The position numbers were made by a program, and so were the translations under genes. From positions 1,110 to 65,109 of the forward strand of contig JBOIDC010000011.1 in NCBI GenBank assembly GCA_050740315.1: a DNA stretch of 64,000 nt, read 5' to 3'. This document shows positions 1 through 64,000 of this stretch, one piece after another (the stretch's first letter is position 1; each line of letters opens with the position of its first letter). This DNA is from Gammaproteobacteria bacterium. GTDB taxonomy: Bacteria > Pseudomonadota > Gammaproteobacteria > JACCYU01. The notes beneath the pieces are model-generated. The model searched no databases, had not been told where the DNA came from, and was given only the letters and a program-made list of their open reading frames with translations.

Positions 1-1400
1 AATGCCGCCGCGGGCACCGTGGCGCTCAGACCATTCCGATGCGTCTGGGCCCGCGCCGGTTCTCCGGCCGCTGGCGCGGCGGCCTTCCAGAACAATGTGC
101 TGCCGGCCTGCGCCAGCGCGATCAGGCTCAGCAGGCTGGCGGTCAGCACTGTGGCCCATATCCACGCGATCGCGGGGTCGCCCCGCGCCGCCTGCAGGAT
201 CACCAGCTTGCCGACAAACCCGCTGAACGGCGGCAGTCCGACGATCGCCACCGCGCCGATAAAAAACAGCGCGCCCGGCACCAGCGGCCGGTCGAGGGCC
301 AGCCCGGCCTGCAGGCGATCGTGGCCGCGCCGCGTGGCGATGATATCCGCCAGCAGAAACAGGCCCGCGGTAATCAGGGTGGTATGCGGCAGGTAATAGA
401 GTGCGGCGCTCAAACCCGACGCGCTGAACAGGCCCACCGCGGTCAGCAGCATGCCGACGGACAGCACGATCAGGTAGGCGACCAAGGTACGCAGATTATC
501 GCTGGCCAGCGCGCCCAGTGCGCCGGCCGCAAGTGTCGCCAGCGCCAGCGGCAACAGCCACGGCGCGGCCACGTCGGCGGCCGGCCCCGCCTGCGGGCCG
601 AATATGAGCGTGAATACGCGGATAATCGCGTACACACCCACCTTGGTCATGATGGCGAACAGCGCGGCCACCGGCGCGCTGGTGGCGCCGTAGGCGCCGG
701 GCAGCCAGAAATAAAGCGGCAGCAGCGCGGCCTTGAGCCCGAATACCACCAGCAGCAGCAGACCGCCGGCGCGCAGCAGCGCGGCATCGGCGACCGTCGC
801 CGTCGCAATCTTCTGCGCCAGGTCGGCCATGTTCAGGGTGCCCAGCACGCCGTACAGAATTCCGACCGCCACCAGAAACAAGGTTGAGCCGACCAGATTC
901 AACACCACGTAATGGAAACCCGCGCGGATGCGAGCGGCATCGCCGCCGTGCAGCAACAGACCGTAGGAGGCCAGCAGCAGCACCTCGAAGAACACGAACA
1001 GATTAAACAGATCGCCGGTGAGAAACGCCCCGTTCAATCCCATCAGCTGAAACTGAAACAGGGCGTGAAAGTTGCTGCCGGCCGCGTCCGTGCCGCGCAG
1101 CGCGTGCAGCAGGCTGCACGCGGCGACGACCGCAGTCAGCAGCAGCAGCAGCGCGGAAAGCCGGTCCAGCACCAGCACGATGCCGAACGGCGGCGGCCAG
1201 CCGCCCAGCGCATAAACCCGATAATCGCCGTCGCCGGCGGCGATCAGCAGGCCCGCGGCGATGGGCAGCAGCGCGACGGTAGCGGCCACACTCAGCGCAC
1301 GCTGCAACGGCAGGCTGTGCCGGCCGAAGGTCATCAGTACCGCGCCGCAGGCTAGCGGCAGCAGCACCGGCGCGATCAGCCAGTGATTCAGCGTGGTCAT
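1..1400 (-). CDS. mrpD: Na+/H+ antiporter subunit D (MrpD/NuoN-like), truncated at the window edge. The start codon at 1398-1400 overlaps the mrpC stop in an ATGA arrangement.
   Basis: My own translation of the minus strand from 1400 gives MTTLNHWLIAPVLLPLACGAVL..., a polytopic NuoN/MrpD-like protein. It runs off the window. The plus-strand ORFs at 39..887 and 912..1355 are Q/R-rich antisense artefacts. Confidence 0.7.
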   Translation of the reverse strand, partial: MTTLNHWLIAPVLLPLACGAVLMTFGRHSLPLQRALSVAATVALLPIAAGLLIAAGDGDYRVYALGGWPPPFGIVLVLDRLSALLLLLTAVVAACSLLHALRGTDAAGSNFHALFQFQLMGLNGAFLTGDLFNLFVFFEVLLLASYGLLLHGGDAARIRAGFHYVVLNLVGSTLFLVAVGILYGVLGTLNMADLAQKIATATVADAALLRAGGLLLLVVFGLKAALLPLYFWLPGAYGATSAPVAALFAIMTKVGVYAIIRVFTLIFGPQAGPAADVAAPWLLPLALATLAAGALGALASDNLRTLVAYLIVLSVGMLLTAVGLFSASGLSAALYYLPHTTLITAGLFLLADIIATRRGHDRLQAGLALDRPLVPGALFFIGAVAIVGLPPFSGFVGKLVILQAARGDPAIAWIWATVLTASLLSLIALAQAGSTLFWKAAAPAAGEPARAQTHRNGLSATVPAAA

Positions 1401-1713
1401 TTCCCGCCGTCCACGTGGTCGGTGCCCAGCTTGCCCCAGGCGCGCAACGCCAGCACGACCACGAAGGCCGTCATGCCGAAGCCGATGACGATGGCCGTCA
1501 ACACCAGCGCCTGTGGCAGCGGATCGGCATAGCCGCCGTGGCCGATGATGGGCGGCCGGCCGGTCGCCACACGTCCGCTCGCAAACAGGAACAGATTGAC
1601 CGCATAGGTGTGCAGCAGCAATCCCATGATCATGGAAAAGCTGCGCGCGCGCAGTACCAGATACGTGCCGCAGGTCGCGAGCGCGCCGATCGCGAGGGTG
1701 ATCAGTGCTTCCA

Positions 1714-1714
<1 letters not shown>
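1397..1714 (-). CDS. mrpC: Na+/H+ antiporter subunit C (MrpC/NuoK-like), 105 aa.
   Basis: It is the C-terminal 105 aa of the 1397..2515 ORF, starting MEALITLAIGALATCGTYLVL... with three predicted TM helices. Its ATG overlaps the mrpA stop (ATGA). Confidence 0.75.
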
Positions 1715-4566
<2,852 letters not shown>

Positions 4567-4983
4567 CGCGGGGCGCTAAAACTGTCGGCGGTGGCGGAAA
4601 ACTTCGGGCGAGGCGGCGCGCACCTCGCGACGCACGCAGATCAAGCAACGCTGTTGCTTGAGGCGCGCCTAGACTAGCACAGGCTGACAGGTTGTCGAGC
4701 GCGCTCCGTTGCTGCGGTAGGCTAACGCCGCAGCGCTGCTGGCCGAACCCTGGAAGCGATTATCCCGGTAGCCATCCGCGCTTGAAGAGAGGCTTTGGAA
4801 GCCTGTCGAGACCTTTGGCGGAATGCCAAAGACTTATGGCCGTTCATCGCCGATAAGGCAACGCCCATCTTGTAATACTGTTCATGAATCGGCCAAACGA
4901 TCCAAAATCAGCAGCTTGCGGCGCTGCATCTTAGTTCCCAGTGACAGAGCGAGCAAAACATCTAACACGTCAAGGACAACGGG

Positions 4984-5337
4984 GTGGGGTTCGATATGCA
5001 GTACGAGAACAAGTTGTTTGGCGTCTGTCAACGGCTTCCTCTGGAGGTGCTGCGCAGAATCAAGGCAGATCCAAGGCCTAAAGCCATTCCGGTCGTGGTG
5101 TTGACATCCTCAGAAGAAGATCGGGACATCGTCGACAGCTACGCGCTAGGCGTCAACAGTTATATCGCCAAGCCGATCGAGTTCGAAAGCTTCGTCCGCG
5201 CGGTTTCCGACCTGGTAATGTACTGGCTGCTGCTCAATAAGCCGCCGCGCCAAGCGCATACCATAAAAACGCTTCCCGGGAGGTCACCTGAAACTCACCG
5301 GGGATGCGCCGCAAGAACGACGGAGATAAGCCGATGA
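4984..5337 (+). pseudogene. Truncated CheY-like receiver fragment. Only the C-terminal half of the REC domain is present. It begins at a GTG and its stop overlaps the downstream ATG (ATGA).
   Basis: ...[62 protein letters not shown] matches alpha3-beta5 of single-domain response regulators. The DD pocket and the phospho-acceptor Asp are missing, and the same frame is closed by TAA at 4963. The local sequence is AT-richer than the flanks. Confidence 0.5.
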
Positions 5338-7502
5338 CCTCAGAACTACGCATACTGATCCTGGAAGACGTCGCCACGGATGCGGAGTTGGCCGAACGTG
5401 AACTGCGCAAGGCCGCCATCGCATTCACAGCCAGGCAGGTCAAGCATAAAGACGCCTTCGTGAAGGCCCTGCGCGAGTTCGCGCCGGATATCATTCTCTC
5501 CGATTACAAGCTGCCGCATTTCACCGCGCTGGATGCGCTCAGCATCGTCCGGGAACTCAAGGTCGATGCCCCATTCATTTTGATCACCGGCGCGCTCAAG
5601 GAAGAAGCGGCGGTCAGGTGCATGCGGGAAGGCGCGTATGACTACATCCTGAAGTCCAGCCTCAAGCGCCTTCCCTCCGCGGTATCGAACGCCTTGAAGA
5701 AAAGCGAGGCGGAGCGGGAGAAAGCAAAGGCGATACAATCGCTGCGCAAGAGCGAAGAACGCTTTCGGCTGGTCGCGCGCGCGACGAACGACGCGATCAG
5801 AGATTGGAATATGGTGACGAATGTCGTGTGGTGGAACGCGGGCGTCCGCACCCTCTTCGGCTACCCAAACGATGAGGTCACGAGGACATCAAACTGGTGG
5901 TTCGAACGCATACATCCTGACCACGTGGATCGGGTGACGGCCGGCGTGCTCGCCCTCGGCGACAATGACGCGCAGATATGGTTTGGTGAATATCCTTACC
6001 GCCGCGCCGATGGCACGTACGCCGCGGTCATCGATCGCGGCTTGATTTCGCGTGATGTGGAGGGGCGCCCGGTGCGGATGGTCAGTTCGATGATGGACAT
6101 CACGGAGCTCAGGCAGGCTGAGCAACGGATCGCACATCTAGCCTACTACGACGCCCTTACCGGGTTGCCGAACAGGACGTTATTCGAAGACCGCCTGCGC
6201 CAGGCATTGATGCTCGCGAAACGCAACGCGCAAGCCCTGTTTGTGATGTTTCTCGACCTGGACCGCTTCAAGACCTTCAACGATACACTGGGGCCCGCCG
6301 TGGGTGATCGTTTGCTGCACAGCGTAGCTCAGCGGCTAAAGAGCCACGTACGTGCAAGCGATACAGTCGCACGCTTCGCTGCCGATGGATTCGCGCTGTT
6401 ATTTATACAGATCGGCCGCGCCGGGGATGCCGCCGAGATCGCCGGAGTTGTCGAGGACGCGGTCGAGATTGCTCGCAATATCATTGAGGCCTTCAGGCCC
6501 CCATTCAACTTCGACGGGCAGGAGCTGTACGTCACCGCCAGCATCGGGATCAGCCTTTATCCCCACGACGGTGCAGACGAGCAGGCCCTGCTGAGGAACG
6601 CGGGCGCCGCCGTGCGCCGCGCCAAGGAACAGGGCGGCAACAACTATCAGTTCTACGCCGCCGATATGAATGACCAGGCCATCAAGCGCTTAAGCCTTGG
6701 CAACAGCCTGAGGCGGGGGCTCGAGCGCGAGGAGTTCCTGGTCTATTACCAACCGCTGGTCGATATCAACAGCGGACGCACGGTGGGCCTTGAAGCGCTA
6801 ATTCGCTGGCAGCATCCTGAATTGGGGCTGGTGTCTCCGGCCGAATTCATCCCCTTGGCGGAAGAGACCGGGTTAATCGTGGTCCTGGGGGAATGGGTGC
6901 TGCGCACCGCCTGCGCGAAACTCAAGGGCTGGCAGGAACAGGCCACTGAAACCCTGCGTTTATCGGTATCCGTCAATCTCTCGCCATACCAGTTCCAGCA
7001 ATCCAATCTGGTCGAGATGGTCGCCCAAGCACTAACGGATACCGGGCTTGACGCCAATTGCCTGGAGCTGGAATTGACAGAGGGCTCGGTCATGAAAAAT
7101 CCGGAGCGGACCATTTCGACGTTGCGGGAATTAAGAGAGATGGGGGTGCAGATCGCCATCGACGACTTCGGTTCGGGCTATTCTTCGCTGTCGTATCTCA
7201 AACGTTTCCCGATCGATCGGTTGAAAATCGACCAGTCTTTCGTGCGGGACACGACCAGCGATCCGGCCGATGCAGCCATCATCATGGCGATTATTACCCT
7301 TGCGCATAATTTAAGACTGAAGGTAATCGCGGAGGGCGTGGAAACGGACGAGCAACTGAGATTTCTGCGCCTGCTGAAATGCGATGAGGTGCAGGGATAC
7401 CTGTTCAGCAGACCGCTGCCGGCGGATGAGATCGGACAATTACTGCTACAAATGTGGCCTTTGACGGCGATGGAAAAACGTGCGAACGAAGCGCGATCCT
7501 GA
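5304..7502 (+). CDS. REC-PAS-GGDEF(degenerate)-EAL signalling protein, a likely c-di-GMP phosphodiesterase. The probable start is the ATG at 5334 ([13 protein letters not shown]).
   Basis: Receiver motifs are present ([17 protein letters not shown]), followed by a PAS region. The GGDEF domain has an RxxD I-site (RASD) but AADGF in place of GGDEF. EAL motifs are intact: [28 protein letters not shown] and QGYLFSRP. Confidence 0.85.
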
Positions 7503-7670
7503 GGGTCCGACTACCGGGGAATCTTGCCAGCAGATACCTGGCTGCCAAACCTCGCAGTTCGCGATCGTGGCGCCTAAGCGTCGGCCGACCCGAAGTCCGA
7601 GCGCGCGACCGTAAAAATCGATGGCCTTGTCGAGATCGTCGACATCGATGTTGACGAGCATCTCGACCAT
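7446..7670 (-). pseudogene. Remnant of a VOC/glyoxalase-family protein. Only the N-terminal beta-alpha-beta unit is recognisable.
   Basis: MVEMLVNIDVDDLDKAIDFYGRALGLRV... is typical of VOC proteins, but the downstream ~50 aa are unlike the family and the ORF ends at 74 aa. Its 3' end overlaps the EAL gene on the opposite strand. Confidence 0.3.
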
Positions 7671-7681
7671 AGCCGTGGTGG

Positions 7682-8323
7682 TTAGCGATAATCCTGCCAG
7701 AACAGCGCGCACAGCCGGCGCAGTTCAACGAGTGGCCGCGGATGGTCATCGACCCGCAGATCCACGTTAATTTCGCCCGCCCTGGCGAGGCTGGGCGGGA
7801 CGACCTTGATGGCCGCGGACTGCTTACCACGCTTGTCGCCGCCGGCGGCCTCACCCGCCTCGAGCGCCATCAGCAAACGCCAGCTCACGGATTGATTGCC
7901 GGTTTTTTCGTATGCCTTCACCATTTGGTCGATCACTTTTTTGCCAACCAGATGATTACCGGCCGCGACGCAGGAGTCACCGAACTGGTGGTGCTTCACG
8001 TCGGTGCAATCAGGCCCGGTCCAGGCGCCTTTGCGGTTATGGCTATCGATCGCGATGAGTTGCCGGGCCTGCGCCATCGAGTCGGCTGCGAGCACGGCTT
8101 CTAGCGCGGCTTGAGGATGCTTGCCGGCGTTGATGTGACCAAGCGCCGTTTCTCCCAACCGCAGATTGGCATGGTGTTGCGAATTGACGATGCCGGCGCC
8201 TGGCCTCGAAAACACGATCGCGCCGCCCACGGCCAGCGAGCGGCTGGCCGAGGCCGAACCGAGCTCGCCCGAGTGCGCGTCGAAGGCGACGATCGAGAAG
8301 GTGTTGATCAGGCCGGGATGCAT
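7682..8323 (-). CDS. DUF1028 family (Ntn-hydrolase-like) protein.
   Basis: TFSIVAFDAHSGELGSA near the N-terminus, then ...EAGEAAGGDKRGKQSAA...DLRVDDHPRPLVELRRL, which I recognise as DUF1028 hallmarks. Confidence 0.65.
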   Translation of the reverse strand: MHPGLINTFSIVAFDAHSGELGSASASRSLAVGGAIVFSRPGAGIVNSQHHANLRLGETALGHINAGKHPQAALEAVLAADSMAQARQLIAIDSHNRKGAWTGPDCTDVKHHQFGDSCVAAGNHLVGKKVIDQMVKAYEKTGNQSVSWRLLMALEAGEAAGGDKRGKQSAAIKVVPPSLARAGEINVDLRVDDHPRPLVELRRLCALFWQDYR

Positions 8324-8364
8324 AATCGATCAGCTTGAGAGCTCGGGCGCCGGCGAGCAACGCA

Positions 8365-9087
8365 TCAGTCGGCCTGTGTCACGCGCAGTTCCACGGTGCC
8401 CAGCGCGCCGAAGTCGACCTTCATGGTGTCGCCGGGCTCGCCGATCATGGGTTTTACGAAGGAGCCGGAGATGATGCGGTCGCCGGCCCTTAAGGATTCG
8501 CCGTAGCGTGGCAGCAGGTTCGCGACCAGCCGCACCAGCGCGCCCAGATCCTCCGGTATCAGCGCCGGTTCAGGCTGGCGCACGGCCTTGCCGTTGCGAA
8601 ACGCGCGCGGCCAGTAGGGCTCGACTTTTTGCAGGGTTTCCGGCGGATATTCGTCGCCGAACACGACGCCTACATGAAAGATGCTGTGACTCAAGATCGT
8701 GGCGAGATCGCCGCCCGGCTTGCCAATATCGATGAGCTCGATGGCCGGCCCCAGCGAGGCGATCGCCGCGCGCGCCTGCTCCAGGGTGCAACCGGCCGGC
8801 ACGTCTTCGCGCATGCGGATGGAAATTTCCGCCTCGCCGCGGATGACCGCGCCCGTGCGCACCGGCACGTCGGCCCCGGAATCGAACGCGCAATTGCCCG
8901 CCAGCGCGCCCACCGCGGGCCCGGTCAGGCCCCATTTGGCCTGCGCGGCGGCGTCGGTGATACCGATCTTCCAGCCCACCCGGGGCAGGCCGCGGGCGAT
9001 GTGGTCATGCAGCCATTTGAGCTGGTCGCGCATGCCCTGGGCGATGATGTCGTCGATTGTCTGTTCTGATGTCATTTGCGTAGCCAT
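8365..9087 (-). CDS. 2-keto-4-pentenoate hydratase / 4-oxalocrotonate decarboxylase family (MhpD/HpaH-like).
   Basis: 240 aa with ...GWKIGITD...ELIDIG...GDRIISGSF..., characteristic of this hydratase/decarboxylase fold. Confidence 0.65.
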   Translation of the reverse strand: MATQMTSEQTIDDIIAQGMRDQLKWLHDHIARGLPRVGWKIGITDAAAQAKWGLTGPAVGALAGNCAFDSGADVPVRTGAVIRGEAEISIRMREDVPAGCTLEQARAAIASLGPAIELIDIGKPGGDLATILSHSIFHVGVVFGDEYPPETLQKVEPYWPRAFRNGKAVRQPEPALIPEDLGALVRLVANLLPRYGESLRAGDRIISGSFVKPMIGEPGDTMKVDFGALGTVELRVTQAD

Positions 9088-9225
9088 TGTGATATTTCCG
9101 TGAATGCCGACACCGTTACTCTAGCCTAAGCCGCGCGCATTTGCTGCAAGTCGGCGGCGCTGGCGCGCCTTCTAATTCCAGGGTGATGCGGCTATCTTAC
9201 GCGGCATGATCTTGCGTAGGTTTGC

Positions 9226-10617
9226 ATGGCGCGCATGGCCGCGTTCCCCCGCATGAGCTGGTGGGAGACGCTGCGCGTCTATCGGCATCCGCGGGTAGTG
9301 GCGATGCTGTTTCTGGGCTTTTCGGCCGGGCTACCGTTTCTGCTGGTGTTTTCCACGTTGTCGGCGTGGCTGTCGGACGCGCAGGTGAGCCACAGCGCGA
9401 TCGGTTTCTTCAGCTGGGTCGGCATCACCTATTCGATCAAGGTGCTGTGGTCGCCGGTGGTCGATCGGCTGCCGATCCCGTGGCTGACGCGAAAGCTTGG
9501 CAAGCGGCGCAGCTGGATGCTGATGGCGCAAGCCGCCGTCGCCCTGGGTTTGCTGGGCATGGCGTTGATCGACCCCGCGCAGCAGCTGACCTACGTGGCC
9601 GCGTTCGCGCTGCTGGTTGCGTTCGGCTCGGCCACGCAGGACGTCGCGATCGACGCGTATCGCATCGAGGCGGTAATAAAAGAGCGGCAAGCCGCGATGG
9701 CCGCAACGTACATTCTCGGCTACCGCGTGGCGCTGCTGGTCGCCGGCGCCGGCGCGCTTTACATCGCTGAATTTGGTTCCTGGCCCGCGGCGTACATCGC
9801 CATGGCCGCGCTGATGTCGGTCGGCATGATCACCGTGCTGGTGATCGCGGAGCCAGTGCAGACCGTTGGTCGCGACGCTTATCAGCGCGAAGCGCGCGTG
9901 ATTGCGTTCATGGAACGCTCGGCGCATCTGCCACCGCGGTTGCGCGGCGCGATGGCGTGGTTCATCGGCGCGGTCGTGTGCCCGTTCGTGGATTTCTTCG
10001 CGCGCAACGGCGCGATGGCGCTCGTGATCCTGCTGTTCATCGGCGTGTTTCGCGTGGCTGACATCACCATGGGCGTAATGGCCAACCCGTTTTATCTGGA
10101 CCTGGGTTTCAGCAAGGCGGAGATTGCCAGCGTCACCAAGGTGTTCGGGTTTTTTATGACCATCGCCGGCGCGGCCGCCGGCGGTCTGCTGGTGGTGCGC
10201 TACGGCATCATGCGACCTTTGCTGCTGGGTGCCGTGCTGGCGGCGGCAACCAATCTGCTGTTCTCCCTGATGGCGGTAACCGGGCCGGACTTGTCGCTGC
10301 TGACGGTAACGATCAGCGCCGACAACCTGGTCGGCGGCCTGGCGGGCTCGGTGTTCATCGCGTATCTCTCCAGCCTCACCAACACGGCATATACCGCTAC
10401 ACAATATGCCCTGTTCAGCTCGCTGATGACCTTGCCGGGCAAGTTTATCGGCGGCTTCTCCGGCCTTGTCGTCGAGGCCCAGGGTTATTTTATCTTCTTC
10501 ATCTATTCAGCCCTCGTCGGCGTGCCGGCCATACTGCTGGTGCTGTATCTGATGCGCACGGCCAATGCCGACGGCGCTCGTACGAGTATCGCGCACGCAC
10601 AAAAGAGTCGCGTTTGA
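9226..10617 (+). CDS. ampG: AmpG muropeptide MFS permease. The start may be the ATG at 9253 (MSWWETL).
   Basis: MSWWETLRVYRHPRVVAMLFLGFSAGLPFLLVFSTLSAWL...FSWVGITYSIKVLWSPVVDR and about 12 TM segments. Confidence 0.85.
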   Translation: MARMAAFPRMSWWETLRVYRHPRVVAMLFLGFSAGLPFLLVFSTLSAWLSDAQVSHSAIGFFSWVGITYSIKVLWSPVVDRLPIPWLTRKLGKRRSWMLMAQAAVALGLLGMALIDPAQQLTYVAAFALLVAFGSATQDVAIDAYRIEAVIKERQAAMAATYILGYRVALLVAGAGALYIAEFGSWPAAYIAMAALMSVGMITVLVIAEPVQTVGRDAYQREARVIAFMERSAHLPPRLRGAMAWFIGAVVCPFVDFFARNGAMALVILLFIGVFRVADITMGVMANPFYLDLGFSKAEIASVTKVFGFFMTIAGAAAGGLLVVRYGIMRPLLLGAVLAAATNLLFSLMAVTGPDLSLLTVTISADNLVGGLAGSVFIAYLSSLTNTAYTATQYALFSSLMTLPGKFIGGFSGLVVEAQGYFIFFIYSALVGVPAILLVLYLMRTANADGARTSIAHAQKSRV

Positions 10618-10648
10618 CTTAGTTGAGTTTATGGTTCAGTATCAAACC

Positions 10649-10894
10649 ATGATCAAATTGAACGTCCATGAAGCTAAAACGCATCTATCCAGTTACCTCG
10701 CGCGGCTGGAGGCTGGCGAGACGATTCTGCTGTGCCGGCGCAATGTCCCTATCGCCGAAATCCGGCCCCTGACGGCGCCGCGATCCGATCCTCGTCCGAT
10801 AGGATTGGCCAAAGACACGTTTGCCGTTCCCGCATCGTTCTTCGAGCCCTTGCCTGAGGAAGAGATCGAGGCTTTCGAAGGGCGGCATGCGTGA
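10649..10894 (+). CDS. Phd/YefM-type antitoxin (type II toxin-antitoxin system).
   Basis: MIKLNVHEAKTHLSSYLARLEAGETILLCRRNVPIAEIRPL. Its stop overlaps the start of the downstream PIN gene (ATGA at 10891-10894). Confidence 0.8.
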   Translation: MIKLNVHEAKTHLSSYLARLEAGETILLCRRNVPIAEIRPLTAPRSDPRPIGLAKDTFAVPASFFEPLPEEEIEAFEGRHA

Positions 10895-11277
10895 GGCTAT
10901 TGCTGGATACGTGCACCTTCCTGTGGATCATAACCAACGCGGCAGAACTGAGTGACAGCGCCCGCGCGCGGTTCATGGATGCGGACAATGACGTATACCT
11001 GAGCGCCCTATCGGCGTGGGAAATTGCGGTCAAGCACAGGCTGGGAAAGCTGCCGCTGCCCGCTCCGGCCGAGCAATTCGTCGCCCAAGAGCGCGTGCAA
11101 CACGGCATCGAAAGCCTTGCGGTCGACGAAGCTGCAACGACGCATCTTTATCGGCTGCCGCCGCTGCATCGCGATCCGTTCGACCGCATGCTGGTCTGTC
11201 AGGCCATCGAACACGGCCTGGCGATCGTTACGCCAGACGCCCTGATTACACAGTATCCGGTGCGCACGGTCTGGTAA
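10891..11277 (+). CDS. vapC: VapC-type PIN-domain toxin.
   Basis: LLDTCTFLWIITN...SAWEIAVKHRLGKL...DPFDRMLVCQAIEHGLAIVTPDALITQYPV shows the PIN acidic residues and the characteristic C-terminus. Confidence 0.85.
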   Translation: MRLLLDTCTFLWIITNAAELSDSARARFMDADNDVYLSALSAWEIAVKHRLGKLPLPAPAEQFVAQERVQHGIESLAVDEAATTHLYRLPPLHRDPFDRMLVCQAIEHGLAIVTPDALITQYPVRTVW

Positions 11278-11309
11278 CGTTACGTCAGAGCGTGTTCGCC
11301 TTAAGGACT

Positions 11310-12272
11310 TCAAGTGCCCGTCGCCGCAATGACTCCACTGCCGCACTCGGCATCTAAAATGGCGCTAAGCTGAGCCGCGGACTTGAGTTTCACCAGATAG
11401 TTGCAGCCGGCATTGCCTGGCAGCCACCACGGACATCTGAGAGAGTATTCATCCAGGATGCCGTGGCCGTTATGGTTGCGCTTGAGTCTGAGGGCCTCAC
11501 CATGCGCGGGGCAGCGATAGAGCTCGGTTCCGCGTTTGCCGCGTCCATGTTCGTGTTGAATCTCATCAAGTGGCCTGCGCAGTCTGTCAGCGGAGCCTGC
11601 CGCGGTTATCAAGCCTGTCAACTCGGGCGAACTCAATTGGAACTCGGGCCGGCTCAGGTTGGCGAACATCTGCAAATCCGCGCTGGATAGTCGCTGCTTC
11701 CCCTCGCATGCGCGTTCGCCGTTCCGTCGTAACACGTACCAGCCTGAGCAGCCCCAGAAGAAGTCCCGAACCTTGGCGGTCTGTAGCGCACGTTGCCACT
11801 GAAGCACCATCGGTCGCGCACAGTTCGGGCACATCTTGTTATCGGTGGATTGTCCGACGTCATATTGAAGAATATGAGCCGTATTATCAGTGATTTGCGT
11901 AGCGGAGTATTCGCCCTGGTGCTTCCACACCTGTTCAGCGGTTTTGATTCGTTGTAGCTCTTCTAAAGCCTGCGTTAACTTTGCCCGTTCCGCCGTCAGG
12001 TGCTCAAGGTTTCGTCGCTCATGGGCGCTGAGCGCTCCGCTTGTGTGATAGCGCTCGCGAAGCCGCATGATCTGCTTGTTGACTTCCGCCAATTCGCGTT
12101 CGCGGGCTCCTATCGGATCACTTGGTTCTGGCCGGACGGAAGCTGCTACGGCTTCTGCAACCGCGCTGACGATCTTCTCGATGATCTTGCGAACTCTCGG
12201 CACCGCGATCTCGATGAATCCACGACCTACCCATTTGATATCACCCCAGATTTCTCTAACCACCGAAGGCAT
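11310..12272 (-). CDS. Hypothetical protein with an N-terminal coiled coil plus two topoisomerase-type C4 zinc-ribbon domains.
   Basis: CPNCARPMVLQWQR...DFFWGCSGWYVLRRNGERAC and YRCPAHGEALRLKRNHNGHG...RCPWWLPGNAGCNYLV look like the zf-C4_Topoisom pattern (CPxC...GCSxYPxC). An AGGAAAGG RBS-like sequence precedes the ATG. It lies 9 nt downstream of the broken nuclease-like gene. Confidence 0.6.
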   Translation of the reverse strand: MPSVVREIWGDIKWVGRGFIEIAVPRVRKIIEKIVSAVAEAVAASVRPEPSDPIGARERELAEVNKQIMRLRERYHTSGALSAHERRNLEHLTAERAKLTQALEELQRIKTAEQVWKHQGEYSATQITDNTAHILQYDVGQSTDNKMCPNCARPMVLQWQRALQTAKVRDFFWGCSGWYVLRRNGERACEGKQRLSSADLQMFANLSRPEFQLSSPELTGLITAAGSADRLRRPLDEIQHEHGRGKRGTELYRCPAHGEALRLKRNHNGHGILDEYSLRCPWWLPGNAGCNYLVKLKSAAQLSAILDAECGSGVIAATGT

Positions 12273-12281
12273 CGGCCTTTC

Positions 12282-13262
12282 CTAAGTCCCAGCGAGCAGT
12301 TTGCTGTGAAATTGTGCACGCAGCCGCAAAACATCGCATTGGCGCGTGAGCACAAGCATCAGGTCGCCACGGGTTCGATAACGATCCCAGTACCATCCCG
12401 CGAAAACGGCAGCAGGAATGGAGAGTAAGCCGCCATCAAAGCAAATAACCACTGCCCCGGCGCCTGTTGAAATCACCGCGCGCCCACCACGCGCCACGGC
12501 TTCCTCGGCGGCGTTAGTGACGGTTTGCTTATTGATCAGCACGCTGCGGGCTTGCATTGCAGCAATGAGCATCAGCGGCACTATCGGATTGAACGCGCCC
12601 CAGAACTGCTCAATAAACCCGGCGCCGTGGATATCCAATGTGTCCGCAACTGCTTGCTCGATGTCGTCTTCGGTGATCCCGGAATCCAGCACCATGCGCC
12701 CGTCTTGGAAGCGACCGGCGACTTCCGAAGTCGCTAGAATCGTGATGTCTGGATATGTCTCAAGCGCCGCCTTGACATAAGCCAAGGAATCGGTGGCTTT
12801 GAGCTGTAAATATCGGAAATGACTCCAGCATCATCAACAATCTTCAGGTCCCAGCCCGGCTGGGCCATATTTTCGGCAACGACGGCGCTATGGCCTTGGG
12901 GTAATGTGACATCGCCTACCGTTTGTCCATCGTTGAGCCGGTCTGCCACGAGGTATTCGAAGTACTTGCCCTTCGCACTGTTGACGATTCCCATCCACTC
13001 CGCATCGGAATAACCGAACAGCCGATCAGGTCCAAAATCGGGATTCGTATCCTGGATGGCTCGCAGTGCCAGCTCGTCAGGGTCGCGGCTCGTAAGTGTG
13101 TTGACGGCGAGTGTTGATGCGACCGCCGCCGCATCGTTCAGGCTTGAGCTTTATGTATTGACGATATTTTTCGACCAGGCGAGCCATCGGATCGATGTCG
13201 CCACCCCCGCCGCCGCGATAGCGATCGCGCCACCTTTGAACATAGGGCATTGGTCGGCTCAA
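12282..13262 (-). pseudogene. Restriction-endonuclease-like (Mrr-cat-like?) gene disrupted by two frameshifts.
   Basis: My own translation finds three consecutive ORF pieces in different frames: MPYVQRW...IKLKPE, then NDAAAV...GKYFEYLVADRLNDGQTVGDV...KIVDDAGVISDIY, then LQLKATDSLAYVKAAL...LLAGT. Each piece runs well past the junction with the next. Confidence 0.4.
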
Positions 13263-13489
13263 TCTGGCGAGTTGTGATCGCTTGGTCTGCGCGTTCTAAC
13301 CCGATCGATCGCGTTGCTACGCGATCCAGCAGCACCATCGACAGCCCTGTCTCGAAGCAGCCTGGTGACTTGCTTCTCCAAGCGTCCGACCCGATTGTTG
13401 AGTTGCACGAGCACGGAGTCCATGCCGCTAAGCACCTCTTCGATGCGCAAGTGATATTCGTTGAATCTGTCTTCCAGACGTTTAGACAT
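13259..13489 (-). CDS. Small hypothetical coiled-coil protein, 76 aa.
   Basis: MSKRLEDRFNEYHLRIEEVLSGMDSVLVQLNNRVGRLEKQV. An AGGAGA sequence lies 6-11 nt upstream of the ATG. The stop abuts the first piece of the broken gene. Confidence 0.4.
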   Translation of the reverse strand: MSKRLEDRFNEYHLRIEEVLSGMDSVLVQLNNRVGRLEKQVTRLLRDRAVDGAAGSRSNAIDRVRTRRPSDHNSPD

Positions 13490-13792
13490 GAAGCTCTCCT
13501 CAAAATGTTTAAGGACGCCCTCACTCTGAAACGCTCGCGCAAACGTCTGGTGCGAGCCGCAGGTCGGCGCATCTTAATGGTTCGACGAAACAGCAGGGAT
13601 CATAAGCGGACTTGCACCACGCATTGTTCGATTACCGACAGGCGGCATACTCGGAGCAGTCAGCGGTATCCTTTGCAACTTTGAAAAGCGTCATTTGCGA
13701 AAGGGTCACAACCTTTCGCGACGCACAAGATTCTCGATCGCGCTATGCGCTACCTAGTTCGGTGCGGAAGCGCAGATCATCGAGCCTGCAAG

Positions 13793-13847
13793 TTGATTGG
13801 TACCGACGAGTGTGTAATTATCGCACGTAGACGTAACTATAGTACGT
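13793..13847 (+). promoter_or_regulatory. Candidate promoter (TTGATT, ~16 nt spacer, TAATTA) plus a near-palindromic operator directly upstream of the RHH-PIN operon.
   Basis: TTGATT at 13793-13798 and TGTAAT/TAATTA at 13813-13820. The near-palindrome ACGTAACTATAGTACGT at 13831-13847 (inverted ACGTA/TACGT arms around CTATAG) ends 5 nt before the antitoxin ATG. Confidence 0.25.
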
Positions 13848-13851
13848 ATAA

Positions 13852-14127
13852 ATGTCAGTTAAAGTGCAGGTGTTGCTCACCGCGCGCGAACGCGAGCTCT
13901 TCAAGAGGCAGGCCCGGGCTGATGGTTTGTCGCTAAGCGCATGGTTGAAACGAGCCGGGCATGATCGTCTCGCCGCCACGCAGGCCGCGGGCGGCTTCCG
14001 GTCGGCCGAGGATCTGGAGGCGTTTTTTGTGCGTTGCGACCGGCAGGAAGCCGGTCGTGAACCGGACTGGGAGCAGCATCTTGAGGTTATCAACCGTTCC
14101 AGAGACAACGGGCTTTCCGGCACGTGA
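13852..14127 (+). CDS. Ribbon-helix-helix (CopG/VapB-like) antitoxin.
   Basis: MSVKVQVLLTARERELFKRQARADGLSLSAWLKRAG is an RHH N-terminus. The stop overlaps the downstream PIN gene start (GTGA). Confidence 0.7.
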   Translation: MSVKVQVLLTARERELFKRQARADGLSLSAWLKRAGHDRLAATQAAGGFRSAEDLEAFFVRCDRQEAGREPDWEQHLEVINRSRDNGLSGT

Positions 14128-14513
14128 TCTTTGTCGATACGAACGTTTTCATGTACGCCGTTGGGCGCGCGCACCCGCTTCGAGCCGAAGCTAGAGAGTT
14201 CTTTCGGCAAGCGCTGCCCCGGCAAGCCATGACGTTGTGCACCTCCGCCGAGGTAATGCAGGAGCTTTTGCACGCGTACGTGCCGGTGGGGCGCATCAGC
14301 ACTCTGGATGCGGCATTGCAGCTCGTCGAAGCCACCATGCACGACATTTGGCCCGTTGAGGCGGAGGATATCCGCACAGCGCGCACTCTGCTCGACGTAC
14401 ACCCCGCACTTGGCGCACGCGATTTGGTGCACCTCGCCTGTTGCCGGCGACGCGGGGCCGCGCGCGTGAAGTCATTCGATCGGGCGCTCGCCTCCGCATT
14501 TGCCGCAACATGA
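14124..14513 (+). CDS. vapC: VapC-type PIN-domain toxin, second copy, GTG start.
   Basis: VIFVDTNVFMYAVGRAHPLR...DLVHLA has the PIN N-terminal D-box. It is coupled to the RHH gene. Confidence 0.75.
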   Translation: MIFVDTNVFMYAVGRAHPLRAEAREFFRQALPRQAMTLCTSAEVMQELLHAYVPVGRISTLDAALQLVEATMHDIWPVEAEDIRTARTLLDVHPALGARDLVHLACCRRRGAARVKSFDRALASAFAAT

Positions 14514-14551
14514 TCTTGCGGCAGGTCGCTCGAGAGCTATCAAGCAAGCGC

Positions 14552-15331
14552 TTATAGCGTCAGCTCGTAATCGATCGTCAGCGGCGCGTGATCGGAGAAG
14601 CGCTGAGCCTTGTAGATAGACGCGCTCCGAATAAAGTCTTTAAGACTGGGCGTGATCACGTGATAGTCGAGCCGCCATCCCACATTTTTGGCCCAGGCCT
14701 GTCCGCGGTTGGACCACCAGGTATACGACTCGCCTTCAGTGTCCGGATGCAGATGCCGGTAGGCGTCGATCCAGCCGGCCTCGCCGAATACGACGTCCAG
14801 CCAGGCGCGCTCTTCGGGCAGAAAGCCGGAATTTTTCTGATTGCTGCGCCAGTTCTTGAGGTCTATGGTCTTGTGCGCGATGTTCCAGTCGCCGCAGATG
14901 ATGTATTCGCGCCGGCTGCGCCGCAGTTTTTGCAAGTAAGGCAGGAATTGATCCATGAAACGAAACTTGGCGGCCTGGCGAACTTCGCTGGTGGTGCCCG
15001 ATGGCAGGTATAACGACACCACGCTCAACTTCCCGAAACGCATCTCCAGGTACCGCGCCTCCGGGTCGAATTCCTCGCAGCCCAGGCCTTCGATGATCTT
15101 GTCCGGTTTCGCGCGCGCATACATTGCGACTCCGCTGTAGCCTTTCTTGAACGCGTCCACGTAATGGCAGTGCCAGCCGTCCGGCCGGAAGCACACATCG
15201 CTGAGCTGATGTTCCTGCGCCTTGGTTTCCTGCAGGCACACCACGTCTGCGTTCTGCGCGACGAGCCAGTCGAACAGGCCCTTGCGGGCGGCCGAACGGA
15301 TACCGTTGACGTTGAGCGTGATGATTCGCAT
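14552..15331 (-). CDS. xthA: Exodeoxyribonuclease III.
   Basis: [14 protein letters not shown]...VVCLQETK...GDWNIAH...SDHAPL, the full-length EEP nuclease signature. Confidence 0.9.
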
Positions 15332-15465
15332 GCGTTTCTAGGGCGGACGACCTGGCGAAGACGCGGCATTGTAGTGGCGCGCCACGCACTTGGAAACCAC
15401 GCGCGATTGCCGCACGCCAGTTACACGGTCAGAATGGCGCCGACCAACGACGCCTTGCCAGGAAT

Positions 15466-16101
15466 ATGAATTTCAAAACCGAGTTTCTGAAGCTTGCCAT
15501 TGCGCAGGGCGCGTTGCGCTTTGGCGAATTCACCCTCAAATCCGGGCGTGTGAGTCCGTATTTCTTCAACGCCGGCCAGTTCAGCGGCGGCGCCGCCCTG
15601 GCCAGCCTGGGGCGATTCTACGCGCAATCGATAACGGCTTCGGGCCTCGGATTCGACATGCTGTTCGGACCCGCTTACAAGGGCATCCCGCTGGCCACGG
15701 CCACGGCGATCGCGTTTACGGAACAGGGGCGCGATGTGCCTTGCGCGTTCAACCGCAAGGAGATCAAGGACCACGGCGAAGGCGGTGCTCTGATGGGCGC
15801 GCCGCTGGCCGGGCGGGTGCTGATCATCGACGACGTGATCACGGCAGGCACCGCGATCCGCGAATCAGGGCGGATCATTGAAGCCTCGGGCGCCAAACCG
15901 GTCGGCGTCGCCATCGCGCTGGATCGCCAGGAACGCGGGCAGGGTGAGCTGTCGGCGGTACAGGAAGTAAGCCAGCGTTACGGACTGAACGTCGTCGCCA
16001 TCGCTTCGCTGGCTGACCTGCTGGCATTTGTAGGACATCAGCCCGAAATGGCGGCGACGCGGTGCGCGATAGAACGCTATCGAGCGCGCTATGGGGTGTG
16101 A
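15466..16101 (+). CDS. pyrE: Orotate phosphoribosyltransferase.
   Basis: [19 protein letters not shown]...[14 protein letters not shown], the PRPP-binding motif. Confidence 0.9.
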
Positions 16102-16119
16102 GCTTGCCGCGGTCAGCCA

Positions 16120-16875
16120 TTAGCCGGCGATCAGCTTCGCCCCTATTGTCAATGTCACGATCTCAAAACCGCGCTTGATCCAGCGGTTGCCCTTGACGAT
16201 GGAAAGGTGCGCGCCGAGATAACCGCCGATCAGCGACCCCAGCAGCAGCGCGGGCAGCCATTCCCATTTGATTTCGGCAAGTAGCCCTAATGCCACCGCG
16301 CCGGTTCCGTTCCAGAACAAACCCACCATCACCAGCGTGTAGGCGACCGCGCGGCGGTAGTCCAGGCCGTGCCAGCGGATCAGCCACAGCGTGGCGATGA
16401 GGCCGGTGCCGGAGGCGAGCGAGCCATTGAGCACGCCGACGACGAACATGGCCGCACCGCTCATCGATAAGCCGGAAGCATCGGCATGGCGTGGTTCGTA
16501 ACGTTGACCCAGCGCAGGTTTGAATACGGAATAGACGCCGAGGCTGGCGGTCAGCACGCCCAACGCGACCTCGGCGGCGCGATCGGGCACAGCAATGATG
16601 ATATTGGCGCCGACGATCACCCCCGGCAATCCGGTCAGCAGCATCGGCAGCCAGAAACGCCTTTCCAGATGCCCTTCACGCCAGTGCCGCAAGGTCGCGC
16701 CAAGACCCAGGGCAACGCTCGCGACCTTGTGCGTCGCGAGCGCGATACCGAAAGGTAATCCCAGGAAAATGAGCGCCGGGAACTGGATAAGGCCCGCGCC
16801 GCCGCCGGAAAACGCGGAAAACACGTTGGCGAGCAGCGATACGAGGAACAGTAGCAGTTGGTCGGCTAAAGGCAA
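16120..16875 (-). CDS. TauE/SafE (DUF81) family sulfite/anion exporter.
   Basis: 251 aa, about 8 TM segments, duplicated GxxxG-rich halves typical of DUF81. Confidence 0.7.
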   Translation of the reverse strand: MPLADQLLLFLVSLLANVFSAFSGGGAGLIQFPALIFLGLPFGIALATHKVASVALGLGATLRHWREGHLERRFWLPMLLTGLPGVIVGANIIIAVPDRAAEVALGVLTASLGVYSVFKPALGQRYEPRHADASGLSMSGAAMFVVGVLNGSLASGTGLIATLWLIRWHGLDYRRAVAYTLVMVGLFWNGTGAVALGLLAEIKWEWLPALLLGSLIGGYLGAHLSIVKGNRWIKRGFEIVTLTIGAKLIAG

Positions 16876-17091
16876 CGTTCGGTCACAAGTTGCTAAAAAT
16901 TGTCAATGCGATGGTGGATGCTGCCAGCTCTGGCCTCGACAGGGCCGCCGAAGCGCATGATCGGCGATTCTGTGCCTGGGTGCGGGCCGAGTCTGGCATA
17001 CATTCTGTATCGAGTGTGTGGCGATACACGAGCGAGGCAAGACCGCATGGGCAACTTCCCGGCCGGATAAACCACGCAACGAGCACGCGGT

Positions 17092-17727
17092 ATGAAGAAC
17101 AATGCGCGAAGGAGATGCCAAATGGTTTTGCGTTTAAGCGTGATGCTGGCGCCGCTCACGGTCATGGCAGCGTTGCTGGCTGGCGTCAAGTGGGTCGATG
17201 CCGGCGCCTACCGCTGGGTAGACGCGGAAGGCCGGGTTCACTACAGCGATACGATACCGGCGGAGCACGTGCGGTCGGGTTATCGGCTTTATGACGAGGA
17301 AGGGCGTCAGGTCAATGTGGTGGAGCCCGCCAGGACTGAGCAGGAAATCCAGAGTGCGCTCGAACGCGAAGCGAAAGCGGCGGAGCAGGCGCGCCGCGAT
17401 CGCATCCTGCTGGCGACCTTCACCAGCGAAGAAGATCTCAAGTTTGTGCGCGATGACCGTCTCGCCGCGCTGAATTCAACCCTGTTGATCACGCGGGAAA
17501 AGCTCGCGGAGCTGCGGTTGCAGCACGCCGACCTCGATGCGCAGGCGAAAAGTTACACGGCAAAACAGCAGCCGGTGCCTGCTGACCTTGCGAGCAGACT
17601 GGAACGCCTGCGCACCAATATTAGCTATTTGGAGGACAGTCTGGCCGCCAGACAGCGCGAAAAGCGCATGCTGAAAAAAACCTTCGCGGCCGATCTGGGA
17701 CGTTACCGCGAATTGACGCGTCGCTGA
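17092..17727 (+). CDS. DUF4124 domain protein, secreted. The likely start is the internal ATG (MVLRLSVMLAPL).
   Basis: Signal peptide, then YRWVDAEGRVHYSD (DUF4124 motif), then a charged coiled-coil C-terminus. Confidence 0.55.
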   Translation: MKNNARRRCQMVLRLSVMLAPLTVMAALLAGVKWVDAGAYRWVDAEGRVHYSDTIPAEHVRSGYRLYDEEGRQVNVVEPARTEQEIQSALEREAKAAEQARRDRILLATFTSEEDLKFVRDDRLAALNSTLLITREKLAELRLQHADLDAQAKSYTAKQQPVPADLASRLERLRTNISYLEDSLAARQREKRMLKKTFAADLGRYRELTRR

Positions 17728-17787
17728 AGCTCGGAATCACGCCAGCGGTAGTATCGCGGAACCGCTATTAGGCCACGCGCGAGTTCG

Positions 17788-18696
<909 letters not shown>

Positions 18697-18719
18697 TCAG
18701 CTTAAGCCACAGCTTTACG

Positions 18720-20090
18720 CTAGAACGGCAGCTTGAGGCCGGCATCGACCTTTGTGAGCTGCTGGCGAAACGTCTGCTGAATCCGCTTGATGCCCGCATC
18801 GTCATCCGCTTCGAAGCGGATCACCAGACTGGGCGTCGTGTTAGACGCGCGCACCAGTCCCCAGCCGTGCGGATAATCCACGCGCAGGCCGTCGATGTCG
18901 CTGACATTCGCTTCGCCGAAATCGGCTTGCGCCACGAGTTTTTTCATGAACGCGTGCTGCGCGCCGTCGTTCTCGAAATCGACGATGATCTCGGGCGTGT
19001 TGATGGCGTCGGGCAGCGCGGCGAAGACCGCATGGCTGGTGCGCTTGTCTTTCGACAGTATCTCCAGCAGGCGCGCGGCGGCGTAGAGCCCGTCATCGAA
19101 GCCGTACCAGCGTTCCTTGAAAAAGATATGGCCGCTCATCTCGCCGGCCAGCAGCGCGCCGGTCTCTTTCATCTTGGCCTTGATGAACGAGTGGCCGGTC
19201 TTCCACATGCGCGGTTTGCCGCCATGTTCGGCGATCACGGTGTCCAGATGGCGTGAGGACTTGACGTCGTAGATGATCTCCGCGCCGGGATTGCGCGACA
19301 GCACATCGGCCGCGTACAGCATCATCTGGCGGTCGGCCCAGATCACGTTGCCTTCGTTGTCGATCACGCCCACGCGGTCGCCGTCGCCGTCGAACGCGAG
19401 CCCCAAGTCGAGCTTCCGGGTACGCACCGTTTCGATCAGCGTTTCCAGGTTTTCGAGCTGGCTGGGGTTGGGATGATGATTGGGGAAATTACCGTCCACG
19501 TCGCAGAACAGTTCCGTGACTTCGCAGCCGAGCTGCGAGAACAGCCGGCCGGCCACCGGTCCCGCCACGCCGTTGCCGCAGTCGATGGCGATGCGCAATG
19601 GCCGCGCCAGCCGCACGTCTTCGCAGATCCGCTCGACGTAAATCTGATTGAGGTTGTCCGTTTCGCGTTTGCCCTTGCCTTCGGCCAGGGCGCCGGTGCG
19701 GATGCAATCGTAAATCGCGGTGATACGCTCGGAAAACAAGGTGTGGCCGTCCATCACCATCTTCAGGCCGTTATAGTCAGGGGGATTGTGGCTGCCGGTG
19801 ACCATGATGCCGGCGCCGGTTTTCAAGTGATGCGTGGCGAAATACAGCACCGGCGTCGGGCACTGACCGATATCTATGGCAGTGTGCCCGGCGGCCACCA
19901 GGCCCTCGCATATGGCATTCGCCAGTTCCGGGCTGGACAGGCGTCCGTCGCGCGCGACCGCCACTCGCGGGCTGTTTGGATACAGGCTGCCCACCGCCTG
20001 GCCGATGCTGCGTACTACGTCCGCGGTTAAGGTCTTGCCGACCACGCCGCGGATGTCGTAGGCGCGGAAGATGTCGGGGTTGATATTCAT
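18720..20090 (-). CDS. algC: Phosphomannomutase/phosphoglucomutase.
   Basis: FRAYDIRG...GIMVTGSHNPPDYNG...DGDGDR. Confidence 0.9.
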   Translation of the reverse strand: MNINPDIFRAYDIRGVVGKTLTADVVRSIGQAVGSLYPNSPRVAVARDGRLSSPELANAICEGLVAAGHTAIDIGQCPTPVLYFATHHLKTGAGIMVTGSHNPPDYNGLKMVMDGHTLFSERITAIYDCIRTGALAEGKGKRETDNLNQIYVERICEDVRLARPLRIAIDCGNGVAGPVAGRLFSQLGCEVTELFCDVDGNFPNHHPNPSQLENLETLIETVRTRKLDLGLAFDGDGDRVGVIDNEGNVIWADRQMMLYAADVLSRNPGAEIIYDVKSSRHLDTVIAEHGGKPRMWKTGHSFIKAKMKETGALLAGEMSGHIFFKERWYGFDDGLYAAARLLEILSKDKRTSHAVFAALPDAINTPEIIVDFENDGAQHAFMKKLVAQADFGEANVSDIDGLRVDYPHGWGLVRASNTTPSLVIRFEADDDAGIKRIQQTFRQQLTKVDAGLKLPF

Positions 20091-20174
20091 ATGAATCCTT
20101 TAATCCTTTCGCTCGATTGGTAACGCTCGCCCACGGCAGCAGTGGCATCAACGGTCTATCGCGAGTCTTCGCTC

Positions 20175-20645
20175 CTATTGCCGGCCGGAATGCCCAAAGC
20201 CGCCCGCGCCGCGCGCGCTGGCCTCGAAATCCTCCACCACGTCGAAGCGGGGCTGCACGATCGGCACGAATACCAGTTGTGCGATCCGCTCGCCGACGGC
20301 GATGGTGAACGGTTTGTCACCCCGATTCCAGCAGGAGATCAAGATCTCGCCCTGATAGTCGGAATCGATCAGCCCCACCAGATTACCCATGACGATGCCG
20401 TGTTTGTGGCCCAGGCCGGAGCGCGGGATCACCACGGCTGCCAGCCGCGGATCGCGGATGTGCAGCGCGAAACCGCCTTTGATCAATCCGGTCGCGCCAG
20501 GCGTTAACGTCAGAGGCTCGTCCAGGCAGGCTCTGAGATCCATCCCCGCCGAACCCGGGGTCGCGAAATCCGGCAGCGGAAACTCCACGCCCAGCCGAGG
20601 GTCGAGGATCTTGAGCTGGATCCTGGCGGCATTTGGCTGGTCCAT
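20175..20645 (-). CDS. dut: dUTP diphosphatase.
   Basis: KILDPRLG...GSAGMDLRA...[27 protein letters not shown]...GGFGHSGRQ. Confidence 0.92.
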
Positions 20646-20646
20646 C

Positions 20647-21866
20647 TCAGCCCTGCGCGCGGCCCAGCGACTGGACGCTGCCGCCGCGTTGCGTGCGATA
20701 GCGCTGCGCGATCAGTCCGATCAGCTCGCGCGCGAGCTGATCTTTGCTGGCGCTGGGCAGGCTCTGGTGGCCGCCCGGCCAGAACACTTCCAGGGCGTTG
20801 TCCTCGCATTCGAAACCGCGTCCCGCGCCGACCAGATTGGCGGCAATCATGTCCAGCTGTTTGACGGTCAGCTTGGTTTGCGCGTGCGTCGTCAAATCCT
20901 CTGTTTCAGCCGCGAAACCCACGGTAAAAGGCGGCCGCGCCATCGCGGCGACCGCCGCGACGACATCCGGATTCGGGACCATCTCCAGGGAAAACGGCTG
21001 GCCGGCTTTCTTGATCTTGCGCGTCGCGGTGTTTGCAGGCCGGTAATCCGCCACTGCCGCGCAGGCGATAACGATGTCCGGGCCTTTCTGTAACACGGCC
21101 GCGCACATGTCCTCAGCCGTTTCGACGTCGATGCGCGTGACATTGGCCGGCGTGGGTAAAGTCACCGGCCCGCTGATCAGCGTGACAGTCGCGCCCGCCT
21201 CGGTCGCCGCGCGCGCCAGCGCGAAACCCATGCGGCCGGAACTGCGATTGCTGATGTAGCGCACCGGATCGATGGCCTCGCGTGTCGGTCCGGCCGTGAT
21301 CAACACCTTGAGACCTGCAAGTTCTCCGCTGACAAACGTTTCCGCGAGCATCGAGACCAGCGTGTCCGGTTCCAGCATGCGCCCGGGCCCTTCCTCGCCG
21401 CAGGCCTGATCGCCGGCGCCGGGCCCGAACAGCCGCACGGCGCGTGAGCTCAGGGTGTCACAATTTGCCCGTGTGGCCCGGTTGGCCCACATGATGCGAT
21501 TCATGGCCGGCGCCAGCGCGACCGGCGCACCGGTGGCGAGGCATAATGTTGCGAGCAGATCGTCGGCGAGACCGTGCGCGAGGCGGGCGATAAAATCCGC
21601 GCTGGCCGGCGCCACCAGCACGCAATCCGCCCAGCGCGCGAGTTCGATGTGGCCCATCGCGGCCTCGGCGCGCGGGTCCAGCAGGTCTGTATGCACCGGA
21701 TTGCCGGACAGAGCCTGAAACGTCAGCGGCGTGACGAATTCACGCGCCGCCGCGGTCATCGCCACGCGCACGTCCGCGCCGGCGTCTCGCAGGCGTCGCG
21801 TGAGGTCGGCGGCCTTGTAAGCCGCGATACCGCCCGTGACGCCGAGCAGAACGTGCTTGTTGGCGA
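20647..21866 (-). CDS. coaBC: Bifunctional phosphopantothenoylcysteine decarboxylase / phosphopantothenate-cysteine ligase.
   Basis: [21 protein letters not shown]... flavoprotein half plus a CoaB half ([22 protein letters not shown]). It sits immediately upstream of dut, as in the dfp-dut operon. Confidence 0.9.
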
Positions 21867-21994
21867 GCGAGGTCATGGGCCGCAAGTTTATCAGAAAGCC
21901 GGATGCGCCTGATAAAACGTGCGCTGGTTAAAATGTCGTCAAGGCGCCTTGACTTAACCTTCAAGATTCTCGACTTGAACTTACGGAGAGTGAA

Positions 21995-22666
21995 ATGTCC
22001 ATCGCCCACTGGCCCGCCGATGAGCGGCCGCGCGAGAAGCTGCAGGCCCGCGGCGCGCCCGCCTTGTCCGACGCCGAGTTGCTGGCGATCTTTCTGCGCA
22101 CCGGCGTGAAAGGCAAGAGCGCGGTCGATCTGGCGCGCGAACTGCTGAAGCAGTTCGGCGGGCTGCGCGGCTTGCTGAACGCGGATCAGGCGAGCTTCTG
22201 CGCGGGCAAAGGTTTAGGTGCGGCCAAATACGTGCAGTTGCAGGCGGTGCTGGAGATCGCGCGCCGGCATTTGCTCGAAACCGTGAAGCGCGGCGATCCG
22301 CTGTCGAATCCGGCGGATACGCGCAACTATATGACCATGCGGCTACGCCACCATGCGTCCGAGGTCTTCGCCGCGCTGTTTCTGGATAACCGCCATCGCG
22401 TGATCATGTTTGAAGAGCTGTTTCACGGCACCATAGACGGCGCCAGCGTACACCCTCGCGAAGTGGTCAAGCGCGCGCTGCATTACAACGCGGCGGCGGT
22501 TATATTCGCACACAACCATCCTTCCGGCGTGGCCGAGCCCAGCGCGGCCGATCGCCATATCACGCAGCGACTCAAGGATGCGCTGGCGCTGATCGACGTG
22601 CGCGTGCTCGATCACATCGTGATCGGCGATGACACGGTTTCGTTCGCCGAACGCGGCTTGCTTTAA
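21995..22666 (+). CDS. radC: RadC-like JAB/MPN domain protein (UPF0758).
   Basis: [14 protein letters not shown]...[21 protein letters not shown]. Confidence 0.88.
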
Positions 22667-22731
22667 AAGATCCCCGCGTTAACCGCCCCCGGATACGCAA
22701 CGGTCAAGGTGACTATGGTTGCGCAGATGCG

Positions 22732-23622
22732 TCAGGATTCGTCGTAGGCAAACGAATCGGTCTTGATGACTTGGCCTTGTGAATCGGTGACCACGACCCG
22801 CCATTCGCCCGTCATCGCCTCGGTGAGGTCCTTGCTGGAGTACACACGCCAGCGATCACTGCCGATATCGAACGACACTTCGGCCATCACCCGGCCTTCG
22901 TGCTCCCAGCGGTGCGTGACGGTTTCGCCGCTCAAGCCGGTAATCTCGGTGAAATAAAACAACGTCCGCAGCGCCTGCCCGTTACTGGAAAATACCGCCT
23001 CCACGCGATCCACCGGTTCGCGCCCCTCGATCCGGGTCGTGAACTGCGCGCGCGCAATGTGATCCACGCCGGATGATGGCTCCGACCCCTCGGGCGCTGT
23101 TTCGAGCCGGGCCATATCGGATTCGACCGGATCAGATTCGGCCGGCGTGTGCGACCCGCCCGCGGTCGTTTGCCGCGCAGGAGCTCCCTGGGCTTCGACG
23201 GCAGGAGGTTCGGCGTTCGCTCGCACCACTGGTTCAGTATCGGTTACGGATTCGGGGGTGACCGCCGGCGCGGCCTTGTCCGCTGATGCGTCGGTATCGC
23301 GGGCCTCGTGCGCGGACAAGCTGGATTGATCCGGCGCTTCATCGCCCGTTGGGCGATTGTCGGCCGCGGCGACTGGATCATTGGATTCAGCGGACTCAGC
23401 GCCTGTATTTTCTGCCGCGCGGTTGGAACCCTCGGCAGTGCGCTCGAGGCCCGTCCCGGCTCCGGCTTGGGTTGCTGCTGGACTGATTTCGCCATCGGCT
23501 GGTTCGTTGTAGTTCAACACGGCGGCCAGAAACAAGCCGCCCCACAGCACCAGGGTGGCGACTGCGGTCACGCGAGTGAGCCGATAGGCAATACCGCGGG
23601 TGCGGCGTCTGTGGCGTCTCAT
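22732..23622 (-). CDS. DUF2914 domain membrane-anchored protein, paralogue A.
   Basis: Start MRRHRRRTRG, then a TM segment, then an acidic Ala/Pro/Glu-rich linker, then a C-terminal domain ...VTHRWEHEGRVMAEVSFDIGSDRWRVYSSKDL...GEWRVVVTDSQGQVIK. Confidence 0.55.
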   Translation of the reverse strand: MRRHRRRTRGIAYRLTRVTAVATLVLWGGLFLAAVLNYNEPADGEISPAATQAGAGTGLERTAEGSNRAAENTGAESAESNDPVAAADNRPTGDEAPDQSSLSAHEARDTDASADKAAPAVTPESVTDTEPVVRANAEPPAVEAQGAPARQTTAGGSHTPAESDPVESDMARLETAPEGSEPSSGVDHIARAQFTTRIEGREPVDRVEAVFSSNGQALRTLFYFTEITGLSGETVTHRWEHEGRVMAEVSFDIGSDRWRVYSSKDLTEAMTGEWRVVVTDSQGQVIKTDSFAYDES

Positions 23623-23772
23623 GGCAAGTCCCCTTTGACAAGCGGTGCGCGTGACGCGCGCCGATCGATAGAAACGACAGATCCCGCCGGTGACAGACGA
23701 GAATATAATGTAGGTGTAACCCGTGTGACCGCTTGACCGCGCGTTATGTTCCATGGCGCCAGACCAGGCGCA

Positions 23773-24552
23773 CTAGAACGCCTGATATGAAAAACGATCG
23801 GTGCGTATCACATTGCCCTGCGTATCGGTGACGACCACTCGCCACTCGCCCGGCATGGCCGGGGGCAGGTTTTCGCTGGAATAGATGGGCGAGCTTTCCG
23901 CGGCAACGTCAAACGAGGTTTCGGCCACGACTTCGCCCTCGTGTTCCCAGCGGTGAGTCACCGTCTCCCCCTGCATATTCTCGATCTCGGTAAAATAATA
24001 AAGTCTCTCCAAGGGCCGCCCGTCCAGCGAAAAGACCTGGCCGTCTGTGGAAAACACCGAGCGGACGCTGTTGACAGGTTCGCTTCCGTCGATGCCCGTG
24101 GTGAACTGTGCCCGCGACACCTGGCCCGGCGATGCGTCGTCGGTCCCGCCGGGGTTTGACTCCAATGCCGCGAGGTCGGCCGTATCGCGGTCGGCGCTGT
24201 CCGCACCTTCGATCGGCGTTTCGGCTTCAGTCGACCGAGCCTCGGCAAGCGGGCGTTTCGAGTCCGAACGACCCGGCGGCGTCGCTTGCGCTGATGCGTC
24301 GCGGTTGCCGGTCTCGCCCGCGTCCGCTTCCTCGCGCCGCGCCAGCCGCGCGCGCTGGTCAGCCACCTTGCCGGGCTGCTCGGCGGCGGATTCCTGCGAC
24401 CGCGCTTGCACGCCCGAGCCAGGGCCGGACGACCGGTCGCTGCTTATGGCGGTGATGAGGAGCAGGCCCGCAGACAAGGCGATCGCGCCGATCGCGATGC
24501 GATCGGTCAGGGACCGGGCTGCCCGGCGCGTCCGGCGTTTGCGGCGTCTCAT
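23773..24552 (-). CDS. DUF2914 domain membrane-anchored protein, paralogue B, in tandem with A.
   Basis: Start MRRRKRRTRRAARS, then a TM segment and a disordered acidic linker. The C-terminal domain is about 60% identical to paralogue A (VTHRWEHEGEVVAETSFD...GEWRVVVTDTQGNVIR). Confidence 0.55.
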   Translation of the reverse strand: MRRRKRRTRRAARSLTDRIAIGAIALSAGLLLITAISSDRSSGPGSGVQARSQESAAEQPGKVADQRARLARREEADAGETGNRDASAQATPPGRSDSKRPLAEARSTEAETPIEGADSADRDTADLAALESNPGGTDDASPGQVSRAQFTTGIDGSEPVNSVRSVFSTDGQVFSLDGRPLERLYYFTEIENMQGETVTHRWEHEGEVVAETSFDVAAESSPIYSSENLPPAMPGEWRVVVTDTQGNVIRTDRFSYQAF

Positions 24553-24725
24553 TTCGTTGTCCCTCTCGGGCTGTTCGAGAAATGCTGAACAGCGTCCTTG
24601 TGAATTTGTATGCGACCGTGGTGGCACACGGCTACGTCCAATTATTTTACCTCAACCAAAGCCCCGGCTATCAACCCTCCGGTTTGGCGCTGAATTTGCG
24701 TTGGTGGCGCTCCGGAGTTCGGCGC

Positions 24726-25475
24726 CTACGCATCTTCGCGTGTGTAGCGCTCGTGCAACTGCACCGGCTCGGCCTTGCGTTTGCGCAGGCGCATGTTCAA
24801 CATTTCCACGATGACCGAGAACGCCATCGCGAAGTAGATATAGCCCTTGGGCACGTGATGGCCCAGACCGTCGGCAATCAGCACGGCGCCAATCATGAAC
24901 AGGAACGACAAGGCCAGCATCTTTATGGTCGGATGCGCCGACACGAAGCGCCCGATCGGCCCCGCGGCCACCATCATCAGGCTTACCGAGGCGATGACCG
25001 CCGCGACCATGATCGCGATTTCGTTGACCATGCCGACGGCGGTGATGATGGAGTCGATGGAAAACACTGTGTCGATGATGAGGATCTGCACGATCACGGA
25101 GGCGAACGTGGCGGAAACCCTGGCCGAACCTTCGCCTTCCTCACCCTCCAGCAACTGATGCACCTCATGCGTGCTCTTGTAGAGCAGGAACAGCCCGCCG
25201 CACAGCAGAATCAGGTCGCGGCCGGAAATCTCCTGGCCGATGATCTCGAACAGCGGCGCGGTCAGCCCGATAATCCAGGACAGCAGCAGCAGCAGTCCGA
25301 TGCGCATGAACATGGCAAGCCCCAGACCGATGCGCCGCGCGAGATCGCGCTGACTTTCGGGGAGCTTGTCCGCGAGGATGGAGATGAAGACGATGTTGTC
25401 GATGCCCAGCACCAGTTCCAGCGCGGTCAGCGTGAAAAACGCGATCCAGGCGTCGGGGCTTGTCAGCAACTCCAT
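24726..25475 (-). CDS. TerC/Alx-family integral membrane protein.
   Basis: LVLGIDNIVFISILA...IDTVFSIDSIITAVGMV... Confidence 0.8.
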   Translation of the reverse strand: MELLTSPDAWIAFFTLTALELVLGIDNIVFISILADKLPESQRDLARRIGLGLAMFMRIGLLLLLSWIIGLTAPLFEIIGQEISGRDLILLCGGLFLLYKSTHEVHQLLEGEEGEGSARVSATFASVIVQILIIDTVFSIDSIITAVGMVNEIAIMVAAVIASVSLMMVAAGPIGRFVSAHPTIKMLALSFLFMIGAVLIADGLGHHVPKGYIYFAMAFSVIVEMLNMRLRKRKAEPVQLHERYTREDA

Positions 25476-25779
25476 AATCTATCCTCGTTTGAGTCATCAG
25501 GAAAATGCGCCGCACTCAGCGGGCGGCGATCGAATCACGGCCGCGTGTGGTGTCTGTTCTGCCGGCGCGGGTGCCGTCCCGGGGTGGGGCGCATCTTACA
25601 GCCTCGGCGGCGGCCGGTCATCAACCCCTAGGCAAAGGATCCCGCAAGTTCCGTCGATGATCGATAAGCGCGATCAGCAACGTCTTCGCACCGGAGGCTT
25701 ATGTGCGCCACGCAAACAACTGGCAAAAGGCGATTCGGCCGGAGAAATCTGAGTAAGAGCGGGATCGCTCAAGCATGCG

Positions 25780-26286
25780 CTAGCCTGCTTGCGCCGGCAG
25801 CCCTATTTCGACTACTTCGAGTTCCACATCACCGGCCGGTCGCCGCCAAGCAACCAGGTCGCCCTCGTGCGCGCCAAGCAGGGCCTTGCCCAAAGGTGAG
25901 ACCCAGCTGATGAGGTGATGCTCAACATCGGCTTCATCTTCGCCGACCAGCGTGTAGTTCGCCTCCTCTCCATCGGGCGCGGCGACCGTAACGCGGCAAC
26001 CGAACGTCACCTGTTCCGGAGCCTGCGCGGGCACCGGCACCAGCTTCGCCGATTCCACCCGCGCGGCGTAATAAGCGAGATTGCGCTCGACTTCGGCGAG
26101 GCGGTCGCGCGTGGCGATCTCCTCGCGCTCCTTCAGGTGTGACCGCTCCGCAGTCAGCTCGGCAAGACGCTGGTTCAGCAGCCTCAGGCCGCGCGGCGTG
26201 ACGTAGTTGGTGTCGGTGCTGATCGGGCGTTCGAGCGGCGCGGCGTTATCAGCGACAAGATCCTCGTTGACGAAAGCGCGGCTCAT
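25780..26286 (-). CDS. GreA/GreB-family transcription elongation factor.
   Basis: Coiled-coil N-terminal half plus an FKBP-like C-terminal domain (...VTFGCRVTV...SPLGKALLGAHEGDLV). AGGAGG lies 6 nt upstream of the ATG at 26284-26286. Confidence 0.7.
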   Translation of the reverse strand: MSRAFVNEDLVADNAAPLERPISTDTNYVTPRGLRLLNQRLAELTAERSHLKEREEIATRDRLAEVERNLAYYAARVESAKLVPVPAQAPEQVTFGCRVTVAAPDGEEANYTLVGEDEADVEHHLISWVSPLGKALLGAHEGDLVAWRRPAGDVELEVVEIGLPAQAG

Positions 26287-26428
26287 ATCAACCTCCTGTT
26301 GAGTCATTAATACGCAGGGCCCTCCGGGCGGCGGTTTGAAGGCAAAACTTAAGTCCGGTGTCAGTCTAGCGCGTTTCGCGCCTGGCCCCAATCAGTGAGG
26401 TCGACGGGGCGGCGCCGATCGATCAGCG

Positions 26429-27625
26429 TCACTCTTCAGCGGGAGTCGCCGTGTTCGTTTGGCGCAGGCCTTGCCTGCTACACATCTTGCTCAGCGCCTC
26501 CAGCAGTGTGTCGATATGCGCCTGGGTATGCGCCGCCGAGAGCGTGATGCGCAGGCGCGCGCTGCCTGTGGGCACGGTGGGCGGGCGGATGGCGGTGATG
26601 AGCAGGCCTCGAGCGAATAGCGCGTCGCTGATTGCCGTGGCTCTCGCGGCGTCGCCGATGATCAGCGGCTGGATAGGCGTGTGGCTTTGCGTTAACGGCA
26701 AGCTCAGCGTTTGCGCGCCGTCTCGGAAGCGTTCGATCAGACTGCGCAGTTTGTCTCTGCGCCACGTTTCCTGCTGTACCACACGCAGCGCCGCGCGTGC
26801 CGCCTCGGCCACCGCGGGCGGCGGGGCGGTGGTGTAGATGTACGTGCGCGCGCTCTGAATGAGCGTCTCGATCAGCGCCTCGCCACCGGCCACGAACGCG
26901 CCGAAGACGCCGAACGCCTTGCCCAGCGTGCCCATCAGTATCGGCACGCGCCGGTTCCCAACGCCCAGATGCTCCAAGGTGCCGCGCCCGCGGTCGCCCA
27001 GCACGCCCAGGCCGTGCGCGTCATCGACCATCAGCCAGGCATCGTGTTCATCGGCGACGTTCGCGAGGGCGTCAAGCGGCGCCGTGTCGCCGTCCATGCT
27101 GAAAACGCCGTCGGTCGCGATCAATTTTTCACCACTCGCACGGGTCGCAAGCTTGCGGCTCAAGCGCTGAGTATCGCGGTGCGGATAACGCACAAGACGC
27201 GCGCCGGACAGCAATCCGGCGTCCAGCAGCGAGGCGTGGTTGAAGCGATCCTGAAAAATCGCGTCGCCGCGCCCGACCAGCGCCGAGATCACGCCCAGGT
27301 TCGCCATGTAGCCGGTCGAGAAAAGCAACGCGCGCGCGCGGCCGGTGTATGTGGCAAGTTCTTCTTCCAGCGCGTGATGCGCGCGAGAGTGGCCGTTGAC
27401 CAAATGTGCCGCGCCGCTGCCCACACCGTACTCATCGGCCGCCTTTTTGAACGCGGCGACGACCTCGGCATGATTGGCCAGCCCCAGATAATCGTTGCTG
27501 CAAAACGACAGCACCCGTTTGCCGTCGATGAACTGCTCCGGCCCTTGCGGCCCCTCGGCGATGCGCCGGGCGCGGTAAAGCCCAACCGTGCGGCGCCGCT
27601 TCAGTGGGGCGTGCAAGTCTCTCAT
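26429..27625 (-). CDS. bioF: 8-amino-7-oxononanoate synthase.
   Basis: SNDYLGL...PLP-fold aminotransferase class II, with the TLGKAFG lysine motif. Confidence 0.88.
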   Translation of the reverse strand: MRDLHAPLKRRRTVGLYRARRIAEGPQGPEQFIDGKRVLSFCSNDYLGLANHAEVVAAFKKAADEYGVGSGAAHLVNGHSRAHHALEEELATYTGRARALLFSTGYMANLGVISALVGRGDAIFQDRFNHASLLDAGLLSGARLVRYPHRDTQRLSRKLATRASGEKLIATDGVFSMDGDTAPLDALANVADEHDAWLMVDDAHGLGVLGDRGRGTLEHLGVGNRRVPILMGTLGKAFGVFGAFVAGGEALIETLIQSARTYIYTTAPPPAVAEAARAALRVVQQETWRRDKLRSLIERFRDGAQTLSLPLTQSHTPIQPLIIGDAARATAISDALFARGLLITAIRPPTVPTGSARLRITLSAAHTQAHIDTLLEALSKMCSRQGLRQTNTATPAEE

Positions 27626-27678
27626 GCGGATTTCGCTTGCGCTATTGACAAAAGACGTCTGGACGTCCAGGATTCCTG

Positions 27679-28861
27679 CATGCCAAAAAATGATGCAAGA
27701 TGTTTACCGGGCCAGGTACGTGATGCCATCGTTCATGTCTTGACCGACGCTGCGAAAGCGCTGTCTGTAAAGGAAATCGAGCAACGGGTTCAGCAGATCA
27801 TCGGGCCCACGCCGAAGTCTTCTATCAGATCGTATCTCAGACTGAACACCCCTGATCTCTTCGTGCGCGAGGACAGAGGCGTGTACCGCTCGCGGCAAAG
27901 CACGCCGCCGCACAGGCAGCGTGATCTCCCCTCATTGGAGCCTGGAGAGCCGCCCTATACGCTTGGCGATGTCACCATGTTCCACGCCGATTGCTTTCAG
28001 TGGCTCGAACAACAGCCGGCAGACTCGTTTCATGCGATTGTCACTGATCCGCCTTACGGATTGCATGAATATACACCGGAACAACAGGCAAAATTGCGGG
28101 TTGGTAAGGGCGGCGTATGGAGGATCCCGCCTGCCTTTGATGGGCATAAGCGCGCCCCGCTGCCTCGTTTTACAACATTGACCGGCAACCAGATTGAGGA
28201 ATTGCGTGATTTTTTTCTGCTATGGACGCGGTCGCTGCTGCCAAAGCTTGTGCCGGGCGCACACGTGATCGTTGCCTCCAACCCTTTGATGTCGCACGTG
28301 GTCGCGTGGGCGCTGGCCGCCGGCGGCCTCGAAAGGCGCGGAGAAGTCATTCGCCTGACTATGACCATGCGCGGCGGTGATCGTCCGAAAGCCGCACACG
28401 CGGAGTTTCCGGGGGTAAGCGTCCTTCCAAGGTCGATGTGGGAGCCTTGGCTTATCTATCGGAAGCCAATAGAGGGTCGGGTTCAAGATAACTTGAGGAA
28501 ATGGAAAACCGGGGGCTTTCGGCGGCCATCACTCGTTAAACCGTTTGGCGACGTTATTCCCTCCGCGCCGACTCGGAGCTCAGAGCGGAAGCTGGCACCG
28601 CATCCAAGCCTTAAACCTCAAGCGTTTCTTCGAGAAGTAGTTCGCGCATCGCTGCCGTTGGGTGAGGGCGTAGTGTTGGATCCGTTTGCCGGCGCGGGAT
28701 CGACGCTTGCCGCCTGTCTGGCGGTCGGCTACTCGGGGGTGGGGATAGAAAAAGACGCTTACTATTTCAAGATGGCGTGCGAGTCCATTCCAAGGCTTGC
28801 CGCGTACAAAGGAAACGGCTCCGCTAAAGCTTATACAGCCAATTCTCTCGAAGTCTTCTAA
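27679..28861 (+). CDS. DNA methyltransferase, beta-class (motif IV DPPY precedes motif I), probably N6-adenine, with an N-terminal ~95-aa extension.
   Basis: AIVTDPPYGL comes N-terminal to DPFAGAGSTLAA (FxGxG). The true start is the ATG at 27679 (MPKNDARCLPGQ). The 26711..27678 part of the track ORF is bioF antisense. AT-richer than the bio genes. Confidence 0.8.
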
Positions 28862-29447
28862 TTCCTTCCTTGTGCAGTGTTGCGGTCCTTGTGCCAAGCT
28901 CGCCGCGGGCGTTCTTTCGGAAATCTTCCGTTGCTACCCGGCCCAAATAGACTTCCGTAAATGCCATCGGCAGCCGGTTGGATGCAGGCTCAGTCTCCAG
29001 GTCGATCTGATAAACAAATACGCACATCCACTGGTTGCGCGCGCCGTGTGTATCGACCGCGCCGCCACGCTTCCTCGTGGTCTTGATTTCGATACCCTCC
29101 GTGCCGGCCTTGGCAGCATTGCCGGGATAGATGCCTTGCACAACGAGATCGGGATGTCCATTGAAGTAAGTATTCTCCGTCAGCGCTCGCGCGTGTTTGG
29201 CTAAGCTTGCAGTGAGCATGTCAGATAACACACCAGACATAATCGCGGGACGCAGCATGTCGTCCAGACGCTGCAATCCCTTGCCGGTTAAATGGCTGTT
29301 CACGTCGAAGAAGAAGTGGTATGCGTCCTGCAGCGCAAGCTGGAAATCCTCCAGCCGCAGTTCATACGGCAACGTCAACGCGCGATTGAAAGCTTTATGC
29401 CTGACAGTGTTTCTTACAATCGGCATGTGTTCCGCTGTGATCGGCAC
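28824..29447 (-). CDS. Putative Type II restriction endonuclease (PD-(D/E)xK), about 208 aa. The start is uncertain (GTG at 29447, ATG at 29426, or TTG at 29456).
   Basis: ...NGHPDLVVQGIYPGNAAKAGTEGIEIKTTRK has PD, 19 aa, then ExK. It converges on the methyltransferase with a ~38-nt 3' overlap and immediately follows ecsC on the same strand. Confidence 0.55.
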   Translation of the reverse strand: MPITAEHMPIVRNTVRHKAFNRALTLPYELRLEDFQLALQDAYHFFFDVNSHLTGKGLQRLDDMLRPAIMSGVLSDMLTASLAKHARALTENTYFNGHPDLVVQGIYPGNAAKAGTEGIEIKTTRKRGGAVDTHGARNQWMCVFVYQIDLETEPASNRLPMAFTEVYLGRVATEDFRKNARGELGTRTATLHKEGIRRLRENWLYKL

Positions 29448-29452
29448 TAACG

Positions 29453-30232
29453 TCAAAATCGCTCGTACGTCGTTCTGACCGTAGCTCGATCGTATTTCCG
29501 TTCCAGGCGCCGGATCATGAAATGTCCGCGCGCGATATCCTGATAGTGGTCGATGAACAGCACGTTGACGACCGCGCCGCCCGCGGCGCCGATAATGGGC
29601 AAGGCCTGCGCCGCCACCTTTTCGGACACCACCATGCCGAAGCGGGACGCGATCTGCGTGATGAACCGCACCAGCGCGGGCGCGCCCTGTCGCGCGACGC
29701 CTTTTCGCGCGATGTGCTGCGCCGCTTCCGCCAGCACCTGTTGCAGTGCGGCGCGCACCGCGAAATAGCCCGTCTCGGTGGCGTCGTCTGACGTTGTGCG
29801 GCCGCCAAGGGCAAAGACCTCGATGCAGGCAAGCATGGATTCCGGTGTCCCGATCAGTTCGCCCTCACTGCGCGCGACATCCGCGATTGACCGCAGCATC
29901 ACGACTGTGGAAATCGGCAGTTCCACCGGCAGGCCGGCCAGCCCGAACGCACCGCCGCCCGCGCCGGTGCCCGCCACGACGAGCTTGTGCAAGAGATTGG
30001 ACGGCGGCCGCAACGCGCGCCGATTCAGGCTCGTGACCGCAAGCCGCAACGCCTTTTCAAGCGCCACGCGCGTCGAGTGATTGACGATCTCCGCGGCCGA
30101 AGCAGGCAATAATTTGAGTCCCTGTTCGATCGGCGTGCCCAGCGCGTTCGCGATCCTGGCGGCCAGGCTCGGATTTTCGAGCAGGGCCCGGGCATCCCGC
30201 AGCGTTTCCAGATCTTCGTCGGACAGGATCAC
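29453..30232 (-). CDS. EcsC-family protein.
   Basis: ...GAGGGAFGLAGLPVELPISTVVMLRSIADVARSEGE... resembles the EcsC family. Its stop lies 1-6 nt from the nuclease start. Confidence 0.55.
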   Translation of the reverse strand: MILSDEDLETLRDARALLENPSLAARIANALGTPIEQGLKLLPASAAEIVNHSTRVALEKALRLAVTSLNRRALRPPSNLLHKLVVAGTGAGGGAFGLAGLPVELPISTVVMLRSIADVARSEGELIGTPESMLACIEVFALGGRTTSDDATETGYFAVRAALQQVLAEAAQHIARKGVARQGAPALVRFITQIASRFGMVVSEKVAAQALPIIGAAGGAVVNVLFIDHYQDIARGHFMIRRLERKYDRATVRTTYERF

Positions 30233-30325
30233 TGCGGAAACCTTCCTAGTCCCTTACCCATTGGTCGGCGGGCGAGTGTGCAGCGCGAACGTCAGGGCGG
30301 CCGCGCAAGATGTACGCCGCGGCGT

Positions 30326-31405
30326 CTATGGAAGCCTTGCGGCCGGCGATGCTGGGCCGCTCGGGCGCGCATCTGTGGCGCCGGCATTCAACGGTTTAAG
30401 GCCCAGACGCTCGAGTAATCGTTCGTCGTCGTGCATCTCCGGGTTCGCCGTAGTGAGCAGTTTCTCGCCGTAGAAAATCGAATTGGCGCCCGCGAAAAAA
30501 CACAGCGCCTGCTGCTCGTCGCTCATGCTCGTGCGCCCGGCCGAAAGCCGCACCATGGACTGCGGCATAAGGATGCGCGTCGTCGCGATGGTGCGCACGA
30601 ACTCGAGCGGATCGAAACTTGCGGCGTTATGAAGCGGTGTGCCCGCGACCCGCACCAGCAGGTTGATCGGTACCGATTCAGGATGCGTTGGCAGATTGGC
30701 GAGCTGCCGCAGCAACCCGGCGCGATCGCGGCGCGATTCGCCCATGCCTAAAATTCCACCGCTGCAGACGCTTATCCCGGCATCGCGCACGTGCGCCAGC
30801 GTGTCCAGCCGATCCTGATACACGCGCGTGGTGATGACATTGCCGTAGAATTCCGGCGAGGTGTCCAGGTTATGATTGTAAAAATCCAGTCCCGCCGCCC
30901 GCAGCCGCTGCGCCTGCGCATCGGTCAGCATGCCTAGGGTTGCGCAGGTCTCCAGCCCCAGCATCTTGACCGCGCGGATCATCTCGATCACCTTATCGAG
31001 TTGCCTGTCGGTCGGATTGCGCCAGGCCGCACCCATGCAGAAGCGCGACGCGCCGCCGGCTTTGGCCGTCTTCGCGCTCGCGACAACGTCGTTCAGCGGC
31101 AGCAGGGGCTCGCGCTCGAGCGCGGTATGGTAGCGCGCGCTCTGTGGACAATAGCCGCAGTCTTCCGGGCAGGCGCCGGTCTTGATTGACAGCAGCGTGC
31201 TGATTTGTATGGCGTTGGGGTCGTGATACTCGCGGTGGATGGCGTGCGCGGTGAACAGCAGATCGTTGAAGGGCAATGCAAGCCACGCCTCGATCTCGTC
31301 CACCCGCCAGTCGTGGCGGATGGCAGGCTGACCGGGCGCCGTCTGAACGGACATGGGCTGGCTCATCGGGTCCTCTGGGGGTGATTTTAAAGGCGATGTC
31401 GTCAC
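30326..31405 (-). CDS. bioB: Biotin synthase. The start may be the internal ATG at 31366 (MSQPMS...).
   Basis: [16 protein letters not shown] (radical-SAM CxxxCxxC) ...[12 protein letters not shown]... Confidence 0.92.
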
Positions 31406-31481
31406 GATGGTTGCACGTCAAGCACGCGGCAAGCAGCGCCAGTCTATCCGGCGCGGCAACGCTGTCAACCGAAGGCGCTTT

Positions 31482-32178
31482 GATGGCTTATCGATGGATG
31501 CGCGATTTGCGCGCATTCGCTTATCCCCCGACCTGCGTGTTGTGCGAGGCGCGGGGGCACGATGATCTCGATCTGTGCGCGGACTGCGCCGACGAGCTGC
31601 CGCGGTTGGGCTACACCTGCGCGCGCTGCGCCCTGCCGGTTGCATCACCGGATGTATTGGTCTGCGGCGCCTGCCAGCAACGGCCGCCTGCTTTCGATAA
31701 GGCGATGGCCTTGTATCATTACCAGCCGCCGGTGAGCTATCTGATCCACCAGCTCAAGTTCCACGGCCGGCTCCTGCACGCGCGGCTGCTGGGACATCTG
31801 CTGGCCGAGCATCTGTCCGCGAGCGCACGACCGGAATGTATCGTGCCGGTGCCCCTGCATCCGCGCCGCATCCGTGGCCGCGGCTTCAATCAGGCAGTGG
31901 AACTCGCCCGCCATATCGGGCGTCGTCTGCGCGTTCCGGTGGATGCCAGGTGCGTACGGCGGAACAGACATACCGATCCGCAGATGGAATTGCCGGCAAA
32001 GGCGCGGCGCAAGAACATCCGCGGCGCCTTCGAGATCGCGGCCGGCTTCAACGCGCGCCACGTGGCGATCCTGGACGACGTGATCACCACCGGTGCCACC
32101 GCCCATGAATTGGCGCGGGTCTTAAGGCGGGCGGGCGCGGAGCGCATCGAGGTGTGGAGCATTGCGCGCGTGGCCTAG
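31482..32178 (+). CDS. comF: ComF family protein (phosphoribosyltransferase-like).
   Basis: Zinc-ribbon cysteines (CxxC...CxxC), then a PRTase motif [13 protein letters not shown]. Confidence 0.8.
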
Positions 32179-33068
32179 CCGAATCGATAGTCCAGCACGA
32201 TGCCGGCGAACACGGTCAGCCCGAACCAGTTATTGTTGAGAAAGGCGCGAAAGCAGCGTGAAGGCTCGCGGCCGGCAATCAATGCTTGTTGATAGATCGC
32301 GAAGCCCGTCGCGGCGAGCAGGCCCAGATAGTAATAAACCCCCAGGCCCGCCTGGCGGCCGATCAGGATCAGGTCCAGGATCAACGCGAGCTGGATCAGG
32401 CCGATGATCGCGCGATCCGCGCGGCCGAACAGGATCGCGGTGGATTTGACGCCGACCTTGATATCATCGTCGCGATCGGCCATCGCATACATGGTGTCGT
32501 ATACGGTGGCCCACAGCACCGCAGCGAAGAAGATAAGCCACCCGACCGGCGGCGGCAGCGCGCCGGTTTGCGCGGTGAAGGCCATCGGCACCGCCCAGCC
32601 AAACGCCGCGCCCAGATGCGCCTGCGGCAGGTAGTGGACTCGCTTCATGAACGGATAGCTGGCGGCGAGCGCTGCGCCGGGCACCGACAGCAACACGGTG
32701 AGCGGATTGGTCAGCCACACCAGCGCGAACGCGGCGAGGCTCAGCACGACGAACACGCCCAGCGCTTCGCGCGGCGAGATGCTGCCGCGTGCCAGCGGGC
32801 GATCACGCGTGCGCTCGACCCAGGGGTCGAGGTCGCGGTCGGCGAAATCGTTGATCGCGCATCCCGCCGAGCGCATGATGACCACACCCGCGATCATGAT
32901 CCACAGCACGCGCGCGTCCGGCAGTCCTTCGGCTGCGATCCACAATGCCCACAGCATCGGCCATAGCAGCAGAAATATGCCGATCGGCCGGTTCAGGCGT
33001 ACCAGCAGCGCGTATTGCCGGGCCTTGTTTGAAATCGCGCTCGGGTCAATGGCGGCGTGTTTATCCAT
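32175..33068 (-). CDS. ubiA: 4-hydroxybenzoate octaprenyltransferase.
   Basis: UbiA prenyltransferase motifs NDFADRDLD and [13 protein letters not shown]. Confidence 0.9.
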
Positions 33069-33213
33069 TGGATGCAGCGTGGCTTAGTAAGAGCGATGCT
33101 TTGGTCGGGACGCGCGGATCGGAAAATCGCGGTCGAGGAATCGTTTTTTTGCAATAGACGCCGATCGAGCGCGAATACGTTAGAGTGATCAGGCCGGTTA
33201 CGGTCGAGCAATT

Positions 33214-34563
33214 ATGCCAAAGCACTATGATCTTATCGCCATCGGCGGCGGCAGCGGCGGTCTGTCGGTCGTGCAGCGCGCGGCCAGCTACGGCGCCCGG
33301 TGCGCGCTGATAGAACCGGGTCGACTTGGCGGCACCTGCGTGAATCGCGGCTGCGTGCCGAAAAAGATCATGTGGTACGGCGCCGTACTCTCGCAGATGC
33401 TGGACGAATCCGTCGATTATGGGTTCGATATCGTACGCAACGGTTTCGACTGGGCCAAGCTCGTTACCCGCCGCGAGGCGTACATCCGCCGGCTCAACGA
33501 CTGGTATCGCACGTATCTCGCCGACGGTGAGGTCGACTGGATCGAAGCCCGGGCGCGCTTTATCGACGCGCATACCTTGGAGGCCGCGGGGGAAAGTTAC
33601 AGCGCCGATCATATCGTCATTGCCGCCGGCGGCTCGCCCATGGTGCCCGATATTCCGGGCGCCGAACTCGGCATCACCTCCGACGGCTTTTTCGAGCTCA
33701 GGCAACCACCTGGCCGCGTGGCCGTGATTGGCGCCGGTTACATCGCGGTCGAACTGGCCGGCATGTTCAACGCGTTCGGCAGCCAGGTCAGCCTTTATCT
33801 GCGCAAGCAGCATCTGTTGCGACGATTCGATACCATGCTGCGCGAGGCGCTGATGGAGACGATGCTGGACGATGGCATCAATATCTTTCCGCGCTCGCAG
33901 GTCGAGGCCGTGGAAAAGCAGCGCGATGGAAAGCTCAGGCTTGTGTGCGACCAGTGCCAGTCGACGCAGGATTTCGATGCCGTGCTGTGGGCGATCGGTC
34001 GCGCGCCGAACACCGCGGATCTGGACCTCGCGGCCGCTGGTGTCGAAACGGACAATGAGGGATTTGTACGCACGGACGCGTATCAGAATGCCAGCACGCC
34101 TCGCGTTTACGCGCTCGGCGACATCACCGGCCGCGCGGCGCTCACGCCGGTAGCCGTGGCCGCGGGCCGGCGGCTGGCGGATCGCCTGTTCGGCGGGCAG
34201 CCGGAGCGCCGGCTCGACTACGAAAACATCCCGACGGTGATCTTCAGTCATCCGCCGATCGGCACGGTGGGGCTCACCGAGGACGAGGCGCGCGCCACGC
34301 ACGGTGCGACGTTGAAGGTTTATCAAACGCGCTTCACGTCGATGTACCACGCGATGACCGAACGCAGGCTCAAGACCTCGATGAAGCTGGTGACCGTCGG
34401 CGCGAGTGAAAAAATCATCGGCTGCCACGTCATCGGTCCTGGCGCCGACGAGATGCTGCAAGGCTTCGCGGTCGCCATCCGCATGGGCGCCACCAAGCGC
34501 GATCTGGACGACACGGTGGCGATCCATCCCACCAGCGCGGAGGAGCTGGTGACGCTGCGCTAA
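33214..34563 (+). CDS. gor: Glutathione-disulfide reductase.
   Basis: [12 protein letters not shown]...[16 protein letters not shown] redox-active disulfide motif, C-terminal dimerisation HPT motif. Confidence 0.88.
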
Positions 34564-34569
34564 ACGCCG

Positions 34570-35418
34570 TCATGAGTTGCGCAGCGGTTTGTTGCCGACC
34601 AGCGGCGGCGCCAGCGCAGCGATCAACTCGGCGGTTTTCTCCGGTCGCACCCCGCGCCACAAGGCATACGATTCGGCCGCCTGCTCGACCAGCATGCCGA
34701 GACCGTCGATTGACCTCACGGCGCCGCGTTCCAGGCCCCAGCGCACGAACGCGGTGGGTTCCCGGCCGTAGAACATGTCGTAGCAGCATCCGCCTTCTCG
34801 CAAGCTATCGTCCGGAATTCCGGGCACTTCGCCCTGCACGCTGGCTGCGGTGCCGTTGATGATGAGGTCGAACTGCTTGCCGCTCAGCTCGTCGAAGCCG
34901 CAGCCATGAACCTGTCCGTGATCGCCGAAATCGCGTGCCAGTTGCCGGGCCCGAACGGCGGTGCGATTCGCGATGACTACACATCGCGGCTTGGCGGCCA
35001 GCAGCGGTTCCAGCACGCCCCGCACCCCGCCGCCGGCGCCAAGCAGCAAGACTTCAGCATCTTCGACACGTATGCCGTTGTTGGTCGTCAAATCGCGCAG
35101 CAGGCCGGCGCCGTCGGTGTTATCGCCGGTGAGCCGGCCGTCGTCCTGAATGACGATGGTGTTTACCGCGCCGGCGTGCGCGGCGCGCGGCCTGCGTTCA
35201 TCGACCAGCTCCCATGCCTCGCGCTTGAACGGCAAGGTGACGTTCAGGCCTTTGCCGCCTTCGGCCTTGAATGCGGCGACCGCTTCGGCGAAGCCATCCC
35301 TCGGCACCAGTATTGCCTCGTAGCTCAGTGTGTCCCCGGTCTGTTCGGCGAACAGGCGATGAATGCGTGGCGAGAGGCTGTGGGCGATGGGGTTGCCCAT
35401 GACCGCGTAGCGATCCAT
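34570..35418 (-). CDS. aroE: Shikimate dehydrogenase.
   Basis: YAVMGNPIAHSLSPRIH...LLGAGGGVRGV. Confidence 0.9.
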   Translation of the reverse strand: MDRYAVMGNPIAHSLSPRIHRLFAEQTGDTLSYEAILVPRDGFAEAVAAFKAEGGKGLNVTLPFKREAWELVDERRPRAAHAGAVNTIVIQDDGRLTGDNTDGAGLLRDLTTNNGIRVEDAEVLLLGAGGGVRGVLEPLLAAKPRCVVIANRTAVRARQLARDFGDHGQVHGCGFDELSGKQFDLIINGTAASVQGEVPGIPDDSLREGGCCYDMFYGREPTAFVRWGLERGAVRSIDGLGMLVEQAAESYALWRGVRPEKTAELIAALAPPLVGNKPLRNS

Positions 35419-35489
35419 TGGCGCTTAGCGACGGCTTGAACGCAGGGGCGGTTTCAACCGCGAGCGGCATGGCGCAAATGAATGCGCCC

Positions 35490-36500
<1,011 letters not shown>

Positions 36501-36695
36501 CTATGGCGGCAGGGCGGCCGCACGTCACTTCATGAACGTGTACCGCCCGAAACGAGATATCGTGCTCCAAGAATAGCGAACATCCGCGGTGGTTTCGAGC
36601 GGCGACCGGACCGCATCCAAACGCCTGGCGTCGCCGTACCAGAGTGTGTGAGATATGATGCTCGATGCCAACCCATTTTCTACAGGAGATGCAAC

Positions 36696-36958
36696 ATGAG
36701 CAAGAAATCGACGATGAAACCGCTGGCGGCCGCCATCGGTACCGCTGTCGTCGCCTCTCTGGTGTCCGTTTCTTTATGTGCAGGCCGACCAGAATCCGTT
36801 TGGCATGAGCAAGCTTTCCAGTGGATATATGGTTGCTGATCATGGCGAGGGGAAGTGCGGAGAAGGCAAATGCGGCGAGGGCAAGAAAGGCGAGGGGAAA
36901 TGCGGAGAAGATAAAAAAGGTAAGTGCGGCGAAGGTAAATGCGGCGAGGGTGCGTAGG
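36696..36958 (+). CDS. Small secreted Cys-repeat peptide, HvfA-like candidate RiPP metallophore precursor. Signal peptide and repeats are in different frames (+1 at the T-run near 36768-36775).
   Basis: AGGAG lies 7 nt upstream of the ATG at 36696. Frame A gives MSKKSTMKPLAAAIGTAVVASLVSVS.... The +1 frame gives YVQADQNPFGMSKLSSGYMVADHGEGKCGEGKCGEGKKGEGKCGEDKKGKCGEGKCGEGA* and ends at 36958. Deleting one T restores one 86-aa protein with a VQA|D signal-peptidase site. Confidence 0.6.
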
Positions 36959-36981
36959 CCACGATCTTGCCTCCTCTATTA

Positions 36982-37008
36982 GGCATCCCGCCCACGCGGC
37001 GGGGTGCC
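36982..37008. terminator. GC-rich 11-bp stem-loop between the peptide gene and hemF (convergent). No U-tract.
   Basis: GGCATCCCGCC-CACGC-GGCGGGGTGCC, with one G.U pair. Confidence 0.3.
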
Positions 37009-37049
37009 TGAATAGCAAACGTGTGGCACCTCCCCGCTTGATGTAAGTG

Positions 37050-37976
37050 TCAGCGCAACCAATCTCTCGGGCGCAGAAAATCTTCGTACAGGCGCGCTTC
37101 CACGCTATCCGGCGCGGGCTGCCAGTTGTACTTCCATTGAACGCGCGGCGGCAATGACATCAAGATCGATTCGGTACGCCCGCCGGATTGCAGACCGAAC
37201 AGCGTGCCGCGGTCGTAGACCAGATTGAACTCGACGTAGCGCCCGCGCCGATAAAGCTGAAACTCGCGCTGCCTGCGCCCAAAGCTCGAATGCTTACGGC
37301 GTTGCACGATCGGCAGGTAGGCCGGCAAAAAATGGTCACCTACGCTGCGCAAGAACGCAAAGCAGCTTGCAAACCCCCATTCGTTGAGGTCGTCGAAAAA
37401 CAGCCCGCCGATTCCACGCGGCTCATCTCGGTGCTTCAGATAAAAATATTCGTCGGCCCATTTCTTGTAGCGTGGATAGACGTCTTCCCCGTATGGCTGG
37501 CAGGCCTGCCGCGCCGTCCTATGCCAGTGGGCAGCATCTTCTTCGAAGCCGTAATAAGGTGTCAGATCGAAGCCGCCGCCGAACCACCACACCGGCTCGA
37601 CGTGCGGTTTGCGCGCGATGAAGAACCGCACGTTGGCGTGCGCGGTAGGAATGTACGGATTGCGCGGGTGGACCACCACCGAAACGCCCATCGCCTGAAA
37701 GTCCCGGCCAATCAGTTCAGGCCGATGAGCGGTGGCCGCCGGTGGCAGCTTTTCCCCGCGCACGTGTGAAAACGCGGTGCCGGCCTGTTCGAACACGCGG
37801 CCCGCGGAAAGCGCGCGCGTACGCCCACCGCCGGCCGTCCGTTGCCAGGCATCTTCGGCGAATCGCGCCTTGGGCTCTTCGCGTTCGAATGCGGCGCAGA
37901 TGCGATCCTGCAGCGAGAGCAGATAGCCTTCGACCGCTTGCGGTTCGGGTCGAACTGAGTCGCTATCGATCTGCAT
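37050..37976 (-). CDS. hemF: Oxygen-dependent coproporphyrinogen-III oxidase.
   Basis: ...GGGRTRAL...[11 protein letters not shown]...[12 protein letters not shown]. Confidence 0.92.
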
Positions 37977-38533
37977 CAGCCCGCGCGAACCACTTTTCCG
38001 GAAATCGCGTCACGAATCTCGGTGGGCCGCTCGCGCTCACCCACTGGCCCGTCGAGCACGAAGTCGATCTGGCTGCCGAAGATTTGCTGTACCGCGTCCG
38101 CGCTTTTCGCGGCTGGCGCGCCGGTGATGTTGGCGCTGGTGGAGACCAGCGCGCGGCCGGCCCGGCGGCATAATTCGGCGGCCACCGGATGGGCGGTGAC
38201 GCGTACCGCCAGCGTTTCGTGGTTACCGCGCAAGAGGATCGGGACGGCGCGCGTCGCCGGTATCAGCCATGTCACGGGGCCCGGCCAGGTGCGGTTGATG
38301 CGCTGCCGCTGCGCGCGCGTGAGCGGTTCAAGCAAGGTTTCAAGTTGATCGAACGCAGCCGCGATCAGGATCATGCCCTTGTCCCGCGGTCGGCCCTTTA
38401 GATCAAGCAGCCGCTCCACCGCGGCTTGGTTAAGCGGGTCGCAACCCAACCCGAATACGGCCTCGGTCGGATAGGCAATGACGCCGCCTGCGCGTACGAT
38501 CTGCGCCGCGCGTTCGACTGCTTCAGTTAACAC
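37976..38533 (-). CDS. tsaC: Threonylcarbamoyl-AMP synthase (YrdC/TsaC, short form).
   Basis: [18 protein letters not shown]...LIPATR... Confidence 0.88.
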
Positions 38534-38566
38534 CTTGTACGACGGTCAAGCTCGAGCCGGCGTGCG

Positions 38567-40888
38567 TCAGCCGCTTGCCGTGCGTTTTGGCGACGCCCGG
38601 CGGCGCGATTTTTTGGCCGGCGCCTGCTCGATCAACTGTTCGCATTCTTCCAGGCTCAGCTTGGCGGGCTCTTTGTCTTTGGGGATTTTCGCATTCTTGC
38701 TGCCGTTGGTTACGTACGGTCCGTAACGCCCGTTCAGCACGCGAATGTCGGTGTTGCTGAATTCCTGAATGACGCGATTCGCGTCCAGCTTTTGCTTTTC
38801 CGCAATCAGCACCAGCGCCCGCTCGAGATTGATCGTATATGGATCGTCCTCCTTAAGAGACACGAACTTGTTGCCGTATTTCACGTAAGGGCCGAAACGG
38901 CCGATGCTCGCCTGTACCGGCTGTCCGCCCGGTGTCTCGCCCAGGTGGCGTGGCAGCTTGAACAGGGGCAGTGCCTCTTCCAGGGTCACATCGTCCATCT
39001 TCTGACCGGGACGCAGACCGGCAAAACGCGGTTTCTCGTCGTCGTCCTTGGTGCCAATCTGGACAAACGGCCCATAGCGCCCCATGCGTACGGTAACCGG
39101 GCGACCGCTGTCGGGGTCTTTGCCGATCTCGCGGGCCTGGACGGCCTGCTCGCGCGAAACATTGGTCTCTTTGTCGCTCACCAGGGCCTTGAACGGATCC
39201 CAGAAGGCGCGCATCACGGGCACCCACTCTTTCTCGCCGCGCGAGATCTCGTCCAGTTCGTCCTCCAGCCGGGCGGTGAAGTCGTAGTCGACGTACCGCG
39301 TGAAATGCAGAGTCAGGAACTTGTTGACCACACGCCCGATGTCGGTCGGATGAAAACGCCGCTCGATAAGCTCGGCGTATTCGCGATTCTGCAAGGTTGA
39401 GATGATGCTGGCGTACGTCGACGGACGCCCAATGCCGTATTCCTCCAGGGTTTTCACCAGCGTCGCCTCGGTATAGCGCGGCGGCGGCTCGGTGAAATGC
39501 TGTTCCGGGCGGACGTCAAGCAGGTCGACGGTTTCGCCTTCGTTTAACTCGGGCAGCAGGCGTTCGTCGCTTTCGACTTTTACGTCGTCGGTGCCTTCGC
39601 GGTACACCAGCGTGAAGCCCGGATCTATTACCGACGAGCCCGTGGCGCGAAAACGGTGATCGTCGCCACAGGACAAATCCACGGCGACGGTGTCGAGCAG
39701 CGCGTGGATCATTTGGCAGGCGATGGTGCGCTTCCAGATCAAGTCGTAAAGCTTGAACTGCTCGGGCCTTAAGAAAGATTTCAACTCATCCGGTACGCGC
39801 CAGGCCGAAGTGGGGCGAATCGCCTCGTGCGCCTCCTGCGCATTTTTCGACTTGGTCTTGTATTGCCGCGGCGCATCGGGCAGCTTCGCCTGGCCATAGC
39901 GCTTGGCGATGAGTTCGCGCAGTTCGCTTATGGCGTCGTTAGCCAATGTGACCGAGTCGGTGCGCATATAGGTGATCAGCCCGACCGGACCGGAACCGAG
40001 ATCGATGCCCTCGTAAAGCTGCTGGGCCACCCGCATGGTGCGCTGAGCGGAGAACCCCAGCTTGCGCACGGCCTCCTGTTGCAAGGTTGAGGTGGTAAAG
40101 GGTGCGGCGGGATTGCGTCGGCGCTGCTTCTTTTCGACGCTGGCGACGCGCAGCGTGCCGGCGGCTGCATCCAAAAGCGTTTGTTTCGCGGTCGCCGCAT
40201 CCTGCCCATTGGTAATGTCGAACTGTTCAAACTTTTTCCCGTGATACACGGAAAGTTTCGCGGTAAACGCCTGACCCGCCTTGGTGGCGTCCGCTTCCAG
40301 GGTCCAATACTCGCGGACATCGAACTTTTCGATTTCCTCTTCGCGCTCGACGATCATGCGCAACGCCGGACTTTGCACCCTGCCTGCCGACAAGCCGCGC
40401 TTGATTTTCTTCCACAGAAGCGGCGACAGATTGAACCCAACCAGGTAGTCCAGCGCGCGCCGCGCCTGCTGCGCGTTGATCAAGGCGATGGACAGCTCAC
40501 GAGGATGCGCGATAGCTTCCTTGATAGCGCGTTGGGTAATTTCGTGGAAGATCACCCGGTAAACCGGCGTTTTCTTCAAAGCCTTACGCTCGCGCAGAAG
40601 CTCGTACAGGTGCCAGGAGATGGCCTCTCCCTCGCGATCCGGGTCGGTCGCCAGATACAAGGCATCGGTGCCGGACAGCGCCTTGCTAATCGCCCGTACG
40701 TGGCGCTCGTTCTTGTCTATCAATTCGTACTTCATCGCAAAATCGTGGTCGGGATCGACTGCGCCCTCCTTGGGCACAAGGTCGCGCACGTGACCATACG
40801 ACGCCATGACCGTAAAGTCGGCGCCTAAGTATTTCTTGATGGTCTTCGCCTTGGCAGGCGATTCCACGATAACCAGATTTTTGCTCAT
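38567..40888 (-). CDS. topA: DNA topoisomerase I. The C-terminal domain is built from four GR(F/Y)GP(Y/F)V repeats and has no zinc ribbons.
   Basis: MSKNLVIVESPAKAKTIKKYLG (TOPRIM), active-site region ...GRVQSPAL..., and a C-terminus with GRYGPFVQ, GRFGPYVK, GRYGPYVT and related repeats. The ATG is at 40886-40888. Confidence 0.9.
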   Translation of the reverse strand: MSKNLVIVESPAKAKTIKKYLGADFTVMASYGHVRDLVPKEGAVDPDHDFAMKYELIDKNERHVRAISKALSGTDALYLATDPDREGEAISWHLYELLRERKALKKTPVYRVIFHEITQRAIKEAIAHPRELSIALINAQQARRALDYLVGFNLSPLLWKKIKRGLSAGRVQSPALRMIVEREEEIEKFDVREYWTLEADATKAGQAFTAKLSVYHGKKFEQFDITNGQDAATAKQTLLDAAAGTLRVASVEKKQRRRNPAAPFTTSTLQQEAVRKLGFSAQRTMRVAQQLYEGIDLGSGPVGLITYMRTDSVTLANDAISELRELIAKRYGQAKLPDAPRQYKTKSKNAQEAHEAIRPTSAWRVPDELKSFLRPEQFKLYDLIWKRTIACQMIHALLDTVAVDLSCGDDHRFRATGSSVIDPGFTLVYREGTDDVKVESDERLLPELNEGETVDLLDVRPEQHFTEPPPRYTEATLVKTLEEYGIGRPSTYASIISTLQNREYAELIERRFHPTDIGRVVNKFLTLHFTRYVDYDFTARLEDELDEISRGEKEWVPVMRAFWDPFKALVSDKETNVSREQAVQAREIGKDPDSGRPVTVRMGRYGPFVQIGTKDDDEKPRFAGLRPGQKMDDVTLEEALPLFKLPRHLGETPGGQPVQASIGRFGPYVKYGNKFVSLKEDDPYTINLERALVLIAEKQKLDANRVIQEFSNTDIRVLNGRYGPYVTNGSKNAKIPKDKEPAKLSLEECEQLIEQAPAKKSRRRASPKRTASG

Positions 40889-41036
40889 CTCGCTGTGCGT
40901 AAAGAAGATGGGGTCGCTGGCGGGCAAGATTCGTGCGCCGGTGGCGCCGAGCGCGAGATATTCAAGGTTTCAGGCGCGCTGCTATGCCGATTACGCAGCC
41001 ACCCGAGCTGAATCAACAGAATCTCGAAACATCCCC

Positions 41037-41513
41037 TCAGTGCAGATAATTCGAGGCATCCTCCATGACCATACCCTCCAGCCAGGTGTAGGCGGCCTCT
41101 TCGCCGGGCAGGTTGAACAGCACCATGAGGATAATCCACTTCAGCTGTTCCAGGTCGAGGTGCTCGTCGTCCAGCGCCATCACGCGATCGATGACCAATT
41201 CCCGGCTCGCAGCCGTAAGTACGCCGGTCTGCTCGAGAAACATAAGAAATCCGCGACACTCGCGATCCAGCTTCTGTGCCTCGCTGGTATGATAAACGCG
41301 CATGGTACGAGGCGCCGGCAAGTCACCCTGCGGCATGTCTTTCCAGCCGGCAAGCCCCTCCAGCCAGTCGAACGCCTTCTCGATTTCGCGATGATGAAAG
41401 CCGGCCTCCAGCAGTCTGGACTGCAACGCCTCGCGATCCAGTTCGACTTCATTGTCATCGTCTATGTAGCTTTCAAACAGATACATAAGTACATCAAGCA
41501 CCGATTCTTTCAT
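41037..41513 (-). CDS. smg: Smg protein (DUF494).
   Basis: MKESVLDVLMYLFESYIDDD... matches Smg, between dprA and topA. Confidence 0.85.
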   Translation of the reverse strand: MKESVLDVLMYLFESYIDDDNEVELDREALQSRLLEAGFHHREIEKAFDWLEGLAGWKDMPQGDLPAPRTMRVYHTSEAQKLDRECRGFLMFLEQTGVLTAASRELVIDRVMALDDEHLDLEQLKWIILMVLFNLPGEEAAYTWLEGMVMEDASNYLH

Positions 41514-42616
41514 TGCGTCATTCCCGGGGTGAGGCGCATATAGAGACCGCCGGCGGCGGCGACTAAACCCTTTAGCTCCAGTATAGTCAGCATGGATGAA
41601 ACCGTGTCCGCGGTCAATCCGCTGCGTTCGATGATCTCGTCTACGGGTATGGGGTCGTACCCTAGACTGTCCAGCAGGTCAGAATACGCGTCGTCAAGTT
41701 CGACGCCGACCGGTTCACTGCGAGGCCCGGCGCGCCTAGATGGCAGCTCGATCTGGTTTGCGATCTCTTCGAGAATATCGTCTGCCGTTTCGACCAGCTT
41801 GGCGCCTTGACGGATCAGGTGATGGCAACCCCTGGCGGCGGGATTGTGTATCGAGCCGGGGATTGCAAACACCTCGCGGCCTTGTTCGGCGGCACAGCGT
41901 GCCGTTATCAGCGAGCCGCTGCGACGCGCCGCTTCCACCACCAGCACACCCAGGCTGAGCCCACTTATCAAGCGGTTACGGCGCGGAAAATGTTCAGCCT
42001 TTGGCGGCACGCCGGTCGGGAATTCGGAAACGACGGCGCCTTGGTCGGCGATACGCCTGGCCAGCTCGCGATGCTTGGCGGGGTACACCCGATCCAGCCC
42101 CGTAGCGGCGACGGCAATGCTCAAACCGCCTGCCTGGAGTGCACCCTGGTGGCTCGCGCCGTCGATGCCGGTGGCCAGTCCGCTGGTGACGATCAACCCG
42201 GCGTTTGCCATTTGCGCAGCGAACATCCGAGCATTCTGGCTGCCAGCCGGCGTGGGCCTCCGGCTGCCAACGATAGCGATCTGCGGGTCCGAGAGGCAGT
42301 GCTGATCACCATCGACAAACAACATCGGCGGTGGGTTCGAAAGTTCGCGTAGTCGCTTGGGGTATGCCGCGTCTTTGAGCAACAGAACATGGTGGCCCGG
42401 CTGCGCGCACCATGCCAAATCCTGCTCTACATCTCGGAGCCTGGGTTTGCTGATACCGGCGATGGTTTCATCGGAGAGCCCCAGCCGTTTCAGCTCTGAA
42501 TGACCCGCTCGCAGTACCTCGCCGGGCGATTCGAAACGCCCGATCAATATATGAAACGTGGCGGGCCCTATGCCAGCCACCCGCCACAAGGTGAGCCAGT
42601 CGGCTAATTCAGACAT
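41510..42616 (-). CDS. dprA: DNA-processing protein DprA.
   Basis: ...IAIVGSRRPT...VTSGLATGIDGASHQGAL...VVEA..RSGSLITA.. Confidence 0.9.
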   Translation of the reverse strand: MSELADWLTLWRVAGIGPATFHILIGRFESPGEVLRAGHSELKRLGLSDETIAGISKPRLRDVEQDLAWCAQPGHHVLLLKDAAYPKRLRELSNPPPMLFVDGDQHCLSDPQIAIVGSRRPTPAGSQNARMFAAQMANAGLIVTSGLATGIDGASHQGALQAGGLSIAVAATGLDRVYPAKHRELARRIADQGAVVSEFPTGVPPKAEHFPRRNRLISGLSLGVLVVEAARRSGSLITARCAAEQGREVFAIPGSIHNPAARGCHHLIRQGAKLVETADDILEEIANQIELPSRRAGPRSEPVGVELDDAYSDLLDSLGYDPIPVDEIIERSGLTADTVSSMLTILELKGLVAAAGGLYMRLTPGMTQ

Positions 42617-42691
42617 GACCCAGTGCGCGTAATTACCCTTGAGCCTATATCGCGAGCGCGAATTTTTCGTCGTTGCTTGGGGGATCGCCGC

Positions 42692-43894
42692 CTATTCCGG
42701 CGGTTGCACGGTGTCGCCGATATGGATCGGGCGGGTCGCGTCCATAACCAGTGCGTAACTGACTTTTTCAAAGGTGCGAAACACCATCATCAGACCGGTC
42801 TTTTCCGCGGGCAACACAACCGACTTACTTTGCTCCACGGTTGCAAAAGGATCGTGCACGGTGCGCCCAGCCTGATAAACCGTAAGGACATGACCCTTCT
42901 GGACGCCATTGCGCGTGCCCACATTCAGCACCGCAACCTGATGCTGGCCGATCTGGCTGATTGCGTCGAATAAAGAGATGATGATGCCGTTTATCTCTTG
43001 TTCCGGCGCCCGCGGGAAGAAGATGCGGTCTTGCTCATCATTGAGTGGTAGCAAGCGATCGCCTTTGAGAGCCTCCCGCTGATTGTTCTCGAGGGCGACG
43101 GTCGATGGATCGCCACTCTTGATGACGGTGGCGTCCGCGATGAGTATTGCCTCGTAACCCAGCGACTCATTGGTTACGGGATCGACAAGGACTTGCCCCG
43201 GGCGAAACACGCTGTACCGGTCACCTTTGTTCAAAACATCTGTGCCGCGCACATAAACGCGATCGCCACTGCCGTAAATCAGGCGGTCGTCATGCGCGCT
43301 CAGAATATAAGCCGCGCTGTCGAGCTGTTCCTTGCTCACGACTCTTGGCCGCGTAATGAATTGTTGAATCGCTTGCACCGGCACACGATTGCGGCCGCGC
43401 GCAAGCGCCTCCACGCGAACCTGCGGAGAAAGTTTGATTGCGTGCGCGCCCGCGGCGCGCGGCCCATCGCCAACCTGAATGTAAGGCCGTCCGTTAATGT
43501 AAACAAGTGTCAGCACGTCGCCCGGGTAGATAAGGTGCGGGTTATCGATCTGGGGATTGACGTGCCAGATCTCCGGCCAATACCACGGGTCTTTCAGGAA
43601 CTTTGAGGCAATGCCCCACAATGTGTCTCCCTGCGCCACGACGTACCGTTCGGGAGCGGTAGCATTGAGTTCCACAACGGGCTGAGCCTCGAGTTCTGCT
43701 GTGGGCTGAGGCTCCTGTGCGGGAGCCGCTTTGACGACCGCGCTGGCTTTACTTGCTTGAGGGGTATTCGGCGCGGATGTCGCGTGTCCTGGCGCGGCGG
43801 CAGGGGTGCTCGCGCAGCCCCCGGCGAGGAAAAATAACGCCAATACAGTAATCGGTAGAATCGAACTGCAACGAAATATCGTGCTTGCCAACAT
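42692..43894 (-). CDS. LysM-domain lipoprotein, TsaP-like.
   Basis: Lipobox LAGGC, a Pro/Ala-rich linker, then a LysM domain (YVVAQGDTLWGIASKF), located between dprA and def as in other proteobacteria. The start is the ATG at 43892-43894. Confidence 0.65.
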   Translation of the reverse strand: MLASTIFRCSSILPITVLALFFLAGGCASTPAAAPGHATSAPNTPQASKASAVVKAAPAQEPQPTAELEAQPVVELNATAPERYVVAQGDTLWGIASKFLKDPWYWPEIWHVNPQIDNPHLIYPGDVLTLVYINGRPYIQVGDGPRAAGAHAIKLSPQVRVEALARGRNRVPVQAIQQFITRPRVVSKEQLDSAAYILSAHDDRLIYGSGDRVYVRGTDVLNKGDRYSVFRPGQVLVDPVTNESLGYEAILIADATVIKSGDPSTVALENNQREALKGDRLLPLNDEQDRIFFPRAPEQEINGIIISLFDAISQIGQHQVAVLNVGTRNGVQKGHVLTVYQAGRTVHDPFATVEQSKSVVLPAEKTGLMMVFRTFEKVSYALVMDATRPIHIGDTVQPPE

Positions 43895-44022
43895 CGGTCG
43901 TTCCCTAATCGTGTCGGGTGTCTGATTGACGCCGGTGTCGAGGCGTGCTGGCCCCCGCATTTTCTGCTATGTTGATAATAACTAAATGCTTGTTAGTCAT
44001 TTGACGATGCGTGGTGATCGGC

Positions 44023-44556
44023 ATGGCCTTGCTCGGCATATTACAGTTCCCTGATCCTCGATTGCGTAATACGGCCGCGCCGGTGGAACGGGTGGACAAT
44101 CAAGTGCGACAGACGGTCGATGATATGTTCGAGACCATGTACAACGCGCCGGGTATCGGACTTGCGGCGATACAGGTGAATATCCAGCAGCAGATCATCG
44201 TCATCGACGTATCTGCCGACAAAAGCCAGCCTTTGTGCCTGATTAATGCCGAGATTCTGGCCAAAAAGGGCGAGGAGGAGATGGAAGAGGGTTGTTTGTC
44301 GGTGCCCGGCGTTTACGACACCGTCAAACGCGCCGAATGGGTCAAGGTGCGCGCGCTAGATCGCGAAGGCGAATCCTTCGAGCTTGAAACGGATGGCCTG
44401 CTGGCGGTGTGCATACAGCATGAGATGGATCACCTGGTGGGCAAATTGTTTATCGATTACCTGTCGCCTCTCAAGCGTCAGCGGCTGCAAAAAAAATTCG
44501 AAAAGGCCAAGCGCCTGGGAACTGGGAAAATCGAAGCCAGTCGGGATGCGCTTTGA
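44023..44556 (+). CDS. def: Peptide deformylase.
   Basis: GIGLAAIQV...EGCLSVPG...QHEMDHLVG. Confidence 0.92.
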
Positions 44557-44640
44557 ATTTGTCCGCGCCCCAAAAAGCAGCGCTGTGGCTCATAACGCAG
44601 CTTTGAAGCGCGCCCTGGCCGTCTCCCCTACACAGCGCGC

Positions 44641-45570
44641 ATGCGCCTGATTTTCGCGGGCACGCCGGAATTCGCGCTACCCGCGTTGCACGCCTTGACC
44701 CATTCACCACACGATGTCGTCGCGGTTTTCACGCAACCTGACCGCGTGGCCGGACGTGGCCCGAAGCTGCGCGCAAGCCCGGTCAAGCGTTTCGCGGATC
44801 AACGGGACTTACCGACTTATCAGCCCGTCAGCCTTCGTTCGCGTGACATCAGCCAAACTATTCTCGGTTTGGGTGCCGACGTCATGGTGGTGGCCGCATA
44901 TGGCCTGCTGTTGCCCGAGGAGGTGCTGAATGCGCCGCGGCTGGGCTGCATCAACATTCATGCGTCGCTGTTGCCGCGCTGGCGCGGCGCGGCACCGGTG
45001 CAGCGCGCGCTCCTGGCGGGCGACAAGCAAACAGGCGTGACGATCATGCAGATGGCGGCCGGGCTGGACACAGGCGATATCCTGATCAAGCGCACAACGC
45101 CTATCACGGATAGGGACACCGCTGCGAGCCTGCACGACCGCCTGGCGGATATCGGCGCAGAGGCGGTGCTGGTCGCGCTGGAAGGCTTACAAAGTGGCGC
45201 CTTGACGCCCCAGCCGCAGGACGATCGGCATGCCACTTATGCGGCCAAGCTCGAAAAAGCCGAGGCCGAGATCGACTGGCGCAATGGCGCCGAAGCGTTG
45301 TCACGCCAGGTTCGCGCGCTGACGCCCTGGCCGGTCGCCCAGACTCGTTTTCGGGGCGAACCGCTGCGGATCTGGCAGGCCATGGTGTTGGCGCAGGCAG
45401 CTACCGAACCACCCGGTCGTGTGATTGCCGCCAAGCCGCAAGGCATTGATATCGCGACCGGTAACGGCGTTCTGCGGCTGCTCAGGTTGCAGCTGCCGGG
45501 AAGACGGCCGATCACGGCCGCTGATTTCGTCAATGCCCATGCGGTCGAAGGGATGGGTTTCCCCTGCTGA
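44641..45570 (+). CDS. fmt: Methionyl-tRNA formyltransferase.
   Basis: [12 protein letters not shown]...[16 protein letters not shown]. Confidence 0.92.
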
Positions 45571-45613
45571 TCGTCACACGAGTTTGGCCACCTCTACGAA
45601 AACGCAGCGCGCG

Positions 45614-46882
45614 ATGCCAGCACGCGCCGTCGCGGCGCGAGTGCTACGTCGCGTTGTGGTTGGTCGTGAATCGTTGTCCCGTGCCCTGGCGACCGAACTC
45701 AGTCAGGTCGCTTCGAATGAACAGGCGCTGTTGAAAGAACTATGCTTCGGCGTATTGCGCTGGCACGTGCGGCTCAGCGCGATCCGTGATCGGCTGCTCG
45801 CCAGGCCGCTCAAGCATAAAGACCTGGACATCGCGGCTCTGATCGAGGTTGGTTTGTATCAACTCATCTATATGCGCCTGCCCGCGCACGCCAGCGTGGA
45901 CCAGACAGTTCGCGCCGCGGATGCGCTGAACAAGCCCTGGGCCAAGGCCGTCATCAATGCGGTGTTGCGTAACTTCCAGCGTCAGCGCAATGCATTATTG
46001 TGTGCCCTGGATCAGCCGCCGGAAATTCGCCTCTCTCATCCTTCCTGGTTGTTGAAGCGCCTAAAACATGCCTATCCGGACGATTGGGAGCGGATCTGTC
46101 ACGCCGCGAACGCGCATCCGCCGATGACGCTGCGTGTCAACACCTGCGTTGTCAGCCGCGACGATTATCTGTTGCAACTGAAAACCGCCGGACTGGCGGC
46201 GCACGCGCATGCATCCGTCGCCAGCGCGATTACGCTGGCGCGTCCGATTGACGTGCGCTGCGTGCCGGGCTTCATGGCGGGCGCCGTGAGCGTACAGGAT
46301 GCGGCGGCGCAACTCGCCGCGCCGTTGCTGCGCTGCGAAAGCGGGATGCGCGTACTGGATGCCTGCGCCGCGCCGGGCGGCAAGGCGGCGCATTTGCTGG
46401 AGTTTTTCCAGGGAGACATCGACCTCGTCCTGGTTGAAACCGACGCAGAACGCGCGCGGCTTCTGCAAACCACGTTGAGTCGTGGCGGCTGGCAAGCTGA
46501 ATTACATGTCGCCGATGCGGCCTGTCCAGAAAATTGGTGGGATGGAACACAATTCGACCGCATTCTGTTAGATGCGCCATGCTCCGGCACCGGGGTGATT
46601 CGCCGGCATCCCGACATCAAGCAGCTACGCACACCGGGGGACATAGGGTCGCTGCGCCGGCGCCAGCTGCGGTTGCTGCGGGCCCTCTGGCCGTTACTGG
46701 ACGACGAGGGTATGCTGTTATATGCGACGTGTTCAATATTGCCCGAAGAAAACGCGCAAGTCATAGCGGCCTTTATGCGCGAATACTCGGCTCGATTGAT
46801 TGATACACGCATCATCCTGCCCGGCGACGCGGATAGAGACGGATTTTACTATGCCCTGCTGGGGAAAGGGTCCGCGGTGTAG
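45614..46882 (+). CDS. rsmB: 16S rRNA (cytosine967-C5)-methyltransferase.
   Basis: NusB-like N-terminus, then VLDACAAPGGK...DAPCSGTGV...YATCS. Confidence 0.88.
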   Translation: MPARAVAARVLRRVVVGRESLSRALATELSQVASNEQALLKELCFGVLRWHVRLSAIRDRLLARPLKHKDLDIAALIEVGLYQLIYMRLPAHASVDQTVRAADALNKPWAKAVINAVLRNFQRQRNALLCALDQPPEIRLSHPSWLLKRLKHAYPDDWERICHAANAHPPMTLRVNTCVVSRDDYLLQLKTAGLAAHAHASVASAITLARPIDVRCVPGFMAGAVSVQDAAAQLAAPLLRCESGMRVLDACAAPGGKAAHLLEFFQGDIDLVLVETDAERARLLQTTLSRGGWQAELHVADAACPENWWDGTQFDRILLDAPCSGTGVIRRHPDIKQLRTPGDIGSLRRRQLRLLRALWPLLDDEGMLLYATCSILPEENAQVIAAFMREYSARLIDTRIILPGDADRDGFYYALLGKGSAV

Positions 46883-46961
46883 GATGGACGCGCCTATCGA
46901 GATTGCGGAGTAATGCCAGCTTCATATTGATGCGTAGGGGGCACTCGCTCCAAGCAGAGAC

Positions 46962-47558
46962 ATGTTAATCGCTGAACGACAAGCTGGTTTTCGACGTCAG
47001 TTCGTCAGTCTGTCGCTTTTGTTCATACTGGGATGCGTTGCGTTCGGGTTGCCCGCGGCGGAGGCCGGCGCGTCCGGGTTCCGAATATTAAACGCGGATA
47101 CCCGGCTTGTAGATGGCGTCTATCGGTTAAACGCGGCGATCGATTACGATCTCACCGCGCCGGTACGAGAGGCGTTGCTCAACGGCATCGCGCTGGTGTT
47201 CGAGATTCAGATAGGGGTGTTTCGCGGGCGCCCATACTGGTGGGATGCCAGTGTCGCCGATCTCAAGCAAAGTCATCGGCTCAGCTATCACGCCTTGAGC
47301 CGTCAATTCGTCGTCGAAAATCTCAATACAGGGTTACAGCAGACGTTTTCCGATTTGCCTTCCGCCTTGCGTCACCAAGGCGCGGTGCGGCAATTGCCAT
47401 TGATCGACGCGGCGCTGCTCGATAAAAATCAGACCTATACCGCGAGCTTGCAGGCGCGGCTGGCGATTAATGAGCTGCCGCTGCCCATACGTGTCAGCGC
47501 ATATCTTTCGCGCGCATGGCGGCTTACTTCCAGGTGGTACACGTGGGATTTGACGTGA
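46962..47558 (+). CDS. DUF4390 domain protein.
   Basis: Signal/TM N-terminus. It sits between rsmB and ntrY, the conserved DUF4390 position. The stop overlaps a GTG candidate start of ntrY. Confidence 0.55.
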   Translation: MLIAERQAGFRRQFVSLSLLFILGCVAFGLPAAEAGASGFRILNADTRLVDGVYRLNAAIDYDLTAPVREALLNGIALVFEIQIGVFRGRPYWWDASVADLKQSHRLSYHALSRQFVVENLNTGLQQTFSDLPSALRHQGAVRQLPLIDAALLDKNQTYTASLQARLAINELPLPIRVSAYLSRAWRLTSRWYTWDLT

Positions 47559-49747
47559 AACGCGCATCCATCAGTCTGATCCCGGTACTCGGCCTGTTCG
47601 CCGTGCTGCTGGTGTCGCTATACCTGATGGCAGACGCGACCGATAACGCCACGCGCTTCGGGCGCTCCTATACGTGGCTGCTGGTACTCAACACGCTGGT
47701 GCTGATCGTGCTGGTTTATCTGATCGGCGCGAACCTGATCGGTTTGATCCGGCAAGTCATGGCGCGGCAGCCCGGCGCCCGCCTGACGGCGCGTCTGATG
47801 CTGATGTCGATCGTGTTGGCGGTCGTGCCGGTGGCGATTGTGTTTACGTTTTCCATCCGGATGCTCGACCGGGGCATCGACAGCTGGTTTGACGTGCGGG
47901 TGGACAACGCGCTGCAGGATGCGCTGGAGTTGAGCCGCTCGTCGCTGGATCTGGTCATGCGCCAGCTCAAGCATCAGACCGAACCCATGGCGAAATTCCT
48001 GGCCGGTGTGCCCGATGCGCTGGCGCCGCTTAATCTGCACGATTTGTTGCGCGACAGTGGCGCGGTGGAGCTGACCTTGTTCGGCGCCGACAGCCGCATC
48101 ATCGCCACCAGCAGCGAAGTGTCGTCTGCGATCGTGCCGCAGCTGCCCAGCGATACTATCCTGCGCCTGGTCAATCAGGGACAACGCTATGTGGGGCTGG
48201 ATCCGGACAAGCATTCGAACCTGCGCATTCGAGTGGTCGTTCCGGTGCCGAATTCCGCGATCAGCTCAGAACCGCGGTTTTTGCAGGCGCTGTATCCGCT
48301 GACCGATCGCATCAGCGCATTGGCCGGCAGTGTGGAAGGCGCGTTTGGCCAATACAACGAACTGGTTTATCTGCGCGAGCCGCTGAAACAGAGCTTTATG
48401 CTCACCTTGTCGCTGGTGCTGCTGCTGGGATTGCTGTTTGCGGTGTGGGCGGCGTTTTATTCGTCCCGGCGGCTCATGGCGCCGATCAGCGAGCTGGCCG
48501 AAGGCACCAAGGCCGTCGCGGCAGGCGAGTATCACAAACGCTTGCCGGTTGCGAGCCAGGACGATCTTGGCCTGCTGGTGCAGTCCTTCAATCAAATGAC
48601 CGAAAAGCTGTCGGCGGCACGGGATGCGGCCGACCGCAGTCAGCGGTTGGTGGAAAGTCAGCGCGCTTACCTGCAAACGTTGCTGGAGCACTTGTCCTCC
48701 GGCGTCATGAGCCTGGATAAAGATCGTATACTGCGTACCGTGAATGCCGCGGCCAGTCAGATCCTGGGGCTGGATCTGGAAGCCTATCAGGAGCGTAGAT
48801 TCACCGACCTGGGCCGTGAGCATCCAATGCTTGCGCGCTTTTGCGAGATCCTGGAGCCACTCGTTGCGAACGCGCGCGGAGAGTGGCAGGAACAAATGGT
48901 GTTATTCAGTGCTAATGGACGTAAGATATTGATCTGCCGTGGGGCGCCGTTACCGGCGGATGGAGGCTTGTCCGGCGGGCATGTGGTAGTGTTCGACGAT
49001 ATTACTGCGCTGGTGCAGGCGCAGCGCGACGCGGCCTGGGGGGATGTCGCGCGCCGCTTGGCGCATGAGATCAAAAATCCGCTGACACCGATCCAGCTGT
49101 CGGCAGAACGTCTGCGCCGCAAGCTCCTGCCGCAGCTCAGTCGCAACGACGCCGAGGTCGTCGACCGCGCCACGCATACCATCGTGCAACAGGTCGAATC
49201 TATGAAAACCATGGTCAACGCCTTCAGAGACTACGCGCGGCCGCCTGCCATGCAGGTTGCGCCGCTGGACTTCAACAAACTGATACTGGAAATGGTTGAG
49301 CTATACCGGGCCAATCCGGTCGGTGCCCGGCTGGAGCTCGATCTCGACCAGAGCGCGCCGCAGATCAATGGGGATTCGGTGCGCATCCGCCAGTTGCTGC
49401 ATAATCTGATCAAGAATTCTCTGGAGGCATTGGAGGGTTATAAACAAGGCGTGCTGCGCATTTCCACCCGCTGCATTGAGGATGGCGGCAGCCAGTTTCT
49501 GGATATGCGCGTAGCCGACAACGGCCCCGGTTTCCCGGCCACCTTGCTGGACCGGCTGTTCGAGCCTTACGTAACCAGCAAGGTCAAAGGCAATGGTTTG
49601 GGGCTCGCCATCGTTAAAAAGATCGTTGAGGAGCATGGTGGCATGGTATGGGCACAGAATACTCGCAAGGGCGGCGCGTGCGTCCTGATCCGGCTGTTGC
49701 CGTTAAGCGCCGATCAGCATCCTAAACTCGAAGGGGACGCGGCATGA
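47516..49747 (+). CDS. ntrY: NtrY-like sensor histidine kinase (4TM-HAMP-PAS-HisKA-HATPase).
   Basis: N-terminal TM segments, an H-box HEIKNPLTPIQLSAERL, then N, G1 and G2 boxes (...NGLGLAIVKKIVEEHGG). A GTG at 47555 would give a GTGA overlap with the upstream gene. Confidence 0.85.
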   Translation: MAAYFQVVHVGFDVKRASISLIPVLGLFAVLLVSLYLMADATDNATRFGRSYTWLLVLNTLVLIVLVYLIGANLIGLIRQVMARQPGARLTARLMLMSIVLAVVPVAIVFTFSIRMLDRGIDSWFDVRVDNALQDALELSRSSLDLVMRQLKHQTEPMAKFLAGVPDALAPLNLHDLLRDSGAVELTLFGADSRIIATSSEVSSAIVPQLPSDTILRLVNQGQRYVGLDPDKHSNLRIRVVVPVPNSAISSEPRFLQALYPLTDRISALAGSVEGAFGQYNELVYLREPLKQSFMLTLSLVLLLGLLFAVWAAFYSSRRLMAPISELAEGTKAVAAGEYHKRLPVASQDDLGLLVQSFNQMTEKLSAARDAADRSQRLVESQRAYLQTLLEHLSSGVMSLDKDRILRTVNAAASQILGLDLEAYQERRFTDLGREHPMLARFCEILEPLVANARGEWQEQMVLFSANGRKILICRGAPLPADGGLSGGHVVVFDDITALVQAQRDAAWGDVARRLAHEIKNPLTPIQLSAERLRRKLLPQLSRNDAEVVDRATHTIVQQVESMKTMVNAFRDYARPPAMQVAPLDFNKLILEMVELYRANPVGARLELDLDQSAPQINGDSVRIRQLLHNLIKNSLEALEGYKQGVLRISTRCIEDGGSQFLDMRVADNGPGFPATLLDRLFEPYVTSKVKGNGLGLAIVKKIVEEHGGMVWAQNTRKGGACVLIRLLPLSADQHPKLEGDAA

Positions 49748-51105
49748 GCGCATCGCATATTCTGGTCGTGGACGATGAACCGGATATCCGCAATCTGGTG
49801 CAGGAAATCCTGTCCGACGAGGGCTACGAGGTGGATGTCGCCGCCGATGCGTCCAGTGCGCGTGAAAGCCGCCGGCTGCGCAGGCCCGACCTGGTGTTGC
49901 TGGACATCTGGATGCCCGGCGAAGACGGCATCACGTTGCTCAAGGAATGGCAGGATGGGGGCGGACTGTCGTGCCCGGTGATCATCATGTCCGGGCATGG
50001 TACGGTGGAAACCGCGGTGGAGGCGACCCGGCTGGGCGCCTACGATTTTATCGAGAAGCCACTCACCCTGGCGAAGCTGTTGCTGTCTGTGCGCCGCGCG
50101 CTGGAGAGCGATCAGCAGCAACGCGAAAGCGCTCAACTGGGCGATCAGCCGTATCTGAGCGAGCCCATTGGCTCCAGCGTCATGATGCAGCAGCTGCGCG
50201 CGCAGGCCCGGCGCATTGCGCAGCATGATTCTTGGGTGCTGATTACCGGCGAGCCCGGCGTCGGCAAGGAAACCATCGCACGCTACATCCACTCGCTGAG
50301 CCCGCGCAACGACCGCCCGTTTGTCAGTGCCGCCGCCGCCGCGCTCGATTCGACCGCGGAACTGCTGGGCTCTGCCGATACCGACGGCGTGGTGCGTCAA
50401 GGTGTGCTGGAACAGGCCAGTGGCGGCGTGTTCTTCTTAGACGAAGTCGGAGACATGGGGCTTGAGGTACAAAGCCGCCTGTTAAACGTCCTGGAAGGGC
50501 AGAACTCTGCGCGCGTGGGCGACAGTCGGCCGAGCGGCCTCGATGTCCGTGTCATGGCCGCCAGTCAGCGCGATCTGCAAGCGGAAGTGCGGGCCGGCCG
50601 TATGCGCGAGGACCTGTATTACCGGCTCAACGTGGTGCCACTGCGGGTGCCGGCATTGCGCGAGCATGCCGAAGATATCCCCGAGCTGCTGAATTATTAT
50701 GTCGATTTTTATTGCGGACGCGAAGGATTGCCGTACCGGCGTTTCGCCATCCCCGCGCAGAACCGGCTGCGTCATTATGCATGGCCGGGCAATACCCGCG
50801 AGCTGCGCAATCTGGTGCAGCGGCTGTTGATCATGGGAACCTCCGAGCAGATCGCCGCCAGTGAGGTCGAGCTGGCGTTGGGCCAGCAGGCCGAGAAGAA
50901 TCAGGACGAGCCGCAATGGCAGCAGAATGTGTTCGAATTGCCGTTGCGCGAGGCGCGCGAGGAGTTCGAACGCAGCTATCTGTTGCACCAGCTCAAACAG
51001 TGCCGGGGCAGCGTCAGTCGGCTGTCGCAGCGCGTCGGCATGGAACGCACGCATCTCTATCGCAAGCTGCGTGCCCTGGGCATCAACCCCAAAGAAGTTG
51101 ACTGA
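49744..51105 (+). CDS. ntrX: NtrX-like sigma-54-family response regulator (REC-AAA-HTH).
   Basis: ILVVDDEPDIRNL...LLDIWMPGEDG (REC), Walker A GEPGVGKE, C-terminal Fis-type HTH. It overlaps the ntrY stop. Confidence 0.85.
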   Translation: MSASHILVVDDEPDIRNLVQEILSDEGYEVDVAADASSARESRRLRRPDLVLLDIWMPGEDGITLLKEWQDGGGLSCPVIIMSGHGTVETAVEATRLGAYDFIEKPLTLAKLLLSVRRALESDQQQRESAQLGDQPYLSEPIGSSVMMQQLRAQARRIAQHDSWVLITGEPGVGKETIARYIHSLSPRNDRPFVSAAAAALDSTAELLGSADTDGVVRQGVLEQASGGVFFLDEVGDMGLEVQSRLLNVLEGQNSARVGDSRPSGLDVRVMAASQRDLQAEVRAGRMREDLYYRLNVVPLRVPALREHAEDIPELLNYYVDFYCGREGLPYRRFAIPAQNRLRHYAWPGNTRELRNLVQRLLIMGTSEQIAASEVELALGQQAEKNQDEPQWQQNVFELPLREAREEFERSYLLHQLKQCRGSVSRLSQRVGMERTHLYRKLRALGINPKEVD

Positions 51106-51203
51106 CAGCATTCCCTGTAGCGCGCCTGTTATGCGCTATGGCCCGCTTCAGGGTACTCCGGCGCAGGCCGGAATAGTCGTCAACCTTCAACTTTGCAACT
51201 TTC

Positions 51204-51794
51204 ATGGCGGCGGCCGACAAATGGGATGCGCGCTATCGCGATCAGGGCATCGACGCGCCCCAGCCCGCGCGCGTCTTGCGCGACATGGCGCATCTGCTGC
51301 CCGCATCCGGCCGCGCGCTGGATCTGGCCTGCGGGCTCGGCGCCAATGGTTTGTTTATGGCGCGGCGCGGCTTGTCGGTGGACGCGTACGATCTGTCCAC
51401 AGTGGTGGTGGACAAGCTCAATGATCTCGCGCGCCGCGATAACCTCTCGCTCGCGGCCTCTTGTCGCGATGTGGAGCACACGCCGCCTGCGTCCGAAAGC
51501 TTTGACGTGGTGGTGGTCTCGTATTTTTTGTCGCGCCCGCTCATGCGCGCCCTGACCGAGGCACTGCGTCCTCACGGCCTGCTTTTCTATCAGACCTTCA
51601 TCCGCGACAGTATCGATGTCTCCGGGCCGGCGAATCCGGCTTATCGGCTTGACTCCAACGAGCTGCTGCACGCGTTCGCGCCGCTGCGAATACTCTTTTA
51701 TCGCGAGGAAGGCCGTGTCGGCGATGTCTCGCGGGGCTTCCGCAACGAAGCAATGCTGGTGGGCCAGAAGCCGGCCGGTGAGGGCGCATCGTGA
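51204..51794 (+). CDS. Class I SAM-dependent methyltransferase (TehB-like).
   Basis: RALDLACGLGANGLFMARRG (motif I) ...FDVVVVSYFL. Confidence 0.65.
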   Translation: MAAADKWDARYRDQGIDAPQPARVLRDMAHLLPASGRALDLACGLGANGLFMARRGLSVDAYDLSTVVVDKLNDLARRDNLSLAASCRDVEHTPPASESFDVVVVSYFLSRPLMRALTEALRPHGLLFYQTFIRDSIDVSGPANPAYRLDSNELLHAFAPLRILFYREEGRVGDVSRGFRNEAMLVGQKPAGEGAS

Positions 51795-51885
51795 AGCGCC
51801 GGAAGCGGCGGCGCAGCGGCCCCGTGCGTACCGATGTCCCATGCGGTTATGGATGATTCCCATCGTCGCCGACCGCGCGCGCGCC

Positions 51886-52764
51886 TTAATATAGCTGCGG
51901 CGCGCCCGGCGGCCGGTCCTTGAAGCGTTTGTAGCTCCAGCCATACTGCTCGGGGCACTCTCGCACCATGCGTTCCACGCTTGAGTTCACCGCGGCGGCG
52001 GCAGTGACGGGATTCGGATCATAGATGTCGTCGCCGACGCGCCGGTAATGGACGCAGAAGCCAGCTGCTTTTTTCAGCCGCTGCCCGTACATGAAGATCA
52101 CGGGCACGCGTCGCTTGCGGGCCAGGCGCGCGATCAGCACCATGGTGTACGCATCGATTCCAAAGAATGGCGCATATATACCGTTGCCGGGGTTCGGCAC
52201 CTGATCGGGCAGGATGCCCACACATTGCTGCTCATCGAGCGCCCTGACCAGCGATTTGATGCCGTGCGCCTCGGTCGGCACCAGGCGCGCACCCGTGTGT
52301 TCCCTGCCGACGCGCATTATGTTCTCCAGCGACTGAAGCCGGGGCGGACGGTAGAGGCTGGTGATGGCGCTCTGCGTCGCGCTGTACAATCCGCACAATT
52401 CCCAGCTGCCCAGATGCGGCGCCGCGAGGATCACGCCGCGGTTTTGCGCCACGGCCTCGTCCATGGTCGCTTGTCCGGTCCTTTGTTTAACCAACGCGTC
52501 GATGCGATCCGCGCCCGCACGCCACAGATAAGGCGCCTCGGCTAAGGATTTGCCCGTCTCGATGAGGCTTGCGCGCGCGATGCGCCTTCGCCAGTCAGGA
52601 GTCCGCTCAGGAAAACACAGCGCAAGATTGATATCGGTAACGCGCCGCATGCGCGTGGGCATGATATAGATACATAAACCTGCTATCGCGCCAAGACCGT
52701 GCGCTATGCGTAACGGCAACAGCGACAACAACTTGAGTAGCGACGGGATTAACAGCTTGTGCAT
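51886..52764 (-). CDS. Lipid A biosynthesis lauroyl/myristoyl acyltransferase family (LpxL/HtrB-like).
   Basis: MHKLLIPSLLKLLSLLPLRIAHGLGA... N-terminus; HX4D-family acyltransferase region (...PHLGSWE...). The ATG is at 52762-52764. Confidence 0.7.
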   Translation of the reverse strand: MHKLLIPSLLKLLSLLPLRIAHGLGAIAGLCIYIMPTRMRRVTDINLALCFPERTPDWRRRIARASLIETGKSLAEAPYLWRAGADRIDALVKQRTGQATMDEAVAQNRGVILAAPHLGSWELCGLYSATQSAITSLYRPPRLQSLENIMRVGREHTGARLVPTEAHGIKSLVRALDEQQCVGILPDQVPNPGNGIYAPFFGIDAYTMVLIARLARKRRVPVIFMYGQRLKKAAGFCVHYRRVGDDIYDPNPVTAAAAVNSSVERMVRECPEQYGWSYKRFKDRPPGAPQLY

Positions 52765-52808
52765 CACGACGAAGGCGCAAGCGCCATCGACGCCGGTGAT
52801 ATTGATCC

Positions 52809-53594
52809 TCAGCCGGCATCCGCCAGTCGAGCTCGCAGGGGCGCATCTTTGGTGTTTTCCAGGCCTATGGCCATCAGCGGCTTGAGCGTCGACAGCAGGC
52901 TTTTGAACAGGCGCGGATTGGCTTGTTCCTGGGTGGCGAGCAGCGACTTCATGTGCATGCGCTGCATGGGCATGCCGAAGCAGGCCGGACAGTTTTCCGG
53001 AATGACGGGCAGCCGCCATTCCTGCGCGAACGCCGCCGTCTGGCGTTCGCGTGCGTACACCAGCGGGCGGATCACGCGCAGATCGCCGGCGTCGACGCGA
53101 TAATGCGCCTTCATGGTCTTAAGCCGGCCGCCGTGGAAGGCGGCGAGCATGAAGCTTTCCGCCAGATCGTCGAGATGCTGGCCCAGCGCCAGCACATTGT
53201 AGCCCTGCGCTCGCGCCACGCCGTACATCACCCCGCGCTTCATGCGCGAGCAAAACGCGCAGTAAGACGCGTTGTCCATGTGCTCGGTGGCAATCTTCAG
53301 GATCGGTTTGCGCTGGTAGTAATACGGCACCTCCAGCTGCTCCATGTAAGGAATGAGCGGGGACGGATCGTAGACTTCTGACTGCGGGTCCACCGTAACC
53401 GCACCGAGCTCGAAACGAATCGGCGCGCGCGTTTGCAAGCGCAATAACAGATGCAACAGGCTCAAAGAATCCTTGCCGCCGGACAATCCCAGCAGGATAC
53501 GGTCGCCCGCGCGGATCATCTCGTAATCCGCGATCGCCTTGCCGGCGAGTCGCAACAGTGATTTTGGGGGCCTTGCCGGGGGGATTGTTGACAT
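52809..53594 (-). CDS. ttcA: tRNA 2-thiocytidine(32) synthetase.
   Basis: ILLGLSGGKDS (PP-loop) ...CAFCSRMKRG...CPAC. Confidence 0.88.
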   Translation of the reverse strand: MSTIPPARPPKSLLRLAGKAIADYEMIRAGDRILLGLSGGKDSLSLLHLLLRLQTRAPIRFELGAVTVDPQSEVYDPSPLIPYMEQLEVPYYYQRKPILKIATEHMDNASYCAFCSRMKRGVMYGVARAQGYNVLALGQHLDDLAESFMLAAFHGGRLKTMKAHYRVDAGDLRVIRPLVYARERQTAAFAQEWRLPVIPENCPACFGMPMQRMHMKSLLATQEQANPRLFKSLLSTLKPLMAIGLENTKDAPLRARLADAG

Positions 53595-53790
53595 CGTTGA
53601 TTCTCAAGCCAGGATTTTGCAGCAATTTATCCCAGATCGAGCGAAGTTTGTAAACCGCAGGCGCACGGTTATCATATTTGTCGGGCCATCGCAGAGTGCG
53701 CGCGGGTGCGTCGTAACAAAGACCTGAAATCGGCGTCGGACCGTCGCTTCAGCAGGCGCGCGCCCGATCAAACCGGTTGAGAATAATAAG

Positions 53791-54741
53791 GTGCTATCGC
53801 TTCATACCAACACAAAGCCTTACCGGCAGTTCAGGCTTCCCGTCGAGGCGCCCCACGAGCTATACGTGGAAGAATGCGGGCGCCCGGATGGCCTGCCAGC
53901 CGTTTTTCTGCATGGCGGCCCGGGCGCCGGCTGCGAACCTTATCATCGCGGGTTTTTCAATCCCGAACGCTACCGCGTGGTGCTGTTCGATCAGCGGGGC
54001 GGCGGTCGCTCCAATCCTCATGCCGCGCTGGAAGGAAACAGCACGCCGCAATTGATAGCGGATATCGAGCGTCTTCGCCAGCATCTGGGCATCGACCGCT
54101 GGATCGTATTTGGCGGCTCGTGGGGCTCGACCTTGGGGCTGGCTTACGCGCAGGCGCACCCGGACAGGGTGCAGGGGCTGATATTGCGGGGCATATTCCT
54201 GTGCCGCAAACGCGATATTGACTGGTTCTATCAGGATGGCGCCAGCCGCATATTGCCGGATTACTGGCAGGATTTCCTCGAACCGATACCATCCGTGGAG
54301 CGCGGCAGCCTGATGTACGCGTACTACCGGCGCCTGACCGGCGACGATGAGGTGCAGCGCATGGCGGCCGCCAAGGCGTGGTCAATCTGGGAAGGGCGCG
54401 CGGCGACGTTGCGCGCCGACGCGGACGTGGTGGGACACTTCGCCGATCCCCATGTGGCACTGAGTCTGGCGCGCATCGAATGCCACTATTTCGTCAACAA
54501 CTGCTTTATGAGACCCAATCAGCTGCTGGACGAGGCGCACCGACTGCGGGATATCCCGGGCGTCATCGTGCACGGCCGCTACGACGTAGTGTGCCCGCTG
54601 GAGCAGGCGCTTGAACTGCATCACGTGTGGCCGGGCGCCGCGCTGAACATCGTACCCGATGCCGGCCATTCCGCTACCGAGCCGGGAACGGTCGATGCTT
54701 TGGTGCGCGCAACCGATGCGATGGCCGATCGCTTCGCGTGA
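53791..54741 (+). CDS. pip: Prolyl aminopeptidase (proline iminopeptidase).
   Basis: LHGGPGAG...GGSWGSTL...alpha/beta hydrolase with a catalytic histidine near the C-terminus. Confidence 0.88.
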   Translation: MLSLHTNTKPYRQFRLPVEAPHELYVEECGRPDGLPAVFLHGGPGAGCEPYHRGFFNPERYRVVLFDQRGGGRSNPHAALEGNSTPQLIADIERLRQHLGIDRWIVFGGSWGSTLGLAYAQAHPDRVQGLILRGIFLCRKRDIDWFYQDGASRILPDYWQDFLEPIPSVERGSLMYAYYRRLTGDDEVQRMAAAKAWSIWEGRAATLRADADVVGHFADPHVALSLARIECHYFVNNCFMRPNQLLDEAHRLRDIPGVIVHGRYDVVCPLEQALELHHVWPGAALNIVPDAGHSATEPGTVDALVRATDAMADRFA

Positions 54742-55190
54742 TCGGGCTTCTGCAACGCGTGGCGCAGGCCCGGATTGAAATCAACGATGTCTCGGTCGCG
54801 GCGATCGCGCGGGGTTTGCTGGTGATGGTGGCGGTCGAGCGTGGCGACGATACCCAGTGCGCCGACCGTCTGCTGGACCGCATTCTGGCCTACCGCGTAT
54901 TCGCGGATATCGAGGGGCGCATGAATCTCAGCCTGTCAGACACGGGCGGCGGGCTGCTGCTGGTTCCACAGTTCACCCTGGCGGCCGATACGCGCAAGGG
55001 CGCACGGCCCGGCTTTGCCGCCGCCGCGCCGCCGGAACACGGCGCGGCGCTGTTCGATTATCTCGCACGCCGCGCTCGCGGGCGACACGCTGTGGTCGAA
55101 ACCGGTTGCTTCGGCGCGCACATGCAGGTTCATCTGGTCAATGACGGGCCGGTCACGTTCTGGCTGCGGACCGCGCCGGCTGCGCGCTGA
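54738..55190 (+). CDS. dtd: D-aminoacyl-tRNA deacylase. GTG start overlapping the pip stop.
   Basis: VIGLLQRV...[12 protein letters not shown]...SGPVT-like conserved C-terminus. Confidence 0.85.
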
Positions 55191-55256
55191 TGCGCCCGGT
55201 GTTAAAACCGCGCGCCACGATGTATTCTTTGCGCTCAGCAGGTTACCTTACGCTCG

Positions 55257-55851
55257 CATGACCCAGCGCACCGCGTCGGTTGAACGCAATACCACGGAAA
55301 CCCGGATCAGGGTCGCTTTAGACCTGCAAGGCGCCGGCCGTTCCCAGTTGCGTATTGGTGTGCCTTTCTTTGAGCACATGCTCGATCAGGTGGCGCGTCA
55401 CGGCCTGTTCGATCTGGATATTCAGGCCGATGGTGATCTGCACATCGACGCGCACCACACGGTGGAAGACGTGGGCATAACATTGGGACAGGCTTTCCGC
55501 CAGGCGCTGGGCGACGGGCAGGGCATTTGCCGCTACGGCCACGCTTATGTGCCGCTGGATGAAGCGTTATCGCGGGTCGTCATCGACTTTTCCGGGCGCC
55601 CGGGTCTGGAATACAACGTTGTTTACCCGCGCGCCCGCATCGGTGATTTCGATGTCGATCTGGTGCAGGAATTCTTCCACGGCTTCGTCAATCACGCGCA
55701 GGCCACGCTGCACATCGACAACTTGCGCGGCGTCAACGCACACCATATCTGCGAAACCGTATTCAAGGCGTTTGGGCGCGCGTTGCGCATGGCCGCAGAC
55801 CTGGACCCGCGCATGGCGGACGCCATTCCTTCGACCAAAGGCAGCCTCTAG
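55257..55851 (+). CDS. hisB: Imidazoleglycerol-phosphate dehydratase.
   Basis: [14 protein letters not shown]...HHTVEDVGI...NAHHICE. Confidence 0.92.
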
Positions 55852-55904
55852 AACGACGGACTTCCGCGCATACCGCAGTTTCCCACAGTTCGGTAATTCC
55901 ATCC

Positions 55905-56555
55905 ATGAGCTTCATCGCAGTCATAGACTACGGCATGGGCAACCTGCGCTCCGTGGTCAAGGCGCTGGAATATGTCACCGAAAGGCGCGCTCAGGTCAAG
56001 GTGACAAGCGATCCGGCCGCGGTGAAAGCGTCGGAGCGGATCGTCTTTCCCGGACAGGGCGCTGCCGGTAACTGCATGCATGCGCTCAGGCGTAACGGTC
56101 TGGATGAGGCGTTACACGAGGCGGCGGGCTCAAAGCCATTGCTGGGACTATGTATGGGCATGCAAGCGTTGCTCGACTTCAGTGCTGAGAACGGCGGTAC
56201 CGAATGTTTAGGTCTGCTGCCCGGGCGGGTCTCGTACTTCGGTGATGCGTTCGCTTCGACTGACTTCGCGCCGCGGCTGAAGGTGCCGCATATGGGCTGG
56301 AATCAGGTCGCGCAAACACAACCCCACGCGCTATGGCGGGGGATCGCGGACAACAGCCGCTTCTATTTTGTGCACAGCTATTATGTCGTGCCGCAGAGCG
56401 CCGCGCTGACCGTCGGCGTCACCGAATACGGCGTGTCATTTGCGTCGGTTATCGCGCGCGGCAATGTATTCGCGATGCAGTGCCATCCCGAAAAAAGCGC
56501 CGCGGCGGGCTTGTCCCTGCTGGCCAATTTCGTGCGCTGGGACGGTGCGGCATGA
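55905..56555 (+). CDS. hisH: Imidazole glycerol phosphate synthase, glutamine amidotransferase subunit.
   Basis: IAVIDYGMGNLRSV...LCMGMQAL...HSYY. Confidence 0.92.
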   Translation: MSFIAVIDYGMGNLRSVVKALEYVTERRAQVKVTSDPAAVKASERIVFPGQGAAGNCMHALRRNGLDEALHEAAGSKPLLGLCMGMQALLDFSAENGGTECLGLLPGRVSYFGDAFASTDFAPRLKVPHMGWNQVAQTQPHALWRGIADNSRFYFVHSYYVVPQSAALTVGVTEYGVSFASVIARGNVFAMQCHPEKSAAAGLSLLANFVRWDGAA

Positions 56556-56645
56556 GCGATTGACACCGCTGGAATTGGCTGTTTACATCGCTTTGGTTTA
56601 GGGTAACCACGCTTGTAGCTAAGGTGTTATCGATTGGGGGCTTAG

Positions 56646-57386
56646 ATGCTTTTGATCCCGGCCATAGATGTTAAGGGCGGAAAATGCGTGCGCTTGAGGC
56701 AGGGCCGCATGAACGAGGTGACCGAATTTTCAGACGATCCGGTATCGGTCGCGACGCGCTGGGTCGAAGCGGGCGCAAGACGCCTGCACATCGTGGATCT
56801 GGACGGCGCGGCGGCCGGTAGCCCGGTGAACGCGGATCTGGTGCAGCGCATCGCAAGGGAAACTCCAGACGTTCCAATTCAAATCGGCGGCGGCATTCGC
56901 GACGAGGACACCGTGCAGGCGTATCTGGATGCGGGGGTGCAATACGTTATCATCGGCACCAAGGCGGTCAGCGCGCCGCATTTCGTCAACGATTTATGCC
57001 TGGAATTCCCCGGCCACATCATCGTCGGGCTGGACGCCAAAGACGGCAAGGTCGCGATCAACGGCTGGTCCAAGCTTTCCCATCACGACGTGGTCGATAT
57101 CGCGCAGCGTTTCGAGCAGGACGGCGTGGCCGCTATCGTCTACACGGATATCAGCCGCGACGGCATGATGTCCGGCGTCAACCTTGAGGGTACGGTCAAG
57201 CTCGCGAGCTCGGTGCACATTCCGATCATTGCGTCCGGCGGCGTCACCAGCCTGGATGATGTCAAGGCATTGTGCGAAGTCGCCGACGAGGGTATCGCCG
57301 GGCTGATCATCGGCCGCGCGCTGTATGAAGGCGCCATCGAGTTCACGTCCGCACAAGCGCTGGCCGACAGGCTGTGCGCTGAATAG
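56646..57386 (+). CDS. hisA: ProFAR isomerase.
   Basis: [17 protein letters not shown]...IQIGGGIR... Confidence 0.92.
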
Positions 57387-57389
57387 ACG

Positions 57390-58163
57390 ATGGCGTTAGC
57401 GAAGCGCATCATCCCCTGTCTTGATGTGGACCACGGCCGCGTCGTCAAGGGGGTGCGCTTCATTGACATTCGCGACGCCGGCGACCCGGTGGAGATCGCG
57501 CAGCGCTATGACGCCGCCGGCGCGGATGAACTGGCGTTTCTTGATATTACGGCCAGTTCCGATCAGCGGGCCACCATGGCCCATGTGGTCGAGCAGGTGG
57601 CGTCGCAGGTATTCATTCCGCTTACCGTCGGCGGTGGCGTGCGCAGCCTTGCAGATATCAGGCGGCTGCTGAATGCCGGTGCGGATAAGGTCAGCATCAA
57701 CACGGCTGCGGTCAGCAATGAAACAATGGTGCAACAGGCGGCCGACACGGTCGGGTCGCAGTGTATCGTGGTCGCGATCGACGCCAAGCGCGCTAATGCT
57801 GCGGGTGAGCCCGATCGATGGGAGGTGTATACCCACGGCGGCCGCAGGGCGACCGGTCTGGACGCGGTCGCATGGGCGCAGCGCATGGAGCGCTATGGGG
57901 CTGGCGAGATCTTGCTCACCAGCATGGACAGGGACGGCACCAGGAGCGGTTTCGATCTTGAGCTTACACGCGCGGTCTCGGACGCGGTGCGCGTGCCGGT
58001 CATCGCTTCAGGCGGTGTGGGTAATCTCGATCATCTGGTCGACGGCGTGTTGCTCGGTGGCGCGGACGCCGTGCTGGCGGCCAGTATCTTCCACTTCGGC
58101 GAGTACACAATTGCCGAGGCGAAACAGCGCATGGCCCAGCGCGGCATCGAAATGCGGCAATAA
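57390..58163 (+). CDS. hisF: Imidazole glycerol phosphate synthase, cyclase subunit.
   Basis: [10 protein letters not shown]...LTVGGGVR...ASGGVG. Confidence 0.92.
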
Positions 58164-58291
58164 TGCCGCGCGCAGAACGTAACGATCGGCGATTCAGTTT
58201 ATCCCTTGAAATCCCGGTTTGTGCGGCGTAAAGACCGCCGCGTTGCCGCCGTTTACTTGTTGACTCCAGCGGCTGTGGTAAGCTAACGGAC

Positions 58292-58696
58292 ATGAAACGA
58301 GGTGTGCCCTTGACTGATCAATGGCTCGATGAAATACGCTGGGACGCGGACGGTCTGGTGCCGGTGATCGCGCAGTCGGCGGCTGACGGCAGGGTGCTGA
58401 TGCTGGCCTGGATGAATCGCGAGGCAGTGGCGCAAACCGTTGAATGCGGTCAGGCTGTTTACTGGTCGCGCTCCCGCCGGCGCCTTTGGCGCAAAGGTGA
58501 AAGCTCCGGGCATGTTCAGGTCGTGAAGGATATCAGACTGGACTGCGATCGGGATGCGCTGCTGCTGCGGGTCGAACAAGCGGGCGACATCGCTTGTCAT
58601 ACTGGCAGGGCGAGCTGTTTTTTCCGTCGGTTGCATGAGCGCCGCTGGATTAGCGTCGAACCTGTGATCGAAGACCCGCGGTCGATTTATGCATGA
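58292..58696 (+). CDS. hisI: Phosphoribosyl-AMP cyclohydrolase.
   Basis: GLVPVIAQ...[19 protein letters not shown]. Confidence 0.88.
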
Positions 58697-59021
58697 GGCA
58701 GACGTTCTGGCGCGGCTGAGCACCGCATTGGAAGACCGCAAACACGCGGACCCGAAGCACTCATACGTTGCCAGTCTTTATGCGCAGGGCCTGGACGCCA
58801 TTCTCAGGAAGCTTGGCGAGGAGGCGACCGAAACGGTGCTGGCGGCAAAAAATGGTGCGCGGCAAGACATTATTCACGAAACCGCCGATTTGTGGTTTCA
58901 CTGCCTGGTGATGCTGGCTTACAGCGGGATCAGCACACGCGCGGTGCTGGCTGAGCTGGACAGGCGTTTTGGGTTGTCAGGGCTCGAAGAAAAGTCGCGT
59001 CGGGAAAATATCGGGACGTGA
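58689..59021 (+). CDS. hisE: Phosphoribosyl-ATP pyrophosphatase.
   Basis: LSTALEDRK...SYVASLY...EEATETV...ADLWFHCLV. Confidence 0.88.
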
Positions 59022-59057
59022 CGGATTCAGAGTGTTGACCTTAACTGGAGTACGGCC

Positions 59058-59297
59058 ATGGGTATCAGTATCTGGCAACTGTTGATTATTCTGCTTATCG
59101 TCGCGCTGCTGTTCGGAACCAGGAAATTGCGCAACATCGGTAGCGATTTGGGCGGGGCAATAAAAAGCTTCAAAAATGCAATGGGCAGTGGCGAGGATAA
59201 TTCTGACAAAGCCGAGAAGAATAAGATTGGCGATCAGAGCAGCGCCCAAAGCGGCCGCGTTTACGACGCCAAATTCGAGGAGAAGGACAAAGTTTGA
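59058..59297 (+). CDS. tatA: Sec-independent translocase TatA.
   Basis: [24 protein letters not shown]. Confidence 0.9.
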
Positions 59298-59360
59298 GCG
59301 GCAACAATCGGCGCGGTCATCGCCCAACGCGATGCGTCTGACCATTCACGATGCGCGACC

Positions 59361-59795
59361 ATGTTCGATATCGGTTTTTGGGAGTTGGTGCTAATCGGCG
59401 TCGTTGCGCTGCTGGTGGTGGGTCCTGAGCGGCTGCCCGGCCTGGCGCGGCAGGCGGGTACTTGGCTTGGCAAGGCGAAACGCTTCGCCAGCAATGTGCG
59501 GGCGGATATCGAGCGTGAGTTCGAGGCGGACGAGCTCAAGCGTATGCTGAACGAACAGCAGCGTGAGATAAGCCAACTGAAAGGCATGATCTCCGATACG
59601 CAGGCGGAGGTGCAGGCGGAACTGCGCGAGACTGAGGGCATGGTCAAGTCGATGCAAGAGCCGGCTGGGGAAAATACGGAAGGTCCAGGGCGCCCTGCTG
59701 CGGCGCTCAACAGCCGCAGCGCGGATACAGAACCGCCGCCGCAGCCCGATAAAGCGACGCCGGAGAATGGCGCAAAACGACGCCCGCGGGTCTGA
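59361..59795 (+). CDS. tatB: Sec-independent translocase TatB.
   Basis: MFDIGFWELVLIGVVALLVVGPERLP. Confidence 0.88.
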   Translation: MFDIGFWELVLIGVVALLVVGPERLPGLARQAGTWLGKAKRFASNVRADIEREFEADELKRMLNEQQREISQLKGMISDTQAEVQAELRETEGMVKSMQEPAGENTEGPGRPAAALNSRSADTEPPPQPDKATPENGAKRRPRV

Positions 59796-60534
59796 GCCGC
59801 AAAAAGAAGAGTCGTTTATTTCCCACCTGGTCGAGTTGCGCGACCGGTTAATCCGGATCCTGCTCGGCGTACTGGCCATCTTTCTGTGCCTGTTTCCGTT
59901 CGCCAATCCGATCTACAGCTTTCTGGCGGGGCCTCTGACGCGCAACCTGCCGGCGGGCAGTTCGATGATCGCGATTGACGTCGCGTCCCCGTTTTTGATC
60001 CCCTTCAAGCTTGTACTGTTGCTCTCGATCGTCATCGCAGTGCCGTGGATCCTTTACCAGACGTGGGCGTTTGTCGCGCCCGGGCTCTATCATAACGAGC
60101 GTCGCCTGGTGTTTCCCATACTGATCTCCGGCACCTGTCTGTTTTATGCCGGGATGGCATTCGCCTACTACGTGATGTTTCCGCTGGCGCTTGGTTTCTT
60201 GACCGGACAAGCGCCGCAGGGCGTCGAGGTCATGACGGACATCGCACGCTATCTTGACTTTGTCATTATTATTTTTCTGGCGTTCGGCATTGCCTTTCAG
60301 GTACCCGTCGTCACGATAGTGCTCGTCATGCTTGAAATCGTAACGCCGCAGGACCTGGCCGCCAAACGCCCTTACGTCATCGTGGGGGCGTTCGTCATCG
60401 GTATGGTTTTAACGCCGCCGGACGTGATCTCGCAGACGTTGCTCGCCGTGCCGATGTGCATCCTGTTCGAAGTGGGCCTGATATTGTCCAGGCTAATGCT
60501 ACGCAGAAAGCATCAACATCAGGAAGCGGACTGA
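59767..60534 (+). CDS. tatC: Sec-independent translocase TatC.
   Basis: ...HLVELRDRL... plus six TM segments. Confidence 0.9.
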   Translation: MAQNDARGSEPQKEESFISHLVELRDRLIRILLGVLAIFLCLFPFANPIYSFLAGPLTRNLPAGSSMIAIDVASPFLIPFKLVLLLSIVIAVPWILYQTWAFVAPGLYHNERRLVFPILISGTCLFYAGMAFAYYVMFPLALGFLTGQAPQGVEVMTDIARYLDFVIIIFLAFGIAFQVPVVTIVLVMLEIVTPQDLAAKRPYVIVGAFVIGMVLTPPDVISQTLLAVPMCILFEVGLILSRLMLRRKHQHQEAD

Positions 60535-60571
60535 TTTAAGGGGCGCAATAATGATTGTGTCTGCTATCCAA

Positions 60572-60594
60572 AGCGATGTCTGATAGCGATAAAG
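60572..60594. terminator. 7-bp inverted repeat (GATAGCG...CGCTATC) in the tatC / membrane-protein convergent gap. An additional upstream GCTATC copy allows an alternative pairing.
   Basis: GATAGCG-ATAAAGACA-CGCTATC at 60572-60594; GCTATC also occurs at 60553-60558. Confidence 0.25.
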
Positions 60595-60599
60595 ACACG

Positions 60600-61367
60600 C
60601 TATCCGCCTTGAGCGGGTATGACTTCGGCAGCGGCTGTATCCGCCTTAAAAATGTCGCGGTAGCCGGCATACAGCGCGGCTGAGGTAACCGGTGCCAGCA
60701 CCAGGAAGCCCAAAAAAAACGGCATGGCGGCGATCACCGCCAGAACGAAATAGACGATTAAAAAGACCGCCAGCGGGACGACGTTCTTCAGCGACGCGTT
60801 AATGCTGCTCTTAACGGCAGCGACAGGCGCGATGCCGTCGAACAACACCAGCGGCACCGCGAATGCCAGCGCCGCGAATGTCACCAGCCCAAACACCAGC
60901 GCGATCAGAAACATCAGCGCCATGCCGATGCCCATCGCGCCCACCGCCACGGCCGTATCGCTCATTTCGCCGCCGTTCCCGCCAAAAATGCTCACCCCTA
61001 CCGAGCCACCTACCACGATGACGGCCGCGATGCTGAGCAAAATCGATAAGCCAAGCAGAATTGCGCCCAGGATAAGCATGGGGACACGACTATGCTCGTC
61101 GGTCAAAGGCATGAAAAGATGAGCAATTTCAACGGGCCGGCCTTCCGCCGCCTGTTTGGCGCCGTACATCAGACCTCCGGTCAACGCCGGAAAAATTAGT
61201 GATAAAACAAGCGGGCCTACCAACGGGATAATTTGCAGGATCAGCATCATGACGGCGATGAGCAGCATCATTACCACCCATATGCCAGGCTTGGCCATAA
61301 ATGTTCGCCAGCCAAAGCCGTACCAGCTCACCGCCCTGCCGGCGTCTACGCTTTGCGACTGCATCAA
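60600..61367 (-). CDS. Integral membrane protein, DUF2189/BPSS1780-like.
   Basis: N-terminal ...AVSWYGFGWRTF..PG motif followed by six or more TM helices. Confidence 0.45.
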   Translation of the reverse strand: MMQSQSVDAGRAVSWYGFGWRTFMAKPGIWVVMMLLIAVMMLILQIIPLVGPLVLSLIFPALTGGLMYGAKQAAEGRPVEIAHLFMPLTDEHSRVPMLILGAILLGLSILLSIAAVIVVGGSVGVSIFGGNGGEMSDTAVAVGAMGIGMALMFLIALVFGLVTFAALAFAVPLVLFDGIAPVAAVKSSINASLKNVVPLAVFLIVYFVLAVIAAMPFFLGFLVLAPVTSAALYAGYRDIFKADTAAAEVIPAQGG

Positions 61368-61521
61368 AATTCTTCTCCCATATGCTGTCGAAGTGTCGCG
61401 TGAAAATTAAATGTATTGTGAACAAGTCTAGCCGATCAAGGATCGTCTGGAGCGACTTGCCGACCGTCGCTTGCTAAAATCCGCTCGCAAATTAATGCAG
61501 AGCCGTTATTAGAGCCGAACT

Positions 61522-63090
61522 ATGTCAGTACAACAAGGATTTCCTTTGCGCCGCCGAACGATGTTGCTCATTCTGGACGGGTTCGGCGTCAATCCCAGCA
61601 AACGCAACAACGCGGTGCTGGAGGCGCATACACCGCGGCTTGACGAATACTTCGCGCGTTATCCGCACACGGTTTTGGACGCTTCCGGACCCGCGGTCGG
61701 GCTACCTCCGGGACAAATGGGCAATTCCGAAGTGGGGCACGTTACGCTGGGGTGCGGAAGCATATTGCGCCAGGACCTCGTGCGCATCGATCATGCCATC
61801 GAGGATGGCTATTTTTTTGACAATCATGCGTTCATCAACGCAATTCGCCAGACGCGCGAGACCGAGCGGCCCTTGCACCTGTTGGGCATGGTTTCCGATG
61901 GCGGTGTGCATTCCCATCTCCGGCATCTGCTGGCGTTGATCGAACTTTGCCGGCGTCGCCATGTGCGACCGGTCGTGCATATGATTACCGACGGCCGTGA
62001 TACCGCGCCGCGCTGCGCGAAGAAATATCTGCCTGAACTCGAACAAAGGCTGAGTGAAGCGGGCGGTGCTCTTGCGACTATCATCGGGCGCTACTATGCC
62101 ATGGACAGGGACAAGCGCTGGGAACGCACCGAAAAGGCCTGGCGGGCGCTGGTGGAGCTGGACGGCGATAAAGCGAACAGCGCAGCCAGTGCGATCGACA
62201 GGGCCTACAGCGATGGCAAGGGCGATGAATTCATCGTGCCCACGATACTTCCTGACGCGGAACGCATAGTGCCCGGCGACAGCGTCATCTTCTTCAATTT
62301 CCGCAACGACCGGCCCCGGCAGTTGACAAAGGCGCTCACGGCGCGAAACTTTGACGAATTTGATCGGGGCGGATTTCGTCCGGTCAACGTGACGACCTTG
62401 ACGGAATACGACGCTCACTACCCTTGCCCCGTGGCGTTCTTGCCGGAGCGGCCAGGCGTTACCCTTGGACAGATAGTGAGCGAGGCCGGACTTAAGCAAC
62501 TGCACTGCGCGGAAACCGAGAAATATCCGCATGTCACATTTTTTATCAACGGTGGTCGTGAAGCGCCATTTGAAGGTGAAAAACGCATCATGGTGCCGTC
62601 ACCCAAGGTGGCAACCTATGATTTGCAGCCGGAAATGAGCGCCGAGCGGGTGGCCGATGAGATGATCGACGCGCTGCGCGATGAAAGCTATGCGCTGTAT
62701 ATTGTCAATTTTGCCAATGGCGACATGGTGGGTCACACCGCCATGCGAGAGGCGATCATCACCGCGGTGGAGGTGCTCGACGAGCAGGCGGGCAGGGTGC
62801 TGGATGCGGCGATCGCCAACGACGTCACCGTTGTGCTGACAGCCGATCACGGTAACTGCGACGAGATGATCGATCCCGTGTCCGGTCAGCCGCATACGCA
62901 GCACAGCCTATACCCCGTACCCTGTCTGATAATTGATAAGTCGAACTGGCGTCTGGCCACCGGTGCGGGTTTAAGCAGCGTCGCGCCGACAGTGCTTCAG
63001 CTGCTCGGATTGGCTCAGCCATCGATGATGAAAGGGAAATCGCTATTGCTGGAAGAGTTTGAACGAACGAACGGCGGATCTGTCAATTAA
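61522..63090 (+). CDS. gpmI: 2,3-bisphosphoglycerate-independent phosphoglycerate mutase.
   Basis: LLILDGFGV...GNSEVGH...ITDGRD...TADHGN. Confidence 0.92.
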   Translation: MSVQQGFPLRRRTMLLILDGFGVNPSKRNNAVLEAHTPRLDEYFARYPHTVLDASGPAVGLPPGQMGNSEVGHVTLGCGSILRQDLVRIDHAIEDGYFFDNHAFINAIRQTRETERPLHLLGMVSDGGVHSHLRHLLALIELCRRRHVRPVVHMITDGRDTAPRCAKKYLPELEQRLSEAGGALATIIGRYYAMDRDKRWERTEKAWRALVELDGDKANSAASAIDRAYSDGKGDEFIVPTILPDAERIVPGDSVIFFNFRNDRPRQLTKALTARNFDEFDRGGFRPVNVTTLTEYDAHYPCPVAFLPERPGVTLGQIVSEAGLKQLHCAETEKYPHVTFFINGGREAPFEGEKRIMVPSPKVATYDLQPEMSAERVADEMIDALRDESYALYIVNFANGDMVGHTAMREAIITAVEVLDEQAGRVLDAAIANDVTVVLTADHGNCDEMIDPVSGQPHTQHSLYPVPCLIIDKSNWRLATGAGLSSVAPTVLQLLGLAQPSMMKGKSLLLEEFERTNGGSVN

Positions 63091-63183
63091 ACTAGCGGTC
63101 GTTCTCTGTTCAGAACGGCAGCGACGTATAGAATCCACACAGTATGGATTGGTGGAATCCAGTGAAATTAGGACGACGAGCTA

Positions 63184-63362
63184 TGGAAAAGCCACAACAC
63201 ACGCAGCCGGAAAAACGCGTCTATTTTGTTATGAATAACACCAGCGGCGTCTGGATAAAAATCAGCGACGAGTACTCTCGTCTTACGGACGCCATGCGCG
63301 CGCTGGAGCGATTGATATTGTCTTACCCATTTGCGCGGCTCGGTGGGATGACGCTGCGCTAA
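63184..63362 (+). CDS. Small hypothetical protein, 59 aa, between gpmI and the tRNA.
   Basis: MEKPQHTQPEKRVYFVMNNTSGVWIKISDEYSRLTDAMRALERLILSY. It has ordinary composition and a weak GGA-type RBS. Confidence 0.25.
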
Positions 63363-63475
63363 GGCCTGCGCCTGGGGAACGCGAGGCGCCGCGGGGGTCC
63401 TGCCCGCTCAAGAACTTTGCGCTTGGTGAGCGGAAAAAGATCTTTGCGCGAGGGCGCCGATGGCGCCCCGATGCA

Positions 63476-63552
63476 TGGTGGGCCCGCCAGGACTCGAACC
63501 TGGGACCAAAGGATTATGAGTCCTCTGCTCTAACCGACTGAGCTACAGGCCC
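63476..63552 (-). tRNA. tRNA with a CAT anticodon. Given the C4/C5 acceptor stem and its position directly 3' of rpoD (the ileX position), it is probably tRNA-Ile2 (lysidine) rather than elongator Met.
   Basis: Reverse complement: GGGCCTGTAGCTCAGTCGGTTAGAGCAGAGGACTCATAATCCTTTGGTCCCAGGTTCGAGTCCTGGCGGGCCCACCA. It has cloverleaf pairing, a CAT anticodon and an encoded CCA. Confidence 0.85.
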
Positions 63553-63677
63553 AAAAAATTTAACTGCAACAGTTCTTCATCTGTTCAAAGGCAACTACAG
63601 CCAGTTATGGACATCGCCGTGGTTGCCCAACCCGCGCTTCAACGCCGCGCGCGGTCCGCGGGAAAGAACGGTGTCAG

Positions 63678-64000
63678 TTACTCCAAATCAAGGAAGCTGC
63701 GCAGCTGTTCGGAGCGGCTCGGATGCCGCAATTTACGCAGCGCTTTGGCCTCAATCTGGCGAATCCGCTCGCGGGTGACATCAAACTGTTTGCCGACCTC
63801 CTCCAGGGTATGATCGGTATTCATATCGATACCGAAGCGCATGCGCAACACTTTCGCCTCGCGCGGCGTCAGCGAAGAGAGCACTTCTCGCGTTGTCTCA
63901 CCCAGCCCCTCGTTGGTGGCGGAGTCGATCGGCGAAACGATGTTGGAATCTTCGATGAAATCGCCAAGATGCGAATCTTCGTCATCGCCGATCGGGGTTT
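63678..64000 (-). CDS. rpoD: RNA polymerase sigma-70 RpoD, 3' end only. The gene continues past the window edge.
   Basis: My own translation to the window edge gives ...[106 protein letters not shown], which is sigma-70 regions 3.2 and 4. Confidence 0.9.

Follow-up and report, generated by a model that had tools for sequence, protein, structure and literature searches.

In Gammaproteobacteria, the biotin genes bioB and bioF are normally neighbours; bioB lies directly upstream of bioF in 65/80 other gammaproteobacterial loci, with a median distance of 130 nt. In the 64-kb stretch of DNA analyzed here, referred to as the window, 2.7 kb and three genes lie between them. What are these genes, how did they come to lie between two genes of the biotin pathway, and how are they and bioF expressed? 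An original prediction, made from the sequence alone, held that a horizontally acquired Type II restriction-modification (R-M) cassette sits inside the biotin operon. The explanation that fits best overall, to which we assign a probability of roughly 0.85, is an old horizontally acquired Type II R-M cassette (27645-29426) in the bioB-bioF junction, with ecsC as a separate arrival, an autoregulated methyltransferase gene, and a nuclease gene that is read on the bio transcript.

Three genes separate bioB and bioF

Coordinates and domains agree on the split. The upstream flank is bioB (biotin synthase, 30326-31405, minus strand), which has Radical_SAM and BATS domains. The downstream flank is bioF (8-amino-7-oxononanoate synthase, 26429-27625, minus strand), which has an Aminotran_1_2 domain (E 3e-57). 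The first of the intervening genes, ecsC (29453-30232, minus strand, 259 aa), is an EcsC-family gene as predicted (Pfam PF12787, E 2.4e-26; 93.3 bits against a Pfam cut-off of 30.4). It is followed by R (28824-29426, minus strand, 200 aa), a PD-(D/E)XK Type II restriction endonuclease candidate. M (27680-28861, plus strand, 393 aa), a beta-class N6/N4 DNA methyltransferase, converges with R. R and M are separate adjacent genes, as in orthodox Type II R-M systems. Their coding sequences overlap tail to tail by exactly the 38 nt (28824-28861) that had been estimated, vs 4-16 nt in other cassettes. An Rfam scan of positions 25000-33000 returned no RNA family.

R resembles Type II restriction endonucleases

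The longest open reading frame of R (28824-29456, minus strand) has a TTG start and encodes 210 aa. Because about 120 homologues begin at MPI..., the start was placed at the ATG at 29426, giving a protein of 200 aa. The nuclease gene had been described as an open reading frame of about 208 aa starting within a few nucleotides of the ecsC stop. Its PD-(19 aa)-ExK motif is present as described, but the length and start are not; translation begins 30 nt further in, 27 nt past the ecsC stop.

The motif consists of GHPD (P92 and D93) and EGIEIK (E113 and K115), with 19 residues separating D and E. P92 and K115 never vary among 27 diverse homologues, E113 hardly does, and D93 is found in most and substituted in a few. 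Catalysis is predicted to rest on D93, E113 and K115. R was modeled with AF2 (pLDDT 93, pTM 0.89), and the model was compared with the PDB using Foldseek. The top 26 matches are without exception Type II restriction endonucleases (EcoRV, NaeI, SfiI and NlaIV), and matches beyond rank 26 are noise. The Foldseek probability is 0.98 for EcoRV and 1.0 for NaeI (TM 0.44); TM scores of the fold matches are low (0.35-0.44) and their E-values marginal (about 3e-3). The PD...ExK residues lie on the expected strands, equivalent to those of the EcoRV/NaeI/NlaIV/SfiI branch. The protein thus models on a restriction endonuclease fold and not on a non-nuclease fold, an outcome against which the original prediction had been hedged.

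As a single sequence, R of the window has no match in Pfam, NCBIfam, PADLOC, PHROGs or the PDB, and a profile of the R family finds no match among PDB sequences. The PADLOC REase_II model PDLC03564 is matched by 16/27 family members (best E 3.5e-10), a distant relationship to a known Type II restriction endonuclease model. Since R of the window itself falls below all profile-library thresholds, its homology to that model is only transitive. Two homologues have links to controller proteins. In one (P0226) a C-protein helix-turn-helix is fused to the nuclease, and in another (L179) a classical C gene with GACT...AGTC boxes lies just upstream. Together these results suggest that R is a PD-(D/E)XK Type II restriction endonuclease that cleaves DNA.

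M is a beta-class methyltransferase with a predicted winged-helix module

M contains DPPY (motif IV) at residues 123-126 and FAGAGST (motif I) at residues 336-342, the order of the beta class, in keeping with its initial classification. It matches N6_N4_Mtase in Pfam (E 1.4e-14), its best match is PADLOC MTase_II PDLC03215 (E 9.4e-102), and its nearest sequence relatives in the PDB are the DNA methyltransferases CcrM, DpnA, RsrI and MboIIA. A ParB-associated or non-DNA (for example protein) methyltransferase was also considered and was ruled out by the domain content, which includes no ParB domain.

The first 75 residues (27680-27904, plus strand) appear to form an additional module. The AF2 model of full-length M is poor (pLDDT 46). 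For residues 10-71, AF2 gives three helices (10-23, 30-41 and 46-54) followed by two strands (61-65 and 68-71) with moderate pLDDT (73-85). SSIRSYLRL is the predicted recognition helix, and residues 47-58, which span most of helix 46-54, are invariant in 23 homologues. In three other cassettes (L170, L171 and L172) the module is a free-standing open reading frame of about 75-85 aa. A Pfam search with the N-terminal module gave only sub-threshold DUF matches and nothing significant. The module does not match the Control_protein model, and no XRE-type controller open reading frame was found in the window. We predict that M carries an extra N-terminal module of the winged-helix DNA-binding type, newly recognized here.

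The R-M pair is widespread

The same R-M pair is found in Planctomycetota, a Deltaproteobacteria metagenome-assembled genome, Actinomycetota, Rhizobium and ColE1-type plasmids of Klebsiella, with unrelated flanks. A DNA methyltransferase gene adjoins R in all contexts examined, and R accompanies M on 21/22 M-bearing PLSDB plasmids. At least 8000 database entries belong to the R family, whose members share about 77% identity across phyla. Those records examined that bear a name are all called "hypothetical protein", including those from clinical Klebsiella Col-type plasmids. The cassette is a very widespread, uncharacterized and otherwise ordinary kind of Type II R-M system. If R were recognized as a Type II restriction subunit, many annotations could be corrected and a barrier to DNA transfer would become apparent in those hosts.

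The cassette is probably an old insertion

Lower GC in R and M than in the bio genes had been noted by eye, and the values are 0.54-0.57 vs 0.63-0.66 (R 0.539, M 0.569, bioB 0.634, bioF 0.662), with ecsC at 0.651. At third codon positions (GC3) the cassette genes R and M have 0.60-0.64, the flanks 0.78-0.80 and ecsC 0.79. Among equal-size windows within the 64 kb, the 1.8-kb cassette ranks in the lowest 2.3% for GC content, making it atypical, not unique. Neither a target-site duplication nor flanking repeats were found at the cassette.

None of 80 more distant gammaproteobacterial loci has ecsC, R or M at the bioB-bioF junction. Two metagenomic relatives (L088 and L089) share the whole layout at about 81% nucleotide identity; in these R is frameshifted (L088) or deleted while M is intact. 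GC3 of their R-M genes is 0.57 vs 0.66-0.77 in their flanks. Because the GC3 of R and M is non-native in these relatives and the 80 distant loci lack the three genes, the cassette is an insertion. Because L088 and L089 carry the same three genes, the insertion is old, preceding the split of at least three lineages. The original prediction had taken the same genes in close relatives, with native GC, as a sign of ancestry; the genes are there, but R and M lack the native composition.

Synonymous divergence (dS) of R (1.05) and M (0.78) is like that of the flanks (0.59-1.28). The omega values are 0.035 (R) and 0.08 (M). Both genes are under strong purifying selection, and the value of 0.035 indicates that selection acts on the R protein. 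These comparisons suggest a real but old insertion that has been inherited vertically. The locus would then offer a clean natural series of the R-M life cycle, from acquisition through long vertical retention under selection to independent loss of R with M kept.

GC3 has not ameliorated despite a dS of about 0.8. This is a poor fit to long residence unless GC was much lower at the start or some constraint acts on composition.

Could the three genes instead be ancestral in this part of the Gammaproteobacteria and lost elsewhere, with nothing inserted? The layout is common to three lineages with a dS of about 0.8, as ancestry would have it, but dozens of independent precise losses would be needed, R and M are foreign in composition, and other phyla and plasmids carry R homologues with about 77% identity and M homologues with about 70%. 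We regard ancestry as scarcely credible. Arrival of ecsC, R and M together as a single three-gene island is easier to entertain, since the three are found together in the window, L088 and L089 and are jointly absent from the 80 other loci. ecsC occupies a bioB-bioF junction only in these three, and none of 80 metagenomic ecsC loci shows a junction with ecsC and without R-M, so no ecsC-only intermediate is at hand. Against this, ecsC is host-like in GC and GC3, unlike R and M; it is found in 0/16 other cassette contexts, R or M is found in 0/78 other ecsC loci, and the junction has also received other single genes in two loci (L012 and L039). A single island is therefore unlikely. Because ecsC has host-like composition and is never found with the cassette elsewhere, it is probably a separate event. 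Of the three-gene insert first proposed, then, the foreign R-M cassette stands, and ecsC is probably to be set apart from it.

The retention of M where R has been lost also bears on whether R is a restriction enzyme at all. R might belong elsewhere among PD-(D/E)XK proteins, for example as a nuclease of repair or regulation or as a DNA binder without activity, leaving M effectively an orphan. R of the window has no direct profile match, R was lost twice in relatives that kept M, and D93 varies in a few homologues. However, restriction enzymes alone make up the best fold matches, R relatives match the REase_II model, with one fused to and one preceded by a controller protein, R-M linkage is near perfect, and an omega of 0.035 marks a protein under selection. 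The usual decay path of R-M systems is loss of R with retention of M, so the pattern in L088 and L089 is the expected one. We consider it very unlikely that R is something other than a restriction enzyme. An R-M cassette acquired horizontally into the biotin operon, as originally proposed, is supported by the fold of R, the methyltransferase type, the 0/80 distant loci and the foreign GC3.

A tandem GACGTC element lies in the M promoter

A promoter and putative operator for M were read from the sequence at 27645-27679 (plus strand). The -35 box TTGACA (27645-27650) is followed by a 17-nt spacer, a weak -10 hexamer, CAGGAT (27668-27673), and 6 nt to the ATG. Only 19 nt separate the bioF ATG from the -35 box. 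The spacer contains GACGTC (27654-27659), TG, and a second GACGTC (27662-27667).

TTGACA, a 17-nt distance to the -10 hexamer, and GACGTC-NN-GACGTC are found upstream of M or of the winged-helix open reading frame in 15/16 cassettes from several phyla, although the R proteins of those cassettes are 34-100% identical. Whether the winged-helix coding segment is fused or free, the tandem element invariably precedes it on the 5' side. The element is absent from the only cassette (L179) whose M has no winged helix. In L178 both hexamers read GACGTT. GACGTC-NN-GACGTC occurs once in the window and not at all in 1.53 Mb of control loci. From this conservation we read the element as an autoregulatory operator of M to which the winged helix would bind. 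The module and the tandem hexamer would make a concrete, easily tested control circuit for a beta-class methyltransferase.

The tandem GACGTC may also be the recognition site of the system itself, as in AatII. If it were primarily that (AatII-type, G-m6A-CGTC), the M promoter would be set by methylation state as in CfrBI, not by winged-helix binding, and R would represent a second, unrelated family of GACGTC nucleases. All M homologues match PDLC03215, a profile of 331 positions. We take Dam, the reference for estimating the length of M.AatII, to be 278 aa. By plasmid-size arithmetic (3750 bp vs 3592 bp for the Dam construct) M.AatII has 331 aa, and its product is G-m6A-CGTC (PMC3287169). A Microvirga M (L180), 62-74% identical, has the same promoter motif and is paired with a different nuclease, which matches PADLOC REase_II PDLC03399 (345 positions) at E 1e-89. 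R.AatII presumably has 345 aa, the same number. The predicted EcoRV/NaeI/NlaIV-like fold of R is typical of blunt cutters, and ZraI (GAC^GTC) is a blunt-cutting neoschizomer of AatII.

Other observations do not fit as well. The PADLOC profiles are tied to AatII by matching lengths only. The window shows no avoidance of GACGTC (16 observed vs 20.7 expected, rank 19/64 among palindromes), and because it is not significantly avoided the avoidance test does not fix the recognition site. The element is absent where the winged helix is absent (L179), and the concerted change to GACGTT in L178 is more readily explained by a protein operator than by a palindromic target. The literature yielded nothing useful on GACGTC methylation in Klebsiella, on ZraI gene data or on a Klebsiella protein accession. 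On balance, control by methylation of a recognition site is a serious contender, somewhat less probable than its converse.

A recognition-site role is compatible with the preferred model of an autoregulated M, as the winged helix could read the same sites. In one combined version, a winged-helix controller, fused or free, binds a tandem copy of the system's own site GACGTC in the M promoter and its occupancy is set by M methylation; R is an unannotated EcoRV-like, possibly ZraI-type and blunt-cutting, alternative partner of AatII-like methyltransferases; and R has lost its promoter and is driven by the biotin operon. This combination is doubtful. If true, Type II R-M systems would include a control design not described before, and an essential biosynthetic transcript would be tied to a toxic gene.

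R and bioF may share the bioB transcript

A consensus scan found a sigma-70-like promoter candidate, TTGACA-16-TAGACT, 5' of bioB (31441-31468, minus strand), a pattern match at 10/12 consensus positions. It is the only good minus-strand candidate for a bioB-ecsC-R...bioF unit. No sigma-70-like promoter for bioF (at least 8/12) was found on the minus strand within 775 nt upstream, and R has no recognizable promoter of its own in the window. No terminator-like site was found on the minus strand from the bioB stop to the bioF start; the sole minus-strand match (30515-30502) lies inside bioB. Because such promoter-like and terminator-like matches are absent, we infer that R is most likely read within a bioB-ecsC-R transcript, which would have to run on antisense through M to reach bioF.

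The preferred model of an old cassette with an autoregulated M is thus as follows. In an ancestor, the cassette would have landed in the bioB-bioF junction, where ecsC arrived independently, and it would since have been inherited vertically under purifying selection. M would methylate and so protect the genome, and R, with its predicted EcoRV/NaeI-like fold, would cut unmodified DNA. M is most likely autoregulated, its N-terminal winged helix turning off its own promoter by binding GACGTC-NN-GACGTC between the -35 and -10 boxes. The result would be a foreign pair of convergent genes lodged in a biosynthetic transcription unit.

Comparison with known systems

The EcoRV/NaeI/NlaIV/SfiI branch provides the only meaningful structural matches of R, with PD...ExK on equivalent strands. 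Unlike these enzymes, R is smaller (200 aa), has no detectable sequence similarity to them even by family profile, and superimposes with TM scores of only 0.35-0.44. The AatII system is similar in that M matches the 331-position profile, GACGTC lies in the M promoter and the partner of the L180 M matches the 345-position profile. It differs in that R of the window does not match that 345-position profile, PDLC03399, which only the alternative L180 nuclease matches, and so is no homologue of R.AatII; the profiles are equated with AatII by length only.

There are two precedents for control of an R-M promoter by a 6-bp palindrome, via methylation or via a small repeat-binding repressor. Expression of CfrBI is modulated by a copy of its recognition site that lies in the promoter (bioRxiv 10.64898/2025.12.04.692298), and repeated TAGCTA palindromes are bound by RptR, which represses a Type I R-M island (PMC12255303). 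Both precedents differ from the present cassette in their proteins and system type, and no homology to RptR was seen in a comparison based on the description in that paper.

In R-M systems with controller (C) proteins, such as PvuII and Esp1396I (PMC2175313, PMC2504287), the head of an R-M gene encodes a small DNA-binding protein whose operators lie in the promoter that drives it. The free-standing open reading frames of L170-L172 are so placed, and the promoters look leaderless or almost so; this R family also includes the classical C gene with its boxes in the distant L179 and the fusion in P0226. Classical C proteins, however, have an XRE-type helix-turn-helix, are encoded upstream of R and activate R, whereas the window has no such gene and its module is fused to M.

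M is also comparable to the SsoII/Ecl18kI type, in which an N-terminal DNA-binding region of the methyltransferase regulates transcription (PMC3978073, PMC2760811). SsoII and Ecl18kI are C5-cytosine methyltransferases, whereas M is of the beta-class N6/N4 type with a predicted winged helix. Their R and M genes are divergent with the operator between them, whereas here the genes are convergent and a tandem 6-bp palindrome lies within the promoter spacer; and unlike in those systems, the module is a free-standing gene in distant cassettes of this family. Both have a DNA-binding module of about 70-75 residues, predicted in the case of M, fused to the N-terminus of the methyltransferase, and a conserved DNA element in the promoter region of the system. 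By this analogy, autorepression of M would be the expected outcome.

Organization of the bioB-bioF junction

The genes between bioB and bioF were mapped by ORF and protein family scans, which bore out the layout in the original prediction. bioB (30326-31405, minus strand, Radical_SAM and BATS domains) is followed by ecsC (29453-30232, minus strand, Pfam EcsC, E 2.4e-26), the nuclease-like ORF R (28824-29426, minus strand), the methyltransferase gene M (27680-28861, plus strand, 393 aa, Pfam N6_N4_Mtase) and bioF (26429-27625, minus strand, Aminotran_1_2). The mechanical R ORF has a TTG start at 29456 and encodes 210 aa. Since about 120 homologues begin at MPI..., the start was assigned to the ATG at 29426, giving a protein of 200 aa. 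This ATG is 27 nt past the ecsC stop, rather than within a few nucleotides of it as first proposed. The 3' ends of R and M overlap by 38 nt and M has DPPY (residues 123-126) before FAGAGST (residues 336-342), both as predicted.

R and M have a GC content of 0.54 and 0.57 (GC3 0.64 and 0.60), and ecsC, bioB and bioF have 0.65, 0.63 and 0.66 (GC3 0.79, 0.78 and 0.80). The 1.8-kb cassette formed by R and M ranks in the lowest 2.3% for GC among windows of the same size in the 64 kb. The interpretation as an acquired Type II R-M cassette inside a bio operon stands. In L001 (GCA_975322995.1), whose contig is identical to that of the window, public gene calls miss the intact M ORF, leaving an apparent 1.2-kb gap at 10603-11802. 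Elsewhere in the window, three consecutive minus strand ORFs of 320, 167 and 144 aa without Pfam match (11310-13572) have a GC of ~0.55, as low as the R-M cassette, and may be a second acquired island.

R belongs to an unannotated family of predicted nucleases

R of the window has no match in Pfam, NCBIfam, PADLOC or PHROGs, and none among PDB sequences, family profile included. Its family is nonetheless very large. A word-indexed search produced at least 8000 candidate homologues, the best of which are ~77% identical (Planctomycetota, a Deltaproteobacteria MAG, a Binatia MAG and others). Exhaustive search of 50%-identity representatives gave 670 clusters. P92, G111, K115 and T179 are invariant in 27 diverse members; E113 is nearly so, and D93 is replaced in a few. 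The AlphaFold2 model built from this alignment (pLDDT 93, pTM 0.89) has PD where one strand begins and ExK inside the long strand that follows. Foldseek comparison with the PDB returned exclusively Type II restriction endonucleases at ranks 1-26, namely EcoRV, NaeI, SfiI and NlaIV, with probabilities up to 1.0 but TM scores of only 0.35-0.44. 16/27 members match the PADLOC REase_II model PDLC03564 (best E 3.5e-10), and 1/27 is fused to a Control_protein HTH. The family is unannotated.

In every context read, the R homologue adjoins an N6_N4 methyltransferase of the M family. These contexts include a Planctomycetota chromosome, several metagenome contigs, 4.9-kb Col-type plasmids of Klebsiella, Citrobacter and Raoultella, and plasmids of Gordonia, Rhizobium, Iamia and Mycobacterium avium. 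The pairs are usually tail-to-tail with an overlap of 4-16 nt, and their flanking genes are unrelated.

The cassette is an old insertion

A BioF scan with one genome per species yielded 80 gammaproteobacterial loci (57-69% identity) for comparison. In 65/80 loci bioB immediately precedes bioF in the same orientation, with a median distance of 130 nt between the aligned segments. ecsC, R and M are each absent from all 80. Other single genes lie inside the junction in a Thioalkalivibrio MAG (L012, 7238-8008, class I SAM methyltransferase) and a Halothiobacillus MAG (L039, 7363-7977, ankyrin-repeat protein), so the bioB-bioF junction is a recurrent landing place.

A GreA/GreB-like gene (25780-26391) lies 3' of bioF in this clade, and it was detected in none of the 80 other loci at E 1e-5. 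Because bioH/C/D are usual at this position in related gammaproteobacteria, the downstream side of the operon also looks rearranged.

A metagenome scan with EcsC as the query identified two contigs that share the layout, L088 and L089. Both retain the full comF, bioB, ecsC, R, M, bioF, greA-like order at ~81% nucleotide identity. Comparison of the window with L088 gave a dS of 1.05 for R and 0.78 for M, compared with 0.59-1.28 for flanking genes, and an omega of 0.035 and 0.08, respectively. The L088 copies of R and M retain a GC3 of 0.57. Since dS is in the range of the flanks and omega is low, the cassette has diverged together with the surrounding locus while under purifying selection. The insertion is older than the split of the window, L088 and L089 lineages. 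The region holds a Type II R-M cassette of a widespread kind, which was inserted long ago and has been passed on vertically.

R is disrupted in both relatives: L088 lacks 1 nt after codon 37, and L089 has lost ~442 bp (window 29331-28890). M is undamaged in L088 and, as far as the contig extends, in L089. Omega is low downstream of the L088 frameshift, which suggests a recent lesion. R-M systems classically decay in this way, with R lost independently while M is kept. In the Planctomycetota MAG L003, M is frameshifted at a run of C (~7150-7300) beside an intact R. The frameshift probably reflects misassembly of a long-read contig; if real, it would leave a nuclease without protection.

ecsC is also an extra gene relative to the 80 BioF loci, yet its composition is host-like. 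It is found beside none of the other R-M cassettes, and 0/78 other ecsC loci carry an R-M system. An intermediate for separate arrival of ecsC and the R-M genes was sought among the ecsC loci and none was found. The arrival of ecsC was probably an event separate from that of the cassette.

M carries a putative autoregulatory module

M matches the PADLOC MTase_II model PDLC03215 (E 9e-102), and its closest sequence relatives in the PDB are CcrM, DpnA, RsrI and MboIIA. Residues 1 to ~75 form an extra module without a Pfam family match. The full-length model of M is poor (pLDDT 46), but its segment 10-71 (pLDDT 73-85) has a predicted arrangement of three helices and then a hairpin. Across 23 homologues, residues 47-58 (SSIRSYLRLNTP) do not vary. 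In L170, L171 and L172, where R identity drops to 34-57%, a free-standing ORF of ~75-85 aa encodes the module and immediately precedes an M of ~300 aa.

The promoter 5' of M consists of TTGACA, a 17-nt spacer AAA-GACGTC-TG-GACGTC and CAGGAT, followed by 6 nt and ATG. The same design precedes M or the free module in 15/16 cassettes, where the recurring -10 (TATACT, TATCCT) is better than that of the window. The -10 is 6-7 nt from the start codon in several cassettes, suggesting a leaderless mRNA. The window has a single copy of the tandem motif, and 1.53 Mb of unrelated loci have none. A distant cassette on Acidiphilium multivorum plasmid pACMV5 (L179, 2435-4305) has a classical XRE-type C gene with GACT...AGTC boxes preceding R, and its M has neither the winged helix nor the GACGTC pair. 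Because the motif is conserved, rare and absent from this module-less cassette, we read the GACGTC pair as the probable operator of the module. Binding of the module there would block RNA polymerase, and M would repress its own promoter. M probably carries an autoregulatory winged-helix module, and the tandem-hexamer element that goes with it is deeply conserved; this predicted regulatory variant is of moderate interest.

In L178 (5760-5790) both hexamers are altered alike, to GACGTT-TG-GACGTT. Either the two changed in concert, or long reads are systematically wrong at a methylated site. An inverted copy of the operator core, the 10-nt CGTCTGGACG, is present inside the R coding region at 29261-29270, at the conserved LQRLDD codons; this may be a coincidence or a secondary site.

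Transcription of bioF

The -35 box of the M promoter is just 19 nt from the bioF ATG. A minus strand scan of the 775 nt 5' of bioF gave no sigma-70-like promoter, and from the bioB stop to the bioF start this strand has no terminator-like site. The sole minus strand terminator-like match is inside bioB (30515-30502), and the sole good promoter candidate on that strand in the pattern scan is upstream of bioB (31468-31441). In the window, R lacks a conserved promoter of its own; in L004, TTGACA-17-TATGCT is upstream of R. The most economical reading of these scans is that a single bioB-ecsC-R transcript would continue antisense through M into bioF. Such read-through would result in convergent transcription against a weak, autorepressed M promoter.

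A second nuclease partner and a candidate recognition site

In PLSDB, R is found on 21 plasmids and M on 22. The sole plasmid with M only, from Microvirga sp. VF16 (L180, 2210-4503), carries M in tandem with a 356-aa nuclease that is unrelated to R and matches the PADLOC REase_II model PDLC03399 (E 1e-89). This M has the winged helix and GACGTC-TG-GACGTC promoter of the M family, and nests among the R-partnered proteins because it is 62-74% identical to those paired with the 200-aa nuclease. A single M family is thus paired with nucleases of two unrelated kinds.

The PDLC03215 and PDLC03399 profiles are 331 and 345 positions long. R.AatII is 345 aa, and Dam is 278 aa. Given this Dam length, M.AatII is 331 aa by plasmid-size arithmetic, and it methylates G-m6A-CGTC (PMC3287169). 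Both profiles thus equal an AatII protein in length, an identification made by length match alone. It raises the tentative reading, to which we give somewhat less than even odds, that the M family targets GACGTC, that the promoter hexamers are the system's own sites and that R, which may cut blunt, is an alternative partner. One argument against it is that the window shows no avoidance of GACGTC (16 occurrences, 20.7 expected). GACGTC as the recognition site is compatible with the operator model. If PDLC03215 and PDLC03399 do represent AatII, GACGTC would be the target of this M family.

Follow-up and report, generated by a model that had tools for sequence, protein, structure and literature searches.

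In the window, that is, the whole 64-kb stretch of DNA that was analysed, the gene for a short cysteine-repeat peptide lies between hemB and hemF (Table 1), a location that had been proposed in a preliminary description of the sequence and that agrees with the PF00490 and PF01218 gene calls and with the NCBI names of both neighbours. Frame 0 opens at ATG 36696 with MSKKSTMKPLAAAIGTAVVASLVSVS, continues as LCAGRPESVWHEQAFQWIYGC and ends with a stop codon at 36837-36839. In the +1 frame the sequence is (Y)VQADQNPFGMSKLSSGYMVADHGEGKCGEGKCGEGKKGEGKCGEDKKGKCGEGKCGEGA, i.e. ...YVQADQNPFGMSKLSSGYMVADHGEGKCGEGKCGEGKKGEGKCGEDKKGKCGEGKCGEGA, with its stop at 36955-36957; the end coordinate of 36958 given earlier is therefore one base too far. 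When one T is dropped from the TTT run at 36773-36775 (any of the three) both frames fuse into a single ORF of 86 aa. The main lines of the preliminary description are thus present in the sequence: AGGAG and ATG 36696 open a signal peptide, this frame ends at 36839 while the +1 frame carries the repeats, and removal of a single T yields the 86-aa protein. It also counted five tandem EGKCG units, of which only four are exact, the fifth being KGKCG; the precursor therefore has five Cys residues. At the DNA level, Tandem Repeats Finder gave two rows with a period of 15 (36844-36905 and 36917-36951).

Table 1. Position of the precursor gene, its neighbours and associated sequence elements in the window.
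Feature	Position	Strand	Evidence or remark
hemB, porphobilinogen synthase, divergent upstream neighbour	35490..36491	-	PF00490; MGH8501677.1
Conserved upstream block GCATCCAAAC...CGCCGTA...GTGTGAGATATGATG, candidate promoter/regulatory region	36613..36660	+	alignment A4
Shine-Dalgarno AGGAG	36684..36688	+	7 nt 5' of ATG; also in relatives
Sec-type signal peptide MSKKSTMKPLAAAIGTAVVASLVSVS, ancestral codons 1-26	36696..36773	+	tblastn of fused residues 1-26, 100%
Present-day ORF, 47 aa: signal peptide, 21 out-of-frame residues, stop	36696..36839	+	
TTT run with inserted T (frameshift site)	36773..36775	+	comparison with relatives
+1-frame rest: YVQA/DQNPFGMSKLSSGYMVADH, (E)GKCG repeats, five Cys, stop TAG 36955-36957	36775..36957	+	
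15-nt tandem DNA repeats coding GEGKC units	36844..36951	+	Tandem Repeats Finder
GC-rich hairpin between convergent precursor and hemF, without U-tract	36977..37014		fold of 36955-37030
hemF, oxygen-dependent coproporphyrinogen oxidase, convergent downstream neighbour	37050..37976	-	PF01218; MGH8501680.1

In alignment A2 the first 26 residues fall on the signal peptides of 39 homologues, and the cleavage site VQA/D of the reconstructed protein matches the ANA/D and VQA/D sites of relatives. Judging by these sequence features and by homology, the reconstructed ORF is predicted to have an N-terminal Sec signal peptide by descent. A lipoprotein reading of the frameshift product (...VSLC AG) was rejected, the residue at position -1 being Leu, which does not fit a lipobox. 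In the window and in two other assemblies (L006 and L007) alike, the signal peptide and the Cys-repeat core are not in one ORF. The GenBank product at this place is a 47-aa hypothetical protein, ACREVE_04245 (MGH8501678.1), annotated on a 66,728-bp contig with no pseudogene label, and it corresponds to the broken 5' portion of a metallophore precursor gene of the HvfA family. No gene was called at the precursor site in L006 and L007, and neither the 59-aa nor the 47-aa ORF had an exact match in the contig index.

The assignment to the HvfA type made in the preliminary description was upheld by the curated domain model NCBIfam NF050137 (KCGExKCG_twice; cut-off 19.5 bits), named by NCBI 'HvfA family oxazolone/thioamide-modified RiPP metallophore', which gave 31.1 bits with the fused 86-aa protein and 39.2 bits with the +1-frame ORF of 59 aa. 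The equivalog NF050188, which represents HvfA proper, scored 37.3 bits against a cut-off of 95, and the protein therefore belongs to the same broad family but is not HvfA itself. A Pfam scan of the precursor matched no model. The search of 5.8 billion proteins returned 1826 homologues at E<=1e-3 (top E 1e-41), the three best with 92%, 88% and 86% identity over 98-99% of the query; among the matches listed the homologues are single-frame and mostly 80-150 aa long, and one of them (P0003) carries the same NCBI family name. The 40 members of alignment A2 share the signal peptide, an A(D/E)xNPF...LSSGYM segment and EGKCGEGKCG repeats of varying count. In this alignment Ala30, Pro34, Phe35, Gly43 and Tyr44 are invariant, and Asn33, Leu40, Ser41 and Met45 are at least 90% conserved. 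The locus thus belongs to the HvfA / Buf_EGKCG / 'captophorin' family, as a gene for a peptide with EGKCG repeats and Sec export.

Two features of this family were observed in passing. Some homologues (P0023, P0044, P0048 and others) contain EF-hand calcium-binding domains between EGKCG arrays, and the matching Buf_EGKCG/EF-hand_5 type is already described in an earlier report (PMC12452194). The antisense strand of the EGKCG repeats (minus strand, 36840-36995 in the window, and likewise at many loci) yields long low-complexity ORFs of the PHLPSPHLPS type, which cluster across loci as a family would; they are artefacts and could mislead ORF-based surveys.

The central 21 kb of the window has the order rsmB-fmt-def / LysM-dprA-smg-topA-tsaC-hemF / precursor / hemB-aroE / gor / ubiA ... 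greA. HMMs for MNIO (formerly DUF692), DUF2063 and DoxX, built from the neighbours of family members (65, 62 and 31 sequences, respectively, with identity confirmed by Pfam), found none of the three in the six-frame translation of the 64 kb, the top E value being 0.49. Pfam scans of about 40 window ORFs, and the gene calls of the identical contig, gave housekeeping functions only, with no PF05114, PF09836 or PF07681; the scanned ORFs include an Mrp antiporter, GGDEF/EAL proteins, argB, dut, coaBC, radC, hisBHAF and tatC, and a two-component sigma-54 regulatory pair is also encoded. Both scans bear out the earlier statement that the 64 kb hold no DUF692, DUF2063 or DoxX gene. Elsewhere in the window, about 1.8 kb (~27626-29456) is extra with respect to L001 and L091, where EcsC adjoins the aminotransferase; L006 has the same extra stretch. 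It holds a 210-aa ORF on the minus strand (28824-29456) with no Pfam match and, on the plus strand, an N6_N4 DNA-methylase domain (residues 441-689 of ORF 26711-28861, ~28031-28778), across which no gene is called; it may represent a methylase island that is orphan or degraded. At 10891-11277 a PIN-domain (VapC-like) ORF follows the small ORF 10565-10894, with which it overlaps, and 10565-11277 is a probable VapBC toxin-antitoxin pair.

Linkage to the modification genes was surveyed in 80 species-level genomes. An MNIO gene lies directly 3' of the precursor in 66 of the 80 family loci from other species; DUF2063 usually comes next, and in many cases DoxX. The locus of precursor P0008 (L093; 68% identical) likewise has MNIO directly downstream. 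Stand-alone loci with full flanks are L009, L026 and L070, and DoxX is the only partner at L045, L050 and L069. The highest identity that any MNIO-bearing locus showed to the window in shared housekeeping genes was 64%, so that none of these loci belongs to a close relative. According to PMC12452194, sizeable proportions of Buf1 and Buf2 precursors are unlinked to MNIO genes, and stand-alone precursor genes are charted among the gene organisations of all three families, EGKCG included. Unlinked precursors being accepted in that text, the MNIO cluster is to be regarded as typical rather than strictly defining. The preliminary description had called the gene an orphan; no partner gene occurs in the 64 kb, but since stand-alone precursors are described in the same paper (PMC12452194) this status was overstated.

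In more distant lineages some stand-alone precursors were seen beside hemB with an ECF sigma factor region upstream (L027:5046-6351, L036:8444-9647 and L049:8765-9963). The sigma factor (Sigma70_r2/r4_2) was confirmed in L036 and L049 and assigned by position in L027, and a DUF3379 gene after it was confirmed in L027 and L036 only; an ECF sigma factor is upstream in L069 as well. These loci with an ECF sigma factor and DUF3379 suggest a dedicated sigma/anti-sigma control of unlinked precursors. In another genome, Gammaproteobacteria bacterium BRH_c0, a DoxX-only locus (L050, LADM01000132.1) is found together with a full MNIO-DUF2063 cluster (L063, LADM01000133.1). It offers a concrete case of an unlinked precursor coexisting with the enzymes; with the unlinked precursors reported in PMC12452194 and the processing of short EGKCG-type peptides by FonBC (10.1101/2025.11.18.689057), it makes modification in trans plausible.

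In six relatives (P0001/L088, P0012/L089-90, P0002/L003, P0003/L001, P0005/L092 and P0016/L091) an intact precursor adjoins hemF, with hemB on the other side in five of them. MNIO, DUF2063 and DoxX were absent within 10 kb of the precursor in L001 and L091. Throughout this group of uncultured Gammaproteobacteria the precursor stands alone as a one-gene unit, with hemB divergent on one side and hemF convergent on the other. Over the first 48 codons, dN/dS values were 0.02-0.08 for pairs with dS of 0.8-2.2; the unlinked gene is under purifying selection and is therefore functional in the clade.

Outside the coding region, the 48-nt block listed in Table 1 is the sole strongly conserved part of the hemB-precursor intergenic region in seven lineages. 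Its motif, placed about 80 nt 5' of the ATG, is present solely in the hemB/hemF-linked clade and absent upstream of other family members. The block may be a clade-specific promoter or operator, as judged from its conservation. A sigma-70 promoter scan of 36400-37150 found none, and an ECF-type promoter within the block was rejected on its AAC-to-CGT spacing, 6 or 12 nt compared with the usual 16-17. On the opposite side of the gene, the fold of 36955-37030 has an energy of -38.5 kcal/mol (z = -4.7) and the hairpin stem is kept in L088 and L089; in this model the hairpin is likely to act as a terminator or as an RNA-stabilising stem. The intrinsic-terminator scan of 36400-37150 called none, because no T-run follows the stem. 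The number of repeats is unstable, and close relatives have between 2 and 7 Cys. In P0012 (L089:541-732; 94-95% DNA identity) the array has shrunk to two Cys in a 63-aa precursor, compared with 5-7 in others, and the window array (36844-36951) lacks one 'EG' (6 nt) relative to L088. Units of this array are gained and lost rapidly.

The comparison with relatives also places the frame break exactly. The window reads GTTTCTTTATGTG at this site, in codons GTT TCT TTA TGT G. In L088 and L089, whose DNA is 94-95% identical, the same positions read GTTTC-TTATGTG (GTT TCT TAT GTG), and L090, at the same level of identity, likewise is without the extra T; in L003 and L001 (75-80% identical DNA) they read GTTTC-CTACGTG (GTT TCC TAC GTG). 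The difference is therefore a single T insertion, TT to TTT, after codon 26. The intact nearest relatives, at 86-95% protein identity, encode the reconstructed ...SVSYVQADQNPF... stretch, and P0001, P0002, P0003 and P0012 read ...SL(A/V)SVSYVQADQNPFGMS..., the exact product of the one-T repair; the repair suggested in the preliminary description, giving ...SVSYVQADQNPFGMS..., is thus correct. The same T is present in two further public assemblies of essentially the same organism: the Logan assembly SRR27067773, which is 100% identical to the window over 11,252 bp, and GCA_975322995.1, in which 21,002 bp differ by 2 SNPs (positions 36537 and 45741). The roughly 20 genes called around the precursor have their normal, full length, the A6 run of hemF is the same as in relatives, and all indels with respect to L088 are intergenic or in the precursor gene, none being in hemB or hemF. 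A further T-run difference was seen in the 5' UTR about 95 nt upstream of the frameshift, where TTTT at 36676-36679 in the window, L006 and L007 stands against TTT in the four closest relatives; the hemB-precursor intergenic region has non-homopolymer indels as well. Two mechanisms that act on homopolymers were considered and discarded on the length of the tract: transcriptional slippage, for which 3 nt is far too short, and phase variation, for which about 7 or more would be expected (TTT here, TT in relatives).

Current work on the family gives the context in which the intact gene may be understood. With about 2,000 proteins, the EGKCG precursors rank third in size among the families of MNIO substrates, and they have Sec signal peptides (PMC12452194). 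The Cys modification of oxazolin, and of other EGKCG peptides, is now assigned as 5-thiooxazole in place of the oxazolone/thioamide structure first reported, and the modified class has been named captophorins; its signature is a loss of 4 Da per Cys, absorbance at 305 nm and copper binding, and the products have been connected with copper stress and oxidative stress (10.1101/2025.11.18.689057; 10.64898/2025.12.15.693703). The oxazolone/thioamide chemistry cited in the preliminary description is this older, since revised assignment. Short peptides of the EGKCG type are processed by FonBC (10.1101/2025.11.18.689057).

The explanation that we regard as probable is that of a stand-alone EGKCG precursor, modified in trans in intact relatives and recently broken here by a real T insertion. 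In this family an MNIO with its DUF2063 partner converts the precursor cysteines to 5-thiooxazoles in the cytoplasm, and the product binds copper once exported. Here the modifying enzymes, if present, would have to be encoded elsewhere and act in trans; for the intact orthologues we infer modification in trans, export, cleavage after VQA and a role in copper binding. In this organism the T inserted after codon 26 (TCT TAT to TCT TTA T) would uncouple the signal peptide from the Cys-repeat core, and the gene would yield just the 47-aa product. With only a signal peptide and unrelated residues made, the gene is most likely a very recent, strain-level pseudogene, and the intact ribosome-binding site, upstream block and hairpin fit a very recent inactivation. 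The preliminary description had named three possible origins of the frame break. The best fit is a recent indel; a sequencing error is unlikely, and a programmed +1 shift is unsupported, because all relatives are in frame.

These alternatives bear on the insertion as follows. Were the extra T an artefact of sequencing or assembly, the organism would have an intact, stand-alone 86-aa EGKCG precursor; one base is gained within a T run, the remainder of the gene (ribosome-binding site, upstream block, repeats and stop) is intact, the second T-run difference at 36676-36679 could hint at a T-run error, and the window, L006 and L007 are near-identical and may share one read set or consensus error. 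However, the run is only 2 to 3 bases long, the change is seen in three different assemblies including a k-mer-based Logan contig, no other gene is broken among some 20 neighbours, the A6 runs match those of relatives, and the flanking coding sequence has no indels. An artefact is accordingly held unlikely, and a real mutation rather than an assembly error has a high probability in our estimate. Ribosomes might instead restore the preprotein by programmed +1 frameshifting or another recoding event at GUU UCU UUA UGU, where the rare UUA after UCU in a 61% GC genome could cause a pause and where a long overlap is open in both frames. The arrangement is not conserved, every syntenic relative and all listed homologues being single-frame, and inspection of the sequence revealed nothing recognisable as a shifty site (re-pairing of tRNA-Ser from UCU to CUU is impossible), nor an in-frame stop at this point or an internal Shine-Dalgarno stimulator of the prfB type; such recoding appears extremely improbable. 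It is very doubtful, too, that the +1-frame ORF is translated alone, from GTG 36778 or ATG 36805 to 36957, into a leaderless cytoplasmic Cys-repeat peptide with a new role, for example a metallothionein-like one: its 59-aa form with the GTG start still passes NF050137, but no Shine-Dalgarno sequence precedes GTG 36778 or the internal ATGs, its product is not on record as a gene in any assembly, the change is limited to one near-clonal lineage, and the family is defined by Sec export (PMC12452194).

Another alternative concerns the role of the peptide in the clade. The stand-alone peptide might work without MNIO modification as a periplasmic thiolate buffer for copper or other metals, in genomes that have no such enzymes. 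This agrees with the absence of MNIO, DUF2063 and DoxX from the 64 kb and from the 10 kb around the gene in L001 and L091, with the strong purifying selection that acts on the gene regardless, and with the distant stand-alone copies beside hemB, which are preceded not by enzymes but by genes for an ECF sigma factor and a DUF3379 protein. On the other hand, the NPF...SGYM segment and the EGKCG register are kept as in the cluster-linked precursor P0008/L093 (68% identity), which suggests that the same enzymes still recognise the peptide, and at least one genome (BRH_c0) has an unlinked copy together with a full cluster. A function without modification is for these reasons considered rather improbable, and a slightly lower chance still is given to the stronger proposal that the clade keeps a selected hemB/hemF EGKCG gene while lacking MNIO and DUF2063 genome-wide. 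If that were true, the function of EGKCG peptides would need no thiooxazole and could consist, for instance, in thiolate copper buffering that protects haem synthesis, with the frameshifted strain as a natural knockout.

The significance of the locus is modest; it reveals no new chemistry, mechanism or gene class. To work on captophorins and bufferins it contributes a documented clade, at least seven lineages in number, that has kept an EGKCG precursor between hemB and hemF as a single-gene unit. This clade is well suited for testing whether modification occurs in trans or whether the peptide works unmodified, and the frameshifted strain would be a natural variant with loss of function.

Among known systems, HvfA of Haemophilus influenzae, the oxazolin precursor of the hvfABC-doxX cluster represented by NF050188, shares the Sec signal peptide, the NPF...SGYM-type segment and the EGKCG repeats, and the alignment to its model spans residues 1-85 of the window protein. 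Unlike HvfA, the window gene has no adjacent hvfB, hvfC or doxX; it has five Cys and is frameshifted. The bufferins Buf1 (DUF2282) and Buf2 are likewise RiPP precursors with signal peptides, served by closely related MNIOs and with a role in copper stress, some of them under sigma and anti-sigma pairs, but their precursor fold and Cys pattern differ from those of the window protein, in which no DUF2282 match exists since Pfam gave no match. The Buf_EGKCG/oxazolin precursors and the stand-alone bufferin precursors treated in PMC12452194 comprise about 2,000 proteins, mostly from Pseudomonadota, with variable EGKCG counts and Sec signal peptides; a position between hemB and hemF that is kept throughout a clade is not described there, as far as the text consulted goes. 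The captophorins fontiphorin (FonA/FonBC), gonophorin and bulbicupramide are clustered with their enzymes and chemically characterised, whereas the window gene is unlinked, disrupted and known from sequence. They contain the same EGKCG repeat as a substrate of MNIO-PME1, and by this likeness the product expected of the window family is predicted to be a copper-binding 5-thiooxazole peptide (10.1101/2025.11.18.689057; PMC12538549).
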